Assembly: GCA_964566535.1 (NCBI GenBank) | Contig: CAZMIO010000001.1 | Span: 1 to 64,000, forward strand | Length of the DNA stretch: 64,000 nucleotides | Direction of reading: 5' to 3' | From: an uncultured Methanosarcinales archaeon | GTDB taxonomy: Archaea; Nanobdellota; Nanobdellia; Woesearchaeales; CAZOXR01 | Shown here: positions 1-64,000 of the stretch, piece after piece | How positions within the stretch are numbered: position 1 is the first letter of the stretch | Layout: every line of letters starts with the position of its first letter | Notes under the pieces: generated by a model | What the model was told of the DNA's origin: nothing | Database searches by the model: none | Seen by the model: only the letters and a program-made list of their open reading frames with translations | Program-made: the position numbers and the translations under genes

Positions 1-116
1 TCAGAAATAGACATTTCTGAGCACACTCCAAAATCTTTGATTTTGGATGAACCACTTAAATGGTGTAAGGTGTGCTACAGTCGTGTCACCCATCTGGATT
101 GAGGTGGTTTTTGACA
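1..116 (+). repeat. Double-hairpin palindromic element, copy A (5' end cut by window edge)
   Basis: TCAGAAAT-agac-ATTTCTGA, GCAC, then AACCACTT...AGGTGGTTTTTGACA; loop sequence resembles copies at 8473 and 45011. Confidence 0.8.
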
Positions 117-137
117 CTGGAGAAAACTGGGTTAAAA

Positions 138-488
138 CTATTTTTTGTCTAAGTTAGCATTAACTACATCAACAATTTTTTTCATGTTGTCATTGTTTAC
201 AGTTATTGTATATTCCTGTAGTACTAACTTTAGATCTTTTACCGTTTTTGGTAGAATGTCTATAATCTTATGAATGTGCTGTTCCTTTAATCTGGGAATT
301 TCTAACTTAGTAAGCTCTTCTTCTAATTTTTTAGCATTTTTTAGCGATGTGAAGTTATGAAGGTATTCTTCTGTTTTATTGATTCTTAGGCTTACTTCTT
401 CTTTGTCTCTTTTCTTGATTTGGTCTAGTTCTTCCTTTAACTGGAGAACATTTATTGGTTTTTCTGAGATTATGTTTGCGTCTGCCAT
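138..488 (-). CDS. rpo4: RNA polymerase subunit Rpo4/F
   Basis: KIIDILPKT..DL motif, size, and position next to eL21. Confidence 0.85.
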   Translation of the reverse strand: MADANIISEKPINVLQLKEELDQIKKRDKEEVSLRINKTEEYLHNFTSLKNAKKLEEELTKLEIPRLKEQHIHKIIDILPKTVKDLKLVLQEYTITVNNDNMKKIVDVVNANLDKK

Positions 489-489
489 T

Positions 490-777
490 TTATACCTTTC
501 TAAGATGTATTGGGTGAACTATTAAAGTTTTTTCTTTATTTCCATCTTTGATTGTGACTTCGAAGCATCTTCCTACCTTTGATTTTACAATGCCCCTTTT
601 TCCGTAGAATCTTGGGTGGTATAGTCCTTTTTGAACTGCAGGTTCAGCTAATAATGTAGCCATTTCTCCTGTTTTAAAGTTTTGAAGATATTTAGTAATG
701 CTAATCTTACCTTTATTTCTTATATCCTTCTTTAACTTATACCTAGTCTTTCTTCTGAATTTACCTATTCTTTTCAT
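490..777 (-). CDS. rpl21e: 50S ribosomal protein eL21
   Basis: KG.YHPRFYGKRG and K.LIVHPIHL motifs. Confidence 0.95.
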   Translation of the reverse strand: MKRIGKFRRKTRYKLKKDIRNKGKISITKYLQNFKTGEMATLLAEPAVQKGLYHPRFYGKRGIVKSKVGRCFEVTIKDGNKEKTLIVHPIHLRKV

Positions 778-821
778 AGTGAGGAGAAAAAATTACTATT
801 ATAAAAACCTTTCTAAAGCGA

Positions 822-2072
822 CTACCCTTTTATTATTCCGTAACCAATTAATCTGAATCTATTAGAAATCATTCTTGAGATCGTAACTCTTGAATCTAGG
901 GCTGCGCAGACTGGAAGCTTAAGTCTGCACGAGATTATGTTTTTCTTTAGTTTTGTTATTATCCCTATTGTTGATGCTGCGTTTACATTTAGCATTAAAG
1001 ATTCATTCATTTTGATTGGATCAACGTCTAAGTCGTCTTTTAGGCCTACTACTCTCTTTAGTAATGTGACTTCTAAGTTTAGTTCGTGGCGGACATCCGG
1101 TAGTTTTCCTGATAAGCCTACAAGATTTCCAGTTAATTTATCTGACTTTACGATTGTAGGGTCTAACGAGGTTAAGAGTCCTATTGAGCCTCCAGGTGAT
1201 GCTTCTTCGACTGATAAACTTCCTGTTTTGATGTCAGTTATTTTTGTGTTTATTGATTTCCAAGTTTTTTGGTTTTTTTCAGTAACATCATAACCTGGTT
1301 TGATTTCTATATTGTCCCCTACTTTTAGTTTTCCTTGTATTAAGGTGCCACCTAGAACACCACCTACAATGCTTTTTATCAATGAACCTGGTTTGTTTAT
1401 GTCGAATGATCTTGCTATAAGCATGATTGGGTCTTTTGTTGAGTCCCTTTCTGGTGTGGGCATTGTCTTTTCTATCGTTTCTATTAATTCAGATATGCCT
1501 ACATTGTGTTGAGCCGAGATTGGTATGATTGGGGCCTTTTCAAATGAAGTTCCTTTTATGAATTCTTTAATTTGTTTATGGTTCTCTATTGCTTTTTCTT
1601 CGCTTAGTAAGTCAATTTTGTTTTGGACAATGATTATGTCTTTTACGCCCATTATCTCTAAAGCCATTAGATGCTCTCTTGTTTGTGGTTGAGGACATTC
1701 TTCGTTGGCTGCGATTAATAGTAGTGCGCCGTCCATAATTGTTGCTCCTGAAAGCATTGTTGCCATCAGACTTTCGTGGCCAGGAGCATCTACGAATGAA
1801 ACTTTTCTAATTATTTTTGGCTCTGCTTTACAGACAGGACATTCTTTTTTAGTTGTGTTGATTTTACATTTAGCACATCTTCTTAGAATTGAATCTGCAT
1901 AACCTAATCTTATTGTAATTCCTCTTTTGATTTCTTCAGAATGAGTATCTGCCCACTTTCCGGACAGGGTTTCTAAGAGTGTTGTTTTACCGTGGTCAAC
2001 ATGACCAATCATGCCTATATTTATGACAGGTTGAATATTTTCTTCCTTCTTTTTGGTTGTCTTTTTCTTCAT
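822..2072 (-). CDS. eif2g: Translation initiation factor aIF2 gamma
   Basis: GHVDHGKTT, RGITIRLGY, DAPGHE, QNKID, terminal RLIGYG. Confidence 0.97.
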   Translation of the reverse strand: MKKKTTKKKEENIQPVINIGMIGHVDHGKTTLLETLSGKWADTHSEEIKRGITIRLGYADSILRRCAKCKINTTKKECPVCKAEPKIIRKVSFVDAPGHESLMATMLSGATIMDGALLLIAANEECPQPQTREHLMALEIMGVKDIIIVQNKIDLLSEEKAIENHKQIKEFIKGTSFEKAPIIPISAQHNVGISELIETIEKTMPTPERDSTKDPIMLIARSFDINKPGSLIKSIVGGVLGGTLIQGKLKVGDNIEIKPGYDVTEKNQKTWKSINTKITDIKTGSLSVEEASPGGSIGLLTSLDPTIVKSDKLTGNLVGLSGKLPDVRHELNLEVTLLKRVVGLKDDLDVDPIKMNESLMLNVNAASTIGIITKLKKNIISCRLKLPVCAALDSRVTISRMISNRFRLIGYGIIKG

Positions 2073-2073
2073 A

Positions 2074-2598
2074 CTATTTTTTCTCTTCCTTCTTAGGTTC
2101 TTCCTTTGGTTTTTCGCTTTGAGAAGCTTTAGGCTTCTCTAACCCTTTCTCGTCTTTACTCGAAAGTTTAGGAGCGTCTTTCTTAGCTTCTTCCTTAGGT
2201 GCTTCTGCTCCTTCTTCTGCTTTTGCACTTAGGACGTCTGCTAGTTTTTTAGAACCTTCTTTTGTAGCTTTTAAGTTTATTTGAACGATAGAATCATTTA
2301 CTTTGTGACCGCAGACTGTTTTTCTTCTTTGAAGTTCTTTTCTTTTGTTTCTGAATCCAACTCCACCAGTCAGTTTAATTCTTTTCCTGACTCCTAGAAT
2401 TCCTCTTCTCATTGGGAATCCGCAGAAATCAGAACCTCCTGTAACTTGGAATTCGTAACCAGTTAAGTCGAAAAGTTCTCCTTTTACTGTTTGGCCTATG
2501 TTTAAGCCGATAAAAGGGTCTGCTTGCTGGTCTTTAACTTCCTTTTGGTATGTTTTACCTGTTTTTGGATCTGAAATATTTAGTTTGAAACTTGCCAT
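2074..2598 (-). CDS. rps6e: 30S ribosomal protein eS6 with charged C-terminal extension
   Basis: FKLNISDPKTG, TGGSD..GFPM, RRKTV.G motifs. Confidence 0.95.
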   Translation of the reverse strand: MASFKLNISDPKTGKTYQKEVKDQQADPFIGLNIGQTVKGELFDLTGYEFQVTGGSDFCGFPMRRGILGVRKRIKLTGGVGFRNKRKELQRRKTVCGHKVNDSIVQINLKATKEGSKKLADVLSAKAEEGAEAPKEEAKKDAPKLSSKDEKGLEKPKASQSEKPKEEPKKEEKK

Positions 2599-2651
2599 TT
2601 TTGTTATCCTCCGATTAAGTTGGGTTAGAGAAATTAAAATTCATTTAAAAA

Positions 2652-2786
2652 CTATTCGGTTTTTAAACTGTCGTAAGGACTTTGTACTGAGATCATCTTG
2701 GGGGATGCCATATGGACATACTGCATTGTTGTTTGTGGACTTCCAACCAAGAAAATAATTGATAAGATAATTAATATATCTTTCAT
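2652..2786 (-). CDS. Small ORF with signal-peptide-like N-terminus (44 aa), possibly a gene remnant
   Basis: Not in the ORF track; MKDILIILSIIFLVGS..., preceded by SD GAGGTGA (2791-2797). Confidence 0.45.
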   Translation of the reverse strand: MKDILIILSIIFLVGSPQTTMQYVHMASPKMISVQSPYDSLKTE

Positions 2787-2852
2787 AATATCACCTCATA
2801 GATAGGGTACAGAGAGATAAGGGTTTTTTAATGTTTCTATTTAGAATATAAC

Positions 2853-3101
2853 TTATTTATATATATTCTTTCTATGCCCTACTTTAACAACTAAAAGAAT
2901 AATCTTATCGTGTATTATATCAATGAAGAGTCTATAATCTCCAACTCGAAATCTGTATACAGGATCATCAACTAATTTGGTAAGATGCGATTCTGGCCTA
3001 ATTCTAATCCTTTTTAGTGCATTAATAATTCTAACTTGAACATCTTTAGGTAGTTTTTTAAGCTGTTTTTCAGCTTTAGGAGTAAAGATTACTTGGTACA
3101 T
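2853..3101 (-). CDS. relE: RelE/ParE-family toxin
   Basis: YRFRVGDYR and VGHRKNIY motifs. Confidence 0.9.
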   Translation of the reverse strand: MYQVIFTPKAEKQLKKLPKDVQVRIINALKRIRIRPESHLTKLVDDPVYRFRVGDYRLFIDIIHDKIILLVVKVGHRKNIYK

Positions 3102-3320
3102 TTACAGCCCAAGTCTCTTTTCAACTTCTTCAAGAGTAGAAAATTTTCCTTCTTTGAATTCTTTTCTAGATTCTTCTATATCTTTCTTAGTTTCTTCAGA
3201 TAATTCTTTAGTATCCTCTATTAAATCCCAAATAATCTCTTCATAGCTCTCTTTGTCATACATCTTTCTATTTTTTAGCTCATCTACTAATTTATTACTT
3301 ACTTGTATTGTTGTTGCCAT
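3102..3320 (-). CDS. Cognate antitoxin (RHH-like N-terminus)
   Basis: MATTIQVS...ESYEEII, acidic tail; directly upstream of the toxin. Confidence 0.8.
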   Translation of the reverse strand: MATTIQVSNKLVDELKNRKMYDKESYEEIIWDLIEDTKELSEETKKDIEESRKEFKEGKFSTLEEVEKRLGL

Positions 3321-3405
3321 AGTGAACTATAGTTGGCTATAGTATATAAATTTTTCTGTTTTTGAAAACGACATCTTTTTAAGGTATTTTATACTGCTTA
3401 ATTGA

Positions 3406-4896
3406 ATGGTAGATTCACAAACACAATTAGTTTCGTATGAAAATGTTCCTGATGGGCACTTTTCCTATAGGGGAGAGACTATTCCTGATTTAGCTATGCC
3501 TTGGAGAGGTATGACTCTTGGTGGCTTTCTTGCGACTCTTCCAGCAGATGATAGGGGCCATAGAGTTGATATAGATTTTGGTAGGGAGTATACAACTGAG
3601 GAAGTGGCAAAACTAGTTGGTAGACATTGGAGTAGAATTAGTCCTCGTATTACTCCTTATATTAATGCAGGGTTAGATGGTGTTAGAACAGAAGTAAGAA
3701 AAAAGTGGTTTACTGGACCAAGGGCTCTTAGCATGTATTTTATTACTGGAGCTTATGATAGTCCAGCTTCTTTAGTTGATGTAGTAGAAACACCTCCAAT
3801 TGCAGTTGCCCAAACAATACCTAGAATGGAAAGTGAAATGGTCTCTTTTGAAGATGCCCCCGAGGGTAAGTTTCGTTATGGTCTAGGACTTAGACATGTG
3901 ATTGATGATAGGAAAGTACAAGGCAAATATCTGTTAAGTGCTCTTATTGCGAGACTTGAACCAGATGCAAGTGAACATAGACCCCTTCAGGTATTGGATT
4001 ATACTCCTGGTTCAGAATATACTTTCAGAGATCTTGCTAAAATCCTTAACGTTCAACCACAAACTGTTAAAAAGCGTACATTGATGGAGCGTAAGAAAAC
4101 AGTTATTCCTGGTTTGACAGTTGGTGCTGGTAGTTTAGAAAGTCAATTAACTGGCTCTGCTGCAGCACAGGTTATAATGGCTTCCCCTAATCTTGTAACT
4201 CAATTAATGGATCCTGAAAATTTTGTTCTTTCAGAGATGCTTGGCTATCAAAGAGCATGGCTAGGAGAACGTGATGGAGGGGCATTCAAACTTCTATCTG
4301 ATTGGGTCCTTGAGACTTATTCTCAACTTGCTCAATCTTTTTTTAGCTCAAAACATGATTCAGATAATGCTTTGCAAGAGGTTCTAATTAAACTTTCAGA
4401 AAAAGACCTTCCGGATATGACTGACCATCAAATGTTTAGGTATGTTAGAGCGATGGTTAAGAATCAATCTTTAGATTTAATAACGGCTCGAAAAAGTCCC
4501 ACAGCCACTGGCTCAACTTTCCAAAAAGGTGCTTTTTGTATTGATAATGATGGGGTAACGGGTGATGATGGAGGGGCTGTTTCCGAAATTGGATGGGAAG
4601 CTTTTGCATATTCTACCGAACAGATTCAACATCTTGATGAGCATGATACTCTTGGACGTATGGGGACAGAGGAATGTACAACTGATCTTAGTGAAGTTGT
4701 TCCGAGGGTTTTATCTACTCTTAGACCAAAAGACCAAGAGATTGTTCAAGCTGTCTTTTATGGTGGGCTTTCTTATCGTAAAGCTGCAGCTCATCTTGGA
4801 TATGGATTGTCGGATATAAAAATAAGTATGCGTAGAGCGTTTGAGGTGTTAAGGTGGGGACCAATGAGAGAACTCTATGAGGAACAGTTAGACTGA
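3406..4896 (+). CDS. ECF sigma-70-like protein (regions 2 and 4) with two N-terminal HTH-containing repeats
   Basis: DNALQEVLIKL...FRYVRAMVKNQSLDLI (sigma2-like); LRPKDQEIVQAVFYGGLSYRKAAAHLG...IKISMRRAFEVLR (sigma4-like). Confidence 0.7.
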   Translation: MVDSQTQLVSYENVPDGHFSYRGETIPDLAMPWRGMTLGGFLATLPADDRGHRVDIDFGREYTTEEVAKLVGRHWSRISPRITPYINAGLDGVRTEVRKKWFTGPRALSMYFITGAYDSPASLVDVVETPPIAVAQTIPRMESEMVSFEDAPEGKFRYGLGLRHVIDDRKVQGKYLLSALIARLEPDASEHRPLQVLDYTPGSEYTFRDLAKILNVQPQTVKKRTLMERKKTVIPGLTVGAGSLESQLTGSAAAQVIMASPNLVTQLMDPENFVLSEMLGYQRAWLGERDGGAFKLLSDWVLETYSQLAQSFFSSKHDSDNALQEVLIKLSEKDLPDMTDHQMFRYVRAMVKNQSLDLITARKSPTATGSTFQKGAFCIDNDGVTGDDGGAVSEIGWEAFAYSTEQIQHLDEHDTLGRMGTEECTTDLSEVVPRVLSTLRPKDQEIVQAVFYGGLSYRKAAAHLGYGLSDIKISMRRAFEVLRWGPMRELYEEQLD

Positions 4897-5207
4897 TTCT
4901 CAATCAAAGATTTCAACGTAACTGGCTTACAACTATCGACTTTTCTTCCAAAGAAAGGATACTGTTTGCAAATCTTTGGTCTGTCAGAATAAATCTTGCA
5001 GACGTTCCTATCTCTTAAAAAAATACATTTTCCATTTACTTTTCTTAGAATATTGTCATTAATAGTTCCTATTTCTAATTTGTCTAAGAAGTAATCTTCA
5101 GAATAATTTTTCTTTATCCTTTTAATATCAGAATTATAAAGTTTAATTACATACTTTCTACAACACTGACCGCATCTTTCACATCTAAATGTTTTTTTAT
5201 TAAGCAT
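4875..5207 (-). CDS. YkgJ-family cysteine-cluster protein
   Basis: CERCGQCC...CIFL...CKIYSDRPKICKQYPF. Confidence 0.9.
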   Translation of the reverse strand: MLNKKTFRCERCGQCCRKYVIKLYNSDIKRIKKNYSEDYFLDKLEIGTINDNILRKVNGKCIFLRDRNVCKIYSDRPKICKQYPFFGRKVDSCKPVTLKSLIENQSNCSS

Positions 5208-6448
5208 TATTTTTTGGTTAATTTAATACTGATAATTCTTCTATCTTTGATTTCTTTGATGATTGCTTTATACTTTTTATCTAATTCTACTATATCTCCT
5301 TCCTGGGGGATCTTACCTTCTTTGTGTAGTACGAATCCGCCAAAGGTTTCGAAGCCCTTACCTTTGAATTGAGTCTTTAACTTTTCATTTACTTCATCAA
5401 CATCCGCCTTACCCATAATTAACCAGCTTTTTTTGCTTAATTTTTTGATGTTAGGCATTACTTTTTCTGTTTCATCCACTATCTCTCCAACTATCTCTTC
5501 TAAAACATCTTCTATTGTGACTAATCCTGAAACAATGCCATGTTCGTCAACAACAATTGCCATGTGTTCTTTTCTTTTCTGGAATTGTCTAAGTATGTTA
5601 TCAGTTTTAACTGTTTGTGGAATAAAGAAAGGTTTTCTCATAATCTTTGAAACAAGCAGTTCATTAAATCCTTTTTTCCCGATGTATTGGTAAATGTCTT
5701 TAACATTTAGAATACCTTTGATGTGGTCTCTTGTTTTTTCATAAATAGGAAATCTTGAGAAGGGTGTTTTTTTAATGAGTCCTAACACTTCTTTTACTTT
5801 TTTATCCACACTAATGCAAGTCATATCTGGCCTAGGAGTCATTATTTCCTTGACATTTATTTCATCGAACTTGAAAATATTGTGAATCATCTCTTTTTCA
5901 ATTTCTTTTATTGATCCTGCTTCTTCACCAGCTTTTACATAACTTTTGAGTTCATCTTCTGTTACAATTGTTTCTTTCTTCTTTATACCTAATATTTTGT
6001 TTAATAGCTGAACAAACCAATCCAATATTTTCATAAGGGGGAATAAGATTATACTTAAAATCCAGATTGGTCTTGCTACTAATAATGCAATAAATTCGGA
6101 ATGTTGTGTAGCAATTGATTTTGGAGAGATTTCCCCGAAAATTAATAGGAGTAAAGTGGTAATACCTGTTGCAATTCCAATAGCATTACTAAACCCTAGG
6201 TCAATTACTAACTTTGTGGTAATTGCAGCTGTGGCAACATTGACAACATTGTTTCCAATTAGAATCGTAATTAACATCCGATGAGTGTCTTCTTTAAGTT
6301 TGTACAGTATTTTAGCTCCCCTTTTCTTCTGTCCCAGAAGATGTTTGGCTTTAAGTTTATTAACTGAAGCTAATGCTGTTTCTGAGCCTGAAAAGAATGC
6401 TGACAAGACTAATAAAACTACAAGTGTATAAATTTCGTTTGGAATCAT
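5207..6448 (-). CDS. CNNM/hemolysin-family membrane protein (DUF21-CBS-CorC)
   Basis: SAFFSGSETA, GEISPK, VDEHG..SGLVTIEDVLEEIVGEI. Confidence 0.92.
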   Translation of the reverse strand: MIPNEIYTLVVLLVLSAFFSGSETALASVNKLKAKHLLGQKKRGAKILYKLKEDTHRMLITILIGNNVVNVATAAITTKLVIDLGFSNAIGIATGITTLLLLIFGEISPKSIATQHSEFIALLVARPIWILSIILFPLMKILDWFVQLLNKILGIKKKETIVTEDELKSYVKAGEEAGSIKEIEKEMIHNIFKFDEINVKEIMTPRPDMTCISVDKKVKEVLGLIKKTPFSRFPIYEKTRDHIKGILNVKDIYQYIGKKGFNELLVSKIMRKPFFIPQTVKTDNILRQFQKRKEHMAIVVDEHGIVSGLVTIEDVLEEIVGEIVDETEKVMPNIKKLSKKSWLIMGKADVDEVNEKLKTQFKGKGFETFGGFVLHKEGKIPQEGDIVELDKKYKAIIKEIKDRRIISIKLTKK

Positions 6449-7201
6449 TTACTTTTTAGTTAACGTTTTAACGTATTCTATTAATTCTGTTGGAACTGGT
6501 AATATTATTGTGCTATTCTTTTCGGTTGCAATTTCTGACATTGTCTGAAATAACCTTAATTGTAGTGAAGCTGGTTCTTTTGACAATACTCTCCCAGCTT
6601 CAGATAATTTTACAGATGCTTGTTGTTCTCCTGTTGCCAAGATTACCCTTGCCCTTCTATCTCTTTCTGCTTCTGCCTGGTGAGCCATTGCTCTTTTCAT
6701 TATTTCAGGCAGTTCAATGTCTTTAACTTCAATTTTGGTGACTTTAATGCCCCATGGGTCTGTATCTTTATCAACTATTACTTGGATTTTATTAGAAATT
6801 TCTTCCCTTTTAGATAAAATTCCGTCTAATTCAAACTCTCCAATAATGTGCCTCATTGTTGTTTGTGCTAGTTGTGAAACAGCATAACCAAAATGCTCTA
6901 CTTCAATAATAGCATTCTTAGCATCCATTACTTTGTAATAAAGGACCGCATTTACTTTTAGTGAGACATTGTCTTTAGAAACACATTCTTGAGAGGGTAC
7001 GTCAACTGCTTTTACCCTTATATCGACACGCTCCCATGTTTGAATGATTGGGACAACTAATTTTAATCCAGGTTCCATCACTCCTGAGAATTTACCAAGT
7101 GTAAATTTAACTCCACGTTCGTATTGTTTAACTACTTTTAAACTACTAATGATTATAGCTAATATTAGTATAATTAGTGAATTACCAAATAAAAGAGCCA
7201 T
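6449..7201 (-). CDS. SPFH/stomatin-like (slipin) protein
   Basis: QYERGVKFTLG, AQTTMR, WGIKV, QAEAERDRRA. Confidence 0.93.
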   Translation of the reverse strand: MALLFGNSLIILILAIIISSLKVVKQYERGVKFTLGKFSGVMEPGLKLVVPIIQTWERVDIRVKAVDVPSQECVSKDNVSLKVNAVLYYKVMDAKNAIIEVEHFGYAVSQLAQTTMRHIIGEFELDGILSKREEISNKIQVIVDKDTDPWGIKVTKIEVKDIELPEIMKRAMAHQAEAERDRRARVILATGEQQASVKLSEAGRVLSKEPASLQLRLFQTMSEIATEKNSTIILPVPTELIEYVKTLTKK

Positions 7202-7302
7202 TAATGTATCACCCTGTTTGTTCTGTGGATTATTAATATATAAATATTTGCTTTTGCTATCATAACAATAACTTTTTATATTACTTCTTTATCTTAGTTG
7301 CT

Positions 7303-8478
7303 ATGAAAATAGAAGCTAGTGAGAGGATTAAGGGACTAAGTTCGTATGCTTTTGCGGATGTTGATAATGAAGTTGCAAAGTTGAAGAAGTTAGGTGTTAC
7401 CCCTATAGATTTTGGTGTTGGAGATCCAAAGGAGCCCACTCCTGGTTTGATTAGAAATTATTGTAAGAGGGCTCTTGATAAGAGAAAAGAGTCTGGTTAT
7501 CCATCATATATCGGTTCAAAGGATTTTAGGGAAGAGATTGCTAAATGGACTAAAGAGCGGTTTAATGTTAGTCTTGATTTTGAGAAAGAGATAACTTCTA
7601 GCATTGGAGCTAAAGAGGCAGTATTTAACTTTCCAGAGGCATATGTTAATCCTGGAGATTATGTTTTGATGCCTAATCCTGGTTATCCTCCTTATGAACG
7701 GGGCACGTTATTTGCTGAAGGGCAGCCATTTTTTCTTCCATTGAATGAAGAGAACAATTTCATGCCTAATTTAGAAGAGATTCCAGTTGATATTGTAAAG
7801 AAATCTAAGATATTGTGGATTAATTATCCTAATAATCCTACTGGGGCTGTTGCTAATAAGTCTTTTTTGAAGGAAGTTGTTGATTTTGGACATGATAATG
7901 GCATAGTTATTGCTTCTGATGAATGTTATACTGAACTTTATTTTGATGAGAAGCCAATGTCTATACTTGAAGTGGATAGGGAGGGAGTTGTTGTTATACA
8001 GAGTTTGTCTAAGAGAAGTAACATGACAACTTATAGAGTTGGATGGTTAATGGGGGATGAGAACCTTATTGATGTTTTTAAGAAATTAAAAACTAATGTT
8101 GATTCTGGTACTCCTACTTTTATTCAGGATGCTGCAATTGCGGCTTTAAGTGATGAGAAGCACGTTGAAACTGCTAGGTTAGATTATAAGAAGAAACGGG
8201 ATATTATGGTTGATGCTTTAACTTCTGCTGGATTGGCAGAATGTAGGCCCAAAGCTACGATTTATATCTGGCAGAAGGTTCCTGAGGGTATGAGTTCTGT
8301 TGATTTTGCAAAGAAACTGCTTGATAAAGATATTGGTGTAGTGACCACTCCCGGGTCATGGATTTCGAATACTGTTAATGAAGAGAATCCTGGTGAGGGC
8401 TTTGTTAGATTGGCTTTAGTTCCAACAGTTGCTGAGTGTAAGGGTGCTGCTGAGAAGTTGAAGAATTTGAAGTGTTAG
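7303..8478 (+). CDS. dapL: LL-diaminopimelate aminotransferase-like PLP enzyme
   Basis: GVGDP, NYPNNPTGA, SLSKRSNMTTYRVG, KTNVDSG; next to hom and asd. Confidence 0.8.
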   Translation: MKIEASERIKGLSSYAFADVDNEVAKLKKLGVTPIDFGVGDPKEPTPGLIRNYCKRALDKRKESGYPSYIGSKDFREEIAKWTKERFNVSLDFEKEITSSIGAKEAVFNFPEAYVNPGDYVLMPNPGYPPYERGTLFAEGQPFFLPLNEENNFMPNLEEIPVDIVKKSKILWINYPNNPTGAVANKSFLKEVVDFGHDNGIVIASDECYTELYFDEKPMSILEVDREGVVVIQSLSKRSNMTTYRVGWLMGDENLIDVFKKLKTNVDSGTPTFIQDAAIAALSDEKHVETARLDYKKKRDIMVDALTSAGLAECRPKATIYIWQKVPEGMSSVDFAKKLLDKDIGVVTTPGSWISNTVNEENPGEGFVRLALVPTVAECKGAAEKLKNLKC

Positions 8479-8598
8479 AATTCTACTAATCTATGATTAA
8501 TGGTTAAATGTAGAATTCTAATCATGCTCAAAAATCACCTGAATCGAATTAGTTTCGTTATAAGCATACTGCTCATCTATAATGGGTGATTTTCGACA
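8473..8598 (+). repeat. Double-hairpin palindromic element, copy B
   Basis: TGTTAGAATTCTAC...GTAGAATTCTAA-TCATGC-TCAAAAATCACC...GGTGATTTTCGACA; supplies the dapL stop codon. Confidence 0.8.
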
Positions 8599-8606
8599 TT
8601 TTAATT

Positions 8607-9860
8607 TTACATATCTTCAATTCTTATTAGAATGGGTTTTTCTTTAACTATGTCTAGCTCTTCAATTTCTTTAATCGCTTTGTTTATGTCTTTTTCAATT
8701 GCTTTGTGGGTTAATATAACAATTGGTACTATTTCTTTTTCTAATTCTTTTTGTTGTACTCCTGAAATGCTGATATTGTTGTCCCCTAATACTTTTGAGA
8801 ATTTTGCTAGAACTCCTGGGACGTCTGGGACTTTTAATCTTAAGTAGTATCTTGATTCAATTGAATTTATATCTTTGATGGTTATATCATTGAATGAATT
8901 GTTCAATATTTTGTTGTTGTTAGCAATATCTATTATGTCTCCTATGATGACTGTTGCTGTAGGTAATTGACCTGCGCCTTTGCCGTATAGCATGTTGTCA
9001 GTAATATTTTCTCCGTTGATATATATTGCATTGAATTCATTGATTACTGAGCACAATTCATGTGACTTTGAGATCATTGTTGGATGTACTCTTAGTTCAA
9101 TCTCTCCGTTAAGTTTTTTTCCAATTGCTAAAAGTTTTATCTCATATCCTAATTCATTAGCATATTTTATGTCAAGTTTGCTAAGCTTTGAGATACCTTC
9201 TGTGTGGATTTTATCGTTTATTTTATGGTTGAATGCTAATGATGAAAGGATGGCTAGTTTTTGTGAAGCATCTAGGCCTTCTACATCAAATGTTGGATCT
9301 GGTTCTGCAAAACCTAATTCTTGTGCTTTTTTTAATGCGTCTTCGTAGGACATCCCTTCTTTCATTCTTGTTAGGATGTAGTTGGTTGTTCCGTTTAGGA
9401 TTCCATAGATTGATTTTATTCTTTCTGATGCGAAGCTTTGTTTTAATGATTTTATTATAGGGACACAACCGCCAACTGCTGCTTCGAAGAGTAAGGATAC
9501 ATTATTTTCTTCTGCTGTTTTGAAAAGTTCATTTCCGTGTTTTGCAATAACTGCTTTATTTGCTGTTACAACGTGTTTTTTGCTTTTTAGTGCTTCTTCT
9601 ATTATAGTTCTTGCTGGTTCGTAGCCCCCTACGAGTTCTATTACTATGTCTATGTCTTTGTCGTTAATTATTTCTTTGTAGTCAGTAGTGTGTTTTTCAA
9701 TTAATCCAAGACTTTCTGCCTTATCTTTATGAAGATTACACACCTTTTTGATATTGAGGGCAATTCCTGTTCTTTTCTCAATTAGTTCTGAATTGTTCTT
9801 TAGTATACTCACTACTCCAGAGCCAATTGTTCCCAGTCCTATAATTCCTATATTTGTCAT
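8607..9860 (-). CDS. hom: Homoserine dehydrogenase with C-terminal ACT domain
   Basis: GLGTIGSG, VVTANKA, GILNGTTNYIL, GFAEPDP. Confidence 0.95.
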   Translation of the reverse strand: MTNIGIIGLGTIGSGVVSILKNNSELIEKRTGIALNIKKVCNLHKDKAESLGLIEKHTTDYKEIINDKDIDIVIELVGGYEPARTIIEEALKSKKHVVTANKAVIAKHGNELFKTAEENNVSLLFEAAVGGCVPIIKSLKQSFASERIKSIYGILNGTTNYILTRMKEGMSYEDALKKAQELGFAEPDPTFDVEGLDASQKLAILSSLAFNHKINDKIHTEGISKLSKLDIKYANELGYEIKLLAIGKKLNGEIELRVHPTMISKSHELCSVINEFNAIYINGENITDNMLYGKGAGQLPTATVIIGDIIDIANNNKILNNSFNDITIKDINSIESRYYLRLKVPDVPGVLAKFSKVLGDNNISISGVQQKELEKEIVPIVILTHKAIEKDINKAIKEIEELDIVKEKPILIRIEDM

Positions 9861-9992
9861 AAAAGTTAGGTTTTGAGGGTGAGAATATAAATATTTTGGT
9901 TGGTTTTATTCTTAAGGGAATAATTGTAGATGAGGAAAAATGTTATTATCCTAACACAATATTTTTAAATACACTTCTTTGTTCTTTTTGTT

Positions 9993-11006
9993 ATGAAAAA
10001 GCTAAAAGTAGGGATATTTGGGGCAACTGGAATGGTTGGTAGGGAATTGATTAAGGTACTTTTTGATAGGAAGTTTCCTATTTTGGAATTGAGATTGTAT
10101 GCTTCTTCACGTAGTGAAGGTAAGAAGGTTGAGACTCCGATTGGAACTTTAACGATTGAAAATTCTGAAACTGCTGATTACTCTCAGTTAGATATGGCTT
10201 TTTTTGCTATAAGTGGCGAATGGTCGAAGGTGAATGCTTCTAAGGCGGTAGACGCTGGTTGTATTGTGATTGATAACTCATCTGCTTTTAGGTATGAAGG
10301 GGATGTGCCTTTAGTTGTTCCTGAGATTAATCCGGATGCTATCGGTGATTCGAAGTTGATTGCTAATCCTAATTGTACGACTGCTATTGCTGCTATCCCA
10401 CTTTGGGAGATACATAAGAATTTTGGTTTGAAGAAGGTTATCATTTCGACTTATCAGTCAACTTCCGGAGCTGGTAATGGGGGGATGGAAGAGCTTGAGA
10501 AAGAGACTAAGAACTCTTTAGATGGTAATGAAGTAGGTAATGGAATATTTGCTTATCCGATTCCTTTTAACGTTATACCTCATATTGATGTGTTTCAGGA
10601 AAATGATTATACTAAGGAAGAGATGAAGGTAGTTTGGGAGACCCGTAAGATTTTTGATGATGCTGATGTTTCAATATCTTGCACTTGTGTAAGGATACCT
10701 GTAATGAGAGTTCATTCTGAGAGTATAGTAGTTGAGACTGAAAAGAAGATTAGCGCTTCTAAGGTTAGGAATATCTTTAAGAATACTGCTGGTATTGAAG
10801 TTTTGGATGACCTTAAGAAGAATGTTTATCCAATGCCACTTACTGCTACTGGGAAGTATGATGTTGAGGTCGGTAGGATTCGGCAGAATATAGTATTTGG
10901 AGATAATGGTTTAGAGTTCTTTGTATGTGGGGATCAGGTTTTGAAGGGAGCTGCACTTAATGCTGTTCAGATTGGCGAATTGGTTTTGGAGAAGAGATTT
11001 GGCTAA
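9993..11006 (+). CDS. asd: Aspartate-semialdehyde dehydrogenase
   Basis: GATGMVG, DNSSAFR, ANPNCTT, KGAALNAVQ. Confidence 0.96.
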   Translation: MKKLKVGIFGATGMVGRELIKVLFDRKFPILELRLYASSRSEGKKVETPIGTLTIENSETADYSQLDMAFFAISGEWSKVNASKAVDAGCIVIDNSSAFRYEGDVPLVVPEINPDAIGDSKLIANPNCTTAIAAIPLWEIHKNFGLKKVIISTYQSTSGAGNGGMEELEKETKNSLDGNEVGNGIFAYPIPFNVIPHIDVFQENDYTKEEMKVVWETRKIFDDADVSISCTCVRIPVMRVHSESIVVETEKKISASKVRNIFKNTAGIEVLDDLKKNVYPMPLTATGKYDVEVGRIRQNIVFGDNGLEFFVCGDQVLKGAALNAVQIGELVLEKRFG

Positions 11007-11044
11007 CAAAACCTTTATAAATGATGGTTTAGTTCTCTAATTCT

Positions 11045-11218
11045 ATGACAGAAAAAATTGTTTGTTCATCGTGTAAAACAGACATTACAAACCTTGCAGG
11101 CACTGCGAAGTTTCCATGTCCGAATTGTGCGAAATATACAATAATCAGATGTAAACATTGTAGAGAGGTTGCTGCTAAGTTTAGCTGTCCTGAATGTAAG
11201 TTTACTGGTCCTAATTAA
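11045..11218 (+). CDS. Small Zn-ribbon protein (HVO_2753/DUF1610 type), 57 aa
   Basis: Missed by the ORF track: CSSC..FPCPNC..RCKHCR..CPECKFTGPN; usual position before aEF1-beta. Confidence 0.92.
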   Translation: MTEKIVCSSCKTDITNLAGTAKFPCPNCAKYTIIRCKHCREVAAKFSCPECKFTGPN

Positions 11219-11220
11219 AA

Positions 11221-11499
11221 ATGGCAAATGTAATTGTAACTCTAAAGGTAATGCCTGCTTCTCCTGAAGTTGATATGGCTAAATTAGAAGAAGCCATTAA
11301 AGAGAAGGTTAAGGTTTTTGCTGGCGAAGGAGAAACTAAAACTGAGATTGAGCCAGTTGCTTTTGGTTTGAAGTCATTGAAGATTCTGTTTGTTGCTGAT
11401 GAGTCAAAAGGAAGTCCTGATCCAATAGCTGAAGAAGTTGCTGGTATGGAAGAAGTTAATTCTGCTGAGATTAGTGATGTAAGACGGGCTGTTGGGTAG
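11221..11499 (+). CDS. ef1b: Elongation factor 1-beta
   Basis: KVMPASPEVD, EPVAFGLKSL. Confidence 0.95.
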   Translation: MANVIVTLKVMPASPEVDMAKLEEAIKEKVKVFAGEGETKTEIEPVAFGLKSLKILFVADESKGSPDPIAEEVAGMEEVNSAEISDVRRAVG

Positions 11500-12549
11500 T
11501 TAAAATAGTTTAATCAATTTCTTCAAAGGAATGTTTGATCTTATTGCTTCTGGGTTGAAGTGTGTAACTGATGCTTTGTAGTTTAATTTTTTTATTTTCT
11601 TGATTAATTTTTGTCTTTTTGGGATTTCTTTTATTTTGTACTTTTTGCAGATAAAGTGGAGGTCGTAGAATCCGACTGTGTTAATTGAGGATTCGTCTTT
11701 AATTATTTTTAGAAAATCAACTAATGGATTTTTTTCTGATGGTTCGGTCTTTATTGATTTTATCATATTATTTACTAATTTGGTGTCCCATAATTGACCT
11801 AACCACATTGGTCCTGTGCTGTTTAAGTGGTTGTGTTGTTTTAAGATAGCATCTACTCGTTCTTTTCCTTTTTCTACTTGGAAGAAGACTCTGAAATAGT
11901 GGTCTTTTGAGTAGGAGAGGATTGGAGTTAATGCTTTGTCGTATTGTGCTGCAACTAATTGAATTTTTCTGATTAGGATCCTTATTCCGGTTTCATGCAT
12001 TATTGGAGATTTCTTTGTTGTTGCCCAATATTTTCTTAATCCTGCTTTTGGAAATGTTCCGCAAAGGCAGCTGGTATCGGTTGCAGTAACTGCCAGTATC
12101 CCTGTTCTTGATATCCTTCTTATTGCTGAATCTAAGAATGGGTTTGGAGTTCCAAATGGATCAATGTCAATATAGTCAAATCCTTTTGAGTTTAGAAGGA
12201 ATAGGTTTGCGTCATTATTACTAATTATGGTTTTTTTATCATTGGTTTTTATTTTATTTAGTTTTAGATTGTTTTTGATTAATTTAATTGATTTTTCTGA
12301 TAAATCGTTAATGTATAACTCATTGATTATTCCTTTATTTAATTCTTTAAGGAATCTTATAGCTCTTATGCCAGAACCTGCTAAGGGTAGGGCTAATCTT
12401 AAGTCTTTTTTGTTTAATGCGTTAAGTAGTATGATAGAAGTGTCTCTGTTTAGCTTCATAACTGGGTTGTAGAAGACTTCCATCTGCTTTGAGACTACTT
12501 TTTCTGGTTTTATGTTTAGCTTTGCTTTTCCTTCTGTTATTATTTCCAT
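11500..12549 (-). CDS. trm1: tRNA (guanine26-N2)-dimethyltransferase
   Basis: VFYNPVMKLNRD, GIRAIR, DIDPFGTP, VTATD. Confidence 0.93.
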   Translation of the reverse strand: MEIITEGKAKLNIKPEKVVSKQMEVFYNPVMKLNRDTSIILLNALNKKDLRLALPLAGSGIRAIRFLKELNKGIINELYINDLSEKSIKLIKNNLKLNKIKTNDKKTIISNNDANLFLLNSKGFDYIDIDPFGTPNPFLDSAIRRISRTGILAVTATDTSCLCGTFPKAGLRKYWATTKKSPIMHETGIRILIRKIQLVAAQYDKALTPILSYSKDHYFRVFFQVEKGKERVDAILKQHNHLNSTGPMWLGQLWDTKLVNNMIKSIKTEPSEKNPLVDFLKIIKDESSINTVGFYDLHFICKKYKIKEIPKRQKLIKKIKKLNYKASVTHFNPEAIRSNIPLKKLIKLF

Positions 12550-12617
12550 GTGATTTGGGAATATATTAGTGTTTATATCTTTAACTGATATGAAAAGATT
12601 TTAATATAAGTTATGGG

Positions 12618-13019
12618 ATGATTGATAGGATGACATACATGAATGGTGGACCAGGTAATTATTCTGCTGATAGAGTCGCTAGTGGTGGATCGGTAAATTT
12701 AACTCCTAATGTTTCTGGTGATTTAGTTGCTTTGGGTATGAAACCCATTTATCTTCCTGATAATGATGGTGTGAGTCCAACAGCTGTGGCAGATGTGAAT
12801 ACAAGATATAGTGGTATGACTGTTGGAGGAGCTATAGCAGCGGCACTTTCAGCTTTAGTTTTAGGCTTGAGTCTTTCAAGTTCTCCTTTACTTACTAAAA
12901 TTGCTGAAGCGGAGACACCTGGTGAAGAACCAGTGGTAGAGATATCTGCTGGTGTAAGGTATGGTGTAGAAAGAGTTGTTAGAATTTCTGAATTTGATCC
13001 CGATTTGGTTAGGGAGTAA
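12618..13019 (+). CDS. Orphan single-TM protein
   Basis: ORF with upstream TATA-like box and one hydrophobic helix. Confidence 0.65.
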   Translation: MIDRMTYMNGGPGNYSADRVASGGSVNLTPNVSGDLVALGMKPIYLPDNDGVSPTAVADVNTRYSGMTVGGAIAAALSALVLGLSLSSSPLLTKIAEAETPGEEPVVEISAGVRYGVERVVRISEFDPDLVRE

Positions 13020-13089
13020 GAGTTCTGTACTACTTTATAGTAGTTATTAAGGAAAGATTTATATATGGGTATTTATTGGTGTATTCGAT

Positions 13090-13596
13090 ATGAAACAATT
13101 AAAACCTGCTGGAGAGAGTTATGCTCCTATTTATAGTGATGTTAGTACTCCTATTGCCTTAGGTGTTGGGCCGCAAATAGTTGGGTGGGAAGTTACTAGG
13201 CGAAATGGAGAATTACTTTATGCTGATTTTGGTGGACGAGATGCAAAATTTTATGATGATCCTGAGTTAGTTGAAGCATTATTAGCGCAAGAAGAAGTTG
13301 GTGGAAGACATAATGGTATGGGGAGAGTTGGAACTCTTGCAAAAGCCGCATTATTGATTCTTGGTGTTGGTATTGCTTCACAATATGTTACAACTGATGA
13401 TTCTTCGTTAAATACTTATGTAGGAGATACACATCAAACTGCAAATGTTGATGGAGATTCTGGTTTAGAGTTTGAACCAGGGGTTAACTATATTATGGAA
13501 TATAGACCAAGAGGTTTAGGGAGAGTTGATAGTGCTATAAGAAGAGGAAAAAGAAAGTTATCAAGTATGGTTGATTCACTTTTAAGAAAATTATAA
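13090..13596 (+). CDS. Orphan single-TM protein, weakly similar to the preceding ORF
   Basis: TTTATATA about 30 nt upstream; GMGRVGTLAKAALLILGVG vs GMTVGGAIAAALSALVLGL. Confidence 0.65.
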   Translation: MKQLKPAGESYAPIYSDVSTPIALGVGPQIVGWEVTRRNGELLYADFGGRDAKFYDDPELVEALLAQEEVGGRHNGMGRVGTLAKAALLILGVGIASQYVTTDDSSLNTYVGDTHQTANVDGDSGLEFEPGVNYIMEYRPRGLGRVDSAIRRGKRKLSSMVDSLLRKL

Positions 13597-13611
13597 TTAA
13601 ATTGAATTTTT

Positions 13612-13980
13612 TTATCTTTTTTGAACTCTATTTTCTAAACCTTTTGAAACGTAAACAACTTCGCCTAGAGTTGGATTTGGGGTTCCGGTTGTTAATACTG
13701 CATCATATCTAGATCTGGCAAATATCTCTGTGAATCTAATCACAGATTCGATAGGTAACTCTGCCCCTTCTAATTCTCTTGGGACTGTTAAATGAATTAA
13801 ACAAGTTGGTTGATCAGTTAGTCCTAGTTCTCTTACAGCTTTATTTATTGCTTCTAATCTTGGATCTCCTTTGTATTCTTTAGGAATGGGTTCAAGTAAC
13901 GCTTCGTAATTGGCGACAGTGACATGCATAGGATCATAACTTTGACTTCTTGAACGTCCCTCCCAAAGAAATAAAGTCAT
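13612..13980 (-). CDS. Hypothetical protein
   Basis: 122-aa ORF filling the gap. Confidence 0.6.
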   Translation of the reverse strand: MTLFLWEGRSRSQSYDPMHVTVANYEALLEPIPKEYKGDPRLEAINKAVRELGLTDQPTCLIHLTVPRELEGAELPIESVIRFTEIFARSRYDAVLTTGTPNPTLGEVVYVSKGLENRVQKR

Positions 13981-14038
13981 TTCTGTTGCTGGATTATCTA
14001 GCGGATATCTTATTTTAAAAATTTAAGAAAAAAATAAT

Positions 14039-14398
14039 TTATCTAATGTTTAGATAAACGTACTCCCAGTCTTTGAACTGACTGTTAGAAACTTCGACTC
14101 TTGCAATGTAGTCTCCTGGCTTCACGCTTTCATCAGGTGTCCAGTAGAATCTTGCAACTTGGTTATCTTGTGCTTGTAAGTCGAATCCTTGTGAGTATAG
14201 TGTTACTCCAAGATCATGTATGAATATTCTTGCTCTTGTCCTGTCAAAATCTTCATTTAAATCATTGTTTACAAGAACAAATAGTTCGTTTTCTTGTCCT
14301 ATCTGAATAGGTTCACTGATAAAAACTTTGCTTAATGGTGCAAAACCACTTAGTAATACGGTGCTTAAAACCAATAAAAGTCCGATTATTTTTTTCAT
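14039..14398 (-). CDS. Secreted beta-sandwich-like hypothetical protein
   Basis: MKK signal peptide; PGDYIARVEVSN. Confidence 0.7.
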   Translation of the reverse strand: MKKIIGLLLVLSTVLLSGFAPLSKVFISEPIQIGQENELFVLVNNDLNEDFDRTRARIFIHDLGVTLYSQGFDLQAQDNQVARFYWTPDESVKPGDYIARVEVSNSQFKDWEYVYLNIR

Positions 14399-14521
14399 TT
14401 TATATTTCCCCCTATTATGATACTATTTACGAATAGCAACTGATATTTAAACATTTTGGTTTTGTCCTATAAGTAAAATAACATAAAAAAGTTTATATAG
14501 TTTCATCAATAAGTTAGGTGT

Positions 14522-15358
14522 ATGACAGCAAAAATAATAGATGGGAAAAAGGTTGCTGAAAAGGTTATTTCTGATATTGGAAAAAAAGTTAAGGGGATGA
14601 AAGTGAAGCCTGGTTTGGCTGTTGTTTTGGTTGGTAAGAATCCTGCATCACAGATATATGTTGGAATGAAGGAGAAAAAGTGCAAAGAGGCAGGTTTTTA
14701 TTCTGAAAAGCATGTTTTGGATGAACGAATTGATGAGATTGCTCTTTTGAAGATAGTTGATGAACTAAATCAGAACTCTAAAATCCATGGGATGCTTGTA
14801 CAATTGCCCTTGCCGAAGCATATTAATGAACAACTTATAATTGATGCGATAGTTCCTCACAAGGATGCTGATGGGTTTAATCCTCTAAATATGGGAAATA
14901 TGCTGATTGGGAACAATATGATTTTGCCTGCTACGCCTAAGGGTGTGATGAGGCTATTTGATGAGTATAATATTAAGTTAGAAGGTAAGCATGCTGTTGT
15001 TATTGGAAGGAGTAATATTGTTGGAAAGCCGATTTCTGTTTTGTTGCAGCAGAGAAATGCAACCGTTACAATGTGTCATTCTAGGACTAAGGATTTGAAA
15101 GGGATTACTAAGAAAGCAGATATTATTGTTGCTGCTGTTGGGAAGGCTAAGATGATTAAGAAAGATATGGTGAAAAAAGGTGCAGTTGTTATTGATGTTG
15201 GGATGAATAGGGATAAGGGTAAATTGTGTGGAGATGTTGATTTTGAGCATGTTAAGAGTGTTGCTTCCTATATTACGCCAGTGCCTAGAGGAGTTGGGCC
15301 TATGACTATTGCTATGCTGCTTGAGAATACGTTGGAATGTATGGAATTGAGGAAATGA
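14522..15358 (+). CDS. folD: Methylene-THF dehydrogenase/cyclohydrolase
   Basis: VQLPLP, KDADG, GRSNIVGKP, GVGPMT. Confidence 0.97.
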   Translation: MTAKIIDGKKVAEKVISDIGKKVKGMKVKPGLAVVLVGKNPASQIYVGMKEKKCKEAGFYSEKHVLDERIDEIALLKIVDELNQNSKIHGMLVQLPLPKHINEQLIIDAIVPHKDADGFNPLNMGNMLIGNNMILPATPKGVMRLFDEYNIKLEGKHAVVIGRSNIVGKPISVLLQQRNATVTMCHSRTKDLKGITKKADIIVAAVGKAKMIKKDMVKKGAVVIDVGMNRDKGKLCGDVDFEHVKSVASYITPVPRGVGPMTIAMLLENTLECMELRK

Positions 15359-15414
15359 TGGTTAAACTAAACCTTTATATATCTAATTATACTTCTTTAT
15401 TTACGGTGAAATAA

Positions 15415-16029
15415 ATTTTAAACATTGCCGTATTGGGGTCAACGAGAGGAACTGACTTACAGGCAGTAATAGACTCCATAGAGAATGGCAAGTTAAATGA
15501 TGTTAAGATTTCTGTTGTTATAAGTAATAAAGAAGGTGCATTCATTCTTGAGAGGGCTAAACAGTATGATATTAAAGCTATGTTTATTGATCCTAAGGGG
15601 AAGAGTAAGGAAGAATATGATGAAAAGATAATGAAGGTTCTTGAGAAGGAAAGTATTGATTTAGTTCTGCTTATTGGTTATATGAAATTGATGTCAACAG
15701 AGTTTGTTGGTAAATGGAAAAACAAAGTTATGAACATACATCCTAGTTTACTTCCAATGTTTGCTGGTGGTATGGATAGGGATGTACATCAGGATGTTTT
15801 AGATCGTGGGGCAAAGGTTTCTGGATGTACTTTGATATTTATTGATGAAGGTGCCGATACTGGTCCTGTGATACTGCAAAAATCTGTTGATGTTTCTAAT
15901 GGTGAGACAGTGGATAGTTTAAGGGAGAAGGTACAGGAAGCTGAGCAAGAAATTATAATTAAAGGAATTGAGTTGTTTAGAGATGGAAAGTTAGAAATAG
16001 TTGGAAGAAAAGTAAAGATATTGGAGTAG
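15415..16029 (+). CDS. purN: Phosphoribosylglycinamide formyltransferase (probable ATT start)
   Basis: LNIAVLGSTRGT, NIHPSLLP, DTGPVI; in-frame TAA at 15412-15414 bounds the start. Confidence 0.93.
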   Translation: MLNIAVLGSTRGTDLQAVIDSIENGKLNDVKISVVISNKEGAFILERAKQYDIKAMFIDPKGKSKEEYDEKIMKVLEKESIDLVLLIGYMKLMSTEFVGKWKNKVMNIHPSLLPMFAGGMDRDVHQDVLDRGAKVSGCTLIFIDEGADTGPVILQKSVDVSNGETVDSLREKVQEAEQEIIIKGIELFRDGKLEIVGRKVKILE

Positions 16030-16038
16030 GTGGTAACA

Positions 16039-17580
16039 ATGGTGAAGAGAGCATTAATTTCGGTTTCAAACAAAGAAGGAATTGTTGAGTTTGGTAAGGG
16101 GCTACAAGAATTAGGTGTTGAGATATTATCCACTGGTGGTACTGCTAAACTTCTAAAAGAGAATGGTGTTGAGGTTAAGATGGTTTCTGAGCATACTGGA
16201 CATCCTGAGATTTTGGGTGGAAGGGTTAAGACATTACACCCTAAGGTACATGGTGGGATATTGGCTTTAAGGGATAAGGCAGATCATGTTAAACAACTGC
16301 AGGATTATAATATTGATGCTATTGACTTAGTTGTTGTTAATTTATATCCGTTTCAAGAGACTGTCTCTAAGAAAAATGTTAAATTTGCAGATGCGATTGA
16401 GAATATTGATATTGGCGGGCCTACGATGATTAGGTCTGCTGCAAAGAACTTTGAGCATGTTGGTGTTATTGTTGATCCTGCTGATTATCCGAAGGTCTTA
16501 GATGAGTTGAAGAAGAAGAAAAAGCTTACAAAAGAATCTAAGAATCAACTTGCAGTTAAGGCATTTAAGCATACTGCTTCTTATGACTGTATTATTGGAG
16601 AATATCTTTGTGGTTGCAAAACTAATGGAGTTTTTCCTGAATTGTTGAACTTGACTTTTGAGAAGGTTCAGGATTTAAGGTATGGTGAAAATCCACATCA
16701 GAAAGGGGCTTTTTACAAGGAACCCTTTTTGCTTGAGACATCTATAGTTGGTGCGAAGCAGTTGTTTGGGAAGGAACTGTCTTACAATAATATTTTTGAT
16801 TCTGATGGGGCATTTGAATTGGTTAAAGAATTTAAGGAGCCGACAGTTGTTGTGGTAAAGCATGCTAATCCTTGTGGAGTTGCTTCTCGTGATACAATTG
16901 AAGAGGCTTTTGAGGATGCTTATCTGGTTGATCCGATGTCTGCTTTTGGTTGTATAATTGCGATGAACAAGCCTTGTAGTTTGAAGGTTGCGCAGATGAC
17001 TAAGGGTAAGTTTATTGAGGTTTTGATTGCGCCGTCTTATGATAAGAAGGCCTTGGAGTTTTTGAAAGCGAATAAACAGCATCTTAGGATTTTAGAGACT
17101 GGACCTATCACTCAGTGCGATGAAGGGTATGAGATGAAGAAGGTTGTTGGCGGGGTGTTAGCGATGACCCGGGAATGGCCTGATGCCGATGAACTTAAGC
17201 TAGAAGTTGTTTCTAAAAGGAAGCCGTTTAAGGAAGAGTTAGAGGATTTGAAGTTTGCCTGGAGAGTCAATAAGCATGTTAAGTCAAACTCTGTTGTTTT
17301 CTGTAAAGATAAAACTGCTTATGGTATTGGGGCTGGGCAGATGTCTAGAGTTGATGCTTCTATAATTGCTACACGTAAATCTGCTGGCAGGGCTGAAGGA
17401 GGAGTTATGTCTTCAGATGCATTTTTTCCTTTTAGGGATTCTGTTGATGAGGCTGCTAAGGCCGGAGTTAAGGCTGTGATTCATCCTGGTGGTTCAAAGA
17501 ATGATAAGGAAGTTATTGAGGCTGCTGATGATCATAATATGGCGATGGTGTTTACTGGGGTGAGGCTGTTTAAGCATTAA
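16039..17580 (+). CDS. purH: Bifunctional AICAR transformylase/IMP cyclohydrolase
   Basis: GRVKTLHP, IDIGGP, LRYGENPHQ, KHANPCG, SDAFFPF. Confidence 0.97.
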   Translation: MVKRALISVSNKEGIVEFGKGLQELGVEILSTGGTAKLLKENGVEVKMVSEHTGHPEILGGRVKTLHPKVHGGILALRDKADHVKQLQDYNIDAIDLVVVNLYPFQETVSKKNVKFADAIENIDIGGPTMIRSAAKNFEHVGVIVDPADYPKVLDELKKKKKLTKESKNQLAVKAFKHTASYDCIIGEYLCGCKTNGVFPELLNLTFEKVQDLRYGENPHQKGAFYKEPFLLETSIVGAKQLFGKELSYNNIFDSDGAFELVKEFKEPTVVVVKHANPCGVASRDTIEEAFEDAYLVDPMSAFGCIIAMNKPCSLKVAQMTKGKFIEVLIAPSYDKKALEFLKANKQHLRILETGPITQCDEGYEMKKVVGGVLAMTREWPDADELKLEVVSKRKPFKEELEDLKFAWRVNKHVKSNSVVFCKDKTAYGIGAGQMSRVDASIIATRKSAGRAEGGVMSSDAFFPFRDSVDEAAKAGVKAVIHPGGSKNDKEVIEAADDHNMAMVFTGVRLFKH

Positions 17581-17581
17581 G

Positions 17582-17809
17582 ATGGATAGGATGACAAGAA
17601 CATTATGTGTAGTGGTTGCTTCTGCAGCGTTAATGGCGATTGCTCCTAGAGTTGGTAAGGGGCTATATGATCGCCCTGGTAGATTCCTTCCTAGTGGTTC
17701 TGATATTCAACAGTTCTTTAGGCAATATGATGACAGGTTACTTTCTGGTCCTGAAACTGAAGTGGTTTATGCTCCGAGTAATGGGTTGGGTGATTATGTT
17801 GTTGGATAG
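17582..17809 (+). CDS. Small orphan protein with hydrophobic N-terminus
   Basis: 75-aa ORF starting 1 nt after purH. Confidence 0.5.
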   Translation: MDRMTRTLCVVVASAALMAIAPRVGKGLYDRPGRFLPSGSDIQQFFRQYDDRLLSGPETEVVYAPSNGLGDYVVG

Positions 17810-17886
17810 TAACATTTATGGTCCCTCTTGGTGGCTCTAAAAACGATAAAAAAGTTATTATAACTTTTGAAGAGAATATTCAGAAA

Positions 17887-18015
17887 TTAAATTGCCTTAA
17901 TGATCTTTTTAAATTTTTTATTAAATCTTTGTGCGGATTCTTCAATAGTTTTTTTAGAATTATCAATTTTCTTCCCATTCACCTGTAATAAACGTTCAAA
18001 TTCTTTTCCACTCAT
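17887..18015 (-). CDS. Possible small protein (42 aa)
   Basis: MSGKEFERLLQVNGKK...; follows the 18062-18463 ORF on the same strand. Confidence 0.35.
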   Translation of the reverse strand: MSGKEFERLLQVNGKKIDNSKKTIEESAQRFNKKFKKIIKAI

Positions 18016-18061
18016 TTTTTCATCACATGGTTTATATTATATCTGGAATATATAAGTTTTT

Positions 18062-18463
18062 CTACTTTTTTTGTTTCTCTAGTTGATTATAAGCTTCAAT
18101 AACCTCTTTATAGCTATTAAAGATTTCATCAGATTGAAACTTGATTAAATCATTTTCATTTTTTAATCCAATAATCTCATCTTCAAAAATTTTCAATCTA
18201 GATTCCATCATTATCTTATGTAATCCGAATGTTAATAATACTAATAAAGCAAAATAACTAACTATTTCTAATTTTATACCGTTTTCTGTTACGAAGAATA
18301 TCAGTGCAGCTTGTTCAAGAGTATACAGAATTAAAAACATAATCTCAAAGATAGACCTATGGTAAAAAGCGAATAATCTTAACTCTGCCCAATTTTTACC
18401 TATCAATCTTAAAGAATGACCTAATATAGGTATCTCTTTTTTTTCTTTTGACATGACCTCCAT
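18062..18463 (-). CDS. Hypothetical membrane protein with coiled-coil tail
   Basis: Two hydrophobic segments followed by a heptad-like region. Confidence 0.65.
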   Translation of the reverse strand: MEVMSKEKKEIPILGHSLRLIGKNWAELRLFAFYHRSIFEIMFLILYTLEQAALIFFVTENGIKLEIVSYFALLVLLTFGLHKIMMESRLKIFEDEIIGLKNENDLIKFQSDEIFNSYKEVIEAYNQLEKQKK

Positions 18464-18632
18464 GCAAATGAGAAAATTACATATCTATAAATATTTTGTT
18501 GATTCCAAAATAACCTTAATTTAACGTCATAATCAGTAACCTTTATATACGGTCAGATGATACTTAATCATGTGATAGGGAGACCCTTTTTTCTTTGAAA
18601 CGGTTTTGAATTTTTGTTATAGAAAAGTTTAA

Positions 18633-20023
<1,391 letters not shown>

Positions 20024-20884
20024 ATGTTAGGTGTTGAATTATGTGGCGTTAAGCTAGAAAGTCCTCTAGTGTTAGCTTCTGGAATTCTTGGTGTTTCTGG
20101 GAAATTAGTTTCAAGGTTTAAAGTTGGGGCTGTTACTATGAAGACTCTGACTTTGGAGAGTAGGGATGGTCATAAGAACCCTACGATTTTAGCTGGTGAT
20201 GATTATTTGATTAATGCAGTTGGGCTTTCTAATCCGGGAGTTTTGGAAGGGTTGAGGGAGGTTGATGTTGCTGCCGAATCTAATGTGGTTATTGTTAGTA
20301 TTTCTGGAGGGACTGTTGCTGACTTTGGTAAGTTAGCTGAAGAGGTTAGTAAGAGTAAGGCCTCTTTTATTGAAGTCAATATTTCATGTCCTAATGTTGA
20401 GGATGATTTAGGCAGGCCTTTTGCCTGTACTGCTTCTGATGCAGCTGCTGTTACTAAGATTGTTAAGGAGAATTCTTCATTGCCTGTAATTGTTAAGTTA
20501 TCTCCAAATGTTGATGATATTCAAAAGATTGCTAAGTCTGTTGAAGATGCTGGTGCAGATGCACTTTGTTGCTTTAATACATTTGGACCTGAAGAGAATG
20601 AGTTTTTGTCTAATAAGAAGGGTGGTGTTTCTGGTCCTAAGATTTTTAAGAAGGCTTTGATGATGGTTAGTGACGTTGCAGCTGTTGTTAAGGTTCCAGT
20701 TATTGCTACTGGTGGGATTACTTATGGTAAGGATGCAATTGAGATGTTGAAAGTTGGTGCTACTTGTGTTGGTATTGGGTCCGGGGTTTATTTTAGAGGG
20801 ATAGAAGTTTTTGATAAGGTTAATTTGGAGATTAAGGAGTATATGGTTAAGAAGGGGTTGAAAACTGTGGGAGAGATTCGGTAA
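20024..20884 (+). CDS. pyrD: Dihydroorotate dehydrogenase 1B catalytic subunit
   Basis: NAVGLSNPG, EVNISCPN, VKLSPN, GGVSGP. Confidence 0.95.
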   Translation: MLGVELCGVKLESPLVLASGILGVSGKLVSRFKVGAVTMKTLTLESRDGHKNPTILAGDDYLINAVGLSNPGVLEGLREVDVAAESNVVIVSISGGTVADFGKLAEEVSKSKASFIEVNISCPNVEDDLGRPFACTASDAAAVTKIVKENSSLPVIVKLSPNVDDIQKIAKSVEDAGADALCCFNTFGPEENEFLSNKKGGVSGPKIFKKALMMVSDVAAVVKVPVIATGGITYGKDAIEMLKVGATCVGIGSGVYFRGIEVFDKVNLEIKEYMVKKGLKTVGEIR

Positions 20885-20885
20885 A

Positions 20886-21653
20886 ATGGATATGCCTAAG
20901 TTAGTGAAGATAAAGAAGATAGTTGATGAGAATGAGAAAGTTAAAACGTTTTTCTTAGATACTAAACTTGATGTTAAGCCTGGGCAGTTCATTATGGTGT
21001 GGATAAAAGGTGTTGATGAGAAACCGTTTAGTTTGTCTAGTGTTAAGGGAGATATTGCGGTTACGGTTGAAGTTAAGGGTGAGTTTACCAGGGCTATGTT
21101 TAAGTTAGAGGTTGGCGATGAGGTAGGGATTAGGGGGCCTTATGGTAATGGGTACTCGGCTGAGAAAGGGGCTGTTGTTGTGGCTGGTGGTTTGGGGTTA
21201 GCTCCGCTTAAACCTTTGATTGGGAAGATTAGTGGGGTTGAGGTGGTGTATGGTGCTAAGACAAAGGATGTTTTGATATTTAAGGATATGATTGAGAAGT
21301 TTGATGTTTGTACTGACGATGGTTCGTTTGGTGAAAAGGCTTTTACAACTGATATTTTGGAGAGGAAGTTGAAGGGAGGGAAAGTTAGTATTGTTTATGC
21401 TTGTGGACCTGAAGTGATGTTACTGAAGGTGTTTGAGGTTTGTGAGAAGTATAGTGTTGATTGTGAGGTTTCTCTTGAACGGTATATGAAGTGTGGTTTT
21501 GGTGTTTGTGCGCAATGTGTATGTGAAGATCAGATGGTTTGCAAGGATGGTCCTGTTTTCGGGTCAGATATGTTGAGGGGGATGAGTGAGTTTGGGAAAT
21601 CGGCTCGGTTGAAAAGTGGGAAGTTAGTTAGTTTGAAGGAGTATTACGGATGA
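20886..21653 (+). CDS. pyrK: Dihydroorotate dehydrogenase electron transfer subunit
   Basis: PGQFIMVW, RGPYGNG, MKCGFGVCAQC...CKDGPVF. Confidence 0.95.
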   Translation: MDMPKLVKIKKIVDENEKVKTFFLDTKLDVKPGQFIMVWIKGVDEKPFSLSSVKGDIAVTVEVKGEFTRAMFKLEVGDEVGIRGPYGNGYSAEKGAVVVAGGLGLAPLKPLIGKISGVEVVYGAKTKDVLIFKDMIEKFDVCTDDGSFGEKAFTTDILERKLKGGKVSIVYACGPEVMLLKVFEVCEKYSVDCEVSLERYMKCGFGVCAQCVCEDQMVCKDGPVFGSDMLRGMSEFGKSARLKSGKLVSLKEYYG

Positions 21654-21964
21654 TAGGGGCAATAATAACTTTAATCTTTTCTGTAATTTTGATAGCTGTT
21701 GGAGTTGTGCTTTCTGTTTCGCTTGTATTTATTGCTGCTGGGGTTCCTATGATTCTTTTTGGAGTGTTTTTGTTGGTTGTGAGTATCTTAAATTTAGTTT
21801 TTGGAACTATTGGAGGAGTTTTTTCAATATTGAGGTGGCCTTTTAGTAAGTCTAAGGGAGAGAAGTTGAAGATTAAGGAACTGAAAGTTAAAGAGAAGGA
21901 AGAAAAGAAAAAGGAGAAGAAGAAAGTTGTTGATGTTAGTGAGGAAGACGGTGTTTACAGTTAA
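21650..21964 (+). CDS. Small membrane protein with Lys/Glu tail
   Basis: Two TM helices; ATGA overlap with pyrK. Confidence 0.7.
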   Translation: MIGAIITLIFSVILIAVGVVLSVSLVFIAAGVPMILFGVFLLVVSILNLVFGTIGGVFSILRWPFSKSKGEKLKIKELKVKEKEEKKKEKKKVVDVSEEDGVYS

Positions 21965-22007
21965 TTCTTTAGATAAATATTTAAATTGAAATATTAATAG
22001 TTGAATT

Positions 22008-25000
22008 ATGCGTTTTTGGAGGAAGAAAAAAAGAGGAGAATCCAAGGTAGACGTTTCTCAGGTAAGACATCATAGGACTGAGATAGCTAAACCTAGTTCT
22101 TATGAAGAGCTTCTTAACTTAGTTAGATTGGTTAGTGAGATGCAGAATGAGAAGCTTGCTATCTTGTCTGGTTTAAAGGAGATATGGGATAGAGATCCTA
22201 AAGAAGGAGAAGAACTAGTTAAAAGAAGGTATCCTCAGATTCAACGTAATCAGTTAAAATGTATTTCTTACTTAAAAGAATCTTTAGATTCGAATTCTGG
22301 AAATAGTATCTTCTTGATGGCTTTTTCAAGTATCGAGGGTATTGATGGAGACGATTATATCAAATATTTTGATTTCAGCGAACTTTCAGTTAGGTTACAG
22401 GAGTTAACTAAAACAATCGAAACTATAGAGAAAAGGATGCAGGGGAACTTGGATTTATTTGATGATTCGAATGAGATGAAGCTTATTACTGAACTAGATA
22501 AAATAACTGCTAGTGAAGTAACTCATTCTAATATTTTAGGTACTCGTAATAGGGCAACTATTCTTGAAACAACTTTCAATAATCTTAGTGGGCGGGCTTT
22601 GGAGATAGTTAGGAATGGGTTGATTGATGCTCGGGCAAGGTTTCTTGTAGAATTAATTGAAGGATTTAGTGAATTTTTGGAGTTTGTCAGAAATATTGCA
22701 GAGAATATTGAAGTCTTTAAGCTGAATGAAGCAGATCATGGTCATTTTAAGAAGATTCTTGAAAGAATACTTGAGTATTGTGGAGCTTGTCATGGAAGTA
22801 TTGAGAACCTTCAGATTAAGGTGATCTATAATGTATATAAGGAAGTGATTGAAGAAGGTTATAAGATGAATTGGAGCAATCTTCATACTGCTTTGAGTAG
22901 GGTCCAATTGACTAATGGGATTAGAGAATTTTCGCATGATAGGCTTGTTGATTTAGCTAGGATTTTGGAATTGGTAGGTGATTTTAGTACAAATATCGAA
23001 TTATTAGTTCAGATAGCCAAGGTAATAAATAGCAAGCTTCTTATTGAGTATTTTGGCAAGGGAGATTATGAGAAAATATTACGTTCTACCTATTATTGGG
23101 CGAAGGATGGTGGAGATGTAGTAGGTTTTGGTCTGACGAGATACGTGTCTTATATGAGGAAGTTGAAGGAAGACGGTTTACTGGAACAGGGATACGATTC
23201 TTTTAAATTATACCGATTTATTGAAGCTGCAAAGAGAATAGGGCGAATAAATTTAATGACTTATGAAAATGTTAGGAGTTTGATTGTCTTTGGTAATAAG
23301 TTGTATTCATCTGGTGTTAGGTCTGAAGATATTATTAAACATTTTGATCTTTCAATTTTCTTATGTATTTCTAATGATTTTGAAAGCTTGATTGATGGTA
23401 TAAGTTCGTCAGATTATACTCAAATAGTTAAAGGTCTATATTTTTGGAAAGAAAAAGGAGGAACACCAGAATGGTTTGATGCAAGGGTTCTTTTTAGTAG
23501 ATTGAATGTTTGTATTAGTGAAGGTATTATAACGGAAACTTCATCAGATAATTCTTTAATTAGATTTTTAGTTAGTGCTCAGAAGATGGGCATATTTAGA
23601 AGTTTAGACGCACATCTGTTTGATAATCTTATTGAACTTTCTGTATTTTTTATTTCATTGGATGATCTTACTTATGAGAAGGGGATGGAAAACTTACCCG
23701 AATGGGGTTATTATGTAATTAAGCAATATAATGTAAAGGGAGAAATTGAAAAGGTTGGAAAAGAGCAGTTTGAATTAATATTGAGGACTTTGCTTGAAAT
23801 GTTTACTAAATATGGTCATGTAGAAAATGCAAGAAACCCTGCAGAGGTTCTTGATTTGATCATTGCTGTTGACAAAGAAGGAAATTTCCTTCAAAACAAA
23901 CGTGATTTTTATATGATATACTGGTTTATTGAAGAGTTATTCCATTCTGGAGTGGTTCAAGCATGGAATTTGGAGACTACCGAGATAGTCTCTTTGATTA
24001 ATGAAGTAAAAAGAACGTTTGAGGGAAATACAAAGAGTGTACTTTGTATAGCATTATTTTCTATGATTAGTGCTGGTTTAATGAATGGTAAGGCTGATAA
24101 GGAACCATTGAAATTTCTTAAGTCTGTTAGAGACATCTTAGGTGTGAGACTCTTTAATCCATTCTGTTCTTCATTTTATGACCCTACTACTATAAATACG
24201 ATCAAAGGGATGGGTTTTGGTGGAGTTATTAGATTTATCAGAGCGTGGCCTGGAGAAATTAGACCTTTGATGTTTCCTGGAATCTTGAACTATTTAATTA
24301 AAAAAGGAATTATTAGTGGGAATGGGTGGAGCAAAACTTTAAATTTCTTAAATCTACTTTATGAAGAATGTTCTCCTGACCTTAGAAGTGTTTTTTTTGC
24401 CATTAACTTTTATCGTGTTCCGGATGAGTTCTTGCAAAATCTAAATATTGAGGGTTATATGCTCTATCTTAAAAAGAGGGGTGCTGATTATGCAACAGTA
24501 GAAAGTGAAATTAATGTAGGTAGAGTTACTATTCATACTACAAGTGCATACGCAGGAGGCGATGCAAGGGAAGAGGGAGATGAGGATAGGCAGGATAGTT
24601 ATAATAATATCATAAATTGTATAGAACATCAAGGAGATTTTCCTTTGAGTGGCTCGACTGTTAAGCTAGGTGGTCATTCATCAGTTACAATGGGACACAC
24701 AATTGGACTTAGAGAACAAAGTAGTATTGGGGTTATTTTTAGTGGAGGTTACATGTATGAGGCTCATTCACAGGATGTTGGAAGCGTATCTCATAGGGGG
24801 AAAAGATCTGGAAAATCATATAGAACTGGTAGATGGGATTTTAAAGAGAGAAAATCAGGCTATTTTGGTAAATCTACTTATAAGCATGAAACATACCCAG
24901 AGTATGATTTAGAATATAGGAGGAAATCAATTGCTGAAGCTGGTGTTTATAATGAATTGCTGCTTAGGGGATGGACTGTGGCAGGGATATTCTTTGATGG

Positions 25001-25208
25001 AAGGGTTGAGGGTATAGATCCACTTATACTCAAGAAGCTTATTGAGATATCGAAAAAACTTTCTAATAGGGAGTATCCAAATCCAGAATACCTTAATAGA
25101 AAAGATAAAAAGGAGATTCCTAAAAAAATTAAAAGAGTATTCCCTATTTATGAATTTGGGGATGGGGGTGAATTTGGGAAATTTGCAGTTAAGGTTTTTG
25201 AACCGTAA
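22008..25208 (+). CDS. Large orphan protein (1066 aa): helical body and distinct C-terminal domain
   Basis: Long ORF with own TATA-like box (TTTAAA near 21981); interrupts the pyr cluster. Confidence 0.85.
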   Translation: MRFWRKKKRGESKVDVSQVRHHRTEIAKPSSYEELLNLVRLVSEMQNEKLAILSGLKEIWDRDPKEGEELVKRRYPQIQRNQLKCISYLKESLDSNSGNSIFLMAFSSIEGIDGDDYIKYFDFSELSVRLQELTKTIETIEKRMQGNLDLFDDSNEMKLITELDKITASEVTHSNILGTRNRATILETTFNNLSGRALEIVRNGLIDARARFLVELIEGFSEFLEFVRNIAENIEVFKLNEADHGHFKKILERILEYCGACHGSIENLQIKVIYNVYKEVIEEGYKMNWSNLHTALSRVQLTNGIREFSHDRLVDLARILELVGDFSTNIELLVQIAKVINSKLLIEYFGKGDYEKILRSTYYWAKDGGDVVGFGLTRYVSYMRKLKEDGLLEQGYDSFKLYRFIEAAKRIGRINLMTYENVRSLIVFGNKLYSSGVRSEDIIKHFDLSIFLCISNDFESLIDGISSSDYTQIVKGLYFWKEKGGTPEWFDARVLFSRLNVCISEGIITETSSDNSLIRFLVSAQKMGIFRSLDAHLFDNLIELSVFFISLDDLTYEKGMENLPEWGYYVIKQYNVKGEIEKVGKEQFELILRTLLEMFTKYGHVENARNPAEVLDLIIAVDKEGNFLQNKRDFYMIYWFIEELFHSGVVQAWNLETTEIVSLINEVKRTFEGNTKSVLCIALFSMISAGLMNGKADKEPLKFLKSVRDILGVRLFNPFCSSFYDPTTINTIKGMGFGGVIRFIRAWPGEIRPLMFPGILNYLIKKGIISGNGWSKTLNFLNLLYEECSPDLRSVFFAINFYRVPDEFLQNLNIEGYMLYLKKRGADYATVESEINVGRVTIHTTSAYAGGDAREEGDEDRQDSYNNIINCIEHQGDFPLSGSTVKLGGHSSVTMGHTIGLREQSSIGVIFSGGYMYEAHSQDVGSVSHRGKRSGKSYRTGRWDFKERKSGYFGKSTYKHETYPEYDLEYRRKSIAEAGVYNELLLRGWTVAGIFFDGRVEGIDPLILKKLIEISKKLSNREYPNPEYLNRKDKKEIPKKIKRVFPIYEFGDGGEFGKFAVKVFEP

Positions 25209-25257
25209 ACCAAAAAACAACAAACTTTATTAAATATTAACTTTCTTGAATGAATAG

Positions 25258-26487
25258 ATGATATCAAAGCTAATAATAAACGGTAAAATACTTGAGAATG
25301 GAGAGTTAGTAGAGAAAAATATTCTAATTGAGAATCATAAGATAAGGGAGCTAATTGATGATCAGGTTACTGTTGATGAGATTATTGATGTTAAGGGGAA
25401 GATCATATTACCTGGTTTGATTGATTGTCACGTTCATATGAGGGAGCCGGGGTTTACTGAGAAAGAGGATTTCTTTACTGGTTCTAAGGCTGCTGCGATT
25501 GGCGGGATTACTACTTTTTTGGATATGCCTAATAATAAGCCGCCGATTGTAACTGTTGAGGCCCTTGAGCAGAAACGGAAACTGGCTAAGAAATCTATTG
25601 TTAATTATGGTTTTCATTTTGGATCAACTCCTGATAATCTTTCTGAGATAGAGAAGGCTGAGAAAATTGCTTCAGTTAAGGTGTATATGAATGCAACAAC
25701 TGGAGATTTGCTTGTTGATAGGGATGAAAACTTAACTTCTTTGTTTAAAGCTGCTAATAGAATTAGTGTTCATGCAGAAGGTCCAGCAGTTGAAAAGGCA
25801 ATTGATATCTTTAAGAGTATCGATAATAAGAAAAAGAAATTGTACTTATGCCATGTGGCGACTGCTGAAGAGATGGAGACTATTAAGAAGAATAAGAAAG
25901 CTAATATTCATGTTGAGGTTATCCCGCACCATTTATTTCTGACTTCTGAGGATGCTAAAGATGGTTTTACTAAGATGAAGCCTAGTTTAAAGAGTAAAAC
26001 AGACCAAGATGCTTTGTGGGAAGGGATAAAGAGTGGAATAGTTAGTACGATTGCAACTGATCATGCTCCGCATACTATTTTGGAGAAACAATCTGAGAAT
26101 CCGCCATATGGTGTTCCTGGTGAAGAGACTTTATTACCATTATTATTGAATGCTGTGAATGAAGGTAAGTTGAGTTTGGCAAAGGTTGTTGAGCTTACTG
26201 CTGAGAATCCTGCTAAAATCTTTTGTTTGAAGGATAAGGGGAAGATAGAAGAAGGTTATGATGCAGATTTAGTTGTTGTTGATATGGAACTTGAAAAAGA
26301 GGTTAGGAATGAGGACCTTAAGACTAAATGTAAATGGAGTTCATTTAATGGTCGGAAGCTGAAAGGATGGCCAATAATGACGATAATAAGCGGAAAATTA
26401 ATAAATAACAACGGAATTCTGACTGATACTCATAAAGGTAGGGAGGTGGTTTATTATGAACGAAAAAGTAGCCCAAGCATTGTGTGA
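25258..26487 (+). CDS. pyrC: Dihydroorotase
   Basis: DCHVHMREPG, DMPNN, ATDHAPH. Confidence 0.95.
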   Translation: MISKLIINGKILENGELVEKNILIENHKIRELIDDQVTVDEIIDVKGKIILPGLIDCHVHMREPGFTEKEDFFTGSKAAAIGGITTFLDMPNNKPPIVTVEALEQKRKLAKKSIVNYGFHFGSTPDNLSEIEKAEKIASVKVYMNATTGDLLVDRDENLTSLFKAANRISVHAEGPAVEKAIDIFKSIDNKKKKLYLCHVATAEEMETIKKNKKANIHVEVIPHHLFLTSEDAKDGFTKMKPSLKSKTDQDALWEGIKSGIVSTIATDHAPHTILEKQSENPPYGVPGEETLLPLLLNAVNEGKLSLAKVVELTAENPAKIFCLKDKGKIEEGYDADLVVVDMELEKEVRNEDLKTKCKWSSFNGRKLKGWPIMTIISGKLINNNGILTDTHKGREVVYYERKSSPSIV

Positions 26488-27049
26488 TGCTCAGGTTGTA
26501 AAATTTGGAAGTTTTCAACTGGCATCCGGAAGAGAGAGTCCTGTTTATATTGATTTGAGAATTTTACCTTCTTATCCTAAGGCCTTTAGAGTTGTGATGG
26601 ATGAGTTTTCTAACTTGGTTAAGGAATTGGACATTGATATTGTTGCAGGTATAGAGACTGCTGGAATTCCAATTGCGACTGCTGTTTCGGTTATTACAGA
26701 AATACCCATGGTATATGTAAGGAGAAGGCCTAAAGGTTATGGAACTCAATCGATGATTGAAGGGGTTGTTAGTAAGGATCAGAGAGCTGTCTTGATAGAT
26801 GACCTGATTACAAATGGAGCTTCAAAGACTAGGTTTATAGAAGGGATAAGGGCTGCTGGTGCAAAAGCAAATAAGGTTGCTGTTATACTTGACAGGGGTC
26901 AGGGTGGAAAAGAAGCACTTTCTAATGATGGGATTGAACTGAGCAGCTTGATAACGCTAAAAGAGTTGTTAGATTATATGAGGGAACATTCAATGGTAGA
27001 AAAAGAGAAATATGAGGAAGTACTAGGGTATTTAGAAGAAAATGTCTAA
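26456..27049 (+). CDS. pyrE: Orotate phosphoribosyltransferase
   Basis: LASGRESPVYIDLR, LIDDLITNGAS. Confidence 0.95.
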   Translation: MNEKVAQALCDAQVVKFGSFQLASGRESPVYIDLRILPSYPKAFRVVMDEFSNLVKELDIDIVAGIETAGIPIATAVSVITEIPMVYVRRRPKGYGTQSMIEGVVSKDQRAVLIDDLITNGASKTRFIEGIRAAGAKANKVAVILDRGQGGKEALSNDGIELSSLITLKELLDYMREHSMVEKEKYEEVLGYLEENV

Positions 27050-27737
27050 AATAATAAAACAAGATAGGAGTGTAATAGTTGCATGTGATGTTGGCACTAT
27101 TGAGAAATTGAAGGAATTAGTTGAAGAAACATCAAATGTTGACGGGATAGGCGGCTTTAAAATAGGGTTTAGCCTAGTTGTTCCGTTTGGTGTTGAGAAA
27201 GTTGTAAGTACAATAAATGATGTTACTGACCTTCCTATAATATATGATCATCAGAAAGCTGGAACTGACATTCCTGATTTGGCAGATACTTTTATGAAAT
27301 CTATTAGGGGAGTAAATGCTGTTATACTATTTCCACAAGCTGGACCTGAGACTGAGAAGTCATGGATAACTGCTGCAAAGAAGGCGGGTTATGGAGTTAT
27401 AGTTGGCGGAGAGATGACTCACAAAGGTTATTTGGTTGGAGATGGTGGTTTTATAGCTGATAATGCACCTGAGAGGATATATACAATTGCTTCTGCTGCT
27501 GGTGTTAACGATTTTGTAGTTCCTGGGAACAAACCTGATAGGATTAAGGAGTACAGAGAGATGTTAGAGAGGTTTAAGCCGGTGTTTTATTCTCCTGGAT
27601 TAGTTGCTCAAGGGGGTAAGCTAACTGAATCTGCTAAAGCTGCTGGTGAAAGGTGGCATGCAATTGTTGGAAGAGGGATTTATCAACAGAAGGATATGCA
27701 TAATGCTGCTAAGGAATTGGTTAAGGAGATAATTTAG
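27042..27737 (+). CDS. pyrF: Orotidine-5'-phosphate decarboxylase
   Basis: IVACD, DHQKAGTDIP, SPGLVAQGG, IVGRGIY; operon context. Confidence 0.88.
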   Translation: MSKIIKQDRSVIVACDVGTIEKLKELVEETSNVDGIGGFKIGFSLVVPFGVEKVVSTINDVTDLPIIYDHQKAGTDIPDLADTFMKSIRGVNAVILFPQAGPETEKSWITAAKKAGYGVIVGGEMTHKGYLVGDGGFIADNAPERIYTIASAAGVNDFVVPGNKPDRIKEYREMLERFKPVFYSPGLVAQGGKLTESAKAAGERWHAIVGRGIYQQKDMHNAAKELVKEII

Positions 27738-27738
27738 G

Positions 27739-27930
27739 ATGGTTAAGGACAAGAAATTGTTTAGAAGTTCTGATAATAGGATGGTTGCGGGAGTGTGTGC
27801 TGGAGTTGGAGAGTATTTTAACATTGATCCGACCGTTGTTAGAGTTGGATGGGTAATATTTACTCTACTTAGTTTTGGAGTTGGAGTTCTTGCTTATATT
27901 GCTGCTTGGATAATTATTCCTGAGAAGTGA
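27739..27930 (+). CDS. pspC: PspC-domain protein
   Basis: RMVAGVCAGVGEYFNIDPTVVR...YIAAWIIIP. Confidence 0.92.
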   Translation: MVKDKKLFRSSDNRMVAGVCAGVGEYFNIDPTVVRVGWVIFTLLSFGVGVLAYIAAWIIIPEK

Positions 27931-27932
27931 GT

Positions 27933-28631
27933 TTATCTCTTCATATAGAATTCTTTCTTGTTTTTTTCGAATCTTTCTATTGAATATCTTAACATTGTTC
28001 TTGGCATTTGTTTGTAGTGTTGGTTTAGGAATTGTTCTTCAGTTTTTAGGTCTCTTTTTCCTATTTCTCTTAACATCCAGCCAACTGCTTTGTGGATTAA
28101 GTCGTGAGGGTCGTTTAGTAGTATTTTGGCTATTTTTAGGGAGTCCTTAAAGTCATTATCTTTTATGAACCAGAATGTTGCTAAGATTGAGATTCTTTTT
28201 TCCCAAAGGTGGTTTGATTTTGCCAGTTTGTAGAGTATTGATCTGTCTTTGTCTTCAAGATAAGCCCCTACAATCTTATGTGCAGATAAATCAACTAAGT
28301 CCCAATTGTTTATGTTTTTTGTATTTTTTAGATAAAAATTGTAGATGGTTTTTTTATTCTTGTTGTCAGCTCTAGTATATTTGTGCATTAGGATGAATAA
28401 AGCGATTAATCTATGTTCATGGATTTTTGAGTTTAGCAATGATTGGATGTCTTTTAAGTTTAGATCTGTGTATTTTGCTGCTGTTTTTCTTTGTATGGGA
28501 ACCATTATTCCTAGAAATATATCTCCTTCACCATATTCGCCTTTACCTGTTTTGAAGAATCCTTGAAGGAGTTTAGCTTTTTTAGGATTTGCTAGTTTTT
28601 TTAGTTCTTGTTTTAGTTTTTCTGCTGACAT
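27933..28631 (-). CDS. DNA alkylation repair protein (AlkD-like)
   Basis: FFKTGKGEYGEGD, NNWDLVD, HKAVGWMLRE. Confidence 0.92.
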   Translation of the reverse strand: MSAEKLKQELKKLANPKKAKLLQGFFKTGKGEYGEGDIFLGIMVPIQRKTAAKYTDLNLKDIQSLLNSKIHEHRLIALFILMHKYTRADNKNKKTIYNFYLKNTKNINNWDLVDLSAHKIVGAYLEDKDRSILYKLAKSNHLWEKRISILATFWFIKDNDFKDSLKIAKILLNDPHDLIHKAVGWMLREIGKRDLKTEEQFLNQHYKQMPRTMLRYSIERFEKNKKEFYMKR

Positions 28632-28812
28632 TTTTTATTAAGATTATTATGTTGTAGATTATTGAGATAATGAATCCTAATGCACTCAATAGGCTTAATA
28701 TGAAGAATATTGCTTCTTCAACTCCGAATAGGGCGTCTACGAGATTATGCAATATTGCGAATACTATGAATGCTAGTGGTAAGAAGATTAATATTTTAAT
28801 TCTTCTTTTCAT
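28582..28812 (-). CDS. Small membrane protein
   Basis: Two TM segments; LHN...EE..FF. Confidence 0.6.
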   Translation of the reverse strand: MKRRIKILIFLPLAFIVFAILHNLVDALFGVEEAIFFILSLLSALGFIISIIYNIIILIKNVSRKTKTRTKKTSKS

Positions 28813-28895
28813 AGAGATAGATGTGATTTATAGATATTTAATGCTTTGGTTTTAATAAACAAAGATTTAAATATTGCTTTGATTTGATTAATAGT

Positions 28896-29417
28896 ATGAA
28901 AATTGGAGTTATTGGTGCTGGTAAAGATTTGCCTGAGTTGAAGTATGAATTGGCTAATGAGGTGGGTAAGGAGATTGTTAGGAATAAATGTGTTTTAGTT
29001 ACAGGTGGGTGTTTTGGTTATCCAAATGCTGCTGTTAAGGGTGCTTTGGAGGAAGGTGGTAAGACAATTGCTATTAGTCCTGCTAAGGATGAAAAGGAAC
29101 ATGTCGGTAAGTATGGTTTTCCACTTGAGCAGAGTGAGATAATTTATACTGGTCTTGGGATACCTGGAAGGAATAAGGAAGTTGTTTTGAATTCTGATGT
29201 TATTATTATGATTGGTGGTGAGATTGGGACGTTAAATGAGATGACTTATGTTTTGTATGAGAAGAAGGCGTTAGGTGTTATGTTGGGTTCAGGTGGCGTT
29301 ACAGAGGTTGTTCCGCAGATAATTGATGTTTGTAAACGGTATAAGGGGAAGAGTAAGATTGTTTATAGTGATGATCCTAAAGAATTGGTTAAGAAATTAA
29401 TAGAGGTAATTAAATAA
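28896..29417 (+). CDS. LOG/SLOG-family nucleotide-binding protein
   Basis: KIGVIG, VTGGC.G, GRN, GGEIGTLNE. Confidence 0.85.
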   Translation: MKIGVIGAGKDLPELKYELANEVGKEIVRNKCVLVTGGCFGYPNAAVKGALEEGGKTIAISPAKDEKEHVGKYGFPLEQSEIIYTGLGIPGRNKEVVLNSDVIIMIGGEIGTLNEMTYVLYEKKALGVMLGSGGVTEVVPQIIDVCKRYKGKSKIVYSDDPKELVKKLIEVIK

Positions 29418-29434
29418 ATTAATATTAAAATTTA

Positions 29435-29761
29435 TTAAACACTATTTCTATAAACTCGTGGTATTTGGGATCTGTATGATCTAAATAAGTTGAGAAAGGG
29501 TTCTGCGATTGCTTCGTACACTCTCATTTTTTGAGCTACATATGGTGGTCTTTCTACATGATATGGTTGACTCCATCGTGCAGCTTCTCCACACATATCA
29601 CCAAGAACTCCCATTCCCAGAGCTAAGATAGCTGTTTCTGTTTCCCCAGCGACAAGTCCTGCAATACCGCCAACTTTTGCAAGATCTCCTGCGACATTCA
29701 TTCCAAGTTGTATAGCTTGAGTAACAAATGCTTCTCCTCTGGTTGCTTGTAGTTTTTCCAT
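29435..29761 (-). CDS. Orphan protein with Gly/Ala-rich hydrophobic segments
   Basis: 108-aa ORF with TTTATAAA about 30 nt upstream. Confidence 0.6.
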   Translation of the reverse strand: MEKLQATRGEAFVTQAIQLGMNVAGDLAKVGGIAGLVAGETETAILALGMGVLGDMCGEAARWSQPYHVERPPYVAQKMRVYEAIAEPFLNLFRSYRSQIPRVYRNSV

Positions 29762-29944
29762 TATGTTGATGGGGAATTGGTTATTGTTTATAAATATTAT
29801 TACCGAATATTGGTATTAAATTAAAGATAATCAAAATTATAAAAATACTTTAATTCTTTATTATTAATACATATTATTTTAAATAATCTTAAAAAGATCT
29901 AATAACAAAAACATTCTTAAATAACCAAATCAAATAGATTTAAA

Positions 29945-31096
29945 ATGGAAGATTTTATTTATGAGCCATGGGAGGATAGTAAGCTGTTGGAGAAGCATGT
30001 TAAGGAACTGTCTAAAGGAGATGTTTTAGATATTGGGACTGGTTCTGGTATACAAGCTGAGGCTGCTGCTTCTAATTCTAAGGTTAAGTCGGTTCTTGCG
30101 GCCGATATTCAGAAGGAAGTTATTGTGCATTGTAAACAAACTATAAAAAATAAAAAAATAACTTTCAAAGTAAGTGATTTGTTTAAGAATGTTAAGGGTA
30201 AGTTTGACACCATTATTTTTAATCCGCCTTATCTCCCCAACGAGTTAAATCTTAAGGATATTCGGTTGGATGGTGGGAAAAAGGGTTATGAGGTTATTGG
30301 TAATTTTTTGAATTCTGTTAATGAATATTTGAAACCTGATGGTGTTGTTATGATTGTGTTTTCTTTGCTTTCTAAGAAGGATAAAGTTGATGAGTTTATA
30401 GCTAACAATATGTTGGAGTTTGAGGAACTTTCTAAGGAGCATATATTTTTTGAGGATATTTACGTTTATAAGATCTGGAAGAATGATGTATTGAAGGAAG
30501 TGGAGAAGAAAGGTGTTAGTGATGTTAAGAAGTTGACTAAGGGACATAGGGGTTTAATATACACTGGGAAGTATAAGGGTTCGAAGGTTGCAATTAAGGT
30601 TAAGAATCCAAAGTCTGAGGCAATTGGGCGGATTGTTAATGAAATAAATAATTTGAAGGTTTTGGATAAGAAAAATATCGGGCCTAAGTTGTTGTTTTGT
30701 TCTGAGGATCATTTTGTTTACAAGTTTGTTAGCGGGAAAATGATTTTGGATTATATTTCTGGAGAGGGGAAGATGAATGTGATTAAGGTTTTGAAGGATG
30801 TGTTTAATCAAATGTTTGTTTTGGATAAGTTGAAGATAAATAAAGAGGAGATGCATCATCCTTTGAAGCATGTTATTGTTGGTAGGAAGCCTGTTTTGAT
30901 TGATTTTGAGAGGGCGAATACTGCATATAAGCCCCATAATGTGACTCAATTTTGTCAGTTTGTTATGTCTAGTCATAAATTGCTATCTAGTAAAAATATT
31001 AAAGTTAGTAGGAAAGAATTGATTGAACTTTCTAAAAAATATAAAAGGAATCCTACGAAAGAGAATTTTGAGGGGATTGTTAAGTTGTTGAAATGA
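29945..31096 (+). CDS. HemK-related methyltransferase fused to a Ser/Thr kinase-like domain
   Basis: YEP.EDS, DIGTGSG, FNPPY; then KGHRG, VAIK, LIDFERA. Confidence 0.85.
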   Translation: MEDFIYEPWEDSKLLEKHVKELSKGDVLDIGTGSGIQAEAAASNSKVKSVLAADIQKEVIVHCKQTIKNKKITFKVSDLFKNVKGKFDTIIFNPPYLPNELNLKDIRLDGGKKGYEVIGNFLNSVNEYLKPDGVVMIVFSLLSKKDKVDEFIANNMLEFEELSKEHIFFEDIYVYKIWKNDVLKEVEKKGVSDVKKLTKGHRGLIYTGKYKGSKVAIKVKNPKSEAIGRIVNEINNLKVLDKKNIGPKLLFCSEDHFVYKFVSGKMILDYISGEGKMNVIKVLKDVFNQMFVLDKLKINKEEMHHPLKHVIVGRKPVLIDFERANTAYKPHNVTQFCQFVMSSHKLLSSKNIKVSRKELIELSKKYKRNPTKENFEGIVKLLK

Positions 31097-31395
31097 AGTT
31101 TAATGAGAAGGTTTTGGAGTTGTGCAAGAAGATTCCTAGGGGTAGGGTGACGACTTATAAAATAATTGCGGGAAAGCTAAAAACTAAAGCATATCGGGCA
31201 GTAGGAACTGCTCTGAAAAACAACAACCAACCAATTATTATCCCTTGCCATAGAGTTATTAACTCAAATGGAAGTTTAGGTGGTTACCAAGGAAAACTAA
31301 GTAATCCCAATAAAATAGAACTATTAAATAAAGAAGGAATTGAAATAAAAAATGATAAAATAGTAGAATTTGAAAAATGTTTACATAGATACTAA
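31093..31395 (+). CDS. ogt: O6-methylguanine DNA methyltransferase (single domain)
   Basis: IPRGRVTTY, RAVG, IPCHRV. Confidence 0.92.
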   Translation: MKFNEKVLELCKKIPRGRVTTYKIIAGKLKTKAYRAVGTALKNNNQPIIIPCHRVINSNGSLGGYQGKLSNPNKIELLNKEGIEIKNDKIVEFEKCLHRY

Positions 31396-32316
31396 TTATT
31401 TCTTTTTCTTGACTTTCTTAATATCTTTTTCAAGCTTTAGTTTGTCAAGTAGTTCTTTGTATCTGTTTCTGATTGTAACTTCAGTAACACCAGCAACATC
31501 TGCAACTTCTCTTTGAGTACGCTTTTCGCCATGTATTAAAGCTGATACGTACAAAGCAGCTGCTGCTATTCCAGTAGGGCCTCTACCAGAGGTTAATTCA
31601 GCTTTTTGAGCCTTTTCTAAGATTTCAATTGATTTTGATTGTGTTTCTGCACTTAGTTTTAGAGCTGATGCGAATCTTGCAATGTAATCGGCTGGATTGC
31701 TTGGCATTATTGTAATTCCTAGTTCTCTTGTAACGAATCTGTATGTTCTTCCAATCTCTTTCTTTTCGATGCTTGATGCTTCTGATAGTTCATCTAGTGT
31801 TCTTGGAACTTCGTGACGTCTGCAAGCGGCATATAATGCTCCTGCAACTACTGATTCCATACTTCTACCTCTTACAAGTCCCCTTTGGACTGCTAAAGTG
31901 TAGATTCTAGCTGCTTCTTCCTCTACTGATCTTGGTAATTTTAAGTATGAAGAGACTCTTTTTAGTTCTGCAAGTGCTAATTTTAGGTTTCTTTCAATAG
32001 CGGTTGAAATCCTGTACTGCCATTTTCTTAATCTGAAGAATTTATCTCTATTTTTACCGCCCATCTTAAATAAGTCGCCTTTTTGACCTACTTCTGTACC
32101 TAAACCTTGATCATATTGAGTATAAGTCATCGGAGCTCCAGTTCTACGCTTTTTGTCACTATCGTTAGCGTCAAACTCTCTCCATTCTTGCGAGAAGTCA
32201 ACCATCTTATCTTCTAGAACTAGACCACAGTCTTTACAAACTATCTCTCCTTTATCTCTATTCCAGGATAGATTTATGCCACTACACTCAGGACATTTTT
32301 TTATCATATCTGCCAT
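31396..32316 (-). CDS. tfb: Transcription initiation factor IIB
   Basis: CPEC..C..CG Zn ribbon, EWREF, GRGPTGIAAA, VTEVTIRNRYKEL. Confidence 0.98.
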   Translation of the reverse strand: MADMIKKCPECSGINLSWNRDKGEIVCKDCGLVLEDKMVDFSQEWREFDANDSDKKRRTGAPMTYTQYDQGLGTEVGQKGDLFKMGGKNRDKFFRLRKWQYRISTAIERNLKLALAELKRVSSYLKLPRSVEEEAARIYTLAVQRGLVRGRSMESVVAGALYAACRRHEVPRTLDELSEASSIEKKEIGRTYRFVTRELGITIMPSNPADYIARFASALKLSAETQSKSIEILEKAQKAELTSGRGPTGIAAAALYVSALIHGEKRTQREVADVAGVTEVTIRNRYKELLDKLKLEKDIKKVKKKK

Positions 32317-32537
32317 TTTAGTTCACATGCTATAGTAAGGATTAATCAAGATAATAGCTTCCAATACCCCCAACTAGTATCATTGACGTGATGTTCCAAT
32401 AACTTTATATATAGGATATTTTGCTAGTATTTAAATCTTTCGGTCATTTTTGGGTAATTTTTGTCTATATGGACAATAAATGTTATCCTGAAATGTCAAA
32501 ATATTTATAAATCAATGAAAGAATCTAGTATTTATAT

Positions 32538-32691
32538 GCCGCGGTGGCACAATCTGGTACTGCGCGGGCCTTGAGAATTAGTTTCAAGTTAGCCCGTTTC
32601 CTCACGGATATCCCAGTTCAAAACTACGGTTTCGTGCGTAGCCTATGATGGGCGAAGATGGAAACCGAAGGTGAAAGTCTGGGCCGCGGCG
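32538..32691 (+). tRNA. tRNA-Ser(UGA) with two introns (37/38: 32576-32590; 59/60: 32623-32677)
   Basis: GCCGCGG/CCGCGGC acceptor stem, CGGGC/GCCCG anticodon stem, long variable arm, G73; BHB-like motifs at both introns. Confidence 0.9.
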
Positions 32692-32760
32692 TATTTTTCT
32701 TATTCTTAGTCGAAAAGTTTAAATAGTTATTAATCTAGAGAATAATAATTGGGGGAATAG

Positions 32761-33087
32761 ATGGTAATGTATCCTGAAGAGATTCTAAATGAATCTCCGA
32801 TAGAGAAAAAAGAGAAAAAATTAAAGGAATTTTCTGGCATAAAGGAAAGGCTAGCTTTTTTGAATAGAAGGGATGAGAAAAGCCAGGATGAATTCAACAA
32901 GTACATACATCTTCTTTTAGAGAATGAAAATTGCAAGTATATGGCGAACCATAGGGAAGTTTTGAGCTTATGTAATCACAACTTGTTTGACTGTAAATTT
33001 CGAAGTAGGGATAATTTTAATCATAATGGAAAATTGAAGTTTGAATGTACAAGAGAAAAGACGTTAAAACTTAAGAGCTTACTTTAG
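32761..33087 (+). CDS. Hypothetical protein with four Cys
   Basis: 108-aa ORF with upstream TTTAAATA. Confidence 0.6.
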   Translation: MVMYPEEILNESPIEKKEKKLKEFSGIKERLAFLNRRDEKSQDEFNKYIHLLLENENCKYMANHREVLSLCNHNLFDCKFRSRDNFNHNGKLKFECTREKTLKLKSLL

Positions 33088-34566
33088 AACAAATACTTTA
33101 GCTTGTTTTAGGATATATTTTGCATAATTTAGTCTTTCTTTGCTTTCTGCATATATTGTAAAAAGTTTACTTCCTTTTGTGATTTTGTTCCCTACATGTT
33201 TATGTAAGAAGATACCTGCGCCTTTTGCTGAAGGTGCTCCTGCTACTCTTGCTATTTTTGAAACTAGATTGTTGTTGATTGCCTTTACTATTGATGATTT
33301 TTTTGATTCTATTGTGTAATTGAACTTTCCAATCTTAATTTTGTTTGGGTCGATGTTTGGGTTGCCGTTTTGAGCTTTGATGATTTCTTTCATCTTTTTG
33401 TATGCTCTTCCGGAGTCTAGAATATCTTTTGCTTTGTTTTTGTAATTTTTCATGCCTGCCAATTTAAATATTTCTGAAGCCAATTGGATACACTTTTTTT
33501 CTAAGTTATTAGGTGCATTGGAATCTCTTTTGAGAAGCCATAGAACATCCCTTGCTTCTAATGCAGGGCCTATTCCGTTGCCAATTGGCTCTTCGCCTTT
33601 AGTTATTACGACTTTGATATGTTTGTTTAGTTTTTTTCCAATATCCTCAAAGTCTTTTTTTAGTCTTAGTGCTTCTTTTTTTGTCTGTACTTTAGCACCT
33701 TTACCAACTGGTATATCGATTATTATATGGGTTGAGGAGACTGAATGTTTTTTTGCCATGATTGATGCTAAAAGTTGAGATTCTGCATCAATGCCTAATG
33801 GTTTTTCAACTCTGATGATTTTATCATCTGCTGGCGCTAGGTTTAATGCTCCACCCCAAACAATTGATGCGTTTGTTTTGTTAACAATGGATTTCATCTT
33901 CTTTAGTGGGAATGATACATCTGCTAGGACTTCCATCGAATCAGCTGTTCCTGCTGGAGAAGTTATTGATCTTGAACTTGTTTTAGGTATCGTTAATCCG
34001 GCTGCTGCTATTATTGGAACTACCACCATTGTTGTTCTATTGCCTGGAACTCCACCAATACAATGTTTGTCGATAATAGGATATCTTTTTAGCTTTAGGG
34101 TATCTCCATGTTTTGCCATGGCTTTTGTTAATAGAATAGTTTCTTTTGAGCTTAGTCTATGGGTGTAGCAGGCGGCAACAAAATAAGTTATTTCAGTTTC
34201 GCTAAGTTTATTGTTTACTATATCCCATACAATTTGGTCAATCTCTTTTTTTGTTAGTTTTTCTCCGTCAAGTTTTTTTTTTATGTGGATTAAGGATAAT
34301 GGTTTTCTTGCGAGTTTAATTGAGACTTTGTCGTTATGTTTTAGGTTTAGAGAATGGACTGTTTCTTCAAAGACTCCAATTTTTCCTCTTGGCACTGCTC
34401 TTTGGCTTTCTGCAATGTCAACTACTGCTGTTTCTGTCTTTTTTCCTTTGGTTATTTTTATTCTGTCTGAAACGTGGATGTCGAATTTCTTTGCGTCATA
34501 TTCATTTAGAATTACAATTAATGATCCTCCTGTAGCTATATCCATGTCTTTTACTTTTAGTTCCAT
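33079..34566 (-). CDS. AMP phosphorylase (thymidine phosphorylase family)
   Basis: DKHCIGGVPGNRTT, KTSSRSITSPAGTAD, GIGPALEA. Confidence 0.95.
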   Translation of the reverse strand: MELKVKDMDIATGGSLIVILNEYDAKKFDIHVSDRIKITKGKKTETAVVDIAESQRAVPRGKIGVFEETVHSLNLKHNDKVSIKLARKPLSLIHIKKKLDGEKLTKKEIDQIVWDIVNNKLSETEITYFVAACYTHRLSSKETILLTKAMAKHGDTLKLKRYPIIDKHCIGGVPGNRTTMVVVPIIAAAGLTIPKTSSRSITSPAGTADSMEVLADVSFPLKKMKSIVNKTNASIVWGGALNLAPADDKIIRVEKPLGIDAESQLLASIMAKKHSVSSTHIIIDIPVGKGAKVQTKKEALRLKKDFEDIGKKLNKHIKVVITKGEEPIGNGIGPALEARDVLWLLKRDSNAPNNLEKKCIQLASEIFKLAGMKNYKNKAKDILDSGRAYKKMKEIIKAQNGNPNIDPNKIKIGKFNYTIESKKSSIVKAINNNLVSKIARVAGAPSAKGAGIFLHKHVGNKITKGSKLFTIYAESKERLNYAKYILKQAKVFVLK

Positions 34567-34665
34567 AATTAGTTTTTTTGATTATGATGTTTAAATAGTT
34601 TTCTAAGTCAAGAGTTATAAGTTAAACAATAAATTATTTAAATGGTTATTTGCACCTAATCATTA

Positions 34666-35160
34666 ATGGAATTTAAGAATATTTTTTCATTTGATATTAA
34701 ATGGAACTTTAAGACGATTAGTGCTTTCTTGTTTTTGTTGATATTGCCAAATTTGTTAGGTGTAGTTAATTTTTCTACTCCTTTTGGGTTTCAGATTCAT
34801 TCTTTTCAAGTAGCTGTCTTTTTGGCTGCTTTGATTTATGGGCCTTCTGGTGGGTTCTTATCTGGGTTTGTTGGTTCTTTTTATTCGGCTTTGTTGACCG
34901 GGAATCCTTACATTATTGTTGGTAATGCAATCTTAGGGTTTTTTGTTGGGCTTTTTGCAAGGTACGGATTTAATGTTGCACTGAGTGTGTTGTTGGCTTA
35001 CATGATTCAGTTGCCTTGGTTACTTATTACTGACTTTTATTTAGTTCATTTACCTGTTCCTTTTTTACAGGGGTTGATTATAGCTCTTCTTGTATCTAAT
35101 ATGGTTTGGGCAATTGTTGCGTCTGTTGCCATTAAACCGGTAAAGAAGTTACTAGAATGA
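34666..35160 (+). CDS. ECF transporter S-component-like membrane protein
   Basis: Multi-TM; YGP..G...G..GS motif. Confidence 0.7.
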   Translation: MEFKNIFSFDIKWNFKTISAFLFLLILPNLLGVVNFSTPFGFQIHSFQVAVFLAALIYGPSGGFLSGFVGSFYSALLTGNPYIIVGNAILGFFVGLFARYGFNVALSVLLAYMIQLPWLLITDFYLVHLPVPFLQGLIIALLVSNMVWAIVASVAIKPVKKLLE

Positions 35161-35567
35161 TAAATCCTGATTTTTCTAAATATTCTCTTGTGCTTGTTAG
35201 TGATGGGAATGTAGTTTTTTCATCACAAAAGTCAGGGTTACGACCTTTGATGGAATGTGTAGATGAGTTTAGGGGGAAGTTGAATAAGTGTGAAGTGCAT
35301 GATAAAGTTATTGGGCTGGCTGCTGCACGGTTGATTGTTTATTCTGGGATGATTGATTGTGTTCGTACTTTGACTTGTAGTAAGTTGGGTGAGGAATTGT
35401 TGAGGAAGCATGATGTAGATGTTAAGGCTGAAAGTATGGTTGATAATATACTTACTATTGATAAGATGAGCATATGTCCTATGGAGTTAAAGGCTATTGG
35501 GATAAATAATGAAAACTTTTATTTGGCTATGAAGAAGCGATTTGAGGACGGTTTAGTAAAACCGTAA
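35157..35567 (+). CDS. DUF1893 (TM1506-like) protein
   Basis: GLRPL, DKVIG.AAA, CPME. Confidence 0.85.
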   Translation: MINPDFSKYSLVLVSDGNVVFSSQKSGLRPLMECVDEFRGKLNKCEVHDKVIGLAAARLIVYSGMIDCVRTLTCSKLGEELLRKHDVDVKAESMVDNILTIDKMSICPMELKAIGINNENFYLAMKKRFEDGLVKP

Positions 35568-35660
35568 TCTTTATATATTGATGAACACATACCTTTTTAA
35601 TGCGATTAGCAAAAGATTTATTAACAATTAGTTCTAGGAAATTATTAGGTGGTGTTATCG

Positions 35661-37376
35661 ATGGTTAAATACATAGTTGTAGCTGGGGGAGTGATGTCTG
35701 GTGTTGGAAAGGGTGTTACGACTGCTTCTGTTGGGAAGATTTTACAGGAATATGGTTATAAAGTAACTGCTATTAAGATTGACCCTTACATTAATTATGA
35801 TGCTGGTACTCTTCGTCCTACTGAACATGGGGAAGTGTGGGTTACTGATGATGGTGGGGAGATAGACCAGGACTTGGGGAACTATGAGAGGTTCTTTGGG
35901 ATAGACATTCCTAAGAAAAACAATCTTACTACCGGTCAAATTTATAAGACAGTTATTGATAAGGAAAGGAAGGGGGAGTTTTTAGGAGAGACAGTTCAGT
36001 TTATACCGCATATTCCTAATGAGATAAAGAGAAGGATAAGGGATGCTGCAAAGGATTATGATATTGCACTTATTGAGATAGGGGGGACTATTGGAGATTT
36101 TGAGAATGTACCTTTCTTATTTGCAATGAAGAGTATTGAGAGGGAGTTAGGTGAAGATCAAGTTGTTTACATGTTGATAACTTATTTGCCAACTCCAGGT
36201 CATATTGAGGAGATGAAGACGAAGCCTACTCAACAAGCAGTTAGGATGTTATCTGAGAACGGTATATTTCCAGATTTTATTATTTGTCGTGCGAGAATAG
36301 CATTAGATGCAGTTCGTAAGAAGAAGATAGAGACTTATGCTAACATTCGTTCAGAGCATGTTATTTCTGAGCCAGATATTGATACTATTTATAGAATTCC
36401 TCTTGATTTAGAGAAAGAAGAGTTAGGGATTAAGATATTGAAAGAGTTTGGATTAAAGCCAAAGAAGAAAATAGACTTAGGTAATTGGGAGAGTTTGGTC
36501 AATAGGATAACTGAGCCTAAAAAGAGGGTGAAGATAGCAATAATTGGAAAGTATGTTGATATTGGAGATTATTCTTTGGCTGACTCTTATACTTCAATAA
36601 ATCATGCGCTTATTCATGCAGGTGCTGAGCTTAATGTTGGTATTGATATTGATTGGGTTGATGCTAAGGAGCTTGAGCGTGGTGGTGAAGGAAAGAGATT
36701 AAGTAAGTATGATGGGATATTGATTCCAGGCGGGTTTGGTTCGAGCGGTGTTGAAGGCAAGATTAATGCTATTAAATATGCAAGGGAGAATGATGTTCCA
36801 TTTTTGGGATTATGTTTAGGGATGCAGCTTGCGATTGTTGAGTTTGCAAGGAATGTTTGTGGAATGGAAGATGCGAACAGTACAGAGGTTAAGAAAACGT
36901 CGCATAATGTTATTGATATGCTGCCTTCTCAAAAGGACGTTATTGAGCAGAGTAGATATGGTGGAACTATGAGGTTAGGTGCATATGCTGCTAGTTTGAA
37001 AGATGGTTCAGTGGTTAAGAAATTATATGCTAGGACGTCTAGGATAAAAGAGGATAATGAACGGATTGAGTCTATTAAATTGAAACAAAAGGAATTGTTT
37101 AGATTAGGAAATTTGGAGAGGGATAAGGATGCGGTACTAGAGAGGCACAGACACAGATATGAGGTTAATCCTAAGTTTATTTCGCAGATTGAGGAGAAGG
37201 GATTAGTATTTTCAGGATATCATGTTAGGAAGGATGATGAGAAGTTGATGGAGTTTATTGAGCTACCTAAGTTGAAGTATTTTGTTGGAACACAAGCACA
37301 TCCTGAGTTTAAATCGGGATTAGGGAGACCATCTCCTTTGTTTTATGGTTTTATTGAAGGGATTTTGAGGAAATAG
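35661..37376 (+). CDS. pyrG: CTP synthase
   Basis: GGVMSGVGKG, KTKPTQ, GLCLGMQ, ERHRHRYE, QAHPEF. Confidence 0.98.
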   Translation: MVKYIVVAGGVMSGVGKGVTTASVGKILQEYGYKVTAIKIDPYINYDAGTLRPTEHGEVWVTDDGGEIDQDLGNYERFFGIDIPKKNNLTTGQIYKTVIDKERKGEFLGETVQFIPHIPNEIKRRIRDAAKDYDIALIEIGGTIGDFENVPFLFAMKSIERELGEDQVVYMLITYLPTPGHIEEMKTKPTQQAVRMLSENGIFPDFIICRARIALDAVRKKKIETYANIRSEHVISEPDIDTIYRIPLDLEKEELGIKILKEFGLKPKKKIDLGNWESLVNRITEPKKRVKIAIIGKYVDIGDYSLADSYTSINHALIHAGAELNVGIDIDWVDAKELERGGEGKRLSKYDGILIPGGFGSSGVEGKINAIKYARENDVPFLGLCLGMQLAIVEFARNVCGMEDANSTEVKKTSHNVIDMLPSQKDVIEQSRYGGTMRLGAYAASLKDGSVVKKLYARTSRIKEDNERIESIKLKQKELFRLGNLERDKDAVLERHRHRYEVNPKFISQIEEKGLVFSGYHVRKDDEKLMEFIELPKLKYFVGTQAHPEFKSGLGRPSPLFYGFIEGILRK

Positions 37377-37419
37377 AAACAAAACCTTTTTATACATCTT
37401 TTTAGAAACTCAATCTGAG

Positions 37420-39297
37420 ATGAAAATACTTACTATACATTCAGACTTTATCAAGTTTCACGCTAAAAAGAAGGCTATAAAAGATGCTGAGGAAGCTGAT
37501 AAGGCTGAGAAAGAAGTAAATGAATGTTTAGTAGTTTTGAGTTCTGTTGAGAAGAGGGATGAGGCTAATCCTAGTAGTGTTGCAAAGAAACTTGTTTCTG
37601 AGATTGAGGATATTGCTGAGAAGGTTAAGGCAGACAAGATAGTGCTGTATCCTTATGTTCACTTAACTAATGAGCCTAGCAATGCTAAGACTGCTTTAAT
37701 GGTGTTGGATGATGCAGAGAAGGAATTGAAGAAGAACTTTGAAGTTATTAGGTCACCATTCGGATGGTATAAGTCTTTTACTGTTAACTGTAAGGGACAT
37801 CCTTTGTCTGAGTTAAGCAGGGAGTTTAGTGCTGAGGGTGATGAGAAGGATGAAGGGAAATCTGAAGAGAATGACTCAATAAAGAAAGAAAGAAAGTTAA
37901 CTTCATATTGGCATATTTTAGATGTTGATGGTGAATTGCACAGTGTTGATAAGTTTAATTATGATGGATATGAGAATCTTAAGAAGTTTGCTTTTTATGA
38001 GAAAGAGAAATCAAGAGCGGTTAATCAAGAGCCTGCACATATTGCTATAATGAAGAAGCTGGAGTTGGTTGACTACGAGCCAGCGTCTGATGGTGGAAAT
38101 TTAAGATACTATCCTAAGGGAAGGCTCATGAAGGGTTTGATTGAGGAGTATGTTTCTAGAAGGGTTATTGATTATGGCGGAGTTGAGGTTGAAACTCCTA
38201 TAATGTATGATATGAACCATCCTACTTTGTTTAAGTATCTGCAAAGGTTTCCTGCAAGGCAGTATCAGATTGATTCTGACAAAAGGAGTTTCTTTTTACG
38301 GTTTGCAGCTTGCTTTGGACAGTTCTTGATGGCTCATGATGCTACAATTAGTTATAGGAATTTGCCTTTGAAACTTTATGAGTTGACAAGGTACTCTTTT
38401 AGGCGTGAACAAAGTGGAGAGTTGACTGGGTTAAGGCGGCTTCGTGCTTTTACGATGCCTGATGTTCATTCACTTGTTGCTGATATGGACATGGCGATGG
38501 ATGAGTTTAAGGTCCGATTTAATCTGAGTCTAAGTGTACTTAGTAAGATGGGTGTTGTTAATAGTGATCTAGAGATGGCTCTTCGTACTACAAAGGAGTT
38601 TTACAGTAAGAATAAGGAGTTTATTCAAGGTTTAGTTAAGAAGATAGGTAAACCTATCTTACTTGAGATGTGGGATGAGCGGATATTCTACTTTGTGTTG
38701 AAGTATGAGTTTAATTTTGTTGATACTTTAGATAAGGCCTCTGCTTTGAGTACAGACCAGATCGATATTGAGAATGGTGAAAGGTATGGTATTAAGTTTA
38801 CTGATAAAGATGGGAAACAGAAGACTCCTTTGATATTGCACTGCAGTCCTTCAGGTGCTATTGAGAGGGTGATGTATGCACTTTTAGAGAAGGCTGCTTT
38901 TGCGCAGAAAGAAGGTAAGGTTGCTCAATTGCCATTATGGTTAAATCCTACTCAAGTTAGAGTTATTCCAGTTTCTGAGGATTTTATGAAGGATACTATT
39001 GCGCTTACTGATGAGCTTCGTGCTAATGATGTTAGGGCTGATATTGATGATAGGGGATTACATGTTGGTAAGAAGATAAGGGGAGCTGGAACTGATTGGA
39101 GTGGGCTTGTTGTTGTTTATGGTGAGAATGAGAAGAAGTCTGATAAGTTGCCTGTTAGGATTAGGGGCAAGAAGGAGCTTGAGAGTATGAGTTTGGGTGA
39201 ACTGATTGAATACGTTAAGAAGAAGACTGAGGGGATGCCATTTAAGCCGTTGGCATTGCCTAAGGAGTTGTCAAAACGTCCGATATTTGTAGGGTAA
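37420..39297 (+). CDS. thrS: Threonyl-tRNA synthetase, archaeal type
   Basis: LYPYVHL, CKGHPLSELSR, LRFAACFG, RAFTMPDVH. Confidence 0.97.
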   Translation: MKILTIHSDFIKFHAKKKAIKDAEEADKAEKEVNECLVVLSSVEKRDEANPSSVAKKLVSEIEDIAEKVKADKIVLYPYVHLTNEPSNAKTALMVLDDAEKELKKNFEVIRSPFGWYKSFTVNCKGHPLSELSREFSAEGDEKDEGKSEENDSIKKERKLTSYWHILDVDGELHSVDKFNYDGYENLKKFAFYEKEKSRAVNQEPAHIAIMKKLELVDYEPASDGGNLRYYPKGRLMKGLIEEYVSRRVIDYGGVEVETPIMYDMNHPTLFKYLQRFPARQYQIDSDKRSFFLRFAACFGQFLMAHDATISYRNLPLKLYELTRYSFRREQSGELTGLRRLRAFTMPDVHSLVADMDMAMDEFKVRFNLSLSVLSKMGVVNSDLEMALRTTKEFYSKNKEFIQGLVKKIGKPILLEMWDERIFYFVLKYEFNFVDTLDKASALSTDQIDIENGERYGIKFTDKDGKQKTPLILHCSPSGAIERVMYALLEKAAFAQKEGKVAQLPLWLNPTQVRVIPVSEDFMKDTIALTDELRANDVRADIDDRGLHVGKKIRGAGTDWSGLVVVYGENEKKSDKLPVRIRGKKELESMSLGELIEYVKKKTEGMPFKPLALPKELSKRPIFVG

Positions 39298-39333
39298 CGT
39301 TTTTTCCAGATTATTTTTCTTCGAAAAACTAAT

Positions 39334-39363
39334 CTTTCTAAAAGGCCTATATTTGTTGGTTAG
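39334..39363 (+). pseudogene. Recoded duplicate of the last 9 codons and stop of thrS
   Basis: Encodes LSKRPIFVG*, identical to the thrS end (39268-39297), with 9/30 synonymous nucleotide differences. Confidence 0.85.
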
Positions 39364-39396
39364 ATTTTTAAATGATTCTCTATTTCTAAGTTGAAA

Positions 39397-39858
39397 ATGG
39401 CATATAGAAGAGAACGATTTAGACTAGAACCTGATCATTTACTGTATGATGTCAGGGAAGATAATATGCGGCCGGACATTGTAGCTTTGCAAGGAAAGTT
39501 ACTAGCTCCAAACGCAACGATAGATAATATTGAGGCTACTGCTAATGGGATGGATTATGAAGCGTTTGGTGATGAACCAATTGTTGATTCTGATGTTTTA
39601 ACATATAGGGAGGTGGATGTACTACAGGAAGCACGAAGTAGATTACTTGAAGCCGGTAGAATTGAAACTGTTGTTCGGCTTGATACAGTCCTTACTACTT
39701 ATCATCCAGATAACAACGGCGGACCTAGACAAGAAGGTGTTTATGCTGCTACAAATTTAAAAGAGTTTGAAGATAATAGTCCTGTAGAGGTAAGTTATTC
39801 AGTAGAAAATCATGGGGACGTTATAGTGGATTTCTTAGTGCGCTTGAAGGAGAGATAG
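39397..39858 (+). CDS. Orphan acidic protein
   Basis: ORF with TTTTAAA box upstream; overlaps the start of the next gene. Confidence 0.7.
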   Translation: MAYRRERFRLEPDHLLYDVREDNMRPDIVALQGKLLAPNATIDNIEATANGMDYEAFGDEPIVDSDVLTYREVDVLQEARSRLLEAGRIETVVRLDTVLTTYHPDNNGGPRQEGVYAATNLKEFEDNSPVEVSYSVENHGDVIVDFLVRLKER

Positions 39859-40745
39859 TCGATCCAATTACTATAGTTTTATTGGGAGGTATTGGTTGTG
39901 GTAAATCTACTTTTTTATATACTGCACATAGAGCATTGAGACAAGCTAATGCTGGGATTAGTATTAAGAAAGGTACATTTAGGGAGGAGATATCTGAGAG
40001 GGAGCATACTGCTGTTGTGGATATGAGATCAAAATCAGATGTTCAGAGAGCTAATGCAACATCAATTCCTGATGAAATGGTTTATTTTGGTTATGCGAAT
40101 GGAAAAGTTGTTCCATTTAATCTAGTTGCACCGGGAGCTCATATGTCTACATTAGATTATGAACAAAAATCAGATGGAGTAGTTTATCTTGTTGATACAA
40201 GTTTTATAGAGTTTATGAGGGAAAAATATTATGATGATGGTTTTTCGATGGAATTTATTGATGCTGCTAGGTATGCATCTTTTAAACAAGACACCTTTGG
40301 TCAAAATGCTGATAGCATACAAGCGACAGAGAATGAAAGGGCCCAAAGATGTATAGATGGAACTCCTCATATAGGCACACTAACTCATAGACTTCAAAAT
40401 GGTGATCTTTCTGGTGAAGAACTTGCTGGGATAAGTGATGATATAAATGGAATATTGGGGATGTTTGAAGGAAGAAGTATAAGTCTTCGTCATTCTGGTT
40501 ATTTTGGAATTAATAGAAGAGTAAGATTAGATTTACCTTCAATTCCAGAATGGTTTAGTGTTGACCTATTGCAACCTAGGAGGTATGAAGATGTTTTACT
40601 GCCTTTGCAAAGAATTTCTCAGTTAGCTTTAGAGCATAGGTTAGGGGAAGATGCTTCAGGTTTGCAATTAGTTAACTTCTCAACTCAGTGGGAAGGACCC
40701 CAATTGGATAGAAGTGTTACTTTAAGGGTTGATGAGATAAGTTAG
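39855..40745 (+). CDS. Divergent small-GTPase-like P-loop protein (probable ATA start)
   Basis: ITIVLLGGIGCGKST, Thr in HTAVVD, FNLVAPG, DGVVYLVD. Confidence 0.65.
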   Translation: MVDPITIVLLGGIGCGKSTFLYTAHRALRQANAGISIKKGTFREEISEREHTAVVDMRSKSDVQRANATSIPDEMVYFGYANGKVVPFNLVAPGAHMSTLDYEQKSDGVVYLVDTSFIEFMREKYYDDGFSMEFIDAARYASFKQDTFGQNADSIQATENERAQRCIDGTPHIGTLTHRLQNGDLSGEELAGISDDINGILGMFEGRSISLRHSGYFGINRRVRLDLPSIPEWFSVDLLQPRRYEDVLLPLQRISQLALEHRLGEDASGLQLVNFSTQWEGPQLDRSVTLRVDEIS

Positions 40746-41371
40746 AGCTTAAAACTCTCACCATGTTTTAGAATTGTAACTTTTGTATCTGTTTCTAATT
40801 CAACCTTTTCTTTGAAGAGTTCAGCATCATCTATTGTTCCTACAACTCCTGATGCGAAGTGCATTGGGATTGCGAACTTTGGCTTTATCAATTTAATCGC
40901 TTCAACCGCTTCGTCTGAATTCATTGTGTAAATGCCTCCAACTGGGACTAGGGCGACATCTACATCGTATGATTTCATTTCTGGGATCTTATCGGTATCG
41001 CCTGAGAAGTAAACTCTCTTTCCTTCTAATGTTATTATGAAACCAACACCAAAACCTTTTGGGTGGAATTCTTTGTTTAAGTTGTAGGCTTCTACTGCTT
41101 CTACTGCAATTTCGCCAACGATTTCAGATTGTCCTGGTAATAGCGGTTTTGCGCCGTGGATTGTTGATGCGACTTCTTTTGAAGAAATGATTATTGTATT
41201 GTCAGTTGAGATTAAGTTTACCTTTTCCATATTTAAGTGATCATGATGGGAATGGCTTATTAGAATAATGTCTGCTTTGTCTTCATAGTCTCCAAAGTAA
41301 GGATCGATGTAGATGATTTTGTCTTGAGTCTTTATCTTAAAACTAGCATGGCCTAACCAGATTATTTCCAT
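40742..41371 (-). CDS. MBL-fold metallohydrolase
   Basis: WLGHASF, SHSHHDH, SGDT, PMHF. Confidence 0.93.
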   Translation of the reverse strand: MEIIWLGHASFKIKTQDKIIYIDPYFGDYEDKADIILISHSHHDHLNMEKVNLISTDNTIIISSKEVASTIHGAKPLLPGQSEIVGEIAVEAVEAYNLNKEFHPKGFGVGFIITLEGKRVYFSGDTDKIPEMKSYDVDVALVPVGGIYTMNSDEAVEAIKLIKPKFAIPMHFASGVVGTIDDAELFKEKVELETDTKVTILKHGESFKL

Positions 41372-41372
41372 C

Positions 41373-42077
41373 TTAAGTTGCTTTTAGTTCAACATTTTTT
41401 ATATATTTTTGCATAATCTGTTTGAATTCTTCCATCTCTTCTCTTTTGAACGTTTCTTTTTTGTTGTAGGAAGAATCTATAGTATTCTTATTTGGTTTGA
41501 ATTGCTGTAAAGTAAAATGTTCACAGTCTTTTAGCCATTTTCCAATTTCTTTTGCGTCTTCTTTAGAGAATAATCCTGGAACTACTGTTGTTCTGAATTC
41601 ATGTTTTATTTTGCTGTTTCTTAGGATGTCTATACTTTCTTGGATATCTTTTTTGTTTGTCTTGGTACGGGTTACTATATCATATTTTTCTAATGGTGCT
41701 TTTATGTCCATTGAAATGAAGTCAGTCAGTTTGTTGTCGATTAGATATTTGATCATTTCTGGATTTGTTCCGTTAGTATCTAACTTTACAACAAGTCCGC
41801 GTTCTTTTATCTTTTCAATGAACTTTGGGAGATCTTTTTGGAGGGTTGGCTCTCCACCAGAAATACAAACACCATCTACCCAGCCTTTTTTGGACTCTAA
41901 GAAGGTGATAATTTCGTTTTCTTTTATTTTTTCTAGCTGTTCAGGGTTTATTACTAAGTCTTTGTTATGACAATAAGGACATTGCATATTACAACCACCA
42001 AGGAAAAGAGTTGAGACTACTTTTCCCGGATAGTTGATTAGACATGTTTTTTGTATGCCATTTATCTGCAAAGTCAT
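41373..42077 (-). CDS. nrdG: Anaerobic RNR activating radical SAM enzyme
   Basis: CNMQCPYCHN, SGGEPT, DTNG; operon with nrdD. Confidence 0.93.
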   Translation of the reverse strand: MTLQINGIQKTCLINYPGKVVSTLFLGGCNMQCPYCHNKDLVINPEQLEKIKENEIITFLESKKGWVDGVCISGGEPTLQKDLPKFIEKIKERGLVVKLDTNGTNPEMIKYLIDNKLTDFISMDIKAPLEKYDIVTRTKTNKKDIQESIDILRNSKIKHEFRTTVVPGLFSKEDAKEIGKWLKDCEHFTLQQFKPNKNTIDSSYNKKETFKREEMEEFKQIMQKYIKNVELKAT

Positions 42078-44518
42078 TGTTCTTTCTTTAAGCTGTTCTT
42101 TATTTGGTCTACGGTTTGTGCAGTTCCCACTACTTTCTCCTCTTTGTTAAGGAATAAGATTGTTGGGACTGGCAATGTTCCGTCTTCATTTCTCTTTAAC
42201 TGGTCTTTTAGGTCTTTGTAGTAACCTCTGAAAGTCTTTAGACCGTCTGTTGAAGACAAGTCGTAGATATCTCCCATTATGTTAGTAGTTTTTAGGTAGT
42301 CTTTTGCTTCAACACACTTTTCACAAGAAGGCATTGTGAATATCTTGTATTGGTTTATGTCAGTTCCTGTTGTTACTTCTAGTTCTTGGGCTTCTTGTTG
42401 TTCTCCTGCTACGACCTTCACAGTAAACTGGCTGCCTAACGATTTCTTTTCTGTATACTCTAGTCTGTCTTTGAATTCTTCTTTCTTACCTGGATTCCAA
42501 TTCTTTATTGGTCTGAAGTAACCAACAATTCTTGAGTACATCTCTGTTTCAGAGCCACATTCTTGACAATTTGGCTGTTCTCCTTTTAGGTAGCCGTGGT
42601 CTTTACAGACGCTGAATGTTGGTGTCAAGGTAAAGTAGGGTAGTTCTGTGTTTTCTGCTATTTTTTTGACCAATACTTTAGCTGATTCACCTGTTGACAT
42701 CGATTCACCCAGGAATGTATGGAAGATTGTTCCACCTGTGTATAATGGTTGGATGTCTTTTTGGTGCTCAATGGCCTCGATTGCATCATCTGTCTCGTTA
42801 ACCCCAAGATGGGTTGAGTTTGTAAGGTATGGTTCTTTGTCTCCAGATGTTGCTATCTTAGGGTGCATTTCTTTATCGAGTCTTGCAAACCTGTATGCAG
42901 TAGATTCTGCTGGTGTTGCTTCAAGGTTGTATAATGAGCCAGTCTGTTCCTGGAATCTTTGTAGTACCTCTCTCATAAAGTTTAGCACTTCAATTGTAAA
43001 TTCCTTACCTTCTTTTGAGTCAATGCCTTTACCTAGGTAGTTAATACAGCATTCATTCATTCCACACAAACCGATTGTGGAGAAATGGTTCTTGAATGTT
43101 CCTAAGTATGCTTTTGTGTAAGGCATAAGTCCATTTTTTAGGTTTCTTTCAACGATTTCTCTTTTGATCTCTAGAGATTCCTTGCCTAGTTCCATGTAAT
43201 GTTCTAATTTTTCCATGAACTCTTCTTTATTCTTTGCTTCATAACCAAGCCTGTTCATGTTTAAGGTAACAACACCTAAAGATCCTGTTGAGTCGCCTGG
43301 ACCCCACATTCCACCTGGTCTCTTAATCAATTGATTCTGGTCTAGGTTAAGTCTACAGCACATAGCTCTTATAGATCTTGGGTCAAGACCGGAGCCAATA
43401 TAGTTTTGGAAGTAAGGTGTTCCATATTTTGCTGTAACTTCGAAAAGAAGTTTTGCATTGTCAGATCCCCAGTCAAATTCTTTTGTTAGATTGTATGTAG
43501 GTATTGGGAAGGTAAATATTCTTCCTGCCGAATCTCCTTCTTTCATCACTTCTAAGAATGCTTGGTTAATCATATCCATCTCTTTTTGGCAGTCTCCGTA
43601 TGTGAATTCCTGAGCCTGTCCTGCAACAATTGCTTTCTTATCTTTTAAGTCTATAGCTGGTACCCAATCAAATGTTAGATTGGAGAATGGGTATTGTGAG
43701 CCCCACCTTGATGGTATGTTTAGAGAGAAGATAAGCTGCTGTATGCATTGCTTTACTTCTCTGTATGATAGTTCGTCTGTTTTTACAAATGGCGCTAAAA
43801 GAGTATCAACTGATGAGAATGCTTGTGCTCCAGCAAATTCCATCTGTAAGCAACCAATGTAGTTTACCATTTGGTGGACTACAGTATTTAGGTGCTTTGC
43901 TGGTTTACAATCAACTTTGTTTTTTACATTGCCAAAGCCTATCTTTAATAGTTTTTCTAATGACCAGCCTGCACAATAGCCAATAAATCCATGGCTTAGA
44001 TCGTGGATGTGCAAGTAGCCTTTCTTGTGGGCTTGGGATATTGCTGGTGTATAGATTTCGTTTAGTGCGAAGTTTGCAATAACCTTTCCTGCTGTATATA
44101 ACATCAATCCAGAGAATGAATAGTCTTCATTTGAGTTTTCTTTAACTCTCCAGTCTGTTTGACCTATGTATGAGTTGATAGTGTCTTTGATGTTAATGAA
44201 CATATCTTTTGTTTCTCTAACTTTTGCTCTTTGTTGTCTGTAAATGATGTATGTCTTTGCTGTTTTAGAATGACCATTTTTGATTAGGACCTTTTCAACA
44301 ATATCCTGGACTTCTTCAACTGTAGGGACTTCCTTATGGCCAAATTTATATTCAAGGATAGTGATTACTTTCTCACTTAATTCTTCAGCTCCTTGCTTGT
44401 CTGAACCGCCAACTGCTTTAGCCGCCTTAAAGATAGCATTTGTTACTTTCTCTTGGGCAAACTCAACTATTCTTCCATCTCTCTTTCTTACTTTTGTTAT
44501 TCTGTGTACTTTATTCAT
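42074..44518 (-). CDS. nrdD: Class III ribonucleotide reductase with ATP cone and C-terminal redoxin-like domain
   Basis: ATP cone; AMCCRL, EATPAES, YSRIVGYFRP; C-terminal CEKC...PVP. Confidence 0.95.
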   Translation of the reverse strand: MNKVHRITKVRKRDGRIVEFAQEKVTNAIFKAAKAVGGSDKQGAEELSEKVITILEYKFGHKEVPTVEEVQDIVEKVLIKNGHSKTAKTYIIYRQQRAKVRETKDMFINIKDTINSYIGQTDWRVKENSNEDYSFSGLMLYTAGKVIANFALNEIYTPAISQAHKKGYLHIHDLSHGFIGYCAGWSLEKLLKIGFGNVKNKVDCKPAKHLNTVVHQMVNYIGCLQMEFAGAQAFSSVDTLLAPFVKTDELSYREVKQCIQQLIFSLNIPSRWGSQYPFSNLTFDWVPAIDLKDKKAIVAGQAQEFTYGDCQKEMDMINQAFLEVMKEGDSAGRIFTFPIPTYNLTKEFDWGSDNAKLLFEVTAKYGTPYFQNYIGSGLDPRSIRAMCCRLNLDQNQLIKRPGGMWGPGDSTGSLGVVTLNMNRLGYEAKNKEEFMEKLEHYMELGKESLEIKREIVERNLKNGLMPYTKAYLGTFKNHFSTIGLCGMNECCINYLGKGIDSKEGKEFTIEVLNFMREVLQRFQEQTGSLYNLEATPAESTAYRFARLDKEMHPKIATSGDKEPYLTNSTHLGVNETDDAIEAIEHQKDIQPLYTGGTIFHTFLGESMSTGESAKVLVKKIAENTELPYFTLTPTFSVCKDHGYLKGEQPNCQECGSETEMYSRIVGYFRPIKNWNPGKKEEFKDRLEYTEKKSLGSQFTVKVVAGEQQEAQELEVTTGTDINQYKIFTMPSCEKCVEAKDYLKTTNIMGDIYDLSSTDGLKTFRGYYKDLKDQLKRNEDGTLPVPTILFLNKEEKVVGTAQTVDQIKNSLKKEQ

Positions 44519-44970
44519 TCTTTCACCTCTCCTATCTTCCTAAGTTCTTTTTCGAACGATTTAAGATTATTAAATTCGCGATAAACTGAAGCAAATCTTA
44601 TGTAGGCTACTTTGTCCAGCTCTTCTAACTTTCTTATGACTAATTCTCCGATATCTTTTGAGTTAATTTCAATTCCGTCTTTGTTTCTCAGCTCTGTTTC
44701 TATCTCGTCAACAAGTTTCTCAATCCTTTCTCTTGGAATAGGTCTTTTTTGACAAGCGCTTACAATACCCCTTAGAAGTTTGTTTCTGTTGAATTGTTCA
44801 CGTCTTCCATCTTTTTTTACAATGACTAAATCAATAGATTCTACTCTTTCGTATGTGGTAAATCTTTTTTTGCATTTAAGGCATTCTCTTCTTCGCCTTG
44901 TTGTTGAGATAGTAGGTTCCCGAGTATCGTTAACTTTTGTTTCAGCATGATAACAGTATGGACATTGCAT
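44515..44970 (-). CDS. nrdR: Transcriptional repressor NrdR
   Basis: MQCPYC, RRRRECLKC..RFTTYE, VAYIRFASVY. Confidence 0.97.
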   Translation of the reverse strand: MQCPYCYHAETKVNDTREPTISTTRRRRECLKCKKRFTTYERVESIDLVIVKKDGRREQFNRNKLLRGIVSACQKRPIPRERIEKLVDEIETELRNKDGIEINSKDIGELVIRKLEELDKVAYIRFASVYREFNNLKSFEKELRKIGEVKE

Positions 44971-45010
44971 TTTTACCCCTTTTTAAAATATAATTGAACG
45001 TACTCAGAAA

Positions 45011-45265
45011 TGTCAGAAACTTTCCACCAGTTTGTAACTGGTGGTTGAAATCCCATCTTCATTCATGATGTGAAAAGTTTCTGAGCATGCTCAAAAACCA
45101 CCTAAATGATGTTAGCTATGCTGTAGGCATGCCACCCATCTCTTGAAATCGTAGATTTATGAAAATCTCCTAGATTTTCATGACCTAAAAATTCTTTTGA
45201 ATTTTTAGATTTCTAAGATAATCAGGAATGTTTCATTCCTGACATACGATTGGTGGTTTTTGACA
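45011..45265 (+). repeat. Double-hairpin element, copy C, with nested inverted copy (45141-45244)
   Basis: TGTCAGAAACTTT...AAAGTTTCTGA-GCATGC-TCAAAAACCACC...GGTGGTTTTTGACA. Confidence 0.85.
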
Positions 45266-45307
45266 TTTTGTGAAAAGTTTCTGATATTGCAGCTTTATCG
45301 TCGAAAA

Positions 45308-45354
45308 ACACAAGATATAGTGTCTGATTGGCTAACAACTACTAAATATTGTGA
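45308..45354. promoter_or_regulatory. Tandem NrdR boxes
   Basis: ACACAAGATATAGTGT (45308) and CTACTAAATATTGTGA (45339), 31 bp apart; match acaCwAtATaTwGtgt. Confidence 0.8.
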
Positions 45355-45360
45355 GGATAC

Positions 45361-45377
45361 TCATATATAAACTTTTC
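45361..45377 (-). promoter_or_regulatory. BRE-TATA promoter of nrdR-nrdD-nrdG
   Basis: Minus strand reads GAAAAGTTTATATA. Confidence 0.65.
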
Positions 45378-45395
45378 TTTTTAATAGATAGTATC

Positions 45396-45443
45396 ATACT
45401 ATAGGTTGTGGCATATATATTATGATAACACTATATGGAGAAT
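45396..45443. promoter_or_regulatory. Second, weaker pair of NrdR-like boxes
   Basis: ATACTATAGGTTGTGG (45396) and ACACTATATGGAGAAT (45428), 32 bp apart. Confidence 0.5.
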
Positions 45444-46175
45444 CTACTTTTGACAGTGTTTTAGGGCGACAATTAGGTCTGTTTTTGAAAAATCCGGCCA
45501 TAGCCTTTCTGAGAAGTGGACCTGAGTATTGTTAGAATCCCACAGTAATAATCCATTTGTCTTTAGTTTAGGTCCGTTTACGATTAAAAGCTTCGGAGGG
45601 ATTAGGTATGAAGAATAAATGTTTTCTTTTACTGTGGTTTTGTCTATTAGGTCTGGATCTAGCTTACCTGCCTTTACTTGTCTTGCTATTAGTTTACACG
45701 CATCGACAATTTCTTCTTGGCCACCATAATTAATACAGAAGTTTACAAAGAATTGGTCATTGTCTTTTGTTGTGTCGATAATGGCCTTTATTTCATCGAC
45801 TAGTCTTCCAGGTAAGTCATACCACTTTCCAATAATTGAAACTTTTATTTTGTTTTCGCTTAAGATGTTGTTTTGATTGAGTTCTTTGAGGTATCCGATT
45901 AATGAATCGGTTAGGATTGGGAATGATTCAGATTCTTTATTGAAATCTTCTGGTAAGATAAAGAAAGTTGTAATTGAAATCTTGTTTTTTATCTGTTCGC
46001 TGATGACTTCGTTTATGATGAGTCCACTTTTTTCATAAGCTTCTTTTAGTGGAACTTTAACCTTTTCCGACCATATATTGATTCCTCCCAATGTTATAGC
46101 AACGTGGTTAGGGACAGATTGTAGGGGAACTTCGCTTTTTTCCTGTTTAAGGATATTCTTTACTTTTTCTAACAT
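45444..46175 (-). CDS. Degenerate cis-prenyltransferase (UppS-like)
   Basis: PNHVAI, INYGGQEEIVDA, LWPDF present; catalytic DGN.RW replaced by GGINIW. Confidence 0.85.
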   Translation of the reverse strand: MLEKVKNILKQEKSEVPLQSVPNHVAITLGGINIWSEKVKVPLKEAYEKSGLIINEVISEQIKNKISITTFFILPEDFNKESESFPILTDSLIGYLKELNQNNILSENKIKVSIIGKWYDLPGRLVDEIKAIIDTTKDNDQFFVNFCINYGGQEEIVDACKLIARQVKAGKLDPDLIDKTTVKENIYSSYLIPPKLLIVNGPKLKTNGLLLWDSNNTQVHFSERLWPDFSKTDLIVALKHCQK

Positions 46176-46238
46176 TAAAATCAGATAGCTTAGTTAAGGT
46201 GGTAAGATTTATAAAGTTTTTTGAAAATGTAATATAAA

Positions 46239-47102
46239 ATGGAGATAATTTTCATAATTGTCCTGGTTGCTTTGGTTATTGGGACGTATACTGACTTTAA
46301 AACTCGGGAAGTTCCTGATTGGGTGAATAAGGGACTTATTAGCCTAGGTATAGGGATTAATCTGATATTTTCTTTTGTTTATTGGGATTTTCAGTTTATA
46401 ATTAATAGTTTGGTTGGATTTGGAGTATTTTTTGGGTTGGCTTTGCTTATGTATTATACTGGGCAGTGGGGTGGTGGAGACTCTAAGATGATTATGGGGA
46501 TTGGAGCTATGATTGGGATTGATGTTTTTGCAGTTAGGGATTCTTTCTTACTTGGTTTCTTGTTTAATATTTTAGTTGTTGGAGCTTTTTATGGGTTGTT
46601 GTGGAGCTTTTTCTTGTCTGTTAAAAAGTTTAAGCCGCTTGTTAAGGATATGAAGAAGTCGTTTAGTTCGAAGGGGATGATTAGAGCTAAGAAAGGGATA
46701 GTTATTGCTTCACTTGTTATTATTTTGCTGTCTTTTTTGATTGAGGATTTGGGCGTTCGGTTATCTGGTTTTGTTTTGGCTTTATTGCTGATATCTATGT
46801 ATTATATTTGGGTTTATATTAAATCAGTTGAGAATGTTTGTATGTTGAAGTATGTTCCACCTTCTTTGTTAACTGAGGGTGACTGGATTGCTAAGGATAT
46901 TGTTGTTGGAGGGAAGTTTATTTCCGGACCTAAGGATTTGGGGATTGAGCAGAAGAAAATAAATGAGCTTAAGAGATTGTTTTCTAAGGGAAAAGTTGGG
47001 AAGATTTTAGTTAAAGAAGGAATTCCGTTTGTTCCTAGTTTTTTGATTGCTTATGTTGTTAGTTGGATTTATGGTAATTTGTTGTTTGTTGTTTTTGGTT
47101 AG
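46239..47102 (+). CDS. A24 prepilin peptidase
   Basis: TDFKTREVPD, GGGDSK, GIPFVPSF. Confidence 0.92.
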   Translation: MEIIFIIVLVALVIGTYTDFKTREVPDWVNKGLISLGIGINLIFSFVYWDFQFIINSLVGFGVFFGLALLMYYTGQWGGGDSKMIMGIGAMIGIDVFAVRDSFLLGFLFNILVVGAFYGLLWSFFLSVKKFKPLVKDMKKSFSSKGMIRAKKGIVIASLVIILLSFLIEDLGVRLSGFVLALLLISMYYIWVYIKSVENVCMLKYVPPSLLTEGDWIAKDIVVGGKFISGPKDLGIEQKKINELKRLFSKGKVGKILVKEGIPFVPSFLIAYVVSWIYGNLLFVVFG

Positions 47103-47104
47103 AA

Positions 47105-47431
47105 TTATTCTGTTGCTGGTCTGTGTAGTCTACCATCTAAGAATACATCGAATTTAGTTGCGTCTTTTCCGAAAGGCTCTAATTCTTTGTCTGCGATATC
47201 CCCTAGTCCTTGTCCTTTTGGTTGGGCCATGTCTGGGAAAGCACCTATTTGGGTAAAACTATGGCCTACTCTTACTCCAGCTGCAACTCTGTATGTTCCT
47301 TCTCCAGTTTGAGTTACATCTATTGCAATCTGGCCATCTTTAATCCATGAACCGTCTGGCATTTTTGCTTCTCCATTAAACAGTTTTTCTGCTTGAGATG
47401 CGTAAACCGGTCCTCTGTCTTCGTGATACAT
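47105..47431 (-). CDS. Hypothetical protein
   Basis: 108-aa ORF with CTTTATAA about 30 nt upstream. Confidence 0.6.
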   Translation of the reverse strand: MYHEDRGPVYASQAEKLFNGEAKMPDGSWIKDGQIAIDVTQTGEGTYRVAAGVRVGHSFTQIGAFPDMAQPKGQGLGDIADKELEPFGKDATKFDVFLDGRLHRPATE

Positions 47432-47521
47432 TTTAGGTTAGGTAATTATTGGTTAGTTATAAAGTTAACTGAAATTTATTGAGAGAATAAAAGCCTTCTG
47501 ACTATAAGGGTAGTCTACCCT

Positions 47522-47573
47522 CGTTTAAAATCGAAGATTTTTGACGTGATCAGAAATCTTTTGATTTCTGACA
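47522..47573 (-). repeat. Minimal double-hairpin element, copy D
   Basis: Minus strand TGTCAGAAATC-aaaa-GATTTCTGA-TCAC-GTCAAAAATC-ttc-GATTTTAAAC. Confidence 0.8.
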
Positions 47574-47617
47574 TATAACCCTCATATGCTTTCTCACTTT
47601 GTTCGAAAGAAAATGAA

Positions 47618-47701
47618 AGCCTTCGGCGAGAATTGAACTCGCGACCTATACCTGTTTGGAAGATATACCAAGGTATCGCTCTACCACTGAGCCACGAAGG
47701 C
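47618..47701 (-). tRNA. tRNA-Thr(GGU) with 12-nt intron (47654-47665)
   Basis: GCCTTCG/CGAAGGC, ATACC-TTGGTA[intron]A-GGTAT, TTGG/CCAA BHB helix. Confidence 0.93.
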
Positions 47702-47748
47702 GTACGTTATAGAATTAATTAAAGATATATAAAGTTTTAGGAATTTGG

Positions 47749-47982
47749 TTAAGCGTCGTGTTTCTTCTTAAGATATTCCATGTCTTTCTTTGCGACTGAT
47801 TTTGTTTTAGGGTCTTTAGTTAGGTTTCTGAGCTGATTCAGTCTTCTGATAACTGTTGCGTAGCTGTCTTTTTTTACAAGCTTGTTTAGAAGTGTGCGTC
47901 TTGTTTGGTCTGCCTGCGTCTTTTTCCAGCCGTAAAGATGACCTGGAGTTACCTTTGCCCATTTTTTTGGTTTTTTTGGCAT
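47749..47982 (-). CDS. Small basic protein
   Basis: 77-aa Lys/Arg-rich ORF with upstream TTTATAA. Confidence 0.7.
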   Translation of the reverse strand: MPKKPKKWAKVTPGHLYGWKKTQADQTRRTLLNKLVKKDSYATVIRRLNQLRNLTKDPKTKSVAKKDMEYLKKKHDA

Positions 47983-48081
47983 GGTAGGGGAGAAATTGGT
48001 TTTGAGAGTTATAAATGTTTCTGATAAACTAATGGGGTAGTTGTCTAAAATATTTATGTCCTTATAGTAGTAACATTTATA

Positions 48082-49848
48082 ATGTGTAATATGTTACTTA
48101 TACCTATGAATTTGATTGAAGAACCAGATATGTTAGGGATTCAGGAACACATAGATAGGCTTCCATCTAACTCTAGATTGATACGAATATTAGGGGTACA
48201 TTATTTGCATGCGGAGATTGAAGGTGATGAAGATAATACAACTGGAGATTTGTACCTTACTAGATATGGAGTTAGGGACTTATTACCTCTTTTACCTGGG
48301 AATTGGTATACTAAGGAATGGTGGCAGCAAAACCGAGTTGATTTAGCGGTTAAAAATGGAATACAACGTGCAACTGGAAGCGTTTTTAAGATCAGAACTA
48401 AGGAAGTTGATGGTAGAAGTCTAGAGTTAGTAGTTAAAAATAATAGGGTAGGACAAGAATTGCCAGGCGGGACGTATACTAATGAGGATATTCTAACTGC
48501 AGAGTTTAACAGCCCTTTGAGTGAGTTTGCTTTACTAGAATCATTGAAGACTTTAGGAAGGGAGGATGTTATTGGAACTCAAGAACCATTGGCTATCTTC
48601 TCCCCATCACGTAGGTTACCAAGGTGGCAAATAGGGAGAGATAGTTGGAGAGTTGATAGGGCCCTACATGCGCTGCCTGATCAAGATATCGAAATTGATA
48701 GGAGGTATGTTACTGTTTTTTCATGGGTTGAGGGTATTGATCTTTTGGAGGCACTCCAGTTAGGATATGTTTCTGAAGATGAGATGAATTCTGTTAATGA
48801 TGCTTCATATGTTGCTTTGAAAGATTTAGGTTATGTGAGTGCTGATCATAAACCTGCAAATCTAGTTGTACATCCATTAGGTAGAAAAGAATTAGAAAGG
48901 GATAGTAGTGGTAATCCCAGATTAATTTTTATAGATTCTGAACTTTTAAGGCCAGACCCAGAATTAATTGAGGATATGAGGAGAACTAAGAGGAGGCAAT
49001 ATTTTCAAAGACAATCACATAGGGACGAAGAAACTGCAACAGTTTTTCCACTTAATATCAGGCAATCAAATGTTTTAGGAGTTGATTATGTTTATGGTAA
49101 ACTTGAGATTTTTGATGGGGAACTATGGGTAGTTGGTAATGACCCTGATCTATTCGAGTATTTCTTACCTGAAAAATGGATGATTTCTCCACGAGCAAAA
49201 CTTTCTACTAGCAGAGATATCTACATGACTAGGACAACTGATGGTATAAATCTAGTGTGGAAAACATCTAATGTTGGGAAATTTCCATCTGAAGAACCTT
49301 TGAGCGAACGCGACTTATTATTGAATGGGCACGGCTATAACAGTCCATTTGAAGAGGTTGCAATTTCTGAGGAGCTAAGAATGATGGGGCTTCCAACTGT
49401 TAACATGAGAGCTATATACAGGACTTCTTTGTCTGGGGGATTAGATGAAGAATCATTTGATACATCAAGATTTGAATCACATGGTGGGATCTATGGGCCT
49501 TTTGGTGAGCCTGTCTTAAAACCAGGATATAGGTATATTACATTTTGGGGAGTTACAACGGACTCAGAAGAAGGAATGGGCATGACTGATGAGGATTACC
49601 ATGGTGGATTAAATTTAACTCATGCTCTTAGGAACGGTGTTGTTGATGTTGATACTTATAGGGCTTGTGTCGAAAAAGAAGAAAGAAAGCTTAGAGAATG
49701 TGGTTATTTAGACTTAAATGTAAGGGGAGGGAATTATTTATTATCTTATGATGCAGATGGTAATGTGATTAATGATGGTATTGATGGATTACCAGTGTTA
49801 CAGATAGCAAATCTTGAACTAATTTCTAGAATTAATGGGCATGTGTGA
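48082..49848 (+). CDS. Tandem-duplicated kinase-like protein
   Basis: Two halves: LVVK..FNSPLSE..DHKPAN..IDSE and LVWK..YNSPFEE..NVRGGN..ANLE; start may be 48106. Confidence 0.7.
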   Translation: MCNMLLIPMNLIEEPDMLGIQEHIDRLPSNSRLIRILGVHYLHAEIEGDEDNTTGDLYLTRYGVRDLLPLLPGNWYTKEWWQQNRVDLAVKNGIQRATGSVFKIRTKEVDGRSLELVVKNNRVGQELPGGTYTNEDILTAEFNSPLSEFALLESLKTLGREDVIGTQEPLAIFSPSRRLPRWQIGRDSWRVDRALHALPDQDIEIDRRYVTVFSWVEGIDLLEALQLGYVSEDEMNSVNDASYVALKDLGYVSADHKPANLVVHPLGRKELERDSSGNPRLIFIDSELLRPDPELIEDMRRTKRRQYFQRQSHRDEETATVFPLNIRQSNVLGVDYVYGKLEIFDGELWVVGNDPDLFEYFLPEKWMISPRAKLSTSRDIYMTRTTDGINLVWKTSNVGKFPSEEPLSERDLLLNGHGYNSPFEEVAISEELRMMGLPTVNMRAIYRTSLSGGLDEESFDTSRFESHGGIYGPFGEPVLKPGYRYITFWGVTTDSEEGMGMTDEDYHGGLNLTHALRNGVVDVDTYRACVEKEERKLRECGYLDLNVRGGNYLLSYDADGNVINDGIDGLPVLQIANLELISRINGHV

Positions 49849-49877
49849 AAAGTGTGAGAAAGATTAAAAAGAAAAAA

Positions 49878-50021
49878 TGCGAGGGAAGGGATTCGAACCC
49901 TCGGACGGACTAACCGACAGGATATCTTACGGTACAACCATAAGTGCCGCTCTGGTCTTAAGTTTCGCAAAGAGCTAAATTGCTCTTTCCTGCGCGTTTG
50001 ACCAGACTTCGCTACCCTCGC
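49878..50021 (-). tRNA. tRNA-Leu(UAA) with two introns (30/31: 49964-49988; 37/38: 49924-49956)
   Basis: GCGAGGG/CCCTCGC, CAGGA/TCCTG, long variable arm; BHB helices CGCA/TGCG and CTTA/TAAG. Confidence 0.9.
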
Positions 50022-50074
50022 ATAAATAGTCTGGTTAGTAGTTAGAATTAAAACTCAATATATAAACCTTTTGC

Positions 50075-50572
50075 TCACTTATAAGCTTCGAAGAACTCTT
50101 TTAAGGCCATATGCATGCTATAGACGTCTTTTCTTATCAGATTGTGGTATTTGCCTGTCCAGAATTTGAATACATACTTATCGGCTAATGCTCTCATGAA
50201 ATAGAACAGAGGTTTTTGATGCCATCTGGCTTCTAGGTCAGTTTCGATGAATCCATCGAATATGATTAGGACATCTCCGAAATTGAGCTTTCTTTTCTTA
50301 TCATTCTTAACAACTTCAACTTCTTGGATATTGTTGAACAGGGCTCGCATCCTTACAACGCCTTTTGCATAATTAGAATGCATTTTCCAGGCTTCAATAA
50401 ACCATTCTATCTTTTTACCTGTGGGGTTTACGTGCTCAAGTTTTCTCTTTATTTCTTTTTCCATCTCATTTGATTTTATCCAATACTCAGTTGTTTTAAA
50501 GAATTCAATAATATCAAAAGGGCCGTTATAACTAAATCTTAATCCATCAACAAGTATTTTTTTCTCTACCAT
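50075..50572 (-). CDS. Uncharacterised family protein, paralog 4 of 4
   Basis: YNGPFD, G.V.I.FDG.IE.D...W, F.R...DKY. Confidence 0.85.
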   Translation of the reverse strand: MVEKKILVDGLRFSYNGPFDIIEFFKTTEYWIKSNEMEKEIKRKLEHVNPTGKKIEWFIEAWKMHSNYAKGVVRMRALFNNIQEVEVVKNDKKRKLNFGDVLIIFDGFIETDLEARWHQKPLFYFMRALADKYVFKFWTGKYHNLIRKDVYSMHMALKEFFEAYK

Positions 50573-50586
50573 TTTTGAAAGGTTTA

Positions 50587-51123
50587 CTAATGAGCGAAAT
50601 GAGGAACTTTCGTTACGATGCTATAGTGTCTGTACATATTGAAGAATTTCTCAATATGGTCATAAAGCTGATGTATATCATAAGTTATTCTTCTTTCGAA
50701 CCTATCTGTGTACATCTTATAGATGAACTTGTCATATAAAGTTCTGAAGAATTGAAGCATGGGTGTTTCATCCCATCTATGCTCATAGTCAAACTCAATG
50801 TAACCATCAAAGTAAATCATTACATGTCCTTGGTCTACTGTCTGCTTTTTTTTGTCAACTATAGTTTCTACTTTTTTTAGCTCGTAGATTAGGACTCTGA
50901 TTTTGTATATGTATCTTATGTAGTCAGTGATTTTTTTCCAAGATGAGATTTCCCATTCTAAGAATTTTCCTTTTGGGGTGACTTGCTCGAAGTTTTTATT
51001 TGTTTTTTTTTCAATACCTCTTTCAAAAAGCCAAACATCAATAGTTCTAAAGAAATTGTTAGCATCAAATAATCCTTTGTAATCTAGCTTCATATGGTCT
51101 ACGATGATTCTTGTGTCAGACAT
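50587..51123 (-). CDS. Uncharacterised family protein, paralog 3 of 4
   Basis: YKGLFD, GHVMIYFDGYIEFDYEHRW, FRTLYDKF. Confidence 0.85.
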   Translation of the reverse strand: MSDTRIIVDHMKLDYKGLFDANNFFRTIDVWLFERGIEKKTNKNFEQVTPKGKFLEWEISSWKKITDYIRYIYKIRVLIYELKKVETIVDKKKQTVDQGHVMIYFDGYIEFDYEHRWDETPMLQFFRTLYDKFIYKMYTDRFERRITYDIHQLYDHIEKFFNMYRHYSIVTKVPHFAH

Positions 51124-51139
51124 TTAATTTCACACTCTT

Positions 51140-51703
51140 TTAACTGTGGACTCCTGTCCAGTATCTATGTTCGAATCCTTCTGATTCCATCTTGAGTTTT
51201 TGCTTGACTAAAGCATGTAGTTGGTGGATCTCCCTGTAATAGAGCTGGTCCCACCAAATCTGCTCCATTCTTTTCTTTATGACATACTTATTATAAAAGT
51301 TTCGCAATTTTTTGAAGAAAGGTGTATTTTCCCAGCGTTTTTCCCAATCAAATGCCATGTGGCCTTTGAATTCCATCCATATTCTTCCTTTAGTCATTGT
51401 TTTTGATGTTCCATCTTTCATCTTAACTTGTACTTCATGAGCATCATAAGTATGGAAGTAGATATCTATGTTGAAAAACATGTATTGATCCTCTCTTTTT
51501 TCAGCTGACCAGATGTATTGGCGCTCAACACCGTAAGGAGAAGGAGATTTGTGTTTGTATATCTTTTCGTGGAACTTATATTTTCGCTTTCTAAAAAAAT
51601 CAACCATGCTTAAATAGAGATCTTGCATGTCCCAAACACCTTTGTATCTAATGTAAACTGCAGGAGTAGGAGTTTTTACATAATCTGATTCTTTTAGTTT
51701 CAT
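51140..51703 (-). CDS. Uncharacterised family protein, paralog 2 of 4
   Basis: YKGVWD, GRIWMEFKG, FDWEKRW, FYNKY. Confidence 0.85.
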   Translation of the reverse strand: MKLKESDYVKTPTPAVYIRYKGVWDMQDLYLSMVDFFRKRKYKFHEKIYKHKSPSPYGVERQYIWSAEKREDQYMFFNIDIYFHTYDAHEVQVKMKDGTSKTMTKGRIWMEFKGHMAFDWEKRWENTPFFKKLRNFYNKYVIKKRMEQIWWDQLYYREIHQLHALVKQKLKMESEGFEHRYWTGVHS

Positions 51704-52254
51704 AACCTTTGATGAACACCAGGTATATGTTGATGCTCAAAGCCCTCTGTTTGCATTTTCAAAAGTTCATTAATTTCATTATAAAGATTATATAACTCTG
51801 TTCTGAACTTAGGGGAATATAATAACATAATTTTTTTTCTTAGAATATATTTGTTGTAGAAACTTTTTAGGTGTTTATAGAAAGAATTCCTATTCCATCT
51901 GCCCTCCCAGTCAAATAAAATTACGTTTTTGAGTTCAATCCAGATTCTTCCTTTTGTGTAAGTACGTTTGGTTCCATCTTTCATGGTTATTTGGACATCA
52001 TGGGCATCATAAGTGTGGATATAAACATCGTATTGAACTTGAGTGTATTCTTTTTCTTTTCTTTCAGCTGACCAGATGTATTGGCGCTCAACTCCGTATG
52101 GACTTGGGCTTTTATGTTTGTAGATTTTTTCGTGGAATTTATATTTTCTTTTTCTAAACCAGTCTATGATATGTTCATATAACTCTTGCATATCCCATAC
52201 TCCTGTGTATCTTATCCATGTGGCTGGGGCGGGTGCAAACTTTTCAAAGGGCAT
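51700..52254 (-). CDS. Uncharacterised family protein, paralog 1 of 4
   Basis: YTGVWD, GRIWIE, FDWEGRW, FYNKY. Confidence 0.85.
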   Translation of the reverse strand: MPFEKFAPAPATWIRYTGVWDMQELYEHIIDWFRKRKYKFHEKIYKHKSPSPYGVERQYIWSAERKEKEYTQVQYDVYIHTYDAHDVQITMKDGTKRTYTKGRIWIELKNVILFDWEGRWNRNSFYKHLKSFYNKYILRKKIMLLYSPKFRTELYNLYNEINELLKMQTEGFEHQHIPGVHQRL

Positions 52255-52291
52255 AAACTAATCCTTAGAAATTATCTATATAAAGGTTTTG

Positions 52292-52444
52292 TTATTTTAG
52301 AATGTGTCCACAATCGTTACATACATGTGCTTGGTGTTTTTGTGTATAATTGGTAGTTATTCCGTAGTCTATCTTACCTTCACAGCCAGGGCACTTGGGT
52401 TCTAAGTGCTCTGCTGAATTAAAGAAGTTAAGCTCATTAATCAT
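52292..52444 (-). CDS. Small Zn-finger protein (50 aa)
   Basis: Missed by the ORF track: MINELNFF...CPGC...HVCNDCGHILK; TTTATAAA upstream. Confidence 0.8.
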   Translation of the reverse strand: MINELNFFNSAEHLEPKCPGCEGKIDYGITTNYTQKHQAHVCNDCGHILK

Positions 52445-52617
52445 TGAGTATAACTCTGGAATCTAAAGTTTATAAATATTTCGTTATATTGATAACAGAA
52501 ATTGAGAAAATTTATAAATGGTGTGTGGCTTTGGTGGTTTATGTCAAGTGAAACTGCGATAGCGGGATGTTAGTTCTCATTGTTTAGTTTATATAGGTTT
52601 TTATAGGTTTTCTCAAA

Positions 52618-53667
52618 ATGGAAAAACAACTATCACCATCGATGTTTATTGGAGTAGAAGGAGATGATTTAATCTCTTTTGGTTCTGGTCAGCCAGATTT
52701 GGAACCACCAAAAGAGGTCTTTGATGTACTTTCTAAGTTTAAGGTATTTAGGTATGGGTTGATACAAGGGGAGACAAAGCTTCGGGAAGCTCTTGTTAGG
52801 GAATATCCTAATGCTAAGCCTGAGAATTTTGTTATTACTAATGGTGCTTCTGAGGCGCTTGATTTAGCGCTTAGGGTTATTGATAAGGGTAAGATCTTAC
52901 TTCCTAAGCCTTATTATTATTCTTATCCTCATCTTGTTAAGTTTGCAGGACACACTCCTGTTTATACTGATTTAGTTAAAGGAAGGATTGATATTGAGGA
53001 TTTTGAGAATAAGGTTCATGACTGTAAGGCTGTTTTTATTAATTCTCCTTCAAATCCTACTGGAAGGATAGAGTCTATCAAAACTTTGAAAGAGATTGAG
53101 AAGATTACAAGAGATTTGAATGTTTATGTTCTTTCTGATGAAGTTTACAAGGATCTAATCTATGAGAGGGAGAATTATTTGATTTCAGGTGATCATGTTA
53201 TTACTGTTAATTCATTTTCGAAGACTTATGCCATGTGTGGGTTAAGGGTCGGATATCTTTGGAGTTCTGATGTTGATTTTGTTGGGAAAGTAATTGAGTA
53301 TAAGACACATACTTCGATGAATACGAATATTTTGGGTCAGGAAATGGCATATGCTGCTTTGAATGTTGATGCTTCTTATATTAAGAAGCAGTTGAAGATA
53401 TGGGAAGAAAGACGGGATATTATATGTTCCGGGTTAGAAGAGTTAGGTTTTGATTTGTGGAAGCCTGAAGGGGCGTTTTATGTTTTTCCTAAGGTTCCTG
53501 AGCCTCGTAAAATGATGCTTGAATTGTTTGAGAAGTATAAAGTTATAACTTATCTAGGTGATTGGTTTGGGGATAATGAGCGTATAAGGTTGAGTTATGC
53601 TATAGATAAGGAGAAAATTCTTGAAGGTTTGAAGAGAATTGGGAAGTATTTAGTGCAGAACAACTAA
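52618..53667 (+). CDS. Class I/II PLP-dependent aminotransferase
   Basis: NSPSNPTG, SDEVY, SFSKTYAMCGLRVG. Confidence 0.93.
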   Translation: MEKQLSPSMFIGVEGDDLISFGSGQPDLEPPKEVFDVLSKFKVFRYGLIQGETKLREALVREYPNAKPENFVITNGASEALDLALRVIDKGKILLPKPYYYSYPHLVKFAGHTPVYTDLVKGRIDIEDFENKVHDCKAVFINSPSNPTGRIESIKTLKEIEKITRDLNVYVLSDEVYKDLIYERENYLISGDHVITVNSFSKTYAMCGLRVGYLWSSDVDFVGKVIEYKTHTSMNTNILGQEMAYAALNVDASYIKKQLKIWEERRDIICSGLEELGFDLWKPEGAFYVFPKVPEPRKMMLELFEKYKVITYLGDWFGDNERIRLSYAIDKEKILEGLKRIGKYLVQNN

Positions 53668-53698
53668 AAATATAAATTTGAAGGCTTTTTTCTTTTTT

Positions 53699-55768
53699 AT
53701 GCTACTAAAATCACTAAAATTGAACAATATTAGGTCTTATGTTAACCAGGTTATTGATTTTCCTACTGGTTCATTGCTGTTATCTGGTGATATTGGTTGT
53801 GGTAAGTCTAGTATTTTATTAGCTATTGAGTTTGTGTTGTTTGGTTCTCGTAGGAAGCATTTGTCTGGGAGTTCTTTATTGAGGCATGGTGCTAAGCAAG
53901 GTGAAGTTGAGTTGGCATTTGAGGTTGATGGGAAGGAGATTATTATTAAGCGGGTTTTGAAGCGAGGGAAGAAGGATGTTTCTCAGGAGACTGGGTTTAT
54001 TGTTATTAATGGGGTTAAGAAGGAAGCTACTGCTATTGAGCTTAAGTCTATAATATTTGATCTTATGGGTTATCCGTCTGATTTGGTTACTAAGTCTCGT
54101 GATTTGATCTATCGCTATACTGTTTATACTGCTCAGGAAGATATGAAGCAGATATTGTTAGAGGATAAGGATCTTCGTTTGGACACTTTACGAAAGGCAT
54201 TTAATATTGATAAGTACAAGAAGATTAAGGAGAATTCTTTGATTTTTGTTCGTGAGTTGAAGGAGAAGCGGAAGGAAGGGGAGGGGAAGATTTCTGACTT
54301 GGAGGAGAAGAAGAAAGGGATTGAGTTGAAAAATGAAGAAATCACTAAATTAGAAAAAAATTCATTGGAAATAAAACCTAAGTTGGATAAGAGTAAAGAT
54401 GAGTTGAAATTAAAGAAAGAAAATTTGTTGAAAATTGAAGAAGAAATTAAAAATTTCAATGAATTAAAAAAAGAATTAGAATTAAATGAACTTAAATTAA
54501 AAAATATTCTTGAACAACGAAAATCCAATAAAGAAAATATTGAAAGGTTTGAGGAACAGATTAAAGAGCTTGAGAAAGATACTGGGATTAAGGATGAGGT
54601 TGATGTTGAGGGGATTTTAGGGAATATTGGGGAGAAGGAGAAGCAGATAACTTTAATGGAGACTACGATAAAGGAGATTTCTGTGAAGGTGCATGAGTTT
54701 ATGGCGCGGAAGAAATATTCTGGTGAGATTAAGGAGAAGATTTTGAAATTAGATGAATGTCCTACTTGTGAGCAGAATGTTGATGGTTCTTATAAGGAGA
54801 AGGTTGTTTTGCGAGAGGATGGGAAACTAAAAGAGCTTGAGGAGAACTTGAAAACCCATGATGGGCAGCACAAGGAAGCTGAGAGTAAGATATTGTTGTT
54901 GAGGAAAGAACGTGATGAACTTAGGAAGAAGGAGAATGAGGTTAAGTTGATTAAGTTGAAACTGAAGAATCTTGCGGAGAAGGTTAAGGAGAAGGAGGAT
55001 CTATTGTTGTTGCAGGATAAGATAAAGAAAGAGGTTGGCGGAATAAATGTTAAGAAAAGTGAACTTAATGGAAAGATTGAGTTGTTGAAGGATGTTGAGG
55101 GGGAGTTTGTTAGGTTGAGGAAAGAGGTTGATGATGGGATGGTGGAGGAGAGGAAGTTAGAGTTAGAGTTTAATTCTGTTGCTAAGGAGAAGGAGACTAT
55201 TTTGAAGATTGTTGAGATGTTAGGGGCGGAGATTAAGGAGAAGGAAGATGTAAAGAAAGGTCTCGTTTATTTATCTCAGATGCAGAATTGGTTGGAAGAA
55301 CATTTTGTTAATTTAATGGGGACTATTGAGAAGCATGTTATGCTTAGTATCTATCATGAATTTAATGAACACTTTCAGCAGTGGTTTAATATTTTGATTG
55401 AGGATGAAGGGATAAATGTGAAGTTGGATGAGGAGTTTACTCCTTTTATTGAGCAGAATGGTTATGAAACTTCTATTGCTAATCTGTCTGGTGGTGAACG
55501 GACTTCGGTTGCACTTGCTTATAGGTTGGCTTTGAATAAGGTCATTAATGACATTATAGGAGATATAAAAACAAAAGATATATTAATTTTAGATGAACCT
55601 ACAGATGGATTTAGTACTGAGCAACTTGACAAGGTTAGAGATGTGCTTGATGAGTTGAATTTGAAGCAGACGATTATTGTTTCGCATGAGTCAAAAATAG
55701 AAGGGTTTGTTGATAATGTGATTAGGGTTAGTAAAGAAGAGCATGTAAGTAATATTATGGGGCCTTAG
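53699..55768 (+). CDS. rad50: Rad50/SbcC-like SMC ATPase
   Basis: GDIGCGKSS, CPTC zinc hook, LSGGE, LDEPT. Confidence 0.88.
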   Translation: MLLKSLKLNNIRSYVNQVIDFPTGSLLLSGDIGCGKSSILLAIEFVLFGSRRKHLSGSSLLRHGAKQGEVELAFEVDGKEIIIKRVLKRGKKDVSQETGFIVINGVKKEATAIELKSIIFDLMGYPSDLVTKSRDLIYRYTVYTAQEDMKQILLEDKDLRLDTLRKAFNIDKYKKIKENSLIFVRELKEKRKEGEGKISDLEEKKKGIELKNEEITKLEKNSLEIKPKLDKSKDELKLKKENLLKIEEEIKNFNELKKELELNELKLKNILEQRKSNKENIERFEEQIKELEKDTGIKDEVDVEGILGNIGEKEKQITLMETTIKEISVKVHEFMARKKYSGEIKEKILKLDECPTCEQNVDGSYKEKVVLREDGKLKELEENLKTHDGQHKEAESKILLLRKERDELRKKENEVKLIKLKLKNLAEKVKEKEDLLLLQDKIKKEVGGINVKKSELNGKIELLKDVEGEFVRLRKEVDDGMVEERKLELEFNSVAKEKETILKIVEMLGAEIKEKEDVKKGLVYLSQMQNWLEEHFVNLMGTIEKHVMLSIYHEFNEHFQQWFNILIEDEGINVKLDEEFTPFIEQNGYETSIANLSGGERTSVALAYRLALNKVINDIIGDIKTKDILILDEPTDGFSTEQLDKVRDVLDELNLKQTIIVSHESKIEGFVDNVIRVSKEEHVSNIMGP

Positions 55769-55785
55769 TGTAGCTTGGACTATCA
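55759..55785 (+). pseudogene. Orphan tRNA 5' fragment (Pro/Trp-like, positions 1-24)
   Basis: GGGGCCT-TA-GTGT-AGCTTGGACTA-TCA; shares GGGGC and TAGCTTGG with the tRNA at 56641. Confidence 0.75.
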
Positions 55786-55798
55786 AAAAATTTATAAA
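55786..55798 (+). promoter_or_regulatory. BRE-TATA promoter of the endonuclease gene
   Basis: AAAAATTTATAAA; TATA begins 32 nt before the ATG at 55823. Confidence 0.65.
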
Positions 55799-55822
55799 TT
55801 TGATCTCCAAAATTGAAATTGT

Positions 55823-56650
55823 ATGAGATACAAAATTAATTTTTTAATAAGGAAACTACTAATGCAACATTATAAAAAGCTATTGAATACACCAATTAAA
55901 ACTAATTTAAAGAACCTGATATATGCAAACAAATCGATTTCTGAAAGTCAATTGGATTTATTAGTTAAAATTAGTAAAACTTCTAAAAAGGTATTGAAAC
56001 TAACAGAGATAGAATTCCATCCAGAAAGAAATTTTGGAAAATATATTAGGCCTATTAAAATCCAATTTGAGGGAAAGGTCCCAGATCTTGCAGAATTTAT
56101 TGGTATAATGCTTGGCGATGGAAATATTTATAGAAATGCTATAAGAATAACCATAAGCAGTGAAGAACAGGAGTATAAAAAATATATAGAAAAACTATTT
56201 AAGAAATTATTTGGAATAGAACCCAAAGTGTATCATAGCAAAGTATCTAAGTCACTATCCATATATGTATATAGTAAAAAACTAAGAATACTTCTTGAAC
56301 AACACGGTTTGGGTCAAGGCAATAAAGTTAGGAGGAATGTTCGAGTACCTAAATGGATTAAGACCAACAAAATTTTCTCAAGGAATTGTATAAGGGGGAT
56401 GATTGATACAGATGGTTGTGCGCACTACCATAAACGGGATAAACAACTATATGTTTCTTTTCACAATAGGGCATCTAATCTACTTAGAGACGTACAAAAA
56501 ATGGCAAAGTATTTTAACCTAAAATTTATCCTAAATACTCAATATAGCATTACCTTGTATAAAAAGGATGAAGTTAGAAGATATATTAAACAGATAGGCT
56601 TTTCAAATGAAAGGCACCTATCTAAAGCAAAAAAGTATTTGGGGCTGTGA
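55823..56650 (+). CDS. Free-standing double-motif LAGLIDADG homing endonuclease
   Basis: LAEFIGIMLGDG and CIRGMIDTDG; no intein splice residues; stop codon lies inside tRNA-Pro. Confidence 0.9.
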   Translation: MRYKINFLIRKLLMQHYKKLLNTPIKTNLKNLIYANKSISESQLDLLVKISKTSKKVLKLTEIEFHPERNFGKYIRPIKIQFEGKVPDLAEFIGIMLGDGNIYRNAIRITISSEEQEYKKYIEKLFKKLFGIEPKVYHSKVSKSLSIYVYSKKLRILLEQHGLGQGNKVRRNVRVPKWIKTNKIFSRNCIRGMIDTDGCAHYHKRDKQLYVSFHNRASNLLRDVQKMAKYFNLKFILNTQYSITLYKKDEVRRYIKQIGFSNERHLSKAKKYLGL

Positions 56651-56759
56651 TCTAGCTTGGTTAAGATACTAGGTCGGGGTCGTTGAAGTAGAGCTGCCAC
56701 ATAGCTCTAATAATGAGATGGACACCTAGTTATCCCCAGTTCAAATCTGGGCAGCCCCA
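56641..56759 (+). tRNA. tRNA-Pro (probably GGG) with 44-nt intron (56680-56723)
   Basis: GGGGCTG/CAGCCCC, ATCT/AGAT D-stem, CTAGG/CCTAG, CCCAG-TTCAAAT-CTGGG; atypical C33. Confidence 0.8.
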
Positions 56760-56808
56760 CTTTTTATTTTTCGATATGTTTATTAATGATTTATTCGTTC
56801 TTTGGGTC

Positions 56809-57063
56809 ATGGATTTTATACTTATAATTGGTTTAGCAGCTGCAACATTGACAACATCTGCTTTTTTCCCGCAGGCTGTTAGGATTTGGAAGTTGAAGGA
56901 AGCTAAGGATATTTCTTTGATTACTTTTATTGTTCTTTCTTTAGGTGTTTTTCTGTGGTTGGTGTATGGAATTCTTAAAAGTGATATTGCGATTATACTT
57001 GCGAATGCTGTTACTTTAGTTCTTGCTTTGACAATCCTTTATTTTAAGGTTAAGTATAAGTAA
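56809..57063 (+). CDS. SemiSWEET/PQ-loop transporter
   Basis: TTSAFFPQ, KDIS, LWLVYG, ILAN; start set downstream of the tRNA. Confidence 0.92.
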   Translation: MDFILIIGLAAATLTTSAFFPQAVRIWKLKEAKDISLITFIVLSLGVFLWLVYGILKSDIAIILANAVTLVLALTILYFKVKYK

Positions 57064-57104
57064 TTAACAAAATAATTATAAACAAAAGGTTTATTCTATA
57101 GGTT

Positions 57105-58304
57105 ATGCAAATAGGAGTTGTTGGAAAACCGAACGTTGGAAAATCTACGCTGTTTAAAGCACTGACTTTAGCAGATGTATATATAGCGAATTATCCGTTT
57201 GCAACGATAAAACCTAATTCTGGTGTTGGTTATGTTAAGGTTGATTGTGCTGACCAATTCTTTAAGGTTAAATGTGATCCTAGGGTTGGGTTTTGTGTTG
57301 ATAATAAGAGGTTTGTCCCAATTGAAGTTATTGATGTTGCAGGATTAGTTCCTGGAGCTCACGAAGGAAAAGGAATGGGGAATCAGTTTCTTGATGATTT
57401 GAATCAGGCGGATGCTTTAATTCATGTTATAGATGTTTCAGGAAGTACTGATGAAGGTGGAAAGCCAGTTGATGCTGGCAGTTATGATCCTGCGAATGAT
57501 ATTAAGTTTTTAGAAGAGGAGTTAGACCATTGGTACCATAGGATAATCAAGAAAGGATGGGATAAGTTTGCTCGTGAAGTTCAGCAGACACATCAAAAGA
57601 TACAGGTTGCGTTGACTAAGCAGCTGTCTGGTGTTGGTGTTAGTGAAGAGATAGTTATTGAGGCTGTAAAGAAAGTTGGACTTGATCCTGAGAAAGTTAT
57701 TGATTGGAAGGAAGAGGATCTGATGAAGCTTTCTTCTGAGTTTAGGAAGATTACAAAACCGATGGTCATAGCATGCAATAAGATTGATGTTTCTACAGGT
57801 AAGGATAATTTTGAGAGATTGAAGGAAGAGTTTCCTGACTATAAGTTGGTTGCTTGTAGTGCTGAATCTGAACTTGCTTTGAAAGAGGCTCAAAAGACAG
57901 AGCTCGTTAAGTATATTCCTGGTGAGGCGGCGTTTGAGATAAGGGATGAACAGAATCTTAGCGATAAACAGAAGGGCGCTTTAGGATTTATTAAGGAGAA
58001 TATTTTAGATAAGTTTGGTTCGACTGGTGCTCAGGATGTTATTGATACTGCTGTTTTTGAAGTTTTAGGATTAATGCCCATATTTCCTGGTGGAGTTAGT
58101 AAGCTTGCTGATCAGGATGGTAATGTACTTCCTGATTGTTTTTTGCTTGATGAGGGTTCTACTGCGCTAGATTTTGCATTTAAGATACACTCTGATTTGG
58201 GTGAGAGTTTTATTAGAGCTGTAGATGTGAAGACGAAGAGAACTGTTGGTAAGGATCATGTCTTGAAGAGTGGAGATGTGGTTGAGATTATTGCTGATAA
58301 ATAG
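57105..58304 (+). CDS. Obg-family YchF/Ygr210-like NTPase with TGS domain
   Basis: GKPNVGKST, ANYPFAT, DVAGLV, NKID. Confidence 0.93.
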   Translation: MQIGVVGKPNVGKSTLFKALTLADVYIANYPFATIKPNSGVGYVKVDCADQFFKVKCDPRVGFCVDNKRFVPIEVIDVAGLVPGAHEGKGMGNQFLDDLNQADALIHVIDVSGSTDEGGKPVDAGSYDPANDIKFLEEELDHWYHRIIKKGWDKFAREVQQTHQKIQVALTKQLSGVGVSEEIVIEAVKKVGLDPEKVIDWKEEDLMKLSSEFRKITKPMVIACNKIDVSTGKDNFERLKEEFPDYKLVACSAESELALKEAQKTELVKYIPGEAAFEIRDEQNLSDKQKGALGFIKENILDKFGSTGAQDVIDTAVFEVLGLMPIFPGGVSKLADQDGNVLPDCFLLDEGSTALDFAFKIHSDLGESFIRAVDVKTKRTVGKDHVLKSGDVVEIIADK

Positions 58305-58742
58305 TTAGTATCTAAGAAAATCGTTATTTGCTGCGCCATTACCTTCATATTCAAATTCTTTAGTTAGCTTTACTCCAATTGCCTTTATGTGGGAGAAAGG
58401 TATTTTTTCTCCAGTAACTGGATCTGGAATTTCTTCACTTTGCTCAACTATTTGTACTAATACATCATATCTTGCATCTTCTTCTCCTACTCCATTTACC
58501 TCAGAAATTTTATTAATAATCGATGCTGCTACGTCTATTGGAGATGTATCATTGATGGGTATTGGTCTTCTTGTAACTGGGTCATAAGGGACAACTAAGC
58601 TACTTACTAGTATTTCAGTTGTTCTAATGTTATCCCAGACTTCGTCTTCAGATACATCATAAGTCTCTGCTAGGTCTCTAACGTAGTCTAATAATGTATC
58701 TTCTTCCTGAACACCAAAACCGTATTTAACTGTTTTTTCCAT
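58305..58742 (-). CDS. Acidic orphan protein with internal repeat
   Basis: YDPVTRRPIP and PDPVTGEKIP. Confidence 0.7.
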   Translation of the reverse strand: MEKTVKYGFGVQEEDTLLDYVRDLAETYDVSEDEVWDNIRTTEILVSSLVVPYDPVTRRPIPINDTSPIDVAASIINKISEVNGVGEEDARYDVLVQIVEQSEEIPDPVTGEKIPFSHIKAIGVKLTKEFEYEGNGAANNDFLRY

Positions 58743-58838
58743 TTTGTTTTGGGGAATTATTAATTATTTAAAAATGTTTATGTTGTGGTTGAGATTATTT
58801 CTGATAAATAAATAGATTTTTATATTATTAATTCTAGG

Positions 58839-59231
58839 ATGTCTTATATGGCTAAAACCATTATGGTTGTTGATGATGAGGGGGATATAAGGGAGACTCT
58901 GAAGGTTGCTTTGGAGAAGCATGGTTATAAAGTGATTACTGCTGTTAATGGTGATGATTGTCTGGATCAATTGAAGTTTTTGAGTTCTAAGAAGGTTAAA
59001 GGTATTGGAAAGCCTGATTTGATTTTAATGGATATTATGATGCCTGGAACTCCAGTTAAGGAAGTTGTTCCACAGATAAAAGATATTAAGATTTCTTATT
59101 TGACTGTTGTTAGGAAGCTTAAGGCGAAAGAAGAAGGTTTACTAACTCCAAAGAATGTTGTCGGTTTTATTCACAAACCATTTGATGTTGATTTTCTTAT
59201 TGAGAAGATTGAGTATATGCTTTCTAAGTGA
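58839..59231 (+). CDS. Stand-alone response regulator receiver domain
   Basis: VVDDE, PDLILMDIMMPG, KPF. Confidence 0.92.
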   Translation: MSYMAKTIMVVDDEGDIRETLKVALEKHGYKVITAVNGDDCLDQLKFLSSKKVKGIGKPDLILMDIMMPGTPVKEVVPQIKDIKISYLTVVRKLKAKEEGLLTPKNVVGFIHKPFDVDFLIEKIEYMLSK

Positions 59232-59301
59232 GGAAAAGTATAATGGTGGGTAGATTTAATCATTAACTTTATAAACTTAAAATTAATTCTTTATACTCAA
59301 T

Positions 59302-59374
59302 AGCCCCATAGTGTAGTGGTCAAGCATCTCGGCTTTTGGTGCCGAGGACGGCAGTTCGAATCTGCCTGGGGCTA
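59302..59374 (+). tRNA. tRNA-Gln(UUG), intronless
   Basis: AGCCCCA/TGGGGCT, TCGGC-TTTTGGT-GCCGA, GGCAG-TTCGAAT-CTGCC. Confidence 0.95.
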
Positions 59375-59384
59375 TTTTATTTTC

Positions 59385-60251
59385 TTATACTTCTATATTA
59401 AAGAAGATTCTAACAAAGTACCCAATTATGAATGTGAAGAATGCTACTCCTAAGCTGATTGCGACCATCTCAAAAAATCTTTTTTTGAAGGAGACTTCTT
59501 TTGTGACTGACACATAATAGGTGAATAAGAATATGATTATTACTGCGTTGACTAATGTGAAAGCTAAGGGAAGATAGATACTGTTGAATATGAGATATGG
59601 GAAGATTAGGAAGAAGACTGTGAATATGTAGGCAATTCCAGTGTAAACTGCCGATTTAATTGGGCTTCTAGAGCCTTCTTCTGATTTTGTTGATAAGTAT
59701 TCAGAAGCAGCCATTGACAAAGATGCTGCAATCCCGGTTATTAATCCTGTTAATGCTACTAATTTGGTGTTTTGCAATGCGAATGTAAGTCCTGCTAATG
59801 CTCCTGTAAGTTCTACTAAAGCATCGTTTAATCCTAAGACGATTGAGCCTACATATCTTAACTTTTCTTCGTCAATTAAGCTGATGAGTTGTTTTTCGTG
59901 TTTTTCTTCTTCTTCTAAAATCTTTTTTGCGTTTGGGATGAATTTAGTCAGTTCTTCGTATGATAATTGTGCTTTTTCTTCGTCATTTTCCAAAAGTTTG
60001 ATGCCAAATGTTAATCCTAAGATTTTAGTTATTAAGGAGAATTTCCAGATTTGGAATTTGTCTGGAGCAATATCTCTTTTACTTATTTTTTTGAAGAAAT
60101 TATAATGCCTTAGCTCATCAATTGCAATATGATTTAGAACAACCTTGTTTTTTTTGTGTTTAACTGATTCTGAGAGTTTTTTGTAGATATAATATTCAGT
60201 TATCTCGTTTTTTTGAGCTTGCAGAACTTTCTTTAGAGTTTCTGGATTCAT
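59385..60251 (-). CDS. VIT1/CCC1 transporter with ferritin-like N-terminal domain
   Basis: E..H motifs, VLGLNDALVE, SMAASEYLS. Confidence 0.92.
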   Translation of the reverse strand: MNPETLKKVLQAQKNEITEYYIYKKLSESVKHKKNKVVLNHIAIDELRHYNFFKKISKRDIAPDKFQIWKFSLITKILGLTFGIKLLENDEEKAQLSYEELTKFIPNAKKILEEEEKHEKQLISLIDEEKLRYVGSIVLGLNDALVELTGALAGLTFALQNTKLVALTGLITGIAASLSMAASEYLSTKSEEGSRSPIKSAVYTGIAYIFTVFFLIFPYLIFNSIYLPLAFTLVNAVIIIFLFTYYVSVTKEVSFKKRFFEMVAISLGVAFFTFIIGYFVRIFFNIEV

Positions 60252-60341
60252 GATTAAGTTTTTGTTGTTAAGGTATATAAATGTTTTTTATTTTTATTGA
60301 AATACAAAGATTTTTATATGTTAGAGATTGTTTTTGGTTTA

Positions 60342-61151
60342 ATGAAAAAAGGGGTAATACTAAGTTCAATTAGGGATGTAGTTAGACTAATTAGTAAGAA
60401 TAAGAGGATGTTTCTTGTTATGGCTGTTATTCAACTGATATTTTTCTCTTTGCTGGCTGTTTTATTGTCAACTTATGTTGTTAAGATTGGAATCAGCGCT
60501 TCAAAGATTTTAGAATATGTTGAAAGCACGGATCTTGATGAGGCTGCTGTTACCACAAAGATGCTGAAGCAGGAAGAGTTTTTAGGTGATGATCCTACGC
60601 TGATATTCAGGGAGTCTAAAACAATAATATCTTCTTTGATATTCTTATTTGTTTATTTACTGCTTTTGTTTTTAGTTTTGGAAGGTTTGAATTGGGCTTT
60701 AATGGATGGTTTGATTCGCAAGAAAAAGTTTAAGGAGATTTTTTCTTATATTGGTAAGTTTTCTGGAGTTCTTCTTGTTTATTTATCGTTCTTGTTTTTA
60801 TTTTTAAGAGCTATTTTTATTGGTGTTAATCTGGAGAATTTTAGCTTTTTTGATTTAATTCCATTATTGTTTGTTGTTGTATTGTTTTATTTTATGTTTT
60901 TATCTTTAGCTTTGGTTGGTGGAAGAAGTTTTAAGGAGATATTTAAGAGAACATTTCTTGTGGGTATACGTAAATGGGATGTTATGCTCTTGAGTTATTT
61001 ATTGATGTTAGTTGTTATGGGTTTATTGACTGCTTTATGGATGTTTTTGGCTGAGATGCACATTATTTTAGTTGTGTTGAGTTTATTGCTTTTTGTGGTT
61101 AGTTTTATTTTAATGCGGATATTTTTGGTTGTGGTTGTTGATAAGGCATAG
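60342..61151 (+). CDS. Multi-pass membrane protein
   Basis: About six hydrophobic helices. Confidence 0.75.
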   Translation: MKKGVILSSIRDVVRLISKNKRMFLVMAVIQLIFFSLLAVLLSTYVVKIGISASKILEYVESTDLDEAAVTTKMLKQEEFLGDDPTLIFRESKTIISSLIFLFVYLLLLFLVLEGLNWALMDGLIRKKKFKEIFSYIGKFSGVLLVYLSFLFLFLRAIFIGVNLENFSFFDLIPLLFVVVLFYFMFLSLALVGGRSFKEIFKRTFLVGIRKWDVMLLSYLLMLVVMGLLTALWMFLAEMHIILVVLSLLLFVVSFILMRIFLVVVVDKA

Positions 61152-61182
61152 ATTTTTAAAAAATAAGTGCTTTCTTCTTTCT

Positions 61183-63600
61183 ATGGTTAAGGTGCAGTTC
61201 TTTCCTTTGGATGTGAATTATAGGGTAGTTAATGATAAGGCTATTGTTTCTTTGTTTGGCAGAACATTGGATGGGAAGCAGATATGCGCTGTTGATGACA
61301 GTTTTATGCCTTATTTTTATGTTTTGGCAAAAGATGTTAATGTTGTTTCTGCTAAACTTTCGAATATTAGGGTTGAGAGAGAGGATAAAGTAAGTTCTGT
61401 TGTAAAGACAGAGGTTGTTGATAAGAAGTTTTTGAGTAAGGAGGTTAAGGCAATTAAGGTTTATGTTAAATTGCCTAGGGATGTTCCTGTTATTAGGGAT
61501 GTAATTAAGGATTGGGAGATAATTGAGTCAATACATGAGTATGACATTCTGTTTACACGAAAATATTTGGTGGATAATGGGATTGTGCTATCTACACTTG
61601 TTGAGTTTTCTGGTGAAGAGATTAATGAAAAGTCTAAGGTTCAGGTTTTTAAGGTTGATTCTATTAGTACAATTGAAGGGGAGTCTTTGAAAGACTTACG
61701 GGTGTTGGCTTTTGATATTGAAACTTATAATCCTGATGGGAAGGGAATAAATTCTGAGAAGAATCCTATTTTGATGGTTGCTCTTTATGGGGACGGTTTT
61801 AAGAGAGTGGTTACTTGGAAGGATGTTTCCGGTGATGATATTGAGGTAGTTTCTGATGAAGGTGCTTTGTTGAATAGGTTTAAGGAGTTAGTTGCTGAGT
61901 ATAAGCCTGATGTTATTACTGGTTATTACTCAGATGGTTTTGATTTTCCTTATTTGAAGGCTAGGGGAGTGAAGAATAGGGTTAAACTTGATCTTGGGCT
62001 TGATTTTAGCGAGATGATTGTTAAGGGTGAGAAGGTTAAGGTTGTTGGTATTACTCACATTGATGTGTTTAAGCTGATTGTTAAGACTATGAAGGGTACT
62101 TTGGAGACTGATTCTTATAGTTTAGATAATGTTGCTTTTGAATTGTTAGGTGAGAAGAAGGATTCTGTTGATTTAGATAAATTGGCTGATGTTTGGGATA
62201 ATGATGTTTCTGGGTTGGGTGAGTATTGTAAGTATAATTTGCAGGATGCTAAGCTTACTTACGACTTATGTAAGAAGTTGCTTCCTACACTGCTTGAGTT
62301 GGTTAAGATTGTTGGGTTGTCTATGCATGATGTTAATAGGATGGGTTTTTCGCAGTTGGTTGAGGGTTATTTGTTGAAGCAAGCTTACGATTTTAATGAA
62401 ATAGCGCCTAATAAGCCGCATTATACTGAGATTGGTAAGAGACGTATGCAGACATATAAGGGAGGGTTTGTTTTTGAGCCGAAACCTGGTTTGTATGACA
62501 ATATTGTTATTTTTGATTATAGAAGTTTGTATCCTTCTATCATTTCTTCTCATAATATTTCTCCTGGTACGTTGAATTGTAGTTGTTGTTCTGGTGATGA
62601 GGTTCCTGGTGAGAAGTTTAGGTTTTGTAAGAAGGTTAAGGGTTTTGTTCCTACACTTATTGGTGAGTTGATTACTCGTCGAATGAGAATTAAGGAGATT
62701 ATTAAGAAGAAGGATGATAGCTTTCTTAGGGCTAGAGATACTGTTTTGAAACTGCTTGCTAACTCTTTTTATGGTTATTTAGGTTTTTTTGGTGCAAGGT
62801 GGTATAGTTTGGAGTGTGCAAAGTCAGTAACTTCTTATGGTAGGGCTTATATCCAGGATGTTATTTCTAAGGCTACGGAGTCTGGTTTTGAGGTTCTGTA
62901 TTCGGATACTGATTCGGTTTTTTTGAGTCTTAATGATAAAACTGAAGATGATGCTTTGAAGTTTATTGATAGAGTTAATGTTAAACTGCCTGGCCTTATG
63001 GAGATGGAGTATGAGGGGTTTTATCCTTGCGGACTTTTTGTTTCTGCTAAGGACTCTGGTAGTGGTGCTAAGAAGAAGTATGCTTTGATTACGTCTGAGG
63101 GTAAGTTGAAGATTAAGGGTTTTGAGGCAGTTAGGCGTAATTGGAGTGTGATTGCTAAAGAGGTTCAGGAGAAGGTTTTGCGATTGGTTTTGGCGTCTAA
63201 AGATTCTGCTGCTGCTCTTAAGTATGTTAAGGAAGTTGTTAATGATTTAAGGAAAGGCGAGGTTGAGATTGATAAGTTGATTATTAAAACACAATTGCAG
63301 AAAGAGATTGGTTCGTATGATTCTGTTGGTCCGCATGTTGCGGTTGCAATTAGGATGAAGGAGAAAGGTGAAGAGGTTGCTGTTGGTTCTGTTATCTCTT
63401 ATGTTGTTGGTTCTGGTGCTGGTAGGATTAGGGATAAGGCGGTGTTGCCATCTGATGCTAAGGATTATGATGCAGATTACTATATTAACAATCAAGTAGT
63501 TCCTTCGGTTGAGAAGATACTTGATGTGTTTGGTTATTCTAAAGAAGATATATTGGCTGGGAAGGGGCAGAAGAAGCTTGATGGGTTTTTTAAAAGTTGA
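61183..63600 (+). CDS. polB: Family B DNA polymerase
   Basis: FDIET, DYRSLYPS, KLLANSFYGY, YSDTDS, KKKYA. Confidence 0.97.
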   Translation: MVKVQFFPLDVNYRVVNDKAIVSLFGRTLDGKQICAVDDSFMPYFYVLAKDVNVVSAKLSNIRVEREDKVSSVVKTEVVDKKFLSKEVKAIKVYVKLPRDVPVIRDVIKDWEIIESIHEYDILFTRKYLVDNGIVLSTLVEFSGEEINEKSKVQVFKVDSISTIEGESLKDLRVLAFDIETYNPDGKGINSEKNPILMVALYGDGFKRVVTWKDVSGDDIEVVSDEGALLNRFKELVAEYKPDVITGYYSDGFDFPYLKARGVKNRVKLDLGLDFSEMIVKGEKVKVVGITHIDVFKLIVKTMKGTLETDSYSLDNVAFELLGEKKDSVDLDKLADVWDNDVSGLGEYCKYNLQDAKLTYDLCKKLLPTLLELVKIVGLSMHDVNRMGFSQLVEGYLLKQAYDFNEIAPNKPHYTEIGKRRMQTYKGGFVFEPKPGLYDNIVIFDYRSLYPSIISSHNISPGTLNCSCCSGDEVPGEKFRFCKKVKGFVPTLIGELITRRMRIKEIIKKKDDSFLRARDTVLKLLANSFYGYLGFFGARWYSLECAKSVTSYGRAYIQDVISKATESGFEVLYSDTDSVFLSLNDKTEDDALKFIDRVNVKLPGLMEMEYEGFYPCGLFVSAKDSGSGAKKKYALITSEGKLKIKGFEAVRRNWSVIAKEVQEKVLRLVLASKDSAAALKYVKEVVNDLRKGEVEIDKLIIKTQLQKEIGSYDSVGPHVAVAIRMKEKGEEVAVGSVISYVVGSGAGRIRDKAVLPSDAKDYDADYYINNQVVPSVEKILDVFGYSKEDILAGKGQKKLDGFFKS

Positions 63601-63644
63601 GTTGAAGAAATAAATAAAAGGACTATTTGTGATTATTATTATTA

Positions 63645-64000
63645 TTATGCTACTATTTCTGGAACAGTGACTACTGAATCTTGTATATGGTGTTTAGGAT
63701 TAATTGGAGCAGAAATCTGCTGGGTAAAGTTCTCTTCACTGGAAAAAATTGGAATAATTTTGTTTCTTAATTTTCCGATAAAATTTAATCGAATTGATAT
63801 GATGTTATTTTTAATTGAAGCTTTGAAATCTCCATGAACTAAGTTATTAAATATTAGTTTTTTAAGACCTGATACTTTTGAAACATCAAAAATTCTGATT
63901 CCAGTAATAAAATTTTCTGTATCAAAATCAATTATAAAATTTTGAAATTCCACTGACATTTTGTAATCCCTATCCCTAATTCTAAAGGTCAGCATATCAT
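63645..64000 (-). CDS. DUF2283-like protein, 5' end outside the window
   Basis: D.L...Y..SVE...IIDFD....ITGIRIFD.S. Confidence 0.6.
   Translation of the reverse strand, partial: DMLTFRIRDRDYKMSVEFQNFIIDFDTENFITGIRIFDVSKVSGLKKLIFNNLVHGDFKASIKNNIISIRLNFIGKLRNKIIPIFSSEENFTQQISAPINPKHHIQDSVVTVPEIVA

Follow-up and report, generated by a model that had tools for sequence, protein, structure and literature searches.

An ECF-type sigma-70 family protein with a duplicated N-terminal extension, encoded in the chromosome of a marine DPANN archaeon

Genes of the sigma-70 family are known in Woesearchaeota-type DPANN archaea, where they were described as fam00359 by Castelle et al. 2021; the available part of that paper leaves their mechanism open (PMC8204110). 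A sigma gene in a DPANN archaeon is, per se, already on record and not new, and the role that sigma factors may have in archaea devoid of bacterial RNA polymerase has been a question since the 2021 Woesearchaeota report. According to the portion of PMC7289017 at hand, TBP and TFB suffice for initiation in archaea. Bacterial counterparts are the ECF (group 4) factors, such as E. coli sigmaE, M. tuberculosis SigK, SigL and SigH, and B. subtilis SigW, in which sigma2 and sigma4 are found without regions 1.1 and 3. ECFs lacking an anti-sigma factor are controlled by their own extensions, N-terminal ones being rare and generally short, as stated in the accessible text of PMC7826278. In the same text, ECF41 and ECF42 feature C-terminal extensions, ECF121 BldN and ECF36 SigC N-terminal ones, and all are without an anti-sigma gene.

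The window, i.e. the whole stretch of 64,000 nucleotides that was analysed, hosts a gene of this kind. Like the fam00359 genes, as far as the available part of PMC8204110 goes, it encodes a sigma factor of bacterial type in a DPANN chromosome, and has no anti-sigma gene. The gene is real, intact and chromosomal, is found in single copy in the genome, and encodes a divergent, multi-domain member of the sigma-70 family (Table 1). The open reading frame reported in a preliminary description of this DNA is present, and all the peptides quoted there are found in its translation. The protein has the sigma2-sigma4 organization of bacterial ECFs, and shares with them a match to model TIGR02937 above cut-off, the superposition on sigmaE and residues Q324, E325 and N353. 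Unlike bacterial ECFs, it is hosted by an archaeon without a bacterial core polymerase, is adjoined by no anti-sigma gene, and features an N-terminal extension of 280 residues, a linker of 61 residues, the changes D321N and W346Y and a changed recognition helix. As in the self-regulated ECFs described in the accessible text of PMC7826278, the sigma core is joined to an additional domain which, by analogy, could regulate it in cis. The extension differs from those of such ECFs in being N-terminal, about 280 residues long, duplicated and HTH-bearing, and in matching no family model. The protein is distinguishable also from the sigmas sampled in the same order, the duplicated HTH extension being its own; BLAST against ten primary-like sigmas, nine of them complete and one partial, and against three paralogues revealed no similarity (best E 0.064). 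The novelty is in the architecture, an ECF core fused to N-terminal duplicated repeats.

Table 1. Features of the sigma-like gene and of its surroundings (window positions)
Feature	Position	Strand	Description and basis
Whole sigma-like gene	3406..4896	+	496 aa + stop, ATG start; ORF list
Repeat 1, aa 1-143	3406..3834	+	motif VSYENVPDGHFSY; HTH-like EYTTEEVAKLVGRHWSRISPRI at aa 61-82
Repeat 2, aa 144-280	3835..4245	+	motif VSFEDAPEGKFRY, helix LLSALIARLEP, HTH EYTFRDLAKILNVQPQTVKKR
Sigma2 domain, regions 2.1-2.4, aa 281-366	4246..4503	+	YQRAWLGERDGGAF...NALQEVLIKL...FRYVRAMVKNQSLDLI
Linker, aa 367-427 (61 residues)	4504..4686	+	acidic, Gly-rich, pI 4.05
Sigma4 domain, regions 4.1-4.2, aa 428-486, plus short tail	4687..4893	+	HTH GLSYRKAAAHLGYGLSDIKISMRRAFEVLR
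ParE/RelE-type toxin	2853-3101	-	Pfam ParE_toxin E 1.9e-12; PHROG RelE-like toxin E 7.5e-23
DUF7557-like antitoxin	3102-3320	-	DUF7557 E 2.5e-5, 24 bits, just below cut-off 25
Lineage-specific insert, ~2.3 kb	2599..4874	.	between S6e and CxxCxxCC-domain genes
Divergent intergenic region, 85 nt	3321..3405	.	read from sequence

The C-terminal 216 residues form a complete ECF-type module, in which sigma2 and sigma4 are joined by an acidic, disordered linker. Pfam Sigma70_r4 matches aa 435-483 with E 1.8e-10 (40.6 bits, cut-off 24.1). The preliminary description had noticed a sigma2 and a sigma4 segment in ECF order, and this is borne out by two results. The NCBIfam model TIGR02937 (sigma70-ECF) is above its cut-off of 42.9 bits, with a score of 44.9, aa 307-482 corresponding to positions 16-161 of the 165 of the model; in hhalign, a two-member family profile matches 18 ECF-like sigmas at 98.5% (E 2.8e-15), aa 290-486 lying on positions 24-193 of 203. 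Both family members also match PHROG 1740, 'RNA polymerase sigma factor' (E 4.3e-6 and 7.4e-6). The two Pfam models indicated at that stage as a check behaved differently: Sigma70_r4_2 is above cut-off (31.8 bits against 25.7), while Sigma70_r2 gave no match in the 496-aa protein. The same Sigma70_r2 model finds the aligned segment of the relative P0002, described below, with E 1.7e-4 and 21.8 bits, just below the cut-off of 24. Pfam Sigma70_r3 and r1 have no match in the protein at E up to 10, and the assignment of the N-terminal 280 residues to region 1.1 is unsupported by every model scanned.

A sigma2 fold is predicted with high scores. In the AlphaFold2 model of aa 281-496, obtained from an alignment made up for the most part of ECF sigmas, pLDDT is 94-97 in sigma2 and 93-97 in sigma4. 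The predicted sigma2 superposes on region 2 of E. coli sigmaE (2map) with Z 11.7 and rmsd 2.3 A over 86 residues, and the predicted sigma4 on sigmaE region 4 with -35 DNA (2h27_D) with Z 10.4 and rmsd 2.1 A over 68 of 69 residues. The objection that no sigma2 fold would be predicted for this segment therefore does not hold. Residues 371-420 of the linker, which exceeds in length that of the aligned ECF sigmas, have pLDDT below 50 and are predicted to be disordered. The protein is acidic as a whole (pI 5.27), and sigma4 is its only basic part (pI 8.31).

Sigma2 departs from the ECF consensus at a few positions. D321, found in 16 of the 18 aligned ECFs, is replaced by N, and W346, found in 14 of the 18, by Y; both replacements occur also in P0002. 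The D of the AED motif and the W of the WL motif belong to columns of sigma2 which we take to be in contact with the core and with the -10 sequence. R360T is a further departure. The signature residues Q324-E325 and N353, as well as K329, are retained. In sigma4, the recognition helix reads SDIKIS against the consensus GTVKSR, and the G-x-S-Y...A..LG pattern of region 4.2 is retained.

The N-terminal 280 residues result from a tandem duplication of a unit of about 135 residues. Repeats 1 and 2 (aa 7-81 and 144-224) are 28% identical over 82 aa (E 2e-6). Their Smith-Waterman score is 71, against 26.7 +/- 4.4 for shuffled sequences, and none of 3000 shuffles scored as high, in agreement with the two repeats initially described. 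Repeat 2 of P0002 is in turn matched by repeat 1 of the present protein (E 0.015). The further claim, that each repeat hosts an HTH-like segment, is plausible. Two profile comparisons tentatively place such HTHs on sigma region 4, but every family match is sub-threshold. Repeat 1 alone had no match in a Pfam/NCBIfam scan, and the HTH models found in the repeats are HTH_23 (E 0.0099), HTH_38 (E 0.088) and HTH_17 (E 0.1, over aa 205-223). Single models of sigma region 4 match the repeats with E 0.12-0.15, Sigma70_r4_2 (E 0.12, in repeat 2) among them. PRK12515 pairs weakly aa 178-231 with positions 126-174 of its 189, and two ECF models have their top-scoring stretch in repeat 2, over their sigma4 part.

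Profile-profile comparisons provided stronger scores. A repeat profile, built from two sequences only, was aligned by hhalign to sigma region 4 at 71% (E 3.7e-5, 45 columns), and to region 4 of a second, independent sigma profile at 64.6% (E 6.3e-5, 62 columns); an unrelated control gave 1.5%. A likeness to HTH_17, MerR and excisionase-type HTHs is suggested by the weak HTH_17 match and by the nearest ESM Atlas neighbours of the model of aa 1-285, which are HTH_17/MerR-type clusters (TM 0.21-0.31 by query), but all these matches are sub-threshold, and in the two profile-profile comparisons the repeats fall on sigma region 4 instead. The ESM Atlas feature search gave no usable match. The full-length AlphaFold2 model, based on a two-sequence alignment, has a mean pLDDT of 40.4 and is too poor for structure search. 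On these sequence comparisons, each repeat may tentatively be said to carry an HTH most like sigma region 4, and hence the domain order would be sigma4-like, sigma4-like, sigma2, sigma4. The gene is in this respect extreme in form, as its ECF core is preceded by two additional HTH units, probably derived from sigma4.

An exhaustive search of 1.84 billion representative proteins identified one relative, P0002, which is 42% identical over aa 15-356 and carries both repeats ahead of sigma2. Identity is 36% in repeat 1 and 36% in sigma2, and rises to 54% at aa 245-290, the best conserved stretch, which the tail of repeat 2 (aa 245-280) enters. The P0002 record, found on a contig of 2100 nt, stops where sigma4 would start. 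Since P0002 shares the two repeats and then sigma2, and the degree of conservation is equal in sigma2 and repeat 1, the fusion is real; it is common to two distant proteins, and the host is a globally distributed marine archaeon. Word-indexed protein searches found no member beyond these two proteins. None was found either when genome, viral and metagenome contigs were scanned for the locus or in 60 relatives, and the two-member profile, run against a further 400 genomes of the order, met no true relative. The lone match among these 400, in genome G124, is spurious and corresponds to an arginyl-tRNA synthetase. P0003, a repetitive surface-type protein of 1385 aa, was discounted, as it matches the low-complexity linker only; P0004 and P0005 match sigma4 only.

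The nearest named relatives of the host, by aIF2-gamma, are MAGs of Woesearchaeota/Nanoarchaeota (57-69% identity), and RpoF, L21e, aIF2-gamma, S6e, EF1-beta and Trm1 are encoded by genes in the neighbourhood. The sole RNA polymerase genes of the genome, which is 91% complete, are of the split archaeal type. Bacterial models score on them below their cut-offs, with 331 bits against 963.5 (rpoC) and 176 against 801 (rpoB). TBP and TFB are both encoded. The archaeal setting assumed in the preliminary description was therefore correct.

The best explanation of the whole, in which belief and doubt are about evenly weighed, is that this intact chromosomal gene of divergent sigma-70 type encodes a DNA-binding regulator provided with an N-terminal module. 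The protein would most likely act as a sequence-specific DNA-binding transcription regulator, by means of sigma4 and of the extra HTH units, and the N-terminal extension would probably be an integral module for regulation or DNA binding, in lieu of an anti-sigma partner. The regulator role is favoured because the only polymerase is archaeal and works with TBP and TFB, no anti-sigma gene adjoins the locus, and two of the most conserved sigma2 residues are changed in both family members. A repurposed DNA-binding regulator, one of the two options originally envisaged, is compatible with the sequence data. A classical role as promoter-specificity subunit of a bacterial polymerase is improbable for this protein. 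Should it bind DNA alone, it would show a sigma factor turned into an ordinary regulator. In favour of a real sigma function, both sigma domains are intact, residues Q324-E325 and N353 are retained, and sigma2 is conserved in two proteins only 42% identical, so that this domain is arguably still used for something.

Sigma2 might be used to contact the polymerase of the host. The protein would in this case be a functional factor of sigma type for initiation or specificity of archaeal RNA polymerase, having sigma2 on the RpoA' clamp coiled-coil and the HTHs reading the promoter, which is unlikely, though worth weighing. The clamp coiled-coil is the site of sigma in bacteria, and of TFE and Spt5 in archaea. 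It is present in RpoA' and 88-95% conserved in the order, but the archaeal sequence is of Rpb1 type, not of beta-prime type. The sigma2 and sigma4 folds are both complete, and sigma2 is conserved across the two family members; in both, however, N stands at the most conserved acidic position of region 2.1/2.2, and Y in place of the conserved W. Of 201 genomes of the order, 85 have TIGR02937 matches above cut-off (81 of 197 when four unpublished genomes are set aside); closed, single-contig genomes are among them, and near-consensus primary-like forms among their sigmas. That sigma-70 genes are kept in so many genomes makes some polymerase-linked use plausible, and the near-bacterial region 2 retained by the other sigma genes of the order similarly hints at a polymerase-linked role in these archaea. 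The host genome itself has three further sigma genes, each located amid archaeal housekeeping genes. The mechanism being left open in the literature, as far as the available part of PMC8204110 goes, a factor of this type is conceivable; against it, TBP and TFB are present, and are sufficient for archaeal initiation in the portion of PMC7289017 at hand. A complex prediction of sigma2 (aa 281-375) with the RpoA' clamp (aa 245-350) scored 0.00, was run without controls and carries no weight either way. The complete arrangement, in which sigma2 would sit on the coiled-coil of the RpoA' clamp and the DNA would be read by three HTH units of sigma4 type (two of them N-terminal, one C-terminal), is improbable. 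If the archaeal polymerase were truly bound, the textbook split between sigma and TBP/TFB initiation would change, and in DPANN archaea a hybrid bacterial/archaeal promoter selection would operate beside TBP and TFB. For the polymerase question, better first objects are probably those sigmas of the order that are primary-like and near the consensus, and this lowers the weight of the single locus described here.

The sigma-like gene and a toxin-antitoxin pair (2853..3320), divergent from it, are located within the same insert. In the relative G008 the distance from the CxxC gene to S6e is 111 nt, and in L076, the nearest named relative, the same gap is filled by 2.36 kb of unrelated genes. The comparison shows that the sigma-like gene arrived in the lineage beside the ParE pair, at a variable S6e/CxxCxxCC spot, and that it has since adopted the codon usage of the host. 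Among the 1300 ORFs of the genome, its total GC (0.40) is at the 93rd percentile and its GC3 (0.223) at the 11th. The raised total GC is due to a low content in K, I and N; recent transfer was rejected as its source, GC3 being low and host-like. The CxxCxxCC gene is a convergent neighbour, and neither an anti-sigma gene nor a co-transcribed partner adjoins the sigma-like gene. No PADLOC defence-system match was found for the gene or its neighbours.

The insert could suggest that the gene was brought in, together with the ParE pair, as cargo by a mobile element or a degraded provirus, which it serves or served, e.g. as the regulator of the element itself, with no role for the host. This is unlikely. 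The 2.3-kb insert lies at a spot varying among relatives, the toxin-antitoxin pair adjoins the gene, a related antitoxin cassette with other flanks is found at higher depth in the same metagenomes, and the distribution of the sigma-like gene is very narrow. Moreover, rpoS-like genes are reported on DPANN viruses and on a prophage in the available part of PMC12647753. Conversely, integrase, transposase, terminal repeats and target duplication are all absent at the locus; a scan of 2550-5000 for terminal repeats or a target duplication gave nothing convincing, short AT-rich pairs of chance-like appearance only. Collections of phages and plasmids and IMG/VR contain no relative, codon usage agrees fully with that of the host, and the locus shows no variation between runs of several studies.

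The intergenic region upstream from the regulator candidate contains two TATA-like boxes, TATATAAA at 3343-3350 and TTTTTAAGG at 3376-3384. The motif CTATAGT is found twice (3327-3343), by the antitoxin gene, and a palindrome was identified in the region. As the region is AT-rich, promoter roles for these boxes and repeats are conjectural. The region features no Shine-Dalgarno sequence, and no autoregulatory promoter with ECF-type -35 and -10 elements was spotted upstream by eye.

The gene might alternatively be a decaying relic of a bacterial sigma gene which has lost its function. The genome lacks a cognate polymerase, consensus residues are altered and the family is nearly orphan, but decay fits poorly with a frame of 496 codons that is open throughout and free of frameshifts, with sigma domains recognisable at curated thresholds and with a host-adapted GC3. 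Conservation with P0002, which is 42% identical, is organized in blocks along 340 residues, including invariant motifs such as NALQE and MVKN, and a relic is on the whole improbable.

The second option originally envisaged, an effector sent into a bacterial partner to bind the core RNA polymerase of that cell, is very improbable. The bacterial character of the module would fit it, as would the life in attachment to other cells that DPANN archaea are believed to lead, according to the available part of PMC8204110; yet the known DPANN episymbionts are described in the same text as living on other archaea. The protein has neither a signal peptide nor a hydrophobic or transmembrane segment (peak 19-residue hydropathy 0.92), no secretion genes are found beside the gene, and the consensus residues for core binding, two of the most conserved of sigma2, are altered (D321N, W346Y), so that this proposal found no support.

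That a bacterial fragment was joined to an archaeal contig in assembly or binning is scarcely credible: the gene is 3.4 kb from the contig end and its total GC is 0.40 against 0.27-0.33 in the flanks, but the contig is 331,861 nt long with archaeal genes on either side of the gene, GC3 matches that of the host, the contamination estimate of the genome is 0.09%, and in runs of four other studies independent contigs span the junctions and cover the gene with 0 differences. The stretch is present in 20 DNA runs from 15 studies, no RNA run being listed among the 20. The contigs bridging the junctions are X8 (2000-3327 and 3302-4390), X17 (3281-3547) and X9 (4226-5499), with 0 differences.

The sigma-like gene is a single copy in the 1.45-Mb, 37-contig genome G000 (completeness 91%, contamination 0.09%), where it begins 3.4 kb into a contig of 331,861 nt, and its translation contains all the peptides quoted in the preliminary description. 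The succession of sigma2 and sigma4 segments in ECF order, claimed there, is borne out by family models and profile comparisons. In Pfam, aa 435-483 score 40.6 bits with Sigma70_r4 (cut-off 24.1; E 1.8e-10); Sigma70_r4_2 reaches 31.8 bits (cut-off 25.7). The general ECF model TIGR02937 scores 44.9 bits, over the curated cut-off of 42.9; because the match spans aa 307-482 on model positions 16-161 of 165, it takes in both sigma halves in their proper order. Residues 293-366 are aligned to the sigma2 part of several ECF subfamily models of NCBIfam. The Pfam scan gave no Sigma70_r2 match in the window protein; this model matches the homologous stretch of its only relative, P0002, with E 1.7e-4 (21.8 bits versus a cut-off of 24). 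A profile of the two proteins was compared to that of 18 ECF-like proteins (16 from genomes of the same order, Woesearchaeales, plus two that matched in sigma4 in the exhaustive search described below), and aa 290-486 fall on positions 24-193 of 203 (probability 98.5%, E 2.8e-15). A sigma2 fold, on which the preliminary description hinged, is predicted. In the AlphaFold2 model of aa 281-496, built with the ECF-set rows as alignment, pLDDT is 94-97 in sigma2 and 93-97 in sigma4, and aa 371-420 are disordered. Predicted sigma2 superposes on region 2 of E. coli sigmaE (2map; Z 11.7, rmsd 2.3 A, 86 residues), and sigma4 on sigmaE region 4 with -35 DNA (2h27_D; Z 10.4, rmsd 2.1 A, 68 residues). Among the Foldseek matches listed (E up to ~0.05), sigma-factor entries are found throughout, mostly ECF sigmas, 19 of them at E <= 0.001. 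Since its alignment consists mostly of ECF sigmas, the model denotes compatibility, not independent proof. The sigma module is real.

The N-terminal duplication holds as well. Residues 7-81 and 144-224 are 28% identical (E 2e-6); in 3000 shuffles, averaging 26.7 (sd 4.4), their local score of 71 was never reached. Repeat 1 is similar to repeat 2 of P0002, too (E 0.015), and the sequence comparisons thus indicate that the duplication is real and predates the split of the two proteins. The HTH reported for each repeat is present as an HTH-like segment, but every family match is sub-threshold (HTH_23, E 0.0099; HTH_38, 0.088; HTH_17, 0.1; Sigma70_r4_2, 0.12; PRK12515, 0.15). The best match of a two-repeat profile is region 4 in two independent sigma profiles, the ECF set (71%, E 3.7e-5, an alignment that takes in both the 4.1 helix and the 4.2 HTH) and 11 primary-like sigmas (64.6%, E 6.3e-5, 62 columns); an unrelated control profile gave 1.5%. 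This suggests, tentatively, the order sigma4-like, sigma4-like, sigma2, linker, sigma4. To settle the repeat fold, the AlphaFold2 model of the whole protein (pLDDT 40.4) is too poor, and the ESM Atlas neighbours of the repeats (HTH_17/MerR clusters, TM 0.31 or less) score too low.

An exhaustive HMMER search of 1.84 billion representative proteins retrieved five at E <= 0.001, one being a fragment of the window protein. A 1385-aa repetitive protein matching the low-complexity linker only was discounted; two others are ECF sigmas similar in sigma4 only. P0002 (420 aa) is 42% identical over aa 15-356 and features both repeats, then sigma2; its record, encoded on a 2100-nt contig, ends where sigma4 would start. 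Repeat 1 and sigma2 are each 36% identical between the two proteins, repeat 2 is 42%, aa 245-290 54% and the linker 25%. Searches of proteins, relatives' genomes, viral and metagenome contigs, and phage and plasmid records yielded no further members. The domain architecture is new, and so is this near-orphan family.

Both proteins have N where the AED motif carries its near-invariant D (16/18 ECFs), and Y where W is conserved (14/18). The sigma4 recognition helix of the window protein differs (SDIKIS versus GTVKSR), while Q324, E325, N353 and the region 4.2 scaffold are retained. The protein is acidic except in sigma4 and lacks hydrophobic segments (hydropathy over 19 residues peaks at 0.92). 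Taken together, these features suggest a cytoplasmic, sigma-derived DNA-binding regulator, in which the N-terminal HTH pair would add DNA contacts or gate the sigma core in cis, similarly to the cis-acting extensions of ECFs lacking anti-sigma factors. The identity part is highly probable; to the statement as a whole we give an even chance. The observations of the preliminary description are thus confirmed, and its interpretation, a repurposed regulator or an effector, is supported in part. The single polymerase of G000 is of the split archaeal type; with the bacterial rpoB and rpoC models it stays far below the cut-offs. The genome also encodes TBP and TFB. A true sigma-like role on this polymerase would be in line with the retained residues, less so with the altered ones, and is unlikely.

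The locus is flanked on one side by RpoF/Rpb4, L21e, aIF2-gamma and S6e genes, on the other by genes for a CxxCxxCC protein, a CNNM/CBS transporter, an SPFH protein and amino-acid biosynthesis, then EF1-beta and Trm1; no anti-sigma gene is adjacent. The S6e/CxxC gap measures 111 nt in the related genome G008 and 2.36 kb, with genes, in the nearest named relative (L076), and looks like a hotspot of gene acquisition. On visual inspection, the first two proteins of the L076 gap likewise contain little K, I and N. In G000 the gap hosts a toxin-antitoxin pair and the sigma-like gene, which, by this comparison, lies in an insert at a variable spot. The gene is monocistronic and divergent from the pair, the 85 nt between them including TATA-like boxes; the overlap of its 3' end with that of the CxxCxxCC gene leaves no space for a terminator between the two. 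A palindrome lies just upstream of the pair, as do two copies of CTATAGT separated by 10 nt. In the same marine metagenomes, a related antitoxin cassette that shows 20 differences within 3187-3325 is present at greater depth, between other flanking sequences.

That the protein is mobile-element cargo would agree with the insert; neither an integrase nor flanking repeats were found by gene annotation and repeat search of the locus. Total GC is 0.40 (93rd percentile of 1300 ORFs) and GC3 0.223 (11th percentile), a gap that stems from the low K, I and N content of the protein (2.5th percentile). GC3 being host-like, host codons are used, and the gene is neither a recent arrival nor a foreign fragment; cargo is rather improbable. 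Equally improbable, or slightly more so, is a relic, to which the substitutions could be ascribed but against which the open frame speaks. An effector acting on a bacterial partner is very improbable for a protein that lacks hydrophobic segments. An artefact is scarcely credible: the stretch is present in 20 DNA runs of 15 studies (marine and seawater metagenomes), and contigs of four runs (four studies) bridge the gene junctions with 0 differences. The aIF2-gamma comparison puts MAGs labelled Woesearchaeota, Nanoarchaeota or Nanoarchaeia nearest among named genomes (57-69% identity), some automated records carrying other taxon labels.

A sigma factor in an archaeon, the surprise of the preliminary description, is confirmed but already in print: Castelle et al. 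2021 (PMC8204110) report fam00359 sigma-70 genes as particularly prevalent in Woesearchaeota, with mis-binning excluded, anti-sigma factors not found and the mechanism unclear. The fused architecture is new. TIGR02937 is over cut-off in 85/201 genomes of the order, in agreement with that prevalence (81/197 without the unpublished G182, G112, G132 and G121), and in 10/14 well-known control genomes. Literature searches retrieved nothing on sigma function in archaea. rpoS-like genes on DPANN viruses have been described (PMC12647753). Two ECF classification papers (PMC7826278, PMC7671368) present N-terminal extensions as rare and in general short, and term searches of them found no mention of archaea. 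G000 has three further sigma-70 family genes, each among archaeal housekeeping genes, with host-like GC3 and low K+I+N content. Sigma-family genes of the order are often in tandem arrays. The best TIGR02937 matches (L002-L005, L008-L012) are 385-689-aa proteins with a primary-sigma-like C-terminal part, region 2 near the bacterial consensus (DLIQEGN.GL..AV.KF....G.KFSTYA.WWIRQ), and long, mutually unlike N-terminal extensions. These look better first objects than the window locus for a sigma role in these archaea.

Features of the window (plain numbers), of other G000 contigs (L072 and L073 being G000 loci) and of relatives (G039, G077, G192, L076)
Feature	Position	Strand	Remarks
Toxin-antitoxin pair	2853-3320	-	ParE/RelE toxin, DUF7557-like antitoxin
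Palindrome, CTATAGT copies	3319-3343
Sigma-like gene	3406-4896	+	open frame, 496 codons, ATG start
3' overlap	4875-4896		sigma-like (+)/CxxCxxCC (-) genes; 22 nt, convergent
TFB gene	31396-32316		within window
tRNA	47618-47701	-	84 nt, Rfam 62 bits
Further sigma gene	G000:C8:8310-9155	-	281 aa; regions 2, 3 and 4
Further sigma gene	G000:C4:57093-57791	-	232 aa; ECF-like
Further sigma gene	G000:C13:29574-30524	+	316 aa; region 4
Replication factor C small subunit	G000:C4:53240-55786 (L073:989-3535)	-	intein with LAGLIDADG domain
S-adenosylmethionine synthetase	G000:C8:7018-8181 (L072:2783-3946)	-	three Pfam S-AdoMet_synt domains
S6e/CxxC gap content	L076:3137-5398		130-aa receiver-domain-like, 363-aa unknown-family, 213-aa membrane protein
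Tandem sigma array	G039:C3:16405-20160		four within 3.8 kb
Tandem sigma array	G192:C6:9240-11698		three genes
Tandem sigma array	G077:C31:12336-14439		two genes

ARAGORN leaves the tRNA without an amino acid and gives it an odd anticodon of two letters at position 32; the gene may contain an intron or encode an archaeal tRNA that is unusual in some other way. The intein-split replication factor C gene is two genes from the ECF-like sigma gene, a Cas4-like nuclease gene lying between. The S-adenosylmethionine synthetase gene adjoins the 281-aa sigma gene; we take the enzyme to be of bacterial/eukaryotic, not archaeal, type, so that it may be another acquired bacterial gene.

What the first reader, a model, noticed from the sequence alone, without database searches (positions are those of the whole stretch)
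55759..56759. Homing endonuclease cassette that appears to displace a tRNA gene and bring its own replacement
Seen: a 27-nt tRNA 5' fragment (GGGGCCTTAGTGTAGCTTGGACTATCA) breaks off directly into a BRE-TATA box. A double-motif LAGLIDADG ORF follows, and its last codons and stop (TTG GGG CTG TGA) are the first bases of an intact tRNA-Pro. The rad50 stop (ATG GGG CCT TAG) lies in the fragment in the same way. The ORF is A-rich, unlike the G/T-rich + strand neighbours. The fragment and the tRNA differ at about 10 of 27 positions. Known: LAGLIDADG genes normally sit in introns or inteins; free-standing intronless homing near tRNA genes is described in phages (T4 SegB, a GIY-YIG enzyme). Inference: a chromosomal promoter-endonuclease-tRNA unit that cuts the resident tRNA allele and replaces it with a divergent, cleavage-resistant one.
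Basis: partly seen in the sequence, partly recalled or inferred. Interest (0 to 1): 0.85.

Follow-up and report, generated by a model that had tools for sequence, protein, structure and literature searches.

The report
Selfish nuclease cassette rebuilding a tRNA-Pro gene
A selfish DNA-cutting-enzyme gene sits inside the proline tRNA gene of a tiny marine archaeon, has stranded the gene's old front end upstream and supplies a new front end of its own, a layout that recurs at many tRNA genes in related archaea and may explain how tRNA gene fragments arise.

Summary
After rad50 comes a 27-nt tRNA-Pro 5' stub (55759-55785), then a TTTATAAA promoter, a 275-aa double-motif LAGLIDADG ORF (55823-56650), and a complete intron-bearing tRNA-Pro (56641-56759). 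The ORF's stop codon is tRNA positions 8-10.

Relatives carry an intact tRNA-Pro directly beside rad50 with no ORF (G038, G009, G001, G320). The stub's sequence is the standard tRNA-Pro 5' end of this order (227 of 401 genomes).

A second carrier, G027, is in another family and a different neighbourhood. It shares 83% DNA identity, running only from the first stub base to about tRNA position 41. The enzymes are 78% identical with dN/dS 0.17.

My reading: a homing-endonuclease cassette inserted near tRNA position 24-27. It carries a replacement for the tRNA's 5' part, of a rare D-arm type, and not necessarily a whole tRNA. Cleavage, immunity and expression were not tested.

LAGLIDADG genes of this family abut tRNA genes in most of the 70 loci examined.

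I found no published description of this family. The nearest precedent is Sugahara 2012, which shows the same layout but reads it as an integrase element. This scan has noted the same kind of cassette before on other DNA (37 notes), though never this sequence.

The parts
53678..55768 (+). rad50/SbcC-type ATPase gene. Its last three sense codons and its stop (ATG GGG CCT TAG) run into the stub.
   Evidence: ORF; Pfam AAA_23, SMC_N and SbcC_Walker_B. Orthologues in 36 of 41 relatives. In G038, G009, G001 and G320 a tRNA-Pro follows the gene.
55759..55785 (+). Displaced 5' stub of a tRNA-Pro gene (acceptor strand, D stem 5' strand, D loop, three bases of the D stem 3' strand; about positions 1-24).
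   Evidence: Sequence. Alignment A1 with relatives' tRNA-Pro genes. The type occurs in 227 of 401 genomes of the order. It forms only 5/7 acceptor pairs with the 3' strand downstream. It differs at 2 of 27 positions from the stub of G027.
55786..55798 (+). Archaeal-type promoter of the cassette: an A run (BRE-like) plus the TATA box TTTATAAA (55791-55798). The ATG lies 24 nt downstream, so the mRNA is probably leaderless.
   Evidence: Sequence. Conserved in G027, with 1 difference in this stretch. Similar TTTATAAA or TTTAAATA boxes directly follow the upstream tRNA piece in L036, L037, L041 and L042. No transcript data.
55823..56650 (+). Gene for a 275-aa monomeric two-motif LAGLIDADG endonuclease (motif 1 ...MLGDG, motif 2 ...MIDTDG) with an N-terminal helical domain of about 60 aa.
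   Evidence: Pfam LAGLIDADG_3. PDB sequence match to intein endonuclease domains, 5e-7. AF2 model pLDDT 92.5. Foldseek top hits: TliVMA intein endonuclease, I-Tsp061I, PI-PfuI, I-DmoI. D99 is invariant and D197 at least 90% conserved in 26 homologues. dN/dS 0.17 against G027.
56641..56668 (+). Replacement 5' part of the tRNA (positions 1-26) carried at the cassette's 3' end. It has the rare D stem ATCT/AGAT with A10, and it overlaps the ORF's last 10 nt.
   Evidence: First 20 nt identical in G027's cassette. This A10 type occurs in only 7 of 401 genomes. It forms 7/7 Watson-Crick acceptor pairs with 56752-56758.
56641..56759 (+). Rebuilt, complete tRNA-Pro gene. Anticodon stem 56669-56673 / 56725-56729; loop begins TCGGGG; intron about 56680-56723 (44 nt); T arm 56735-56751; acceptor 3' strand 56752-56758; A73 at 56759.
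   Evidence: ARAGORN -i. Manual parse. Fold z = -3.8. The anticodon register is ambiguous: GGG with a canonical 5-bp stem, CGG in ARAGORN's strained model.
56776..57063 (+). SemiSWEET-type (MtN3/PQ-loop) membrane protein gene. This is the right-hand neighbour and not part of the cassette.
   Evidence: Pfam MtN3_slv 4.5e-10. No homology to the G027 locus beyond 56681.

Best explanation
This is a free-standing LAGLIDADG homing-endonuclease cassette lodged inside the rad50-adjacent tRNA-Pro gene of a Woesearchaeota-type archaeon.

The cassette (about 55786-56668) holds its own TATA promoter, a leaderless 275-aa endonuclease gene, and a replacement copy of tRNA positions 1-26 fused to the end of the ORF. 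It sits near tRNA position 24-27.

- The resident 5' part is left upstream as a dead 27-nt stub.
- The replacement copy joins the remaining 3' part into a complete tRNA-Pro gene.

Inferred mechanism:
1. The enzyme cuts cassette-free tRNA-Pro genes of the common GTGT D-arm type near the D-arm/anticodon-stem junction.
2. The break is repaired from a cassette-bearing copy. The stub serves as the left homology arm and the rest of the tRNA as the right arm, so the unit can enter tRNA-Pro genes in any neighbourhood.
3. The rebuilt gene is not re-cut, because its D arm is of a rare, differently paired type (A10-U25, C12-G23).
4. The tRNA is transcribed from the cassette promoter together with the ORF and is freed by RNase P and the splicing endonuclease. 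RNase P cleavage would remove the ORF's stop codon.

Shown: the anatomy, the empty sites in relatives, a second carrier with sharp homology boundaries, purifying selection on the enzyme, and conserved catalytic residues.

Inferred: cleavage, site of cleavage, immunity, co-transcription.
For: Anatomy at base resolution.

Empty sites:
- rad50 is followed directly by an intact tRNA-Pro without the ORF in G038 and G009 and G320. In same-family G001 the tRNA is inverted.
- The stub type GGGGCNNTAGTGTAGCTTGG occurs in 227 of 401 genomes against 0 for the reversed control.
- All 29 published loci I read are complete tRNA-Pro genes without a cassette, most with a TATA-like box upstream. One (G312) starts with the stub's exact first 20 nt.

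Second carrier (G027, another family; neighbours are CDP-archaeol synthase and a sigma-70 gene instead of rad50 and SemiSWEET):
- BLASTN gives 83% over 927 nt, covering window 55759-56681 only.
- The enzymes share 215/275 residues; dN/dS 0.17, dS 0.68.
- For comparison, the conserved Obg-like GTPase is 65% identical to G027 and 61% to same-family G001, and rad50 is about 49% identical to G027.

The stub is dead and the downstream copy is live:
- 5/7 versus 7/7 acceptor pairs.
- No matching 3' half elsewhere in the genome.
- In G027 the 3' strand CGGCCCC pairs perfectly with its stub, and through one G-U with the cassette copy.

Enzyme:
- Two-domain LAGLIDADG fold, pLDDT 92.5, nearest to intein and archaeal intron endonucleases.
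- Both motif acids conserved in 26 homologues.

Other points:
- The cassette copy's A10 D arm occurs in only 7 of 401 genomes, while the target type is common.
- An RNase P RNA gene is present at 113.6 bits.

Family context:
- Homologues occur in 167 of 401 genomes.
- In 17 of the 30 best loci the ORF stop lies inside the 5' end of a same-strand tRNA. Eight of those loci (9 of the 30 in all, counting L061 by the same criteria) have a significant upstream copy of that tRNA's 5' end.
- Most of 40 further loci also abut a tRNA gene or fragment.
- The three closest enzymes (100, 78 and 43% identity) all sit at tRNA-Pro genes.
Against: - No cleavage, expression or population polymorphism was seen. 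No RNA run is listed. Contigs of 4 marine runs show only the cassette-bearing allele and no empty one.
- dS 0.68 between the two carriers means the transfer is not recent.
- Only 3 of 401 genomes carry this subfamily, so ongoing mobility is not demonstrated.
- The stub's acceptor strand (GGGGCCT) does not fit the local 3' strand, although rad50-side tRNAs of G038 and G001 have GGGGCTG. So the stub may be imported or mutated, and the left junction history is unresolved. The spacer and promoter seen between rad50 and the tRNA in G038 are missing here.
- The A10 D arm also occurs natively in cassette-free tRNA-Pro genes (G217, G320). It is therefore a borrowed natural variant, not proof of engineered immunity.
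- No convincing TATA box lies 25-35 nt before the rebuilt tRNA. Its expression route is assumed.
- WhiA appears among the fold matches at rank 10.
Confidence: 0.7

Rival explanations
1. One reading: the cassette brought a complete foreign tRNA-Pro gene and the whole resident gene except its first 27 nt was lost.
For: - The stub's acceptor strand pairs only 5/7 with the present 3' strand, while the cassette copy pairs 7/7 Watson-Crick.
- Stub and tRNA differ at 11 of 27 positions.
Against: - Homology between the two carriers ends near tRNA position 41.
- Their 3' parts differ in stem sequences and in intron position: anticodon loop here, T loop in G027.
- G027's 3' strand matches its own stub perfectly.
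- The window's TCGGGG loop plus the following intron resembles the rad50-side tRNA-Pro of G038.
- CAGCCCC is also the native 3' strand in G038 and G001.
Confidence: 0.15
2. The LAGLIDADG protein is a domesticated, non-cleaving factor, such as a WhiA-like regulator or a maturase-like helper of pre-tRNA processing. It would be kept next to intron-rich tRNA genes, and the stub would be a by-product of an old duplication.
For: - The family is very common: 167 of 401 genomes, several copies per genome.
- It is almost always next to tRNA genes with extra introns.
- dN/dS 0.17 shows selection on the protein.
- WhiA and the bI3 maturase are among the fold matches.
Against: - Both catalytic acids are conserved in 26 of 26 homologues as D or E; by my recollection WhiA lacks them.
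- The best matches are active endonucleases.
- Distribution of this subfamily is patchy: 3 of 401 genomes, in three families.
- The cassette is absent from the same site in relatives.
- Homology boundaries are sharp and the neighbourhood differs.
- GC is at the 1.7th percentile.
Confidence: 0.1
3. The layout is the scar of a site-specific (integrase-type) element that integrated into the tRNA gene, as proposed for the Caldiarchaeum tRNA-Thr locus. The LAGLIDADG gene would be a passenger or a remnant.
For: - Direct repeats of a tRNA part flanking an insert, with an ORF next to the rebuilt tRNA, are the hallmark of integrated archaeal elements (Sugahara 2012, discussion passages read).
- In G038 a 16-nt repeat of the tRNA-Pro 3' end lies 251 nt downstream.
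Against: - The insert is only about 0.9 kb and its single ORF is LAGLIDADG; no integrase is present.
- The repeats are 5' parts and differ at 11 of 27 positions.
- The same ORF-tRNA fusion recurs with many tRNA species, with the ORF always a LAGLIDADG.
Confidence: 0.04
4. The stub is a functional exon: a split or giant-intron tRNA in which 55759-55785 is spliced to a 3' part across the ORF by the bulge-helix-bulge endonuclease.
For: - Archaeal rRNA introns carry LAGLIDADG genes, and split tRNAs exist in some DPANN relatives (established knowledge, recalled).
- In most relatives the upstream piece keeps a TATA-like box.
Against: - The stub gives two adjacent acceptor mismatches with the local 3' strand.
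- None of the AGGCCCC sites in the genome is preceded by a T arm.
- Co-folding the two junctions gives no bulge-helix-bulge.
- The downstream gene is complete by itself.
- Here the stub lies inside the rad50 coding end without a promoter.
- Upstream copies have lost acceptor pairs in 3 of the 8 overlap-type loci with a significant copy.
Confidence: 0.02

Closest known systems
Insertion at the tRNA-Thr(GGU) locus of Caldiarchaeum subterraneum (Sugahara et al. 2012, PMC3293823; I read the abstract, section 6 and discussion passages)
   Same: The order of parts is the same: a 5' tRNA fragment, an insert, an ORF of 813 bp immediately upstream of and on the same strand as a rebuilt tRNA. The insert is reported to extend to tRNA position 27, and the rebuilt gene has an extra intron.
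   Different: That insert is 1.9 kb with a repeated 545-bp region. Its ORF was called a putative recombinase by a machine-learning classifier, and the event was read as pNOB8-type integration. The word LAGLIDADG does not occur in the paper (listing). I could not test whether that ORF is a LAGLIDADG protein. Here the ORF is demonstrably LAGLIDADG and overlaps the tRNA.
Free-standing homing endonucleases with intron-less homing, for example phage T4 SegB in the tRNA gene cluster (recalled; no paper read)
   Same: It is an endonuclease gene with its own promoter, in neither an intron nor an intein, next to tRNA genes. It is thought to spread by cutting the endonuclease-free allele and co-converting flanking markers.
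   Different: SegB is a GIY-YIG enzyme, sits between intact genes in a phage, and does not split its target gene or carry a replacement part of it. Here a LAGLIDADG enzyme in a cellular chromosome lies inside the tRNA gene and rebuilds it.
Archaeal LAGLIDADG homing endonucleases of rRNA introns and inteins (I-DmoI, I-Tsp061I, PI-PfuI, TliVMA intein)
   Same: It has the same fold and the same two catalytic motifs. These are the best sequence and structure matches. Their targets are also highly conserved RNA or housekeeping genes.
   Different: Those enzymes are removed from the host gene product by RNA or protein splicing. This one is not in an intron or intein, and host gene function is kept by duplicating part of the gene at the DNA level. 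It also has an extra N-terminal helical domain of about 60 aa.
Integrative elements that restore the tRNA gene they integrate into (SSV1 and pNOB8 type, as described in Sugahara 2012)
   Same: The element carries a copy of part of the tRNA gene, so that an intact gene is re-formed and a partial direct repeat is left at the other border.
   Different: Those use tyrosine recombinases, mostly duplicate the 3' part with an identical core, and are many kilobases long. Here there is no recombinase, the 5' part is duplicated and diverged, and the element is 0.9 kb.

Membership tests
LAGLIDADG homing endonucleases (monomeric, two-motif) | Two LAGLIDADG motifs in one chain, each ending in a catalytic acidic residue | tested here: met
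   Motif 1 is ...IMLGDG (D99) and motif 2 is ...MIDTDG (D197). D99 is invariant and D197 at least 90% conserved (otherwise E) in 26 homologues. Both align with the motifs of the TliVMA intein endonuclease.
LAGLIDADG homing endonucleases (monomeric, two-motif) | Pseudo-symmetric alpha-beta-beta-alpha-beta-beta-alpha two-domain fold | tested here: met
   AF2 model with pLDDT 92.5 and pTM 0.79. Foldseek probability 1.00 to 7qsu, 2dch (I-Tsp061I), 1dq3 (PI-PfuI) and 2vs7 (I-DmoI). Pfam LAGLIDADG_3 scores 45.8 bits against a cut-off of 22.5.
LAGLIDADG homing endonucleases (monomeric, two-motif) | Site-specific double-strand cleavage of a long (about 20 bp) target that is present in the allele lacking the gene | not testable with these tools
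Candidate targets exist: intact GTGT-type tRNA-Pro genes occur in 227 of 401 genomes.
LAGLIDADG homing endonucleases (monomeric, two-motif) | Mobility: presence/absence at the same site and transfer between lineages | tested here: met
   The cassette is absent from the rad50-side tRNA-Pro in G038, G009, G001 and G320. It is present in G027, another family and neighbourhood, at 83% nt identity with sharp ends. The subfamily occurs in 3 of 401 genomes. No polymorphism was seen within populations.
Intron- or intein-encoded endonuclease (the usual home of archaeal LAGLIDADG genes) | The ORF lies inside a splice-competent intron (BHB or group I) or in frame within a host protein | tested here: not met
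   No Rfam intron family appears in 55000-57500 at E up to 10. No bulge-helix-bulge forms between the junctions. The downstream tRNA is complete. The ORF has its own start and promoter.
Split / trans-spliced tRNA half | A matching 3' half with a complementary acceptor strand elsewhere in the genome | tested here: not met
   None of the 56 AGGCCCC sites printed is preceded by a T arm. The genome is 91% complete, so absence is not proven.
WhiA-like non-cleaving LAGLIDADG regulators | Degenerate motifs lacking the catalytic acids, plus a C-terminal HTH domain | tested here: not met
   Both acids are kept. There is no C-terminal HTH; the extra domain is N-terminal. WhiA is only rank 10 in Foldseek at 11% identity. 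That WhiA lacks the acids is recalled, not tested.
Integrase-type integrated element | A tyrosine or serine recombinase gene and identical att core repeats | tested here: not met
   The only ORF between the repeats is the LAGLIDADG gene. The repeats share 16 of 27 positions.

The most novel reading that the evidence does not exclude
This cassette would be one member of a large, undescribed superfamily of LAGLIDADG elements in DPANN archaea that home into tRNA genes without being introns. Each subfamily would be tied to one tRNA species. Each would carry a replacement piece of that tRNA, either the 5' piece after the ORF or, in mirror-image forms, the 3' piece before it.

Such elements would then be a main source of orphan tRNA fragments. 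Through selection for uncuttable alleles, they would also drive the odd-position introns and unusual stems of tRNA genes in these archaea. The stub would itself be a working part, namely the left homology arm. That would explain why it is far better conserved between carriers (2 differences in 27 nt) than synonymous sites of the ORF (pS 0.45).
Probability: 0.45. Interest if true: 0.8.

Novelty: new variant of a known kind. Interest (0 to 1): 0.65.

Why it matters
How archaeal tRNA genes became fragmented (orphan halves, split genes, introns at odd positions) is a long-standing open question. A 2026 census of Asgard tRNA introns found no general route of arrival (passages read).

This locus gives a concrete DNA-level route that can be tested at the bench. 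A homing endonuclease breaks a tRNA gene, rebuilds it from a piece it carries, and leaves a fragment behind.

The locus also shows a way for a homing endonuclease to live in an essential RNA gene without an intron. And it offers natural enzymes aimed at very conserved 20-bp tRNA sequences.

On the practical side, standard tRNA finders miss the rebuilt gene. A gene caller would also extend both rad50 and the endonuclease into tRNA sequence.

Tried and rejected
tRNA finding:
- Default ARAGORN and the Rfam tRNA model do not find the tRNA-Pro.
- ARAGORN -i finds it, but its cloverleaf (93-nt mature form, mismatched anticodon stem, long extra arm) is not credible. I used a manual parse.

Repeat searches:
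- A strict ungapped repeat search missed diverged stubs, including this one.
- A D-loop regular expression was too narrow.
- Both were replaced by the Hamming/shuffle test. In that test the 7/7 pairing of the downstream copy is a search condition, not a result. Only the pairing of upstream copies is informative.

Errors of mine:
- The acceptor count was mis-indexed by one base (I used 56760 as the end). One search gives the correct 5/7 and 7/7.
- Searches were input slips, corrected.

Rejected or uninformative structural and composition tests:
- Co-folding of the two junctions gave no bulge-helix-bulge.
- No RNA holder is listed among 22 runs.
- Contigs of 4 marine metagenome runs bridge only the cassette-bearing junctions and show no joint that skips the cassette. 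Contigs drop rare variants, so this says little.
- Composition as a sign of foreign origin: only GC is an outlier; skews and A content are not.

Literature:
- Three full-text searches found no paper describing LAGLIDADG genes that split and rebuild tRNA genes.
- The CPR rRNA-insertion paper does not mention tRNA.
- Supplements were not consulted.

Not attempted: a tree of enzyme subfamilies against tRNA species, tRNAscan-SE, and a fold search of the N-terminal domain alone.

Full report
**What is there**

The window is contig C1:1-64000 of a 1.45-Mb archaeal assembly that is 91% complete. The assembly has an archaeal RNase P RNA gene. Earlier notes of this scan call it a marine Woesearchaeota; I did not verify that label.

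The rad50-type gene (53678-55768) ends ATG GGG CCT TAG. From GGGG onward this is the start of a 27-nt piece, GGGGCCTTAGTGTAGCTTGGACTATCA (55759-55785). That piece reads as tRNA positions 1 to about 24: acceptor strand, U8, D stem, D loop, and three bases of the returning D-stem strand.

The piece breaks into an A run and TTTATAAA (55791-55798). An ATG follows 24 nt later, and from it runs a 275-aa ORF (55823-56650).

The ORF is a LAGLIDADG protein:
- Pfam LAGLIDADG_3, 7.5e-12.
- It ends TTG GGG CTG TGA, and from GGGG onward this is the start of a complete tRNA-Pro gene (56641-56759). Its stop is therefore tRNA positions 8-10, exactly as the rad50 stop is in the stub.

The tRNA is invisible to default ARAGORN and to the Rfam model, because it has a 44-nt intron next to the anticodon. 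ARAGORN with introns finds it. Parsed by hand it has:
- a 7-bp Watson-Crick acceptor stem;
- a 4-bp D stem, ATCT/AGAT;
- a 5-bp anticodon stem, CTAGG/CCTAG;
- a 5-nt variable loop;
- a T arm, CCCAG-TTCAAAT-CTGGG;
- A73.

It folds better than all 200 shuffles.

The anticodon loop begins TCGGGG. In the canonical register this reads GGG with an unusual C33. ARAGORN's strained model reads CGG. Either way it is a proline anticodon.

Stub and tRNA agree at 16 of 27 positions.

**Is the stub a real tRNA remnant, and of what?**

- Its first 20 nt with two free positions (GGGGCNNTAGTGTAGCTTGG, up to 1 mismatch) occur in 227 of 401 genomes of the order. The reversed control occurs in none. These tallies include some unpublished genomes.
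- All 29 published loci I read are the 5' ends of complete tRNA-Pro genes (UGG, GGG or CGG). Most are preceded by a TATA-like box, and none is followed by a cassette.
- One of them, in G312, begins with exactly the stub's first 20 nt.
- rad50 is followed directly by an intact tRNA-Pro in G038 and G009 and in G320. In the same-family genome G001 the tRNA is there but inverted.

A tRNA-Pro next to rad50 is therefore the old state of this site, and the ORF is an addition.

The stub cannot be a working half:
- It makes only 5 of 7 acceptor pairs with the local 3' strand, against 7 of 7 for the downstream copy.
- None of the AGGCCCC sites in the genome is preceded by a T arm.
- The two junctions do not form a bulge-helix-bulge.

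**Is the unit mobile?**

The endonuclease has two close relatives among 401 genomes of the order:
- G027 at 78% identity over the full length;
- G347 at 43%.

All three sit at tRNA-Pro genes.

In G027, a different family, the neighbours are a CDP-archaeol synthase gene and, oddly, a sigma-70 gene, not rad50 and SemiSWEET. BLASTN between the two loci gives one block, 83% over 927 nt. The block begins at the first base of the stub (55759) and ends at 56681, about tRNA position 41.

G027 has the same stub (25 of 27 identical), broken at the same base into the same promoter. It also has the same first 20 nt of the rebuilt tRNA.

The ORFs differ at 60 of 275 residues, with dN/dS 0.17 and dS 0.68. 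The protein is therefore under selection, and the split between the copies is not recent. It is still younger than the hosts:
- the conserved Obg-like GTPase next door is 65% identical to G027 and 61% to same-family G001;
- rad50 is about 49% identical to G027.

A G027-like variant that starts aligning exactly at 55759 occurs in the same marine metagenome run as the window's own sequence.

**What exactly travels?**

Beyond tRNA position about 41 the two carriers differ. The window has an anticodon-loop intron and T stem CCCAG. G027 has a T-loop intron and T stem CGGAG, like the rad50-side tRNA-Pro(GGG) of G001.

In G027 the 3' acceptor strand CGGCCCC pairs perfectly with its stub (GGGGCCG), and only through a G-U with the cassette copy (GGGGCTG). 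So at least there, the 3' part is resident and only positions 1 to about 26 came with the cassette.

In the window the 3' strand CAGCCCC fits the cassette copy perfectly. It is also the native strand of G038 and G001. Its stub (GGGGCCT) looks like G027's rather than like those relatives. Two histories fit:
- the stub was co-converted from a G027-like donor; or
- the 3' strand acquired one compensating change.

I cannot decide between these.

The stub plus promoter differ at 3 of about 51 positions between carriers, while 45% of synonymous sites differ. This fits two readings:
- the stub is a used part of the element, serving as the left homology arm; or
- each stub was made independently from a conserved tRNA.

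**The replacement piece is of a rare type**

The cassette copy has D stem ATCT/AGAT (A10-U25, C12-G23). The stub type has GTGT/TCAC.

The A10 type occurs in 7 of 401 genomes: G000, G027, G217, G147, G274, G320 and the unpublished G207. In G217 it is an intron-less, promoter-bearing tRNA-Pro(UGG). In G320 it is the rad50-side tRNA-Pro(GGG). Neither has an endonuclease gene.

So the cassette carries a natural but rare D-arm variant, while the displaced copy is of the common type. That is what a homing element needs: a common target and an uncuttable replacement. It is a correlation, not a test.

**The enzyme**

- The AlphaFold model built on 26 homologues is confident: pLDDT 92.5.
- It has a helical N-terminal domain of about 60 aa, a poorly defined linker (residues 61-85), and a two-domain LAGLIDADG core.
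- The best structural matches are the TliVMA intein endonuclease, I-Tsp061I, PI-PfuI and I-DmoI. WhiA is rank 10 and the bI3 maturase rank 33.
- G98-D99-G100 and D195-T196-G198 are invariant. D197 is at least 90% conserved, otherwise E.

**The wider family**

Homologues occur in 167 of 401 genomes, often several per genome.

Among the 30 best loci:
- in 17 the ORF's stop lies inside the 5' end of a same-strand tRNA, mostly at positions 8-10 or 13-15, where U8 and A14 make stop codons;
- in 6 a tRNA starts 20-42 nt after the stop;
- in 2 an opposite-strand tRNA abuts the ORF.

Eight of the 17 have an upstream copy of that tRNA's first 20 nt that beats at least 96% of shuffles. Three of those 8 copies have lost acceptor pairs. 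By the same criteria a ninth locus, L061, whose tRNA starts 20 nt after the stop, also has such a copy, with 4 of 7 pairs.

For 40 further loci (ranks 31-70, skipping unpublished genomes and two inteins) I classified by ARAGORN and by reading the printed ends:
- about 5 with the ORF end over a tRNA 5' end;
- about 7 with a tRNA just after the ORF;
- about 15 with the ORF end overlapping the 3' end of an opposite-strand tRNA;
- 6 in mirror image (intact tRNA, ORF, then a 3' T-arm fragment);
- 4 without a visible tRNA, of which 2 lie next to an rpl11-like gene;
- 3 cut by contig ends.

These by-eye counts are approximate. ARAGORN alone supports 20 of 30 and 16 of 40.

The genome's second copy (C2:125445-126038, 27% identical) also ends inside a tRNA 5' end, and has a tRNA 3'-end-like repeat downstream.

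**How it most likely works**

- Shown: a promoter-ORF-tRNA(1-26) unit sits inside a tRNA-Pro gene. It is absent from the same site in relatives and present in another lineage with sharp ends. It encodes a selected LAGLIDADG protein with catalytic residues intact.
- Inferred: the enzyme cuts common-type tRNA-Pro genes near positions 24-27. Repair copies the unit from a carrier, with the stub and the tRNA 3' part as homology arms. The rebuilt gene escapes cutting because its D arm differs.
- Also inferred: with no convincing TATA box before it, the tRNA is transcribed from the cassette promoter and released by RNase P and the splicing endonuclease. RNase P cleavage would leave the endonuclease mRNA without its stop codon. 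That could keep enzyme levels low. This last point is speculation.

**Comparison with what is known**

Free-standing homing endonucleases and tRNA-restoring integrative elements are both known. A LAGLIDADG gene that splits a cellular tRNA gene and rebuilds it from its own copy is not something I found in print in three full-text searches.

The closest precedent is the Caldiarchaeum tRNA-Thr locus. It has a 5' fragment, an insert reaching tRNA position 27, and an 813-bp ORF beside the rebuilt gene. The authors read it as a pNOB8-type integration. Whether their ORF is a LAGLIDADG protein I could not test.

This scan has recorded the same kind of cassette on other DNA: 37 notes in at least 36 genomes. 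It has recorded other LAGLIDADG genes in this genome, but not this sequence.

**Verdict**

Cleavage and immunity are untested. I class this as a new variant of a known kind.

Noticed in passing
G000 contig C2:125424-126310 (locus L002:1480-2365): A second, 27%-identical LAGLIDADG gene (226 aa). Its last 36 nt overlap the 5' end of a multi-intron tRNA (acceptor GCCGAGG/CCTCGGC, Ser-like by my parse; ARAGORN's Cys call is doubtful). A second copy of the tRNA's 3' end (…CAAATCAACCCCTCGGCG) lies about 120 nt downstream. tRNA-Met lies upstream on the other strand.
   Followed up: partly
Loci L069, L071, L074, L078, L087, L095: A mirror-image layout. In three of these (L069, L074, L087) ARAGORN calls a complete tRNA-Thr upstream of the LAGLIDADG ORF. 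In all six, a tRNA 3' fragment (T arm plus acceptor strand) follows directly after the stop. It looks as if the cassette carried a replacement 3' part at its front.
   Followed up: no
Loci L064, L065, L068, L076, L081-L083, L085, L088-L090, L096, L098-L100, L052, L056, L058: In another large class the ORF's stop (TGA) lies in the reverse complement of the T loop (GGATTTGAACC) of a tRNA on the opposite strand. Endonuclease gene and tRNA therefore converge and overlap at their 3' ends.
   Followed up: no
L002:1405-1425; also L044, L050, L055, L056, L058, L061 upstream of the ORFs: A recurring motif, (C)CACTGGACATG, sits 20-60 nt upstream of the TATA box of one subfamily of these LAGLIDADG genes in several genomes. 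Its function is unknown; it could be a target half-site, an operator, or a remnant of something.
   Followed up: no
L004:3688-3703 and 3939-3954 (G038, the 'empty' rad50-side tRNA-Pro): A 16-nt direct repeat of the tRNA-Pro 3' end lies 251 nt downstream of the gene (15 of 16 identical). It looks like the scar of a different, small insertion at the 3' end of the same tRNA gene.
   Followed up: partly
L033:341-1234 (-), G027 contig C71: A complete bacterial-type sigma-70 gene (regions 1.2, 2, 3 and 4 all above the Pfam cut-offs) lies next to the tRNA-Pro. It is on a contig that also carries CDP-archaeol synthase, so it is a bacterial-type sigma factor in an archaeal genome bin.
   Followed up: partly
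window 56669-56729; also L004, L110, L112, L115, L119: A class of intron-bearing tRNA-Pro genes has the anticodon loop TCGGGG(T/A). In the only register with a 5-bp stem and a nucleotide at position 26, this puts C rather than U at position 33. Intron-less tRNA-Pro(CGG) genes of the order read TTCGGGG.
   Followed up: partly
L055, L070, L097: Three LAGLIDADG ORFs of the family have no tRNA at their end. They are instead followed by a gene starting like ribosomal protein L11 (…GGxAxxxPPLGPALGP). This may be a subfamily aimed at a protein gene.
   Followed up: no
window 47618-47701 (-): Default ARAGORN calls this a tRNA with an undetermined anticodon. With introns allowed it is tRNA-Thr(GGU) with a 12-nt intron. 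Many tRNAs of this genome carry introns, and only about 27-30 are found by standard tools.
   Followed up: no
L147 (G320 contig C4, about 7169-9388): rad50 is followed after 26 nt by an intron-less tRNA-Pro(GGG) with the rare A10 (ATCT) D arm and no endonuclease gene. It is either the kind of gene the cassette's replacement piece came from, or an allele left after loss of a cassette.
   Followed up: partly
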